Assembly: GCA_031286245.1 (NCBI GenBank)
Contig: JAITUO010000127.1
Span: 1-32,097 of the forward strand
Source: Coriobacteriales bacterium
GTDB lineage: Bacteria > Actinomycetota > Coriobacteriia > Coriobacteriales > UBA8131
Direction of reading: 5' to 3'
DNA length: 32,097 nt
A program made the translations under genes and the position numbers. Of the stretch, positions 1 through 32,097 are shown piece after piece. The stretch's first letter is position 1. Every line of letters begins with the position of its first letter. The notes under the pieces are model-generated. The model was not told the DNA's origin. It saw nothing but the letters and a program-made list of their open reading frames with translations, and searched no databases.

Positions 1-319
1 AATCGTACGTGAACGCCATTTCGTACTAAATTATCGTCTTTTCATGTCACAGCAGGCTTTCTTGGGCAATTCTGGAGTAGGTAGGGCTTGATTGACAACC
101 ATGGATAAATAGAGATAAACAAAGAACCCGTTTGACACTGAACGAGGCAGCCTGTCGTCAAGTGATGCTATCAGCAAAAGAGATGCAATTCGAGATTGTT
201 TGGTGCTAGTGAACTATCAGCCACCAGCTATTATGCACGTGATCGAGTCTGCTGGAGAACTATCGCTTCATTGTCGAAGTGACTATCCTGCTACAGTGAT
301 TCTGCGCTAGACTGAAAGC

Positions 320-1075
320 ATGACAGAAAACCTACAGAATACAGGCATCCTGATCGCACCGTCACTACTCAGTGCAGACTTCATGAACTTGTCTCATGAT
401 GTACAAATGATCGAAAAAGGCTTTCCAGATTGGCTGCATGTCGATGTCATGGACGGCCATTTCGTACCCAACCTGACTATCGGTCCACCAGTCATCAAAG
501 CCTTGAAAGCTATCACCGATATACCGCTGGATATCCACCTGATGATCGACAACCCCAGCTACCAGCTGGATTGGTATATCGAAGCCGGAGCCGATTCAAT
601 AACAGTCCACATCGAATGCTTCGGCCAGACTTCTCACATTGCCAACACCCCGGGTACCTCACTTTCAATAAACAGCATCAGCGATCCTGACCTTCTAGCT
701 GAAGTAATCGTTCGTATCCACACCGCTGGCCGTAAGGCAGGCCTCGCTTTGAATCCGGATACACCCGTTGAACTGGCCTTACCTTGGATCGACCAAATCG
801 ATCTAGTGCTGCTGATGAGCGTGCATCCAGGTTTCGGAGGACAGAGCTTCATTCATTCAACTGTGGAGAAGATCGCTACGGTTTCAAAAGCAGCCGCCGC
901 TAACGCACCCGGCTTGTTGATTGAAGTCGATGGCGGTATCAATGCTTCAACTGCTGCCCTGGCAGTAGAGGCTGGCGCTAATATACTGGTAGCTGGCAAT
1001 GCCATATTCGCTGAATCGGATCCCTTGACAGCTATGGCTGATATCAGAGCGGCTGCTACATCACTTGGCAACTAA
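320..1075 (+). CDS. rpe: Ribulose-phosphate 3-epimerase
   Basis: 251-aa ORF with Rpe hallmarks DVMDGHFVPN, HLM, MSVHPGFGGQSF and VDGGI. It has about 20 extra residues (FGQTSHIANTPGTSLSINSISDPD) before KAGLALNP relative to the E. coli enzyme as I remember it. Confidence 0.9.
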   Translation: MTENLQNTGILIAPSLLSADFMNLSHDVQMIEKGFPDWLHVDVMDGHFVPNLTIGPPVIKALKAITDIPLDIHLMIDNPSYQLDWYIEAGADSITVHIECFGQTSHIANTPGTSLSINSISDPDLLAEVIVRIHTAGRKAGLALNPDTPVELALPWIDQIDLVLLMSVHPGFGGQSFIHSTVEKIATVSKAAAANAPGLLIEVDGGINASTAALAVEAGANILVAGNAIFAESDPLTAMADIRAAATSLGN

Positions 1076-1103
1076 CTCTGCAAATGAAAATGGACACTGA
1101 AAA

Positions 1104-2297
1104 ATGACCGACTTAACTTCAGTGACTGGTCGAGTTTATCTGGATCATGCCGCTACTACTCCACTTCGCCCGGAGGTATATGAAGCAATGCTGCCTTGGC
1201 TGGGTTTGGCAGCAGATGGAAAATTTGGTAACGCCTCGACTCTCAGTGCTGAAGGCAAGCTGGCGCGTCAGGCTTTGGAGTCAGCCCGCGCAACCATTGC
1301 TCAATCAATCGGAGCATCTCCATTAGAGGTCATTTTTAACTCAGGCGGCACGGAATCCAACAACGCCTTGTTGTTTGGTATAACTGGCGGAGTCAGAAGT
1401 AAGCTCGGTGAAAAACGCGGAGGCAACCGTATCGTCTCTTCAGCTATTGAGCACCATGCAGTACTGGAACCTGTCAAAGCCCTGCGCCGTAATGGTTGGC
1501 AGGCTGAGTTGGTCAAACCGACCCGAGATGGCTTGATTGAGCCAGCAGCTTTGGAGGCTCTGCTCGACACAGTTGCCAATGAAACTACCACCCTGGTCAG
1601 TATGATGACAGTAAACAACGAGATTGGCACAATCCAACCAATCGCCAATTTGTCTCACATCAGCCACAATCATGGTGCTCTATTTCATACAGACGCAGTA
1701 CAGGCTCTGGGCAAGATGCCCTTTGATGTACACCAACTCGGAATCGATGCTGCCAGCTTCTCAGCCCACAAAATCGGTGGACCCAAAGGGGTGGGGGCTT
1801 TCTACCTACGCTCGTTGACCCCATTTATATCCCAACAACATGGCGGAGGACAGGAACGGGGCTTGCGTTCAGGCACCGCCAATGTAGTTGGAGCTATCGG
1901 TTTTGCCAAAGCCCTGGAGCTGGCAACAATTGAACAGACAATAGAAGTAACCCGGTTAAATGACCTGATAGACAGATTGACCGGCAAACTCATGCAATCC
2001 TGTCCCTGCGTCCAGTTGACAGTTAGCTCTCAAGCTAAACGCTTGCCGAATATCCTTTCAATCCTTGTTGAAGGTTTTGAGTCCGAAAGCCTGATACTCA
2101 AATTGGATGAACAGGGATTTGCTATATCTGGCGGCTCGGCCTGCTCCACAGGATCATTGGAACCAAGCCATGTGTTGCTGGCGATGGGACTCAGTCGCAA
2201 GCAGGCTCAAAGCGTGCTACGGATCTCGATTGGGCACTCAACAACCGCAGTCCAGATTGACAGTTTTGTCAGAGCCCTCGCTCAGATTGTCCGATGA
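1104..2297 (+). CDS. Cysteine desulfurase, class V aminotransferase (NifS/IscS-like)
   Basis: 397-aa ORF. It has the PLP-lysine motif SAHKIGGPKGVGAFY, GGGQERGLRSGT, and the active-site Cys loop SGGSACS near the C-terminus. Confidence 0.85.
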   Translation: MTDLTSVTGRVYLDHAATTPLRPEVYEAMLPWLGLAADGKFGNASTLSAEGKLARQALESARATIAQSIGASPLEVIFNSGGTESNNALLFGITGGVRSKLGEKRGGNRIVSSAIEHHAVLEPVKALRRNGWQAELVKPTRDGLIEPAALEALLDTVANETTTLVSMMTVNNEIGTIQPIANLSHISHNHGALFHTDAVQALGKMPFDVHQLGIDAASFSAHKIGGPKGVGAFYLRSLTPFISQQHGGGQERGLRSGTANVVGAIGFAKALELATIEQTIEVTRLNDLIDRLTGKLMQSCPCVQLTVSSQAKRLPNILSILVEGFESESLILKLDEQGFAISGGSACSTGSLEPSHVLLAMGLSRKQAQSVLRISIGHSTTAVQIDSFVRALAQIVR

Positions 2298-2344
2298 TGC
2301 CAAGTGATGAGTCCTTTCTTACCCTGGCTTAACAGCGCTCTGTT

Positions 2345-3274
2345 ATGCTTGACAACATGCAACTGATTGACACCCATACCCACACAGTTTACTCCGGACA
2401 TGGCGAAGGAACGCCTCAGGACCTGGTCAAGGTCGCGCTGGACAAAGGTCTCAGTACATTGGCAATCACCGAGCATCTACCGCTACCAACACAACTGGAT
2501 CCGGATGGTACCTTCTCAATGCTGCCTGCTCAGGTGGATGAGTACACCAGCGAAATTGATACAGCTAGAGAGCTCGTCCATCATATCGACGCTACACCAG
2601 CTGCAAATCTCGAAATCATCTGCGGGGTGGAGGTAGATTGGCGGCAAAGCGCAGAAGAGTTTATCCTCAATCAACTTGGGCTGGACAATCGTGGCTTGGG
2701 TAAGTCTAGTACCACCTCGTCCGGCACTACCAGCGCCAAACCTCGCTACCAATTGATCCTTGGCAGTGTTCATATGTTAACGGGAGAAAACCCTCTCGAC
2801 CCCCTCGATTATTGGCCGCTCGACTACATTGGCACAATCGATGGCTGGTACCAGCGCGGAGTGCGCTATGTTTGGGAGCAATACGTGCGTTTATGGCTCG
2901 ACGCTGTCACGAGCCGAGTGCCTTTTGACATCATGTCCCATCCTGACTTGCCGAAAAAGCTCGGTTTTCATCCCGACTTCGATGCATCCAGTTTATGGAT
3001 GCAGATGGCTGATGCAGCAGCGGCAAAAGGTGTGATGATCGAGGTTAATACTTCCGGATTGTTCTATGCGAGTAAAGAGGTGTTTCCCTGCCCACAATTA
3101 CTTGAGGAGTTTTGTCGGGCTGGTGTTCCCTGTACGATCTCGTCAGATGCCCACAGTCCAGCCAATGTCAACCGGGCATATGCAGAAGGTATCAAAGCGA
3201 TGTTGGATGCCGGTTATCAAAAGGTCACCATACCTACCGCTGATGGTGACCGACGTGAGATACCCTTGGTTTGA
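2345..3274 (+). CDS. PHP-domain phosphoesterase, histidinol-phosphatase (HisJ/HisK) family
   Basis: 309-aa ORF with the N-terminal metal-binding IDTHTHTVYSGHG, then ITEH, SVH and C-terminal SSDAHS. The start could be ATG 2345 or ATG 2357. Confidence 0.7.
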   Translation: MLDNMQLIDTHTHTVYSGHGEGTPQDLVKVALDKGLSTLAITEHLPLPTQLDPDGTFSMLPAQVDEYTSEIDTARELVHHIDATPAANLEIICGVEVDWRQSAEEFILNQLGLDNRGLGKSSTTSSGTTSAKPRYQLILGSVHMLTGENPLDPLDYWPLDYIGTIDGWYQRGVRYVWEQYVRLWLDAVTSRVPFDIMSHPDLPKKLGFHPDFDASSLWMQMADAAAAKGVMIEVNTSGLFYASKEVFPCPQLLEEFCRAGVPCTISSDAHSPANVNRAYAEGIKAMLDAGYQKVTIPTADGDRREIPLV

Positions 3275-3330
3275 CCAGAGCTCAAATAGAGTCAACCAGA
3301 TTTCCGAGCAAAGCTATCAGGAGTTAAAAC

Positions 3331-4257
3331 ATGCAAAACATCGAGCACATCACTGTATTGGTCAATCCGGCTGCTGCCAATGGCAATGGACACACCGAGT
3401 GGCTACGTTTACAGCCACACTTTGAGGAGGCATTCTTCAACAGCCGTATCGATGTCATTGAAACCGTGAACCGAGAGCATGCCACTGCTCTTGGAGAGTC
3501 TTTAAACACCGAAATGATCATCTCATTGTCCGGAGACGGTGCAATCCTGGATATTACCCAAGGCTTAATGCGCCGTCCGAGCGATGCCCGTCCATTACTG
3601 GCTGTTGTCCCGATCGGTTCCGGCAACGATTTCGCTAAGGCTCTGGGAGTGCCGATGAATCCCTGGCTGGCTATCAGCCGCCTGATGCGTGGTCAGCGGT
3701 CATTGATCGATATCGGAAATGTCAATGGACGCTACTTCCTGAACACCTTGAGTTTCGGGGTCGATGCAGTTATTGCCGACCGCACTACTGAACTGCGAAA
3801 ATCCACTCGTCGCCGCGGTTTCATGTTATATGCCCAGGCAGCTGTCGGGGCGATCATCAAAGACCTCAAAGCGCATCACTACAAGATGATGATCGATGGA
3901 GAATACCTCGAACGTGATTTATTAATCTGTGCAATCCAAAACGGCCCCTATTACGGTGGTGGTTTTAAGGTCGCACCGCGTGCTCTGCTTGACGATGGCT
4001 TGTTTAACATTTGCATGGCTGGTCAGACCTCTGCTCCTGCCGCCCTTTATTACATGACTCGAATCGCTCAAGGAACCCATGAAAAGCTAAAAATCGTCGA
4101 AACCCGTAAGGCTGCTCGTATCAGCCTTGACTTCAGTGCCCCGATTGCTGCTCAATGCGATGGAGAATCGCTCGAAGCACAGGTTAATGAAGTCGGCGAT
4201 TGGCATTTTGATATCGAATTGCTTCCACAGACACTAGAAGTGGTGAGTATGCGGTGA
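3331..4257 (+). CDS. Diacylglycerol/lipid kinase family protein (DagK/YegS-like)
   Basis: 308-aa ORF with LVNPAAANG, SGDGAI (a variant of GGDGT) and PIGSGNDFAKALG. Its stop TGA (4255-4257) overlaps the GTG of the next ORF. Confidence 0.8.
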   Translation: MQNIEHITVLVNPAAANGNGHTEWLRLQPHFEEAFFNSRIDVIETVNREHATALGESLNTEMIISLSGDGAILDITQGLMRRPSDARPLLAVVPIGSGNDFAKALGVPMNPWLAISRLMRGQRSLIDIGNVNGRYFLNTLSFGVDAVIADRTTELRKSTRRRGFMLYAQAAVGAIIKDLKAHHYKMMIDGEYLERDLLICAIQNGPYYGGGFKVAPRALLDDGLFNICMAGQTSAPAALYYMTRIAQGTHEKLKIVETRKAARISLDFSAPIAAQCDGESLEAQVNEVGDWHFDIELLPQTLEVVSMR

Positions 4258-4370
4258 GTCCAGATGGGGAGAAGACCACATCCCAGGCGGCAGCTGATCA
4301 GAGCACGACTGCGGTGAGTCCAGATGGGGAGAAGACCACATCCCAGGCAGTCAATGCCGACGCTGCATCA
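4251..4370 (+). repeat. 60-bp tandem duplication spanning the lipid-kinase stop and the priA start
   Basis: gcggtgagtccagatggggagaagaccacatcccaggc occurs perfectly at 4251-4288 and 4311-4348, a 60-bp period. The remainder of each unit has diverged. It encodes VSPDGEKTTSQA twice. Confidence 0.9.
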
Positions 4371-6695
4371 CCAGTAGGCCTTGCAACGGTAACCTCTAAA
4401 CTACTCTTTGCCCAGGTCATAATAGACATCCCCACACGTGCCCTGGACACCCCGTTTGACTATCTGATCCCTGAAGAGTTGGTTTCATCAGTGGAAGTTG
4501 GTTGTTCGGTGTTGGTCAGTTTCAACAACCGGCCAGTTCTTGGATATGTAGCCTCAATCAACTCGAATCCTTCTACAAACCTGGATCCAAAAAAGTTGAA
4601 ACCGATCAGAGAGGTCTTATCCACATCTTTTTTCTCCAGCCAGCAATACCAGTTGGCTACTTGGATTGCCCGTGAATACATGGCACCTTTGAGTGAGACT
4701 ATCCGATTGCTCACTCCACCAGGTTCGACTCCTCGAATAAAGAAGGATGCTGGCGGAAGCTGGCAGTTAGAGCATGCTGGTGTCGGCCCGGTCGATGACC
4801 GCTGGGTGAGGCTCAGCGAGGCTGGAGCGGGGTACCAACCGTCAGCTAAAGCCGTCAGACAGCGTGCGATCCTGGATGCGTTGAAAGCAGGAGAGCTGAA
4901 GGTCTCCGAGCTCGGGTTGGCTGTTGAAAGTGCCGTAGTTGCATTAAAGTCGCTGGAGAAGAAAGGCGTGGTGGTTGTCGAAAGCCGGCGACGGATGCGT
5001 GGTGTTGCGCCGGTTTTACCTGCCAGCCAGGACATCCGTGACCTGACTCAAGGTCAACGTGATGCTTTAACAGCCATCAATCTAGCCTTGGCTGAGTTGA
5101 CAGACGCAAGCCACTCGCTCGTTGTGCAACCTCTCAAGCCTGCTCCCCTGCCGATTCTGCTGGACGGCATCACCGGATCAGGTAAAACTGAAGTCTACCT
5201 GCAGGCGATCCGGAGAGTCCTTGAACAAGGCGGTACTGTCATCGTGTTAGTGCCAGAGATATCTCTGACGCCACAAACTGTCGCTCGCTTCCGCTCCCGC
5301 TTTGGTGAACAGGTGGCTGTTCTCCATTCACGCCTCTCCGCTGGTGAGCGTTTCGACCAGTGGGATCAATTACGCAGCGGAACCGCCCGCGTAGCTGTCG
5401 GAGCCCGCTCGGCTTTGTTTGCTCCCGTAAAAGATCTCAAGTTGATTATCATCGATGAGGAACACGAAGGATCATACAAGCAAGGATCAGCTCCCCGCTA
5501 TGTCAGTCGCGACGTGGCTATACGCCTGGCTAATATCTCTGGAGCCTTATTGGTCTTAGGCAGTGCAACTCCATCAATGGAATCCCTGGCCGCTGTCAAG
5601 CGTGGACAGATGTTGCATCTGCGATTGCCTGAACGTCCGAACGGCTTGCCCCTGCCGCCTATCAAAGTAGTCGATTTGTCCGCGGAGTTCCGCTCTGGTA
5701 ATAAGTCGATGTTTTCTGATGACTTACGCGAAGCATTATTGCAGACTGTCCAGCGCTGTGAAAAAGCCGTATTGTTATTAAACCGCCGTGGCTTTGCCTC
5801 CTTTTTACTTTGTCGCGACTGTGGTTATGTGCCAATGTGTGAAGGTTGTTCCACTTCGTTGACCTTCCATGAGCATCCACCGCGCCTGGTCTGCCATCAT
5901 TGTGGTGCACGGCAGGCTGCACCCGTGACCTGCCCGGAATGTCATTCTCCATACCTCCGCCAGCTGGGCCCTGGTACTCAGTTTGCCTACGACCAACTGG
6001 TCTCATTGCTGCCGACGGATACACCGATCATCCGCATGGACGCCGATAGTACTCGCGGGCGTTATGGTCATGAGAAGCGCCTCGAAGAATTCGCCGCAGC
6101 CAAGTATGGGGTGCTGCTCGGAACCCAGATGATCGCCAAGGGACTGGACTTCCCGGAGGTCACACTGGTCGGTGTTCTGATCGCCGACACTGCCCTCAAG
6201 CTACCAGACTTCCGTGCTGCTGAACGTACCTACCAACTGCTCGAACAGGTCGCAGGCCGTGCCGGTCGCGCTGATAAGGACGGACGCGTTATCGTTCAGA
6301 CTTACTGGCCCGAACATCTAGCCATCCAAGCCGCTGCTCAACATGACCGGAATCTGTTGCTGTCAGAGGAAGAAACCTTACGCCGCAAGTTCGCTTACCC
6401 GCCATATGCCCGCTTAGCGAATGTTTTATTATGGGGAGAAGACCTTACAACTGTTCGCCAAGCGATTGAATCCCTGGCAGATTTGTTGAGAGACAACCTA
6501 CCTGCTGAAACCAAGCTGTTAGGGCCCAGCCCTTGTGTGATCTCCCGACGACAACGCCAGCATCGTTGGCACATGCTTATCAAAGCTCCCTTGGACAGCG
6601 ATCTACCCAGGTGGCTGACAGAGGCTCTTGGTAGTATGAAGCCGTTTGCCGGTGTCAATCAGGCAATCGACATCGACCCCTATGACATGATGTAA
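4254..6695 (+). CDS. priA: Primosomal protein N' (replication restart helicase PriA)
   Basis: 813-aa ORF with Walker A GITGSGKTEVY, a DEEHE box, the Cys-rich Zn module CRDCGY..CEGC..HHCG..CPEC, and GTQMIAKGLDFP. The recognisable core starts near LLFAQVIIDIP. The first ~55 aa are low-complexity and contain a duplicated segment, so the start is uncertain (GTG 4254 or GTG 4314). Confidence 0.9.
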   Translation: MSPDGEKTTSQAAADQSTTAVSPDGEKTTSQAVNADAASPVGLATVTSKLLFAQVIIDIPTRALDTPFDYLIPEELVSSVEVGCSVLVSFNNRPVLGYVASINSNPSTNLDPKKLKPIREVLSTSFFSSQQYQLATWIAREYMAPLSETIRLLTPPGSTPRIKKDAGGSWQLEHAGVGPVDDRWVRLSEAGAGYQPSAKAVRQRAILDALKAGELKVSELGLAVESAVVALKSLEKKGVVVVESRRRMRGVAPVLPASQDIRDLTQGQRDALTAINLALAELTDASHSLVVQPLKPAPLPILLDGITGSGKTEVYLQAIRRVLEQGGTVIVLVPEISLTPQTVARFRSRFGEQVAVLHSRLSAGERFDQWDQLRSGTARVAVGARSALFAPVKDLKLIIIDEEHEGSYKQGSAPRYVSRDVAIRLANISGALLVLGSATPSMESLAAVKRGQMLHLRLPERPNGLPLPPIKVVDLSAEFRSGNKSMFSDDLREALLQTVQRCEKAVLLLNRRGFASFLLCRDCGYVPMCEGCSTSLTFHEHPPRLVCHHCGARQAAPVTCPECHSPYLRQLGPGTQFAYDQLVSLLPTDTPIIRMDADSTRGRYGHEKRLEEFAAAKYGVLLGTQMIAKGLDFPEVTLVGVLIADTALKLPDFRAAERTYQLLEQVAGRAGRADKDGRVIVQTYWPEHLAIQAAAQHDRNLLLSEEETLRRKFAYPPYARLANVLLWGEDLTTVRQAIESLADLLRDNLPAETKLLGPSPCVISRRQRQHRWHMLIKAPLDSDLPRWLTEALGSMKPFAGVNQAIDIDPYDMM

Positions 6696-6722
6696 ATATA
6701 ACTTGATGAATTGAGGCAGCGC

Positions 6723-6777
6723 AGCTGCCGAAGAGCGCAGCGTTAAGCTGCCGAAGAGCACAGTGTTAAGCTGCGCG
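6723..6777. repeat. 23-bp tandem repeat (2.4 copies) just after the priA stop
   Basis: agctgccgaagagcgcagcgtta (6723-6745), agctgccgaagagcacagtgtta (6746-6768), and a partial agctgcgcg (6769-6777). Confidence 0.9.
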
Positions 6778-6854
6778 TCAATTTTGGTTCATTTGGTTCA
6801 TTTTGTCTTCCTTTGCTTGACTTCCATGTAACTGTATAGCCTATAAATTGGCAA

Positions 6855-7047
6855 TCCTGGGAATTTCGGAGTTTCTGGCCAAAAAGGGCTCTCATGTAGG
6901 GCTGTTTGGTCTGTTTTGCGAGATCTGGTTTTCTCCACAATTTAAAAGCGCAGGTAGATGAGTTGTGACAAAATTCTATTTGTGTGAAATCTATAGAGAA
7001 CTATACATGAGAGCCCTTTTTGGCCAGAAACTCCGAAATTCCCAGGA
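6855..7047. repeat. 44-bp perfect inverted repeat flanking a 105-bp spacer
   Basis: The left arm 6855-6898 is the exact reverse complement of the right arm 7004-7047 (tacatgagagccctttttggccagaaactccgaaattcccagga). Each arm contains a near-palindromic TTTnTGGCCAnAAA box. Confidence 0.95.
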
Positions 7048-7199
7048 AATGCTTGTCAAACGCACAGAAAAGCCAGTTATGGTGGTCAATTTAAAGAGTC
7101 AGAGTAAACAGAAACACAGCAATTGCATCGGTAATAAAACCCAGTTTGACATGTTGCGTTACTCTGCTATCGGTATAGTATTGAATACAAGGAGGCCGC

Positions 7200-7784
7200 A
7201 TGGAAATCGTCACTCTGACACATAAACACACCTACAGTTATCTAGTCAAAGGCAGCCAGCAATGGTTGATGTTTGATGCTGGTTGGCCTGACTCTTTTGT
7301 CCCCTTTGCGCGAAGTATGAAAGAGCAAGGTGTCCGTATCAAAGATATCCAACATTTCGTTGTCTCGCATTTTCACATGGACCACGCTGGTTTGACCCAA
7401 GTCCTTAAAGATTATGGAGTCGGTTTCTTATTACATGAATGTCAGGTAGGCGCGACTGGAGCTATGAATGATTTCTTCACCAAGCATCCGGATGCAGATT
7501 ATCGCCCTATCACTGAGACTAACAATCAGTTAGTAACATCGGCAGAGAGCCGCGAGTTACTTAAGCAAATGGGAATAGACGGTGAGATCATACACACTCC
7601 AGGGCATTCACCAGACAGTGTCACATTAATCATTGATAACCTCTTTGCCTTTGTCGGCGACCTGCCCGGTATTGAGCTTGCTTCAGGATTTGGCAGTGTT
7701 GAAATGGAGGACAGCTGGTTAAAGATTCTCAGTTATGGAGTAAAAACTGTTTATCCTGCCCATGCAGATATATATCACGTGTAA
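7200..7784 (+). CDS. MBL-fold metallo-hydrolase
   Basis: 194-aa ORF with the HFHMDHAG (HxHxDH) zinc motif, later HTPGHSPDS, and a C-terminal PAH. A strong RBS AAGGAGG lies 6 nt upstream of ATG 7200. Confidence 0.8.
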   Translation: MEIVTLTHKHTYSYLVKGSQQWLMFDAGWPDSFVPFARSMKEQGVRIKDIQHFVVSHFHMDHAGLTQVLKDYGVGFLLHECQVGATGAMNDFFTKHPDADYRPITETNNQLVTSAESRELLKQMGIDGEIIHTPGHSPDSVTLIIDNLFAFVGDLPGIELASGFGSVEMEDSWLKILSYGVKTVYPAHADIYHV

Positions 7785-7871
7785 AATCGCCAATCATTGC
7801 AAAGGGCAGCAAGGTTTTTCCAATTGTGCTTGAATAGCTGGCTCAAAGATCAGCCAGAGCGAGTAATAAAA

Positions 7872-8546
7872 TCAGTCAAGAGAGATAATCCGATCAGCCA
7901 TAGTTAGGACAGCAGGATCATGCGTGGCGATGATGATTGTCTTGCCATGAATTCTAGTTCCACAGAGGATCTTTAACACTTCATCACGGTTTTTTGGATC
8001 TAGAGAGCCGGTGGGTTCGTCAGCAAGAATTAGTTCGCTTGTTTGTACCAGCAGACAGGCTAATGCGAGCCGCTGTTGTTCACCGCCAGACAACTCGAAG
8101 ACTTTCTGCTTTTCTATTCCCTGTAGACCAACAATGCTGAGAGCCTCGTGTCGCTTCTGGCGGCGATCTCGCTTTGGGGTATCAGAATAACGTTGAGCCA
8201 GTATCATGTTTGCCTCAACTGAGTCCTGGTCAATTAAAGCAGCGTTTTGAAACAGGTAGCTGATCTTTTTTTGAAGGTAGCTCTGTGCTATGGAAGATCT
8301 GAGTTTAGGTGAAGGCCTACCAAAGAGCTGAAGAGTGCCGCTATCAGCTATGTCAAGCAAGCCGATGATATTCAGTATTGTCGATTTACCTGCTCCACTT
8401 CTGCCTGTTATTGCTACTATTTCCCCTTTTTTTACAGATAGATTGAGAGCATTCAGTACTTTTTTATCTCGGTATGATTTACTCACTCTTTCCATTTCTA
8501 CAACTGATTCGACACTCGCTTGTTGATAGGCTTGTGATTGATTCAC
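7872..8546 (-). CDS. ABC transporter ATP-binding protein (bacteriocin-locus partner)
   Basis: 224-aa ORF with Walker A GRSGAGKST, signature LSGGEQQR and Walker B LILADEPT. Its GTG start overlaps the TAG stop of the upstream membrane gene by 1 nt. Confidence 0.85.
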   Translation of the reverse strand: MNQSQAYQQASVESVVEMERVSKSYRDKKVLNALNLSVKKGEIVAITGRSGAGKSTILNIIGLLDIADSGTLQLFGRPSPKLRSSIAQSYLQKKISYLFQNAALIDQDSVEANMILAQRYSDTPKRDRRQKRHEALSIVGLQGIEKQKVFELSGGEQQRLALACLLVQTSELILADEPTGSLDPKNRDEVLKILCGTRIHGKTIIIATHDPAVLTMADRIISLD

Positions 8547-10828
8547 TAGAACTCTCCTTTTATTACACTCGGCATACGCCGGCTTTCAATGAACCTTAAC
8601 GCTAAAGCTGAAACCATGATTTCTATGGTAAAGACAATTCCCACCACTATTAAAGCATCAGTGGTATTCGCTATTGGTAGGTCAATCAAAAGTATTGGTA
8701 GACTCATCAAATTCAAAGCTACAGCACACAAGATAAACCATGTCATAATCGAATAGATAAAGTAGCTGCTGTGTCTGGTGAAAAATGGATATCCTAACAA
8801 CTTACGAATTATCACACGCCTGACTGACTCTTCAAACAGTATCGTAGCCGATTGCAATACGAGAACAACAAAGATCAACGAGATAATTAAAATTTTGACA
8901 GCGCTGCTTTGTATTCCTTGGTGCAACAACTGTAGTTCAGAAAGGGCATAGTCATTCAGGGTAACCAGGTGCAATAAATTGTCATCCAGGTGTAAATCAC
9001 GTAATAAACCGCCAAGCTCTTCCATGGTCTTTTTCGTATCACCATTTATCAGCTTCACTTTGATTCCGCAGCCAACATCACCAGTAATCCCATTAATCCG
9101 ATCAAAGGCTGTGCTGTTGTTTAGAGTCATGACTTCAACGATCTGGTTAACCAGGCAATTGCCATCTTCTGGAGCAATTGTAGGATTGTACGAGAATAGT
9201 CGTTGATCATTTGCTATCCAGATCAACTTGATACTTTGATTCTTTATACTATCTGATACCTCACGGCCAAACATCCGTTGCTCAAATTCTGCCAATGATT
9301 CTTGTTCTGAATCGCCGAATCTGTTTGTAGCGAAATAGTTCAGTATCGCTTCTTCATCTGCTTTATATTCAATAGGAACAAGCAAAATCCAGTCAGTTTC
9401 ATTTTCAGAGACTTTAATGGAATCACCGTCGATATCGAAGACAGGGTACACACTTAGATAATTTGGGTTAACTTGGACAGACCTGAAAGCACCCTCGGGT
9501 AAGCCTTGTTGCATTGACATTGGTTCATACATCCTCGCATTAACAAAGAGTGCTCCTCGTTCATTTAAAGCCGGATATAAGTCATATACCTCAGATGCTG
9601 TGGAGGCTAACTGACCATTGAGTGCCTCTTCCATGTCATTTCCGATACTCCTTGGATAAAAAAACCCGTATTGTGAGGTAGCCTGCCAGCTTCCAAGTTT
9701 TGCAGTTGCCTCTTTGGCTTCATGGAAAAGGGTCAGAGCAGTGATTGCGTTAAATATCAACACCAGACTTATGACAGACCTCACGCACAAATTCAACACG
9801 ACTAATGCAGCTGTGTCTTTACGATTCTTCAAAGCTTCCACAGGCCTCAGATTGTATAAATATGGCAAGGTAACCAGTGACAGAACTACGGTCACTATTG
9901 TAATTTGACAAGTACGTAATATGGTTGTGTAGATGAATTCGATACTAGTTCCAGGTACTAGTAGTGAAGTTATAAAGCTAATAATCATCAATCCAACCAA
10001 TGTGTAAATAATAGTCTGGCCTGTTATTAAGTACCAGACTTTTAAAATGCTGCTACCTTGTAGCAACATGACTGCTGCTCTCTTCGATTCATAGAACTGA
10101 TGATAGATTGTCAAGATTGTTATTGATATGACAAGCGACCATATAAATACCCAGTTCAATACTTGTGGGTCATCAGATACCGTTCTTATCATAAAATCAC
10201 TGCCTGTGAGTATCTCGTCACGTGTGAGTATAACACCTGCATCTTCTAATTCTTGTAAAAAAGCATCAATGAAGGTATTTAGTTGCTCTTGCTTTTCATA
10301 TTCAACTGTATAACGACCAGAGACTGGCAATGAACTATATACATTTTGCAGACCATAAATCGAAATCTCGTCATTCCGGCAAATATCTTCTATAAGCCCG
10401 ACTTGTAAAGCATTTCCAGTTGCTTTTGTGGACATGAAATATGAGCCGTTTTGTGTCTCATCCATGGAGAGGGGTTTTCCAACTCTAAGACGAAATGAAT
10501 TAAAAAAACTAGTCTGCTCGGAAGTGAGCAAAACGAAATGCGCTGTAAATGGTTTGTTGTTTTCGTCATAACCTGATGAAGTACGAAAAACATTGACATG
10601 AGAATCTAACGCACTGCTTTCTAAAGCAGAAAACACCAGAACTGGATCGTCGAGCAAAGGCCAGACAGGTAGAGTAAAACTCATGCCAAGATGATAGGTA
10701 GCCTCACTCATTTTTTGCTTTTCTGCTACATCGGCTGAGTAGAGAGAAACAAAGAAGGACATACTAATGAGTGCTGCCAGAAATCCAATGAGAACTCGCT
10801 TCAACATATCAAGCTTTAAGCCTTTCAT
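8546..10828 (-). CDS. Bacteriocin-associated integral membrane protein (DUF1430 / TIGR01654-like, FtsX-like topology)
   Basis: 760-aa ORF with an N-terminal TM, a large extracytoplasmic region, and clustered TM helices mid-protein and at the C-terminus. It sits between a lactococcin-972-like precursor and an ABC ATPase, as in the described Lcn972 operon. Confidence 0.7.
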   Translation of the reverse strand: MKGLKLDMLKRVLIGFLAALISMSFFVSLYSADVAEKQKMSEATYHLGMSFTLPVWPLLDDPVLVFSALESSALDSHVNVFRTSSGYDENNKPFTAHFVLLTSEQTSFFNSFRLRVGKPLSMDETQNGSYFMSTKATGNALQVGLIEDICRNDEISIYGLQNVYSSLPVSGRYTVEYEKQEQLNTFIDAFLQELEDAGVILTRDEILTGSDFMIRTVSDDPQVLNWVFIWSLVISITILTIYHQFYESKRAAVMLLQGSSILKVWYLITGQTIIYTLVGLMIISFITSLLVPGTSIEFIYTTILRTCQITIVTVVLSLVTLPYLYNLRPVEALKNRKDTAALVVLNLCVRSVISLVLIFNAITALTLFHEAKEATAKLGSWQATSQYGFFYPRSIGNDMEEALNGQLASTASEVYDLYPALNERGALFVNARMYEPMSMQQGLPEGAFRSVQVNPNYLSVYPVFDIDGDSIKVSENETDWILLVPIEYKADEEAILNYFATNRFGDSEQESLAEFEQRMFGREVSDSIKNQSIKLIWIANDQRLFSYNPTIAPEDGNCLVNQIVEVMTLNNSTAFDRINGITGDVGCGIKVKLINGDTKKTMEELGGLLRDLHLDDNLLHLVTLNDYALSELQLLHQGIQSSAVKILIISLIFVVLVLQSATILFEESVRRVIIRKLLGYPFFTRHSSYFIYSIMTWFILCAVALNLMSLPILLIDLPIANTTDALIVVGIVFTIEIMVSALALRFIESRRMPSVIKGEF

Positions 10829-10928
10829 GAACTGAGCGAACCGATAAATGTATGATCAATCGATTCGCTCGTAGACAGTTTATTGGTCAAGTGTTAAAAA
10901 CCATAGTAGGCGTAACCTGTATACTTTT

Positions 10929-11198
10929 TCAGATCAGTTGCACTAGAGTTTGACAAAAATTTGCTTCTGCCCAAACTTTCACGTTCTGTGGGCCTATTAT
11001 TACTGTCGATGAATGCCTTTTGCTTGGATGTACATAATTAGACCAAACAAACTTTTTATCGCCGCTTGTTTCTGTACCATAGTTCCATGTTCCCCCTTCT
11101 GGAGGATTCTTGACTGTAGCATAGACTGGGAGAGAAGCTCCTATGAGCAGACATCCCACAATGCATGAAGTAATTAGCAGTTTTAAAAACCTTTTCAC
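10929..11198 (-). CDS. Lactococcin 972 family bacteriocin precursor (C-terminus apparently frame-shifted; see findings)
   Basis: 89-aa ORF with RBS AAGGAGG and the Sec signal MKRFLKLLITSCIVGCLLIGASLPVYA. The mature part EGGTWNYG..WSNYVHPSKRHSSTV..VWAEA parallels Lcn972 EGTWQHGYG..SNYHHGSKTHSATV..VWAKA (recalled from memory). Confidence 0.8.
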   Translation of the reverse strand: MKRFLKLLITSCIVGCLLIGASLPVYATVKNPPEGGTWNYGTETSGDKKFVWSNYVHPSKRHSSTVIIGPQNVKVWAEANFCQTLVQLI

Positions 11199-11260
11199 AT
11201 TGCTCTGTTCACCTCCTTAACCATTTTGCGTGATACTCTGGTATCAATACTTATTGATGC

Positions 11261-11288
11261 ATATTAAACTATAGACTATACTATTCAA
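11261..11288 (-). promoter_or_regulatory. Putative sigma-70 promoter of the bacteriocin operon
   Basis: On the minus strand: TTGAAT (11288-11283), a 16-nt spacer, then TAATAT (11266-11261). The palindrome ATCAATAagTATTGAT lies downstream in the 5' UTR (about 11243-11258). Confidence 0.35.
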
Positions 11289-11466
11289 CCAACATCAGAT
11301 TGTTACTAAAATGAAATCACATAGATTCTATGAGGTGATGGTAGCTACTGACAAGCTTTATCCCAAATCCAAATTCTTGTATTATCGACATAACAGCCTG
11401 GGATTGTTTGATAATAGGAGCGTCCGAAAAAGTCAGCGAATTACCAACTCTAGGCAGGGAGCTGTC

Positions 11467-12366
11467 ATGACAGATGAACAGACTAGTCCAGAGCTTGATA
11501 CAAGTGGTTCCTTTGTGTCGCTCTCACCAAGCTTACCAACCCAGCTTAACCAGCCAGCCTCAGCCGCGCAGTTTGCCTCTCAGCCCGCTCCACTAGACCT
11601 ACCACCCCAACCTCCTGCCTCCCAGCCCATTCCGCTAGTCGTCCTCCAAGGAGTCTATAAGCGTTTTGGCAAGCAAGAGGTCTTGCGCGGAATCGACCTG
11701 GTGCTCCACGCAGGACAAATCACCGGCTTGCTGGGCCCTTCAGGAGCAGGCAAAACGACGATCGTCAACACCATCGTCGGCACATATAAACCATCAGCTG
11801 GCAGCGTAGAGGTGCTGGGAGAATCGGCTCCTTTGAAAAAAGCTCGCCGCCAACTCGGATACATGCCTCAAAGTGAAGCACTCTATCTCGACCTGACTGC
11901 TAACCAAAACCTGAGGTTCTTTGGGTCATTGTTTGGTATGTCAAAAAGCCACCTGAACCAAAACATCCCTCTGGTGCTAGCCCTGGTCAACTTGGCAGAC
12001 GAAGGTCGTAAACTGGTAGTGAATTTCTCTGGTGGTATGAAACGGCGTCTCTCCTTAGCCATTGCCCTGCTCCATGATCCGCTGTTGCTGGTGCTGGACG
12101 AGCCAACTATAGGATTGGATCCCAAACACCGCATCGAGCTCTGGCATGGTTTCCGCAACCGAGCCAATGCCGGAGCTGGCCTACTCGTCACCACTCACGT
12201 CATGGACGAGGCTGCATATTGCGATCGCTTGTTGATGGTCCAAGACGGTAACATCATCGCCGATGGCACCCCTGCTGAGCTCTTATCCACAACCAGAACT
12301 GCTAACCTTGAAGAAGCCTTCCTGGCGTTTGACAACAGATCCTGGGAAGGAGAAAACCATGCGTAA
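11467..12366 (+). CDS. ABC transporter ATP-binding protein (ABC-2/DrrA-like)
   Basis: Walker A GPSGAGKTT, signature FSGGMKRRL and Walker B LLVLDEPT. I prefer ATG 11467 (MTDEQ) over the track start 11311. A P/Q/S-rich ~58-aa N-terminal extension precedes the NBD. Confidence 0.85.
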   Translation: MTDEQTSPELDTSGSFVSLSPSLPTQLNQPASAAQFASQPAPLDLPPQPPASQPIPLVVLQGVYKRFGKQEVLRGIDLVLHAGQITGLLGPSGAGKTTIVNTIVGTYKPSAGSVEVLGESAPLKKARRQLGYMPQSEALYLDLTANQNLRFFGSLFGMSKSHLNQNIPLVLALVNLADEGRKLVVNFSGGMKRRLSLAIALLHDPLLLVLDEPTIGLDPKHRIELWHGFRNRANAGAGLLVTTHVMDEAAYCDRLLMVQDGNIIADGTPAELLSTTRTANLEEAFLAFDNRSWEGENHA

Positions 12367-13648
12367 CACTTTCGCGTTAACTAAACGTATCCTGCAACAA
12401 TTCACACATGATCCTCGGACCGTCGTCATGTTCATTGTCGGTCCAGTGTTGGTTTTATGGCTGTTCAGTCTGATGTTAAACAGCCCGTCCTATCGACCGA
12501 CGATAGCAGTAGTAGATCTGCCGGCTGAGGCTATTCAAGTATTTGAGGATGAGGACATGAACTGCCTGGTTGTCAGCTCTTCAGAAGCCGAGAACCTGTT
12601 ACAGGCTGGCGAGATCGATGCGATTTGCTGGTTGGATGGCACGACCTTAAACGTTAAGGTAGAAGGAGCAGACCCATCAAAGACAGGCAGCGTTATCAAG
12701 GTTGTCCAGTCTGCTGCCAAAAACCTCTCGCTAGCTGAGCGCGAGCAGATGCAGGTGGACATTCAAAAGCGTGTTGACGAGGTCAAAGGGCTGATCGATG
12801 ATATGCAAAACCGGCTTGCAGATTTCAAGAAAACCATGGCTGAACTGCAGGGCCGTTTAGATAACCTCAAAGCATTACTCTCCAGCTTACCACCAGGAAT
12901 AGCCGGCACTATCGGTATCCCTGATCTGCCTGAAACTCCAGCGGTAATAGTTATGCCTGAATTACCGGACCTTGACAGTATCATCACACAATTCACTCCA
13001 ACTATCGAAACTGTCGAAGTCAGTTACCTGCATGGCAATGACGACTGGGGTACCTTTGATTACTTTGGCCCGGTTTTCATCGGCATATTTATTTTTATCT
13101 TCGTTTTCATGAGCAGCGGCATGTCACTGTTGGCTGAGCGTACAGGCGGTACCATGGAGCGACTATTGGTCACACCAATCAAACCTTGGCAGTTGGTTTT
13201 AGGGTTCTGTCTTGGTTTCGGCTTGTTCTCACTGATCCAGTCGGGCATCGTTTTATGGGCATGTATTTACCTTGTCGGTTTTCCAAATGAAGGATCAATG
13301 CTTCTGGTCATTGCTGTGACTTTTTCTATAGCTCTGGTTTCGCTAAACCTTGGGTTGTTAGTCAGTGCAATCGCCCGCACTCCATTCCAAGTCATCCAAT
13401 TCATGCTGCTCTTAGTGCTGCCTCAAGTCATTTTATCTGGTATCTTCGACCTCTCTTCGACGCCAGAGCCTTTGCAGATACTGAGTTCCTGCCTGCCGCT
13501 GACATATGGAGCTGCCGCTTTACGTGACATTATGCTAAGAGGAGCGGGTTTCACAGCGATAGCTATGAATTTTGCAATACTATGGGGTTTCATTACGGTC
13601 TTTTTCGTATTAGCCTGCTTAAGCTTTGCCAGACGTAAATCATCATAG
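12359..13648 (+). CDS. ABC-2 type transporter permease with a large coiled-coil extracytoplasmic loop
   Basis: ATG 12359 overlaps the upstream stop (ATGCGTAA). There is an N-terminal TM, a ~200-aa loop with the coiled-coil EREQMQVDIQKRVDEVKGLIDDMQNRLADFKK, then five or so C-terminal TM helices typical of ABC-2 permeases. Confidence 0.8.
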   Translation: MRNTFALTKRILQQFTHDPRTVVMFIVGPVLVLWLFSLMLNSPSYRPTIAVVDLPAEAIQVFEDEDMNCLVVSSSEAENLLQAGEIDAICWLDGTTLNVKVEGADPSKTGSVIKVVQSAAKNLSLAEREQMQVDIQKRVDEVKGLIDDMQNRLADFKKTMAELQGRLDNLKALLSSLPPGIAGTIGIPDLPETPAVIVMPELPDLDSIITQFTPTIETVEVSYLHGNDDWGTFDYFGPVFIGIFIFIFVFMSSGMSLLAERTGGTMERLLVTPIKPWQLVLGFCLGFGLFSLIQSGIVLWACIYLVGFPNEGSMLLVIAVTFSIALVSLNLGLLVSAIARTPFQVIQFMLLLVLPQVILSGIFDLSSTPEPLQILSSCLPLTYGAAALRDIMLRGAGFTAIAMNFAILWGFITVFFVLACLSFARRKSS

Positions 13649-13835
13649 ACAGCCTGGTTGTTCTCACAGTTTGCATTTGATTTGAACCGCTTGATATCTT
13701 TATTGGTATGGCACTCTGTTTAAAATTCGTAGGGAGAATAGCGAGTGTATGGCGTCGATAAGACAATCGCTGATCGTAAGGTGACCTGTATTGAAAAAAA
13801 CTCAACCTATTCGCTTGGATCTCTGGCTTCTTCTA

Positions 13836-13868
13836 TTGAATAGTAGTCTATATATAGATTAATAGACT
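13836..13868 (+). promoter_or_regulatory. Candidate promoter / AT-rich hairpin upstream of the adhesin gene
   Basis: TTGAAT (13836-13841), 17 nt, then TTAATA (13859-13864). It contains the 12-bp palindrome tctatatataga, and agtcta/tagact (13845-13850 / 13863-13868) followed by TTTT. It could equally be a weak terminator. Confidence 0.25.
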
Positions 13869-13950
13869 TTTTCTAGGGTTTGTTCATGCTAGGATATAAC
13901 TGCTCTTGGACAATAGCGAAAATAAGCATCAGAGCAGGGATGGATAAACA

Positions 13951-16900
13951 ATGATAAGGTGTATTCTTTCTAGTGAGAATCATTCCCGCAAACAAAAAAA
14001 GACAGGGAAAAGAAAACGACTTCTAAGGATTGTTATTGCCAATCTTATGGCAATTAACATCACCTTGGCATCTCTATCTGATGTCATGTTAGTAGTCAAT
14101 GCTGACGCGGCTACTGTCGAAAGTACAGCGAACACTAAGCCTGAGACAGACACCAACGAATCAAATAGTGCAGCGCCAGACTTAATTGATGAAACAGTCT
14201 TGCAGCCTGATGATGCTGATACAAGTGGAGAAACAATCAAGCCTTTGGATAACCTTGACGACCCTGACATCCCTGACGACCCTGACGACCCTGACGACGC
14301 AGAAGATATCTCCCAAATGAATGTGTCTATAAATCCTTCCAGCTTTGTAACATGGACTACTCCCGATTTTGTGAATCGACTGAATGTAACTATTTCTGCT
14401 GTTATTTCCGAACAATACACCAGTGGCGGCAAGATCGAATTGCCTCTGGATTTGACACCGACATCTGTGTCACATCCTAATCTTACATATGGAACAAATG
14501 GCAGCGACGGAGTCAATGGTACCAACACCCCTGCTTTTTTCATTCTTAATAGTCCAATGCTTGATGGGTGGATCGCAGATTCTCGCTATAACAAAGTCGT
14601 CGAGAATTATGATTTAGTTTCTAAACCTGGTTTTGTAATCTTTAATCTAAAAAGCTGTTCTGATCCCGGTTTTCAATCTGGGCTTATTAATATACCTCTG
14701 GTCTTTGATTTTAATACACAGTGGCTGTATTGCATACCTGGCGGAACAGTGCTTTTTAATGTCGCACCTGTAGCCTATATTAACAACCTCGAGGTAGCAA
14801 AAGCCACCGTTGCTCCAGTCACCAGTAGTGCGAGTAACGATATCAGTCTCAGTTCGATCGAACCAGCGAATCCCGTTTTCTCCAATAACCCAGCTGGCTG
14901 GAAAACTTCCTCAAGCATTAGTGACTTTGTAATAGCATCGGAAAAACCAGTCTATTTCACCAGTTCAGACCTGCAAGCTTTTTGTTTTACGATTACGTTT
15001 ACTCTGCCAAATGATGTCAGCAGCTATCAGAGCCTGCGTGTTGAAGACGCTTTTCCTAGTAGTATCTTGGCTTTCGCAAATGCGACCCTGACAGTCGATG
15101 GCATATCAGTTGCCACACCGATAGTTGATTCTTCGGTGGCTGGTAGAGTCAGTTTTATACTCAATGCTCAGGAGTTATCTGAATATGCTGGACAGGCAAT
15201 CGAATACACACTGGTATTTGGTATTCCAGCCATGGCATCAGGTCATATAACTAATCATGCTGCTCTCTACATTTCTTCGCTCGATGGCTTAGAGCCTGAT
15301 TCACCTGATGCTGAATACCAGCTAATTGTCTATAACGTTGCAGGCATCACTGACTTTACTAAGACCCACTCCGGGGCTTTTAGCGCAATTGATGATGCTA
15401 TCTCCTTTACAGTAGGCTTTAACCTGCCAGAAGACGCGACAGGCTTCACCGGTATCCTGATCAGCGACAAGCTACCAGATACGCTGGACTATTTATCCGC
15501 TATAGCTGTCATCAAGGGCAACCCCGAGGTCAGTCTGGCGACCAGCTATGACAACTCTGCAAGACGAGTTACTGTCTATATCTCTAAAGACCAGCTCGTT
15601 GCCCATGCCGGAGCAAGTGTCGTCATCACCTTAAACACCAAAGTCAACAGTAGTTGGGTATCAGGCTCTATCACCAACACTGCTTTGGCCTTCTACCAGT
15701 ACGGGCCGACCCCACCAGACCCAGACATCGATGACCCCGACGAGGAAGACGAAATCACAGTTCCAAGCGAAAGCATCACAGACCTTATAAAGACTTATTC
15801 CAATTCCTTCATTGATATCGGTGATGCGATCAGTTTCAAGCTGAGCTTTACTATCCCGGTGACGGTCGACAAACATCAAGGTCTGCTTATGGTTGACAGT
15901 TTGCCTGCCACTCTGACATACATCTCAGCCTCAGCGACTATCGGTAGCAGTGCTCTTACTCCATCGATAACTTCTGGCACGATTGCTCTTTTCATCGACA
16001 AAACTACCTTGGAAACCCACACTGGCGATTTAGTCACTTTGACTATCAACACTACTGTCAGCCCTGCCTGGGTTAGTGGGGCAATCAGTAACACCGCCTA
16101 TTTGTACTCCCAACCCAGCTCTGCCCCACCTGACCTGACTCTAGACCGACCGATCGCAATCACCCATGTCAGCGTGCCAAACACACCTATTCCAGTCACT
16201 TACACCGTCACCTATTCACCGGGCAGTCATGGTACCTTTGCTGCCCGCTCATACAGCGGCCTCGCATATGGGACTTCTACCCCAGCAGCTCCAAAAGTGA
16301 CTGGACAAGCAGGTTGGCTGTTTACAGGCTGGTCGCCTGCTCGCAGCAGTACAGTTACCAAGAATGTCACCTATACAGCACTCTGGGCCCGAGTGACGAC
16401 TCCATCGACTTACACAGTTCAATTCATTGATTGGGACGGCACTCTGATCAAGAGTCAGCCGGTCGTCGAAGGTGGCAGTGCAACAGCACCACCCGATCCA
16501 ACTCGTGAAGGATACAATTTCACTGGCTGGAATCAGCCTTTTAACTATGTTACTAATAACCTGACCGTGATTGCTCAATATGTGGAGAAGCCCGTGATCG
16601 AGCCGGAACCGGAGCCTGAGCCTGAACCAGAATATAAGCCTGAACCAGAATCTAAGCCTGAGCCAACCGATCCCGCAACGCCACCTCAACCGCAGCCTAA
16701 AGCAGTATGGGGATTCTTAAACCTGGTCATGGCGATTACCGGAGCACTGTTACCCGGTTTTATCCTCTTTAGTTTGATGCGATTCAGGCACAGAAAAAGA
16801 AGTGAGATCAGTAAAGACTACAGGGTTGTTTTCCGCTTTGTCTGGCTCTTTGTGGCAATTCTGCTTGGCGCATGCGGAGTTGTATTCCTGATACTGACAG

Positions 16901-17046
16901 AGGACTATAGTAATCATTTTGCCTTGGTTGATCAGTGGACGTTGCTCTGTGCCGCTATCCTTGGCGCAGAGGCTGTCGCCCTGATCATGGCCTCTCGCCG
17001 CCGAGGTAAAAAGACCAAGCAAGTCGAAGACTCAGATGAAGCATAG
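13951..17046 (+). CDS. Large cell-surface adhesin-like protein: signal peptide, three pilin/Cna-B/DUF11-like modules, two Listeria-Bacteroides (Flg_new) repeats, a PE linker and a three-helix membrane anchor
   Basis: 1031 aa, with a signal-like N-terminus (KQKKTGKRKRLLRIVIANLMAINITLASL..VNADA). An acidic DPD repeat follows (4 x 9-bp units at 14260-14295). Three paralogous modules (about 14914-15285, 15343-15705 and 15772-16116) share F.V.F.LP...D.LP.TL.Y...TLNT.V...WVSG.I.NTA. There are two YTV.F/Y...GW...Y/W repeats (16192-16386 and 16405-16584) and a PEPEPEPE linker (16591-16698). Three hydrophobic helices lie at 16702-16995, and there is no C-terminal LPXTG. Confidence 0.75.
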   Translation: MIRCILSSENHSRKQKKTGKRKRLLRIVIANLMAINITLASLSDVMLVVNADAATVESTANTKPETDTNESNSAAPDLIDETVLQPDDADTSGETIKPLDNLDDPDIPDDPDDPDDAEDISQMNVSINPSSFVTWTTPDFVNRLNVTISAVISEQYTSGGKIELPLDLTPTSVSHPNLTYGTNGSDGVNGTNTPAFFILNSPMLDGWIADSRYNKVVENYDLVSKPGFVIFNLKSCSDPGFQSGLINIPLVFDFNTQWLYCIPGGTVLFNVAPVAYINNLEVAKATVAPVTSSASNDISLSSIEPANPVFSNNPAGWKTSSSISDFVIASEKPVYFTSSDLQAFCFTITFTLPNDVSSYQSLRVEDAFPSSILAFANATLTVDGISVATPIVDSSVAGRVSFILNAQELSEYAGQAIEYTLVFGIPAMASGHITNHAALYISSLDGLEPDSPDAEYQLIVYNVAGITDFTKTHSGAFSAIDDAISFTVGFNLPEDATGFTGILISDKLPDTLDYLSAIAVIKGNPEVSLATSYDNSARRVTVYISKDQLVAHAGASVVITLNTKVNSSWVSGSITNTALAFYQYGPTPPDPDIDDPDEEDEITVPSESITDLIKTYSNSFIDIGDAISFKLSFTIPVTVDKHQGLLMVDSLPATLTYISASATIGSSALTPSITSGTIALFIDKTTLETHTGDLVTLTINTTVSPAWVSGAISNTAYLYSQPSSAPPDLTLDRPIAITHVSVPNTPIPVTYTVTYSPGSHGTFAARSYSGLAYGTSTPAAPKVTGQAGWLFTGWSPARSSTVTKNVTYTALWARVTTPSTYTVQFIDWDGTLIKSQPVVEGGSATAPPDPTREGYNFTGWNQPFNYVTNNLTVIAQYVEKPVIEPEPEPEPEPEYKPEPESKPEPTDPATPPQPQPKAVWGFLNLVMAITGALLPGFILFSLMRFRHRKRSEISKDYRVVFRFVWLFVAILLGACGVVFLILTEDYSNHFALVDQWTLLCAAILGAEAVALIMASRRRGKKTKQVEDSDEA

Positions 17047-17081
17047 TGGTTGCGTCACTTGGCGTCACTTGTTGTTCGATT

Positions 17082-17111
17082 GGGAAGGCTGTGGAATCTC
17101 GCAGCCTTCCC
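17082..17111 (+). terminator. GC-rich hairpin after the adhesin gene (terminator-like, no U-tract)
   Basis: gggaaggctg (17082-17091), loop tggaatctcg, cagccttccc (17102-17111). This is a 10-bp perfect stem, and no T-run follows. Confidence 0.35.
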
Positions 17112-17244
17112 GATTGGCTACGATAAGCTTGCTATCCTGTTCACCAGTGACGGTTCGGTGAATTATCGGCACTGTCGTTCACATATTCCAGCCAAGCAGC
17201 TACAATGATCAAACACGCACGACCCCCAGGAAGGGAGAAGTCCA

Positions 17245-17985
17245 ATGGGTGATGAACTTGGTCGGCTTCTACGTGAAGTCGACCGCAAAAAGATGGAAAT
17301 GACCGAAAGACCAGACCCTGCTCCGGAGGCACAGGAAGCCTATGAGGAGCGGTTTTTATTTGAGAGTGTCTATTTCAACAACACCATGGAAGGCAACCAA
17401 CTGACCTATGAAGAGGTTGAGGCTGTCTTGAAAAATGATCTGGTGATCGCCGGTAAGCCACTTTCTGACCACATGTCCCTGGTTGGTTACCGTGATGCCA
17501 TGCAGCTGGCTCAGCAATATGTCATCCAGAATCGGCGGATTGGCGAGCATGAGCTTTTACGTCTGCATTCCCGTATATTGATTGATAAACCGGAAATCGC
17601 TGGTGAGTATCGGCTCTATAACCTGATGATCAAAGGCCATCGTCCTACCTCCTATGAGAAGATCGGCACGAAAATGCACCAATTGGTGGAGAAGCGTGCG
17701 CCAGAGTATGCTCATCCGGTTGAATCGGCTGCCTATTTCCATCTTCGTTTAGAGAAGATCCATCCGTTCGGCGACGGTAATGGCCGCGTCGGACGTTTGA
17801 TCATCAACATCATGCTGGAGCAGGCTGGATTACCTCCAGTGATCATTCGTGAAGGAGACCGCCAGGAGTATTATGAGGCCTTGAATGCCTATGACGGTCT
17901 GGACGGCAATCGACAGGTCTTGCCGATGCAGCTGCACCTGGCTGGACTAGTCATCCGCCATATCGATGAGATCACAGCATTGTAA
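17245..17985 (+). CDS. fic: Fic/DOC family protein (probable AMPylase)
   Basis: 246-aa ORF with the canonical Fic motif HPFGDGNGRVGR. The N-terminal helix carries NNTMEGN, which resembles the (S/T)xxxE(G/N) auto-inhibition motif with Asn at the first position. Confidence 0.9.
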   Translation: MGDELGRLLREVDRKKMEMTERPDPAPEAQEAYEERFLFESVYFNNTMEGNQLTYEEVEAVLKNDLVIAGKPLSDHMSLVGYRDAMQLAQQYVIQNRRIGEHELLRLHSRILIDKPEIAGEYRLYNLMIKGHRPTSYEKIGTKMHQLVEKRAPEYAHPVESAAYFHLRLEKIHPFGDGNGRVGRLIINIMLEQAGLPPVIIREGDRQEYYEALNAYDGLDGNRQVLPMQLHLAGLVIRHIDEITAL

Positions 17986-18076
17986 GGCAGAATACGGTTA
18001 GAATACGGTTACCCATTTTTTGGCTTAACTGAAGGAAACATAGCTTTTGCTATTTAGAACTAGTTATGGAGAAGAC

Positions 18077-18736
18077 TTGCAGATCGTTGTTGCCCCCGAC
18101 CCTCGCCTGCTAAAAAAGGCCGAGTTGGTTGGTATCGAAGAGCTACCCAAAATGAAAGCCTTAGCCACTGAGATGGCTGAATTGATGTATGAGACCATGG
18201 GGTGCGGGCTGGCAGCCACCCAGGTTGGTATCTTAAAGCGGCTGATTGTCGTTGATCCTGATTGGGGGATCCTTGATGAAGAGAGTGGGGAGCCTTCTCC
18301 ACCGGATCCGCATTTCCTCATCAATCCCGTGATACTGCGTTTATGGGGGACAAAGGAACTGATGGATGAGGGCTGCTTGTCAGTGCCGGGAATCACTGTA
18401 CCAATTGAGCGTTATGAATCGATCGAAGTTGAGGCCTTTGACTTGGATGGCAACATGCAGGTGTTCGAAGCAGATGGTTTTGCAGCACGGGTGCTACAGC
18501 ATGAGATTGATCATCTGGAAGGTATGACTCTGTTTGAGCGACTAGATCCGCTCCTGCGGATTGAGGCGATCCAGCTATATGAGGATGCTTTGGCTGCCGG
18601 TGCCAAGCCGGGCGATACTACTGCTCCCGGTCAGGAAAGTACTCGCAAGAGGGTCCCGGAGCAAGCAGCAACACCTATAGAAGAAGCTGTCTCTACCGTA
18701 TCATCTGCTGTTGCTCCGCCAGTAACTGTTCCGTAG
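18077..18736 (+). CDS. def: Peptide deformylase
   Basis: Motifs GCGLAATQVG, EGCLSVPG and HEIDHLEG. TTG 18077, preceded by GGAGAAG, gives the usual MQIVVAPDPRL N-terminus. The track ORF begins at TTG 18047. There is a ~50-aa low-complexity C-terminal tail. Confidence 0.9.
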   Translation: MQIVVAPDPRLLKKAELVGIEELPKMKALATEMAELMYETMGCGLAATQVGILKRLIVVDPDWGILDEESGEPSPPDPHFLINPVILRLWGTKELMDEGCLSVPGITVPIERYESIEVEAFDLDGNMQVFEADGFAARVLQHEIDHLEGMTLFERLDPLLRIEAIQLYEDALAAGAKPGDTTAPGQESTRKRVPEQAATPIEEAVSTVSSAVAPPVTVP

Positions 18737-18785
18737 ACACTGATCGGCGGGCCGACTGATTGACAGACCCTATCGTATTCTTTTC

Positions 18786-19775
18786 ATGGGCACACCGGTT
18801 TTTGCCCTGCCGGCCTTTGAAGCATTAGTCAATGACCCTGACTCGCGTTTCGATGTTTGCCTGGTACTTTCCAAGCCTGACGCCCTGGCTGGCCGGGGAT
18901 TGAAGCCGAAAGCATCAGTAATCAGCCTGGCAGCACGCACAGCCGGAATCGAGTTGTGGCAGCCCGCTTCTATTGGTGGTACTAATCAGCAAATCCTGTT
19001 GTCCCGGATCAATGAACTGGAAATTGATTTCACTGTCGTCACAGCATATGGTTTGCTATTGACTGAAGAGCTGATTGCTGCTCCACGTTTCGGCACAGTT
19101 AACATACATGCTTCACTGCTGCCCCGTTGGCGGGGAGCGGCTCCTATCGAGCGAGCCATCCTGGCGGGTGACCTGCAGACCGGCATCTCTATCCAGCGAG
19201 TCCGCCGAAAACCTGATAGTGGGCCTGTTTATGCATCCGCTTCAACTACGATTGATAATAAACCTGCTAGCGAGTTGGCCTTTGAACTGGCAGTCATTGG
19301 CTCTCAGTTGCTTGTGGACTGTCTACCGCAGATCGCCCAAGCCAAGTTAATACCTGTGGAGCAGGACGAGAACCTGGTGACCTACGCTGACAAATTGGCT
19401 GCAAATGATCTTTATCTGGATCCTCTCATGACTGTGGCTGATAACCTGCGGCGTGTCCAGGCAGCAAACAACTACACACCAGCCAGAGCAATTATTGCTG
19501 ACCATGGAGTCAAAGTGCAAAAAGCGCTTGTTGCCAATTTGTCAGACCAACTCATCTTACAAAAAAGCCATCTGTCAATACCAAGCCTGTCAACTAGCCA
19601 AGTGCTGTTCATCAACCACAGATTGTTTTTACAGGCGGTTGATGGCTGGTTTGAAGTATTGGAATTGATTCCGGATGGTAAGCGCAAGATGAGCGGTAGC
19701 GCTTTTGCTGATGGGTTACCAGAGTTACGCGAAATCAACCTGCCTAACCTCATCTGTTGGAGCAGATGGGGCTAG
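18786..19775 (+). CDS. fmt: Methionyl-tRNA formyltransferase
   Basis: GTPVFALP, HASLLPRWRGAAPI and the family C-terminal domain. The first ATG is 18786, but the conserved N-terminal strand RILFMGTP extends upstream in frame, so a non-ATG start is likely (see findings). Confidence 0.9.
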   Translation: MGTPVFALPAFEALVNDPDSRFDVCLVLSKPDALAGRGLKPKASVISLAARTAGIELWQPASIGGTNQQILLSRINELEIDFTVVTAYGLLLTEELIAAPRFGTVNIHASLLPRWRGAAPIERAILAGDLQTGISIQRVRRKPDSGPVYASASTTIDNKPASELAFELAVIGSQLLVDCLPQIAQAKLIPVEQDENLVTYADKLAANDLYLDPLMTVADNLRRVQAANNYTPARAIIADHGVKVQKALVANLSDQLILQKSHLSIPSLSTSQVLFINHRLFLQAVDGWFEVLELIPDGKRKMSGSAFADGLPELREINLPNLICWSRWG

Positions 19776-19824
19776 GCAACTAAAACAGCCTGCCGCAATC
19801 ACAAGCAGTATCTTAAGGAACAAA

Positions 19825-21150
19825 ATGGGCAAGCCAACCTGGGCACGTTTGCAAGCCATCAAAGTCATCCAGCAAGTCAACAGTCGCCAGGCTTTTGTTC
19901 GTCCGTTGATCGATTCTCTGATCCGCACTGCCTCTATTTCAAGCGCAGAACGGGACTTTGCGATTTTATTGGCTCTGGGAGTCACCGCAACCAGTGGTGA
20001 ACTAGATTTAATAATCAAACGCTCTATCGATACAAAGCGGCTTGATACTGTCTCTCGTAGCATCCTGCAATTAGCGACGTATGAGTTGGTTTACCTGCAG
20101 AAAGAAGCATATGTCGCTGTAGACCAGGCTGTTGCACTCGCTCATCAACTCAAGCCAAAGGTTGCCGGTTTCATCAACTGGGCGATGCACCGGATTATTG
20201 AGCAGATTGCTGACTTCCCCTGGGGCGACCCAAGTAGTGAAATCGACGCCTTGGTACATCAAACCGCCTTCCCTCTTTGGCTGGCTAATCGCTTAATAGC
20301 CGAACTCGGCTGGACCGCAGCAGCTGCATTCATGCATATCTCCAACGAAGTAGCTCCCCTTGATGGGGCTGATTTGACAACCGGTCAAAGTGTGAGCATC
20401 GATGCAGAAAAACTAGCTAAACACCAATCTGGGATAGCTGCTGGAGAGTTAATCATTGCTGACCAGTCCAGCCAGTTCATTGCACACCTAACCGCTCAAC
20501 AAACTGTTTTACACCCGAACTGCCAACTACTCGAGATTGGCAGTGGTCGAGGCACTAAGACTGTGTTAATCAATCGCGAATTGCAGCGACTGGGTGTGGA
20601 TGAGTTTGTGCATTACGCTCTGGAATACCATACCTTTAAAACTAAAGTCCTGGTCGATCGGATCAAGGTGTATCGGTTGCGTAATGTGCAACCGATAACG
20701 GCTGACATCTTGTTAATCAAAGAGCTGATAGAAGGCGGAATGCTGCCACCAGGCTTGGACGTCGTAATGATTGATGCTCCTTGCTCTGGTAGCGGTACCC
20801 TGCGACGAAACCCGGAAATTCGTTGGCGGCTGAGCACTGAAGATATCACAGCCATGTCTGCACAGGGACTGTCCTTTTTGCTTGCTGCAGCACCGTATGT
20901 TAATCCTGGAGGGTGTTTGGTTTATTCGACTTGCAGTATCTTTACTGAGGAGAATGAAAAAGTGATTGAAGCCTTTCTTGATGATCCCGCTGGAACTGAT
21001 TTCATTCTTACGGACTGGCGGCATTCTGGTAACTTGGCAGATTGGGGTTGCACAGAGCAAATTGTTGCCGATAGCTATTTTTTCCATAGCCAACTACGGT
21101 CGGGTGGTCCAGATTCCCACTTTGCTGCAATATTGAGGCGCCGAGCCTAA
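19825..21150 (+). CDS. rsmB: 16S rRNA (cytosine967-C5)-methyltransferase RsmB/Sun
   Basis: NusB-like N-terminal domain, SAM-MTase motif DAPCSGSGTLRRNPE, and catalytic YSTCS. ATG 19825 with RBS AAGGA is preferred over track start 19705, which overlaps fmt. Confidence 0.85.
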   Translation: MGKPTWARLQAIKVIQQVNSRQAFVRPLIDSLIRTASISSAERDFAILLALGVTATSGELDLIIKRSIDTKRLDTVSRSILQLATYELVYLQKEAYVAVDQAVALAHQLKPKVAGFINWAMHRIIEQIADFPWGDPSSEIDALVHQTAFPLWLANRLIAELGWTAAAAFMHISNEVAPLDGADLTTGQSVSIDAEKLAKHQSGIAAGELIIADQSSQFIAHLTAQQTVLHPNCQLLEIGSGRGTKTVLINRELQRLGVDEFVHYALEYHTFKTKVLVDRIKVYRLRNVQPITADILLIKELIEGGMLPPGLDVVMIDAPCSGSGTLRRNPEIRWRLSTEDITAMSAQGLSFLLAAAPYVNPGGCLVYSTCSIFTEENEKVIEAFLDDPAGTDFILTDWRHSGNLADWGCTEQIVADSYFFHSQLRSGGPDSHFAAILRRRA

Positions 21151-21291
21151 AGCACGGAGTGCACGGGCTTCTCCCCATTAAAAACATCGTCCAGACTGTT
21201 AAAGCCACATATAGCAGACATATATGTTACAATGGTAGTTACAATATTCAGGGATCTGGCTAACAGATACGAAAACGCCGGAAGGGAAAAA

Positions 21292-21546
21292 ATGGCGACT
21301 TACATACCAAAAGGAGTTTGCAGCAAACAGATAGATTTTGATATCGATGCGGCTGGGCTGGTTCATAACATCCATTTTACGAAAGGTTGTCCTGGAAATA
21401 CCGTCGGTATTGCCAGACTTGCTGAAGGGCAGCCTGCTGAACAGCTGATTGAGTTGCTGAAGGGATTGCCTTGTGGGTTTAAGAAAACCTCTTGTCCAGA
21501 TCAGTTTGCCTTAGCGTTGGAAGAGGAACTAGCCAAACAACAATAG
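21292..21546 (+). CDS. TSCPD-domain protein (TIGR03905-like)
   Basis: 84-aa product from ATG 21292 (RBS GGAAGGGA). It has CSKQIDFDI, IHFTKGCPGN and a literal KKTSCPDQ motif. Confidence 0.8.
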   Translation: MATYIPKGVCSKQIDFDIDAAGLVHNIHFTKGCPGNTVGIARLAEGQPAEQLIELLKGLPCGFKKTSCPDQFALALEEELAKQQ

Positions 21547-21716
21547 TCTTTCGCTATAGACTGGCTTAAATGAAACTCGATCTGTTTGATGAGAACATCC
21601 AGACTCCAGACTTGGTGCTGGAGAGCACGCATTCTAAGCTTTTGTCGACAATCTGGGCTAAAAACTCTAACCGTGTAAAATCCAGCTTGAAAGGCTTTCA
21701 CTTTTTAAAAAGATCC

Positions 21717-21763
21717 TAAGCCGAGGGAGGAATTCTGAATTATAAAACCTAATCCTCGGCTTA
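21717..21763 (-). terminator. Hairpin between convergent genes; terminator-like on the minus strand
   Basis: taagccgagg (21717-21726) and cctcggctta (21754-21763) form a 10-bp stem with a 27-nt loop. On the minus strand it is followed by ggatcttttt. Confidence 0.4.
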
Positions 21764-21836
21764 AACAGTATTCGGACAATTCTCAACTAATGAGTGTTCG
21801 TAGTTGTTGATGTATACCAAGCAGAACTAGTAGTAA

Positions 21837-22436
21837 TCATTTAATCGGGAACTCTCCAATGATTGTTTTTCCATCTTCTTTATAGACAGGGATAGTTCTG
21901 TCTAGCGGCTTCCATATCACTAGTAGAACCTTAGTAGCAAAGCTCTCCGTTTGGTATCCTTCTGGTAAGAAGTCAATCAACAATGCCTGCCTTTCAGGGC
22001 TGAGATATGAAAAAGTAGGTCTATATGTGCAAAAACTTACTTCGTGAAGCAATCTATCGACTTCAGACGCATCCAGCTCGACTCCTGTCTGTTCAAAGAC
22101 GTACTTAATAAAGGTCTGGATCCCAACGTTGTAGTAGTTGTCCCAGAAAGCCTCGATTTCCTCAGGTGTTTTTGGGTCGATAGCCAGCATCTCATCTCTT
22201 GATATATAACCGATCTCGCCATTGGTGGCTTTTACTTCAATCAAGTCAGGGCCTTGTTCAAAAGCTATACCGTTATTGTTACCATATGTCTGACCATTCT
22301 CGTTGACCGGATGTAGGCTTGCTTGGTCGCTGGCAACAACTGGTATAGGCCGGGATAAGGCTAAGCCAATAGCAACCAGAAGCACTAAGCAAACTACAGA
22401 CACCGAGAGAGCTGTAATTAATTTGTGTTTCTTCAT
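21837..22436 (-). CDS. Hypothetical membrane-anchored/secreted protein
   Basis: 199-aa ORF with an N-terminal signal/anchor MKKHKLITALSVSVVCLVLLVAIGLAL followed by a soluble domain. I do not recognise the family. Confidence 0.6.
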   Translation of the reverse strand: MKKHKLITALSVSVVCLVLLVAIGLALSRPIPVVASDQASLHPVNENGQTYGNNNGIAFEQGPDLIEVKATNGEIGYISRDEMLAIDPKTPEEIEAFWDNYYNVGIQTFIKYVFEQTGVELDASEVDRLLHEVSFCTYRPTFSYLSPERQALLIDFLPEGYQTESFATKVLLVIWKPLDRTIPVYKEDGKTIIGEFPIK

Positions 22437-22464
22437 AGCACACTCTTTTCCTTTCGAATCACTG

Positions 22465-22720
22465 TTAATAGATTGTAGGTGATTTGGCTGGATACTTATA
22501 ATACGTAGACCCTGAATAGGTTACTTGTACATACCCTTGACAATAATACCCTGCGGGATTAGATGGGGTGCCATAAAAGACTATTCCATAATAAACCCCA
22601 AGTGGGACAGTAGAGCTGTTAGGAACCATTGGAGATGAACCAACACAGTAGGTTGTTGTTTGTTTGGTTTCCTGATGAGTTACGAAAGCGCCAAAACTGA
22701 CATGACATTTCTTTGTCCAT
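22465..22720 (-). CDS. Split small ORF pair: a 33-aa ORF (22619-22720) overlapping a 54-aa Tyr/Gly-rich ORF (22465-22629)
   Basis: RBS AGAGGGAAAGAG lies 8 nt upstream of ATG 22720. The Tyr-rich frame (..GVYYGIVFYGTPSNPAGYYCQGYVQVTYSGSTYYKYPAKSPTIY) is open from 22767, but its first ATG is 22629. It ends 28 nt upstream of the 199-aa gene. Confidence 0.25.
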
Positions 22721-22812
22721 AAGCACCACTCTTTCCCTCTTTGTGTTTCTTCCCTCGAGGTTCTCTTCTACTAGCTAACTACGGTGTTCTCTTCATATTA
22801 ACTATTAATGAG

Positions 22813-22841
22813 AATCTAACTACAAAGCAATTATGTGTCAA
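22813..22841 (-). promoter_or_regulatory. Putative sigma-70 promoter for the small-ORF / 199-aa transcription unit
   Basis: On the minus strand: TTGACA (22841-22836), a 17-nt spacer, then TAGATT (22818-22813). Confidence 0.4.
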
Positions 22842-22853
22842 GCCAGTAGCTTA

Positions 22854-22903
22854 ACACTTACCTAGCTCGGTAGTTTGACTCGGTAGTTTGACACTTACCT
22901 AGC
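22854..22903. repeat. Nested direct repeats A-B-B-A upstream of the promoter
   Basis: acacttacctagc at 22854-22866 and 22891-22903, and tcggtagtttgac in tandem at 22867-22879 and 22880-22892. Confidence 0.9.
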
Positions 22904-22928
22904 CACCCAAAGTATTTCATAACCCCAT

Positions 22929-23291
22929 TTACTGGAGGATTTTCTCTTTTTTTCTGTCAAATAAGTTCTCCTTTGTAGGCCTAGTGGTAGGCCACAGCAT
23001 CCCTTTTGTACTCATCAGTGAACTTTTTTGGATTCCCATGTCAAACACTTTTTCTTTTGTGATGTCCAGTCTAGTCGTTTCTAACCGACCAGCTAGCTAT
23101 CTATACGTAAAGGTGTATTCCTGATGTCCTTTTTTCGAGGGTAGTCCAAGTCCACACAACCTAGCTTTCATCACAGTCGTGACTCCATCGAGGCACACTT
23201 GACTGTGGTATTTGCCACTTTGTCCATCATCCGTACTATTGAAGCCGCTACCAATCTCAGCACCAAGAGGTTTCTCAATACGCTTGTCCAT
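22929..23291 (-). pseudogene. Remnant of a DDE transposase, IS30-like (C-terminal half only)
   Basis: The minus-strand frame reads ..STDDGQSGKYH..LPSKKGHQEYTFTYR*LAGRL..RPTKENLF. This parallels the IS30-family T.DNG.EF..H / ..RG.NE..N.LLRQY / ..tP.E.F blocks as I remember them. The frame is broken by in-frame stops and the N-terminal domain is missing. Confidence 0.35.
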
Positions 23292-23556
23292 CTAAGGACA
23301 GGTGTGATCAACGTCAATGGTAAGCGAATGAATGTCGAGCTAAGACTGACAGCACAGGCAAGAGAAATAATCAGTAAGCTTGACAGTCTAAAATGTGGTT
23401 CCTGATTTGGTTAAGCCGGGAGCTTACCAAGCAGCCATGTTGCCAGTAGCCATGCTGCTTATTTGCTTATCCTTATTCAAGCCCCAATAGTGGTGGGTGG
23501 TGGTGTAGGCCTCCTTGGTACACTGCCTGGATACCTATGCAGAATGAGGAAAGTGT

Positions 23557-23694
23557 GTTTTGCTAAAAAAGGCGCGCTGTGTGCTCTCATTATGTCGAAT
23601 ACAGCTAAATACGATTGAATTATAGGGGTATTTCAGAAAAATCCCATAAGATTTCAGTGAATAAGTGCACACAGCGCGTCTTTTTTAGTAAAAC
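23557..23694. repeat. 28-bp inverted repeat (two G:T-type mismatches) enclosing an 82-nt loop
   Basis: gttttgctaaaaaaggcgcgctgtgtgc (23557-23584) pairs with gcacacagcgcgtcttttttagtaaaac (23667-23694). Both mismatches become G-U wobbles in a plus-strand RNA. Confidence 0.9.
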
Positions 23695-23813
23695 GTAGCA
23701 TTCTCAAAATCACTGGATGGCTGTCTGTTAGAGAACCTGGCTATAAGAATGCAGCCCGGTTTTCTCCACATAAAGCTTTTGAGCATTTTGGTGTGGAATT
23801 TGATGTTTTTCTA

Positions 23814-23842
23814 TTGACGAGAATCGAAAACTGTGCTTATAT
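23814..23842 (+). promoter_or_regulatory. Putative sigma-70 promoter of the GntR-ABC operon
   Basis: TTGACG (23814-23819), a 17-nt spacer, then TTATAT (23837-23842). Confidence 0.5.
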
Positions 23843-23843
23843 G

Positions 23844-23873
23844 GTTAGGGAGTTAAGTCGTTAACTCCCTAAC
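23844..23873. promoter_or_regulatory. Perfect 13-4-13 palindrome, probable YtrA/GntR autoregulatory operator
   Basis: gttagggagttaa gtcg ttaactccctaac sits immediately downstream of the -10 element and 25 nt upstream of the GntR start. Confidence 0.5.
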
Positions 23874-23897
23874 ATAGTCATAATAAGAGGAGCAGTT

Positions 23898-24263
23898 TTG
23901 CGGGACAGCCAACCGGTTTTCATTGAAATCATTGAGATGATCGAAAACGACATTATCACAGGGGTCTATCAGGTTCATGACCTGATTATTTCGACGACAC
24001 AAATCGCAAAGGTATATTCCGTCAATCCAACAACAGCGGTCAAGGCAATCAGCAAGCTTACTGATGCTGGCATTTTATATAAAAGGAGAGGTATAGGGAT
24101 GTGTGTCGCAGAAGGTGCGCGTGAACAAATCGTAACGCAGCGGAGAGATGCCTTCTTCAGTCGATCCCTCGACATGTTGATTTCTGAAGCGAAAACTCTA
24201 GGTATGTCGATGGACGAATTGATTGATGCAATCAGAAACAAGGGAGCAAAAAACGATGATTAA
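23898..24263 (+). CDS. GntR family transcriptional regulator, short YtrA subfamily
   Basis: 121 aa with a TTG start behind RBS GAGGAG. The winged HTH reads ISTTQIAKVYSVNPTTAVKAISKLTDAGILYKRRGIGMCV. It has the short C-terminal helical tail typical of YtrA-type regulators. Confidence 0.85.
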   Translation: MRDSQPVFIEIIEMIENDIITGVYQVHDLIISTTQIAKVYSVNPTTAVKAISKLTDAGILYKRRGIGMCVAEGAREQIVTQRRDAFFSRSLDMLISEAKTLGMSMDELIDAIRNKGAKNDD

Positions 24264-25101
24264 AGTAACCGCTGTCACCAAGAGGTTCGGTCGGACAACA
24301 GCAATCGATCGTCTCTCATTGGAGATTTTAGAGCAAGGAATCTATAGCCTGCTTGGCAGGAATGGAGCCGGTAAAACAACTTTAATGAAGCTTATCGCAG
24401 GACATATCGCTGCCTCCAGCGGAATAATCACTGTCGATGGTAAGACTGTGTCTACCAGCCGGATGCCAGAGAGTGTTAGTTTCATTGAAAGCGGTTCAAT
24501 TCAGTTCAACATGAGTGTATCAGCCTTGATTAATGCTGCGGCAGAGTTGTCCTACGGATTCGACCTGGATTTTGCCCTGGAGATGGTAAACCGGTTTGAT
24601 CTGGATATGAGCAAGAAGTTCAAGCAACTGTCGTTTGGTATGAAAACCATGCTGACCACCATCATTACCTTGGCTAACAACTCAAGTGTCATCCTGCTCG
24701 ATGAACCGACTTTAGGGTTTGATGCAATTCTGCGCAATGATTTCAATACCCTTTTACTTGAGAGTTACCATAAAAACCCCCGAATCCTGATTGTCTCCAC
24801 ACATCTTATTGATGAAATAGCCAAAGTAACAGAACGTCTGATCATCATCGATAAAGGCCGAATTCTTATAGAAGCTGGCATCAATGACATCGACGAAAGG
24901 GCATATGTGTTGTCCGGACAGACCAAGCATGTCTTGCCATTACTTGACGGGTTGAACTGCATCGCTAAGACATCTGCTGGAAATATGATGGCAGCTTGTA
25001 TTTTCGACGAAAGAATCGTACCACCCGATTACGTGACAATAGAACGAATCGGCTTGCAAGATTTCTTTATAAATATCGTGGGAGGAAAAAGCAATGTATA
25101 A
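24256..25101 (+). CDS. ABC transporter ATP-binding protein (YtrB-like)
   Basis: ATG 24256 overlaps the GntR stop by 8 nt. It has Walker A GRNGAGKTT, a degenerate signature LSFGMKTM and Walker B VILLDEPT. Confidence 0.85.
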   Translation: MIKVTAVTKRFGRTTAIDRLSLEILEQGIYSLLGRNGAGKTTLMKLIAGHIAASSGIITVDGKTVSTSRMPESVSFIESGSIQFNMSVSALINAAAELSYGFDLDFALEMVNRFDLDMSKKFKQLSFGMKTMLTTIITLANNSSVILLDEPTLGFDAILRNDFNTLLLESYHKNPRILIVSTHLIDEIAKVTERLIIIDKGRILIEAGINDIDERAYVLSGQTKHVLPLLDGLNCIAKTSAGNMMAACIFDERIVPPDYVTIERIGLQDFFINIVGGKSNV

Positions 25102-25849
25102 GAAGATCTGGGCGATTGTAAAAATCAACTTTCAGAATTTGAAGATTCCTTATTTCGTGACCGGTCTGGTTTGTTTGGGTTTGTTTATTGAAAGTATTGT
25201 TTATACGATTATCGCTGCAGTCAGTGGACATGCTGGTAATCAAATGCAAACCAGTGCTGGGAATTATTTCTGGCTGTTGATGATCTTGGCTGCGATTTTC
25301 ATACCTACCAGGAATTTTCGTAGAATAGCCAATCTCGGCGGCAAGCGGATCCATTTCTTCTGGGGCAGCTTGGCCAGTTATGTATTACTCGCTCTGGCAG
25401 CGACTTGTGCTAATACATTGTTCTTTTATACATATGAACAATTCTTATTCTCTACCGGATACTTTGCCGGCTATGACGCGTTCGTCCAAAACCCTGCACT
25501 GATGGATACTCGAATAATTGTGGTTAACCTGATTGAACTCTTTGGCTGGAGCAAAAACGGGGTACTTTTTGTAGTTGTTCAGCAGTTTGTTTTTCTTTTA
25601 CTCCTGGCTGTTGTCGTCCACACCATTACTTCAATGCAAGACAAATGGTATGGCTGGGCTGTGGATTTATACATCGCCACAATACTTAGTACTTTTATCC
25701 CAATTGCTTCGTTACGGGTATGGTTGCTGGGCTTTTTTAACCTGATCATCTTTATTGGTAACCCACTGATCCAGATTTCGTTCTGTTTGTTGTTGGCACT
25801 TGTGATATACGTGATTAGTTGGCCGGTCATAATCCGAAAAGCTATTTAG
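25094..25849 (+). CDS. Integral membrane protein, probable permease partner of the YtrA-type ABC system
   Basis: 251 aa with about six hydrophobic helices. ATG 25094 overlaps the ATPase stop by 8 nt. I recognise no motif. Confidence 0.55.
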   Translation: MYKKIWAIVKINFQNLKIPYFVTGLVCLGLFIESIVYTIIAAVSGHAGNQMQTSAGNYFWLLMILAAIFIPTRNFRRIANLGGKRIHFFWGSLASYVLLALAATCANTLFFYTYEQFLFSTGYFAGYDAFVQNPALMDTRIIVVNLIELFGWSKNGVLFVVVQQFVFLLLLAVVVHTITSMQDKWYGWAVDLYIATILSTFIPIASLRVWLLGFFNLIIFIGNPLIQISFCLLLALVIYVISWPVIIRKAI

Positions 25850-25948
25850 CAGTTTTCGTTTCGTGCTTCTGGGCTACCCCTTGGCGGCTGGCAATCAAGC
25901 TCCTCTTTTTCAGTGGTAAACTGGTTATAGACAACCGAGGAGGCTGAA

Positions 25949-26956
25949 ATGCAGACCGCTTTAATCTTAGAAATACTGGAAGTCGCTGAAAAAGCTGCCA
26001 TAGCTGCTGCCGCTTACAACGGGCGGGGAGATAAACACACCGCCGACCAAGTCGCTACCGAAGCAATGCGGGAGGCTTTTAATGCAATTAGCTTTGCTGG
26101 CCGTATTGTGATCGGAGAAGGTGAGCGTGATGAGGCACCGATGCTTTTCATCGGTGAGCAGGTCGGCTCTGGTTGGCTTGACTCCACTGAGCCAATCGAA
26201 CAGTATGACATCGCTGTAGACCCGCTTGAGGGCACCAATCTTTGTGCCTATAATCGCCCGAATGCTTTAACTACAATCGCAGTTGCTCCCCGGGGAACAC
26301 TGCTTTATGCTCCAGACACCTATATGTGGAAGCTGGCTGCCGGAGCTGCTGCAGCAGCTACTGCTGCAACTGGCGCATTACATATTGATAATCAACCATC
26401 TGACAATATCGCAGCAGTGGCTTCAGCGCTCGCCAAGCCAGTCTCTGAAGTCAACGTCTGTATTCTCAAACGTGACCGCCATAATGATCTGATCGCTGCT
26501 GTCAGAGCGACCGGCGCTCGGATCCGACTGATAGACGACGGCGATGTTTTTGGTGCGATTGCTACTGCAGTACCTGGCACCGGAATCGATCTCTACATGG
26601 GATCGGGCGGAGCTCCGGAAGGAGTCCTGGCTGCTACCGGCCTGAAAGCCATTGGAGGCTTCCTCATGGGACGTCTGGACTTCTCACTCGATAAAGATGG
26701 TGTGGAGAAGCGCCAGCGAGCAAAAACCTTGTCGCAAGTCGATCTGGATTCCCCATTACTAATGAATGACCTGGTGGGTACCGATGATGCTGTTTTCATC
26801 GCTTGTGGAGTCACTGATGGTGAAATGCTGGCTGGAGTACACATTGACACTTCCGGCAGTATCAGTACCAGCTCGGTGATAATGAATGCCGCTGATTCCA
26901 GTGTACGGTTCGTGCGAACTATCCGCCGCGGCAGCTCTGGTGTAATTGGGTTTTAG
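25949..26956 (+). CDS. glpX: Fructose-1,6-bisphosphatase class II (GlpX)
   Basis: 335 aa with GRGDKHTADQVATEAMR, IGEGERDEAPML, DIAVDPLEGTN, RDRHNDLI, RLIDDGDV and GSGGAPEGVLAA. RBS GAGGAGG. Confidence 0.9.
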   Translation: MQTALILEILEVAEKAAIAAAAYNGRGDKHTADQVATEAMREAFNAISFAGRIVIGEGERDEAPMLFIGEQVGSGWLDSTEPIEQYDIAVDPLEGTNLCAYNRPNALTTIAVAPRGTLLYAPDTYMWKLAAGAAAAATAATGALHIDNQPSDNIAAVASALAKPVSEVNVCILKRDRHNDLIAAVRATGARIRLIDDGDVFGAIATAVPGTGIDLYMGSGGAPEGVLAATGLKAIGGFLMGRLDFSLDKDGVEKRQRAKTLSQVDLDSPLLMNDLVGTDDAVFIACGVTDGEMLAGVHIDTSGSISTSSVIMNAADSSVRFVRTIRRGSSGVIGF

Positions 26957-26994
26957 TCTTTTCACAGACTCCTGCACTGTCCGCCTCAACATAG

Positions 26995-27070
26995 CGCTCG
27001 CTGCCCCTCTTACCGCTCACTGCCCCTCTTACCGCTCACTACCCCTCTTACCGCTCACTACCCCTCTTGC
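26995..27070. repeat. 4 x 19-bp tandem direct repeat
   Basis: Units at 26995-27013, 27014-27032, 27033-27051 and 27052-27070, with consensus cgctcac(t/c)(g/a)cccctcttac. The array ends inside a possible -35 (TTGCAT, 27067-27072). Confidence 0.95.
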
Positions 27071-27104
27071 ATTTGTATTTATGCTAGAGTAATCAAATAG
27101 ATTT

Positions 27105-27195
27105 TCCTTCGGGAGTCGTAGATACGGCTGAGAGGCGATTTTTTATCGCGACCGAAACAAGCGTTCCGGTAATGCGGGGCGGCAAAGGAGAGGCC
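27105..27195 (+). promoter_or_regulatory. TPP (THI-box) riboswitch
   Basis: GGGAGUCG..CGGCUGAGA (CUGAGA at 27128-27133), P3 hairpin gcgat/atcgc (27135-27149), GACCG, UCCGGUAAUGCGGG (the UAAUGC pyrimidine-sensor loop) and GCAAAGGAGA overlapping the RBS. It lies directly upstream of thiT-thiN. Confidence 0.7.
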
Positions 27196-27792
27196 ATGCA
27201 ACATCAACACATCCAAACCATAGTAGAAACAGCACTTTGTGTAGCGCTGGCGGTTGTCTTGAACTTCATTGCCATGCGATTGCCGATCAATGTAGCTGGT
27301 GGATCGATATCTATGACCATGCTGCCAATTGCTATTCTGGCCCTGCGTCGCGGTTGCATTGCTGGTGGAGCAGCCGGTACTTTGTTTGGGCTGCTTGATT
27401 TGTTAATAGAACCATTTATTCTGGTTCCAGCCCAGGTGCTATTGGACTACCCTGTGCCGTACCTGCTCTTCGGCATGGCGGTCGGAGGCTTCAGCAAACT
27501 GTATAAAAACCTCTCGATCATGCCCCCGGATTCTACTTCAACCGATCAGCCTCGCCAGCTTGCCATACCTGCTCTGCTGCTGGTTGTTTCTCTGCTGACC
27601 GGCGGTGCCTTGAGGTATGTTTGCCATGTGTTTTCAGGTGTGCTGTTCTTTGCAGAGTATGCGGGCGGGCAAAATGTCTGGATTTACTCTTTGGTCTACA
27701 ATGTCAGTTATCTGGGGCCTTCTTTGTTAGCTTCCATACTCTGTGTGTTGATCCTGATGCCAATTCTGGATAAAGCAGTGCCTGTACGTTAA
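27196..27792 (+). CDS. thiT: Thiamine transporter ThiT (ECF S-component)
   Basis: 198 aa from ATG 27196 with RBS AAAGGAG. It has six hydrophobic helices and the N-terminus IVETALCVALAVVLNFI typical of ThiT. It sits behind a THI-box and before a thiamine pyrophosphokinase gene. Confidence 0.8.
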   Translation: MQHQHIQTIVETALCVALAVVLNFIAMRLPINVAGGSISMTMLPIAILALRRGCIAGGAAGTLFGLLDLLIEPFILVPAQVLLDYPVPYLLFGMAVGGFSKLYKNLSIMPPDSTSTDQPRQLAIPALLLVVSLLTGGALRYVCHVFSGVLFFAEYAGGQNVWIYSLVYNVSYLGPSLLASILCVLILMPILDKAVPVR

Positions 27793-27832
27793 TATCGGAA
27801 GTCTCAAACTTGCTGCATAGAAAGGACTTCAT

Positions 27833-28528
27833 GTGGATAAAACCGATACGCGGTTTGTGATGCTTGTCTCTGGTTCACCGGTTGGCGCCACTTCGGAACT
27901 GCTTTGGCAGCTTGCCGAAGGTATGAGCTTTATCGTAGCTGTCGATTCTGGTGCTGAATGGTGCTCAGCTGCTGGTTTGATACCGGATTTACTAGTCGGT
28001 GATATGGATTCAATAAGCCCAGCTGTCCGCGCCGCTTTTGCTGAGCAGGAAGTTGAAGAGATCGCACTTTCTCCTGAAAAAGACGCTTCGGATTTCGAAC
28101 TGGCATTAGAAGAGGTGCTCCGCCGTGGCTATACTGACCTGGTCGCAACTAATGTTTTAGGCGGTCGACTTGACCATGAACTGGCAGCACTCGGCAATTT
28201 AGCTACCTGCGGTGAACAAGGTCTGGCAATCACAGTAGTCGAACCTACCCAGACGCTGGTGTTTATGAACAACCCTGGTGTCCGACAGATGCTACGTCTC
28301 AATTATGGTGATGATATCAGTCCAGAAGACAGTCCGTTAGTCTCTCTCATTCCCTGGGGAGGCCCGGCTACTGTCAGTTTAACCGGTTTCCAATGGGAAT
28401 TGGATCATGCCGTTTTAAGTCCAGCTAAGTCTCTAGGAGTCTCAAATAAACTGGTGTCAGAGTCATCGCTGGTCGAATTACATCAGGGGTCGCTAATTAT
28501 TGTCGTCCAAGCCCCTGGACATAAGTAG
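27833..28528 (+). CDS. thiN: Thiamine diphosphokinase (thiamine pyrophosphokinase)
   Basis: 231 aa with a GTG start behind AAAGGA. Motifs are VAVDSGA, GDMDSI, EKDASDFELAL and a C-terminal thiamine-binding beta domain. Confidence 0.8.
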   Translation: MDKTDTRFVMLVSGSPVGATSELLWQLAEGMSFIVAVDSGAEWCSAAGLIPDLLVGDMDSISPAVRAAFAEQEVEEIALSPEKDASDFELALEEVLRRGYTDLVATNVLGGRLDHELAALGNLATCGEQGLAITVVEPTQTLVFMNNPGVRQMLRLNYGDDISPEDSPLVSLIPWGGPATVSLTGFQWELDHAVLSPAKSLGVSNKLVSESSLVELHQGSLIIVVQAPGHK

Positions 28529-28550
28529 TTTGCAGGGCTTGATTGGCTGG

Positions 28551-28570
28551 AGCCAGGAGGCCTGGTTTTC
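28551..28570 (+). terminator. Weak intrinsic terminator between convergent thiN and the LuxR gene
   Basis: ccagg (28553-28557), loop agg, cctgg (28561-28565), then TTTT (28566-28569). The stem is short. Confidence 0.3.
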
Positions 28571-28581
28571 TCCCCACTTAG

Positions 28582-30243
28582 TTAGAACTCGACCAGATCG
28601 ATCAGTTCTTGTTGGGTGTGGACATCGAGTTTCAAGTAAATATGCTTGACATGGGCTTTGATCGTGTTGTATGAAACCATCAGTTCATTTTGGATAAACA
28701 CGCCTGACCTTCCCTTGGCTAAAAGCTTAAAGATTTCAGTTTGGCGTTTTGTCAGATTATGCTGTAAAGCAATGGTGTCACATTTTCGATCGAAGCTATC
28801 GATCTCGACTGGACTTTCCAGTCGGTGGCGCACGACTGGCTGATGATGCTCGATGACTTCGGCGATAGTTTTGTCGAAGCTGAAGTCGCGCAGGAAGATT
28901 ATCGTGTAAGCGACCAGGGTCAGTGTCAAACCTGCCACGATCAAGATCACAACCTGGTCATTGCTGGCCCAATAATGATTGGTAAAACGACCCAGGTTTG
29001 CTCCGCTGATGACTCCTACAACCAGGATCGCTGTGCCCCATGAAAAAGTTGAAATAGCATTGCGCCGGTTACGACGAGCCAGGGAGATCAACACGTAGTA
29101 ATTGAAGATCTCGAAGACTCCGATGCTGCAACTAAGCAGTCCATGGGTCACACTCAGCTTGATCACTTCATGGGCTGGAACCAGTAAAAACCCGGCAAGA
29201 GCAAACAAAAATGCAATGTTGAAGAGTCGATTCATACTCAACATAGAGCTGTTGATCATGACGACAATGAACAGGATTCCGACTGCTACCAGTCCCCACA
29301 CTGACTCTGTCGGGATGCCGTCGATTGCTCCGAAGGTCAGTATGAAACCATAGACGATCCGAAACAAAAAGAGGCAGATAAAGAGTTGATGCCCAAATGG
29401 CAGGTAGGAAGCTGGTTCGACGATCGAAGCTTCGATCGGCGAGACTCCCCCCTCGCTTTCAATCAGGGAAGCCTTGGCCAGTGGGTAGACAATCAAGGCT
29501 CCGATGATCAATGCGGAGGTGAAGATAAACAGTCGAATAACCGAATAACCAGCTGGAGCCAGATAGCGCATCTGGAATATCACTAGCTCAGCAGCAACTA
29601 TACAGATCAGAGTTCTTTTTGGAGACTGGCTGATCAGGCCCAGTCCAGTTACTACCATTGAGATGCCCATTCCTGATGTCAGCAGACAGGCTCCGATTCC
29701 CAAAACTATGACATTGCCAATGAAATCGCCAATGAATACCAGCATAACTCCTATGATCGTGCCGAAGAGTAAACCTGCTACTAACCAAATGCCATGTAGT
29801 TGCCTGGCTCTTCGAATGGAGAGCAAAGCGATCAGGATTAGGACTACTCCACTCGCTGCTGTACAGACTTCTCTCATGTTGAAGAAGTATTTGTCATAAA
29901 GTGGGAAAACCATGCTGTTGATGCTCCAATTTGTAAAAAACAAAAGCAGCATCGAGATCAAGCAGAGCACAAATGAGAGCAGGCTGTTGTTACTGATTTT
30001 GTTCGGAAGATTGTTCTTGGTCATCAGCGGCTGGTCATTGTTACTAGCTACTGTAGATGATCGGCTGTTGTTACTGGCCTGTGTCTTCGACAGGTTGTTG
30101 CGCCTTTCTGTCATCAATGAGAATAGGCCATCCAGACTGTTTCCCAGTCTGACTGTCAGTACCTCTGGCCCTACTCTTTGAGTGCCACCCGGTATTCTCC
30201 TCAAAAAGGGGATGACACAATGATCACCTCTCTTGAAAAGCAA
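28582..30243 (-). CDS. Membrane-embedded LuxR-family transcriptional regulator (multi-TM N-terminal sensor domain plus C-terminal HTH)
   Basis: About 10-12 hydrophobic helices followed by LTKRQTEIFKLLAKGRSGVFIQNELMVSYNTIKAHVKHIYLKLDV (LuxR/GerE HTH). The start is uncertain: TTG 30243 (track), ATG 30114 or ATG 30024. None has a clear RBS. Confidence 0.8.
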   Translation of the reverse strand: MLFKRGDHCVIPFLRRIPGGTQRVGPEVLTVRLGNSLDGLFSLMTERRNNLSKTQASNNSRSSTVASNNDQPLMTKNNLPNKISNNSLLSFVLCLISMLLLFFTNWSINSMVFPLYDKYFFNMREVCTAASGVVLILIALLSIRRARQLHGIWLVAGLLFGTIIGVMLVFIGDFIGNVIVLGIGACLLTSGMGISMVVTGLGLISQSPKRTLICIVAAELVIFQMRYLAPAGYSVIRLFIFTSALIIGALIVYPLAKASLIESEGGVSPIEASIVEPASYLPFGHQLFICLFLFRIVYGFILTFGAIDGIPTESVWGLVAVGILFIVVMINSSMLSMNRLFNIAFLFALAGFLLVPAHEVIKLSVTHGLLSCSIGVFEIFNYYVLISLARRNRRNAISTFSWGTAILVVGVISGANLGRFTNHYWASNDQVVILIVAGLTLTLVAYTIIFLRDFSFDKTIAEVIEHHQPVVRHRLESPVEIDSFDRKCDTIALQHNLTKRQTEIFKLLAKGRSGVFIQNELMVSYNTIKAHVKHIYLKLDVHTQQELIDLVEF

Positions 30244-30413
30244 ATCACCACACTTCCAGTGTAATTCCTTTTTACACTATTGAAAGGCATCTGTCTATTA
30301 ATTCCCTGCTTCATTTGCAGTTACTTTTTTTGATTGAGGGTTATCTAACGTGGAATACTACCCAATCTGGGTGATGCCAAGACAGGTAGTTTCTTTTAGT
30401 ATGCTCGGCAGGC

Positions 30414-30655
30414 ATAGGGATGAAGGGGAAGTAGGAGGGTCATTCATCCCTATCCCTGTAGGTGGTTGAGCAAAGAGGTGGCTTTAAGAATCAGCACCTC
30501 TCAAACATCAGCTTATCTGTCAAGGCTGAACCTGAGGCTTGATTCATTTGTCAAGGCTGACCCGAAGCCTGATTCATCCTGAAGCCCTTTAGACAGTCGC
30601 CCGCCTTAAGGGCTTCGCATAACTCAGACGCCGCCCGCGTTACCCGGGCGGCGTC
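30414..30655. other. Cluster of stable hairpins and a 30-bp tandem repeat in the LuxR/methyltransferase intergenic region
   Basis: Stems are 30414-30424/30443-30453 (11 bp), 30474-30480/30495-30501 (7 bp), 30581-30589/30608-30616 (9 bp) and 30627-30637/30645-30655 (11 bp, GC-rich). The tandem repeat tgtcaaggctga(a)cc(t/c)ga(g/a)gc(t/c)tgattcat is at 30518-30547 and 30549-30577. Confidence 0.85.
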
Positions 30656-30859
30656 GCCTAAGCACTGTTTCATGATATGTAGAGTACCTGCCTGAGAAGT
30701 AGCAGGTTTCTCCACATATGCACAATATAGGCTTAGGATAATACTATTTGACGTGCAAGATGGAGAAAGGTTCACGAAAAGCAGCCATATTGTTTATACT
30801 GACGCATTTAGAGGTGTTTGCGTTGATATCAAGGTTCAAAATCCATTAAGGAGGTAGTA

Positions 30860-31975
30860 ATGGACACAAAAGCACTGGCTGATCAACGTTTGGATCGCCT
30901 GATGAAAGCTGTTAGGCATGAAAAACCTGATCGCACACCGTTCATGGTGAACGGGAGTATCGCTTTTCTGAGGTATGTGGGATCAGAAAAGACCATTGCT
31001 GATTATGTTAACGATCCGATTGCAGCAGCAAAGGAAATACTGCCGGGCATCGCCAAGTTAGAGAATCTCGACATGGCAGATGGTATTGGTATGTGGCCGG
31101 GTACGATGGGGATGATTTGGTTCTGCAAAGTCAAGCTACCGGGGCGTGAGTTGGGTGTGAATGATCTTTGGCAGCTCGATGAGAAAGCCTTCATGACAAG
31201 AGACGATTATGATCAGATTCTGAATAACGGATGGGACTGGTATTTCAACGATGTTGTTTTCAATCGGCTTGGTTATACCATGGAGCAGCTGGAGTTCGGT
31301 GGTAAGGTCGGAATGGAAGTCGGCCAACTGACGGCTGAGGCAGGGTATCCAAATTGGGGAGCCGGTATCATGTACCAGAGCGTCATTGACAAGTTGACTT
31401 CTGGCCGCGGAACCGTTGGTTTCTTCCGAGATATCCGTGAAATCCCCGACAAGTTGAAAGCCGTCATCGAAGCGATGCTAGAGTCCGAACTGGGCAAATT
31501 AAAGCTGTCATTAAAAACCGCCAAACCTGGCTTGGTCGGTATGGTGACCCCAGCCATCCGCTGTACTTGCGACTATGTCTCTGAGGCAGTTTTTGAGGAG
31601 TTTGTCTGGCCAACGATGTACAAGGCGGCTGATCTGATGATTGAAGCCGGACTCCATGTCCTGTTCCATAATGATTCAAATTGGGATGATTTTCTGCATT
31701 TCTATACCCACTTCCCGCCTAGGACCTGTATTTATGATTCTGACGGCCAGACAGACATCTATAAGATCAAGGACATCTTGGGTGATCGGATGTGCCTGAC
31801 CGGTAATGTCTCTCCGTCACTTTTGACCTTGGGTACACCGGATCAGGTATATGACTTCTGCAGACAGCAGATTGAAGACATGGGTGATGCTTATATCATG
31901 AGCGGCTCCTGCTCACTACCGCCAAATACCTTGCCGGAAAACCTCGATGCGATGAACGCGGCCGTCGCCGGCTAA
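30860..31975 (+). CDS. Uroporphyrinogen decarboxylase (URO-D) family methyltransferase (MtaA/CmuA-like, corrinoid-dependent)
   Basis: 371 aa with strong RBS AAGGAGG. The N-terminus RLDRLMKAVRHEKPDRTPFM and overall layout are typical of URO-D-family methyltransferases. It is immediately followed by a corrinoid-protein gene. No H-x-C zinc motif is visible (candidate position reads HND). Confidence 0.7.
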   Translation: MDTKALADQRLDRLMKAVRHEKPDRTPFMVNGSIAFLRYVGSEKTIADYVNDPIAAAKEILPGIAKLENLDMADGIGMWPGTMGMIWFCKVKLPGRELGVNDLWQLDEKAFMTRDDYDQILNNGWDWYFNDVVFNRLGYTMEQLEFGGKVGMEVGQLTAEAGYPNWGAGIMYQSVIDKLTSGRGTVGFFRDIREIPDKLKAVIEAMLESELGKLKLSLKTAKPGLVGMVTPAIRCTCDYVSEAVFEEFVWPTMYKAADLMIEAGLHVLFHNDSNWDDFLHFYTHFPPRTCIYDSDGQTDIYKIKDILGDRMCLTGNVSPSLLTLGTPDQVYDFCRQQIEDMGDAYIMSGSCSLPPNTLPENLDAMNAAVAG

Positions 31976-32005
31976 TCGCTTTAATAGCTAGATTGGAGAT
32001 ATGAA

Positions 32006-32097
32006 ATGAGCACTAACCAAATCATCGTTCAGGCTTTAGCAGATCTGGATGAGGGCCTGTTATACGACGAAATCAAGAAATCTGTAGAAGCCGGCGC
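32006..32097 (+). CDS. Corrinoid (B12-binding) protein, N-terminal fragment cut by the window end
   Basis: ATG 32006 lies 8 nt after GGAG. MSTNQIIVQALADLDEGLLYDEIKKSVEAG resembles the N-terminal helical cap (B12-binding_2) of MtaC/MtbC-type corrinoid proteins. Confidence 0.55.
   Translation, partial: MSTNQIIVQALADLDEGLLYDEIKKSVEAG

Follow-up and report, generated by a model that had tools for sequence, protein, structure and literature searches.

Why does a bacteriocin gene of the lactococcin 972 (Lcn972) family stop short of its family-typical end, when that end can be read in the -1 frame directly behind a slippery-type heptamer? This question is raised by a three-gene operon in a metagenome-assembled genome (MAG) of a Coriobacteriales bacterium, which we analysed within a stretch of 32,097 nucleotides, hereafter the window. 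A preliminary description of the window, made from its letters, had left four answers side by side: a homopolymer sequencing error, a recent inactivating indel, a phase-variable tract and programmed -1 ribosomal frameshifting. The features that the argument needs are the following.

11212 to 11218, minus strand: Shine-Dalgarno-like AAGGAGG, read from the sequence, 13 nt upstream of the GTG start
10929 to 11198, minus strand: zero-frame ORF of an Lcn972-family precursor (PF09683), with a premature end and the non-homologous tail CQTLVQLI
11118 to 11198, minus strand: probable Sec signal peptide MKRFLKLLITSCIVGCLLIGASLPVYA, from sequence reading and from alignment with homologues whose leader ends in PAFA before TV
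10954 to 10962, minus strand: junction AAATTTTTG, one base short of all homologues in the DNA alignment; it includes the heptamer A_AAT_TTT (10962-10956)
10894 to 10953, minus strand: -1 frame continuation SNSSATDLKKYTGYAYYGF and TAA, recognised by a homologue-only profile, by identity at 13 of 20 positions to P0002 (locus L001) and by the ending YAYYGF-stop, as in locus L108
10834 to 10870, minus strand: intergenic 12-bp hairpin between the bacteriocin and DUF1430 genes, from folding
8546 to 10828, minus strand: intact gene of a 760-aa bacteriocin-associated integral membrane protein (DUF1430/TIGR01654)
7872 to 8546, minus strand: intact gene of a 224-aa ABC ATP-binding protein (PF00005, 109.6 bits), the third gene of the operon

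In the zero frame, the bacteriocin ORF starts with GTG, ends with TGA (10931-10929) and encodes 89 residues, which read MKRFLKLLITSCIVGCLLIGASLPVYA and then TVKNPPEGGTWNYG..VKVWAEANFCQTLVQLI up to the stop, the last of them being ..VWAEANFCQTLVQLI. The Pfam profile PF09683 (Lactococcin_972; cut-off 22) matches this form with 53.6 bits (E = 3.3e-14), and the form in which the frame is restored with 54.9 bits. The narrower NCBIfam profile TIGR01653 stays below its cut-off of 32.1 with both forms (23.6 bits in the zero frame, 25.9 restored). Judged from the Pfam match, the gene is an Lcn972-family precursor. The leader consists of a K/R-rich start and a hydrophobic core followed by VYA-T, which aligns with the AFA-T of the homologues, and its cleavage is predicted before TVKNPPEGGTW. 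The 89-aa form keeps this probable signal peptide as well as the invariant core GGTWNYG..S.Y.H..H. However, no single frame encodes the complete mature domain: the zero frame spans positions 2-43 of the 62 positions of PF09683, and the frame breaks at or before the conserved residues W82, Y98 and [WY]99, which 73, 71 and 81 of the 86 homologues have. An AlphaFold2 model built on a five-row alignment was unusable (pLDDT 45), and the structural mapping used here rests on sequence alignment to the Lcn972 structure 2LGN.

In the -1 frame, the reading is (L)SNSSATDLKKYTGYAYYGF up to a TAA at 10896-10894. With this tail restored, the coverage of PF09683 is extended to positions 2-62 of 62. To score both C-termini, we used a profile from which the window itself was absent. 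We scanned genome and metagenome collections and obtained 105 related loci with 86 distinct mature domains, and 84 of the latter entered this homologue-only profile, the disrupted L040 and L055 being left out. The core scored 73.5 bits and the zero-frame form 73.1 bits, so that the zero-frame tail costs 0.4 bits, whereas the -1 tail gains 11-13 bits (84.8 bits when the frame is restored with T, 86.9 bits with G). When 200 shuffled tails were scored on the same profile, the mean was 72.0 (sd 1.9) and the maximum 81.6. A search with the restored protein further retrieved three uninterrupted homologues, whose ends WSNASATAAKKYTGYTYY.., WAKADISGDKKYTGYAYYG.. and WSNASVSGPSGDTAFTYWATY align with the -1 tail. 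Identity to L001 is as high in the tail (65%) as in the core (66%), and the tail is 50-55% identical to those of L003-L006, while the family averages 22% over this segment. This lack of decay behind the break implies that the event is recent. These alignments identify the -1 tail as what was ancestrally the last third of the mature bacteriocin domain.

The sequence-level part of the preliminary description therefore stands. Its coordinates and readings of the ORF, the run and the -1 frame all proved correct on re-reading, and its assignment of the gene to the Lcn972 family is borne out by the PF09683 match above cut-off. It had also expected an aromatic, family-typical C-terminus in the -1 frame and had proposed to align both ends with the family profile; the gain above all 200 shuffled tails and the identical YAYYGF-stop of L108 agree with that expectation. 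Likewise, one extra base does yield a precursor of about 101 residues, and the homologues measure 101-103 aa.

Two bases are candidates for the one that was lost. The minus strand carries AAATTTTTG (A3T5G) at 10962-10954, corresponding to A5 on the plus strand at 10955-10959. In the DNA alignment, AAT TTT TG- TCA of the window faces AAT TAC TGG GCA in L108, AAT TAT TAG TTA in L109 (alike in L110) and CAC TGG TCA in L001. At the junction, 73 of the 86 homologues have a Trp (TGG), as do 26 of the 28 whose cores are at least 50% identical, and alignment to 2LGN places a Trp here in Lcn972 itself (AGVWAKAT). With a G put back (TG to TGG), the protein reads ANFWSNSS and regains the conserved Trp; with a T, it has Leu, found in three of the 86; the profile score favours G over T by 2.1 bits. 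Given the prevalence of Trp, the lost base may be the G rather than a T of the run. On the other hand, mutational bias would favour a loss from the T run, and on the alignment either base may be the missing one. The earlier statement that one extra T restores the gene thus holds for the single extra base, but that base need not be a T, and G fits about 2 bits better. The conserved Trp shows that a frame break beside a homopolymer need not originate in the homopolymer.

The state of the toxin gene differs among the related operons, which we located by searching with the 760-aa membrane protein and then examining the contigs of the nearest relatives. In L108, the closest syntenic operon (membrane protein 54% identical), the bacteriocin gene is an uninterrupted 103-aa ORF ending ..NANYWADADAYGGTGNIAYAYYGF, with the same terminal hexapeptide YAYYGF and the same stop position as the -1 frame of the window. 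L109 and L110 are two independent assemblies of the same sequence, in which the membrane protein is again 54% identical and the DUF1430 and ABC genes are intact. Upstream of these genes, a heavily decayed Lcn972 pseudogene occupies L109:400-550 and L110:187-337. Here the signal peptide runs directly into ..AGSIFGSQNPK; then the frame changes, and KDWADANY-stop-LNTLATDSD-stop-YTIYAYYGF follows. An internal deletion has removed the N-terminal domain and joined the leader to the C-terminal third, and one of the two in-frame stops is a TAG at the conserved Trp codon. Within this operon clade, the toxin gene is accordingly intact in L108, freshly broken in the window and far decayed in L109/L110, and the putative immunity genes are present in all three.

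Scans of genome and metagenome contigs and a protein search for close relatives returned none above ~59% identity, and no conspecific genome with the gene intact was among the hits; an exact search for the ABC ATPase of the operon gave no match. The polarity, which would run from intact to broken, is deduced from relatives that are only 51-59% identical. Elsewhere in the family, an independent frameshift of an Lcn972 gene is found in the complete genome of Dactylosporangium sp. CA-233914 (L040:3000-3260), a few codons upstream of the same point, with ..SSNVKVQGAAERR.. in one frame and ..QNAGIWANADTSCGVGQSTAAYWNNA up to the stop in the next. The family gene of L055 is truncated after ..WSHYVH.

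Bacterial programmed -1 sites, such as those of dnaX and the IS3-family transposases, combine A_AAA_AAG with a hairpin or pseudoknot, to which a Shine-Dalgarno sequence upstream may be added. Like these sites, the window has an X_XXY_YYZ heptamer in the zero frame (gcA AAT TTT tgt, 10962-10956), as the preliminary description had correctly read, and a -1 ORF that is open, meaningful and homologous up to the family stop position; if shifting were programmed here, A_AAU_UUU would direct the synthesis of an 89-aa and a 101-aa form in a fixed ratio. Furthermore, A_AA.U_UU.U is of the type H_HH.U_UU.Y, for which efficient shifting was measured in E. coli with the IS3 pseudoknot placed after the motif; motifs that lack a stimulator shift at ~0.1% (PMC4066793). 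Unlike the dnaX and IS3 sites, the window has neither a stimulatory element nor a conserved arrangement. A stimulatory hairpin or pseudoknot would be expected 5-9 nt downstream, yet the 86 nt and 51 nt that follow the site fold no better than shuffled sequences (z = -0.12 and -0.80, with pseudoknots outside the explicit search), and by eye no Shine-Dalgarno-like element was found in GTGAAAGTTTGGGCAGAAGC upstream of the heptamer. The sole strong hairpin (10834-10870) lies ~85 nt 3' of the heptamer, too far for frameshift stimulation. In addition, a slip at the heptamer gives Leu at the position of the conserved Trp, so that the ancestral protein would not be recreated. At this site, all of the ~86 distinct homologues can be read without a shift, the closest syntenic gene being uninterrupted, and equivalent heptamers are ordinary in the window (33 in the 8845 codons of its intact ORFs, four of them A_AAA_AAG). 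With no stimulator, so many other heptamers and no homologue in need of a shift, programmed recoding is not supported, and we regard it as highly improbable; the event is most likely an ordinary gene inactivation. There is a slight chance that the deletion is real and yet some ribosomes slip by -1 at A_AAU_UUU, releasing a trickle of full-length bacteriocin with Leu for Trp. If so, such a leaky 'pseudo-pseudogene', or compensatory frameshifting, would tune the toxin output rather than abolish it. Transcriptional slippage was rejected as a further candidate, because a run of five U would be too short for it.

An error of sequencing or assembly would mean that an intact 101-aa gene has merely had one base dropped, the T of a T6 run or the G of TGG. 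The undecayed tail is what a truly intact gene would show, the record is a MAG and the site includes a 5-nt homopolymer. However, a Logan assembly of SRR14710892 (L112, 1952 bp) is 100% identical to positions 9942-11893 of the window, including A3T5G; it encodes the same 89-aa product and is a member of the P0001 cluster. This identity excludes an assembler or polishing artefact and, barring a systematic error in the reads, a sequencing error too; if L112 derives from the sequencing run of the MAG, as it may, the identity leaves room for such a systematic error. Moreover, in the 23 long ORFs that make up 83% of the window, all 83 other homopolymer runs of at least 5 nt are in frame, 20 of them being at least 6 nt long. 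Most of the housekeeping genes (rpe, priA, def, fmt, rsmB, glpX and others) match their Pfam profiles from end to end, and signs of breakage are seen in no other gene of the 32 kb. The in-frame runs and the end-to-end matches indicate an assembly that is not indel-prone; together with the identical L112, the runs make a sequencing error unlikely, and we infer a mutation rather than an error at the level of the reads. Slippage of the T run that switches bacteriocin production on and off within the population would account for a break at or beside a homopolymer and for the restoration of the frame by one extra T. Nevertheless, tracts that vary at useful rates are typically at least 7 nt long. 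The T5 run is shorter than these and is T5 in both available assemblies; 26 other T5-T7 and 47 A5-A7 runs in the window are in frame, and the ON state would carry Leu at the conserved Trp position. The comparison of tract lengths proposed earlier found relatives with no T run at the site (TAC TGG, TAT TAG, CAC TGG), and we consider such a contingency tract even less probable than programmed recoding. The least probable reading takes the 89-aa product as a naturally shortened variant that is functional, for instance as a decoy or signalling peptide. It does retain the signal peptide and the invariant core, but its zero-frame tail has no homology and it has lost about a third of the mature domain, mapped to residues ~46 to 66 of Lcn972 (2LGN). 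The W..Y[WY] segment is kept in the homologues, and none of the ~86 ends near the same point; the possibility raised at the outset, that orthologues share the short end, is thereby answered, L108 included.

We therefore favour, as probable, a real and recent 1-nt deletion that has turned the bacteriocin gene into a pseudogene within an otherwise intact operon and left a non-producer with its putative immunity genes kept. Among the options listed initially, the recent inactivating indel best fits the frame break, the undecayed homologous tail, the intact partner genes and L112. The deletion would have affected the codons of Phe81 and Trp82, as AAT TTT TG[G] TCA or AAT TTT T[T]G TCA. Zero-frame translation would then yield an 89-aa precursor that retains the signal peptide together with the N-terminal two thirds of the mature domain. 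This domain is a beta-sandwich, built in Lcn972 from two three-stranded sheets (PMC7476776). Since the truncated product would lack the conserved Trp and the aromatic Y-[W/Y] C-terminus, we infer that it is inactive.

The linked genes bear no such damage: the toxin ORF is disrupted relative to its homologues, while the membrane-protein and ABC genes are intact. TIGR01654 matches the 760-aa protein with 221 bits (cut-off 189) over positions 9-666 of 681, and P0006 and P0007 are 54% identical to this protein across 99% of its length. The 224-aa length and the position of the ABC ATPase are the same in L108, L109 and L110, and the order bacteriocin, TIGR01654/DUF1430 protein, ABC ATPase recurs in these three loci and in L111. 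The DUF1430 and ABC genes of Lcn972 loci are commonly assumed to be immunity and transport genes. If they are, the cell would be a non-producer that keeps its protection.

Between the bacteriocin and DUF1430 genes, the hairpin at 10834-10870 folds with -19 kcal/mol (z = -3.4), none of 200 shuffled sequences folding as well, and has no T-tail; a terminator scan around the bacteriocin gene found none. A comparable GC-rich intergenic hairpin is present in L108, where the toxin gene is intact, and there is none in L109, where it is decayed. The hairpin may stabilise or attenuate the transcript and so set the ratio of toxin to immunity expression. The GC content of the operon (7872-11300) is 0.415-0.43, whereas the flanks, with housekeeping genes (priA upstream; def, fmt and rsmB downstream), have 0.47-0.53. 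This lower GC content suggests that the three-gene operon is a horizontally acquired islet. A serine recombinase and a PemK toxin adjoin the operon copy of L108.

The window resembles the Lcn972 operon of Lactococcus lactis (lcn972, TIGR01654/DUF1430, ABC ATPase; structure 2LGN) in its PF09683 family and its three-gene layout. The precursor shares a probable Sec-type leader, the conserved GTW..G, S.Y.H, H and W.A motifs, and the aromatic C-terminus. An active bacteriocin of this family would be expected to act against bacteria by binding lipid II and inhibiting the septum. In contrast to the lactococcal case, the host is a Coriobacteriales MAG and a 1-nt deletion puts the last third of the domain out of frame; the match to 2LGN is also distant (E = 0.12), and TIGR01653 remains below cut-off.

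Loss of the toxin gene from such loci has precedents. In Streptococcus pneumoniae, 27.5% of the genomes keep scbBC without the Lcn972-like scbA, so that the bacteriocin gene is lost and the predicted immunity and transport genes are kept (PMC11796350), as in the window and, more extremely, in L109/L110. In pneumococcus, however, a deletion has taken the ComE-dependent promoter along with the gene (PMC11796350), whereas the loss in the window is a single-base frameshift with the promoter region, the ribosome-binding site and the intergenic hairpin still present. The pneumococcal loss concerns part of the population. In clade II of Cutibacterium acnes, the Lcn972-domain gene alone is deleted (PMC4746626). 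Here, as in the window, a host of the Actinomycetota has lost the toxin gene and kept the rest of the island, but by deletion of the whole gene and with other accessory genes.

Several further features of the window were recorded. Divergent from the bacteriocin gene, an ABC ATPase ORF (11311-12366, plus strand) is followed by an ABC-2 permease; it carries a P/Q/S-rich N-terminal extension of ~110 aa, and its ABC_tran domain begins at residue 125. From the sequence, its true start may be an internal Met (..GAVMTDEQTSPE..). The product of 13951-17046 (plus strand; 1031 aa) has DUF11 and Listeria-Bacteroides repeat domains and is likely a cell-surface protein; a Fic-domain protein follows it (17245-17985). 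The ~1.4 kb at 22437-23897 contain no ORF of at least 90 aa and no Rfam or tRNA hit, in line with the Rfam and tRNA scans of the whole window, which returned no hits. A 54-aa Tyr/Gly-rich ORF (22465-22629, minus strand) lies just upstream of a 199-aa ORF (21837-22436, minus strand) with a hydrophobic N-terminus and no Pfam match.

In the public record, the bacteriocin gene appears as an intact 76-aa bacteriocin (MDR2957249.1, P0001) with no frameshift flag. The start given there is an internal GTG inside the hydrophobic core of the signal peptide, whereas the GTG at 11198, 13 nt after AAGGAGG, gives what looks like a normal Sec-type leader, which aligns with the homologues. With its start mis-called and its frame broken, the gene would lead genome-mining pipelines to count a producer where there is probably none. 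The locus is a divergent member of the Lcn972 family, ~55% identical to its nearest relatives, that appears to have been caught just after the inactivation of its toxin. It would add one more example, of small biological weight, of a bacteriocin that is lost while the linked genes commonly taken as immunity genes are kept.
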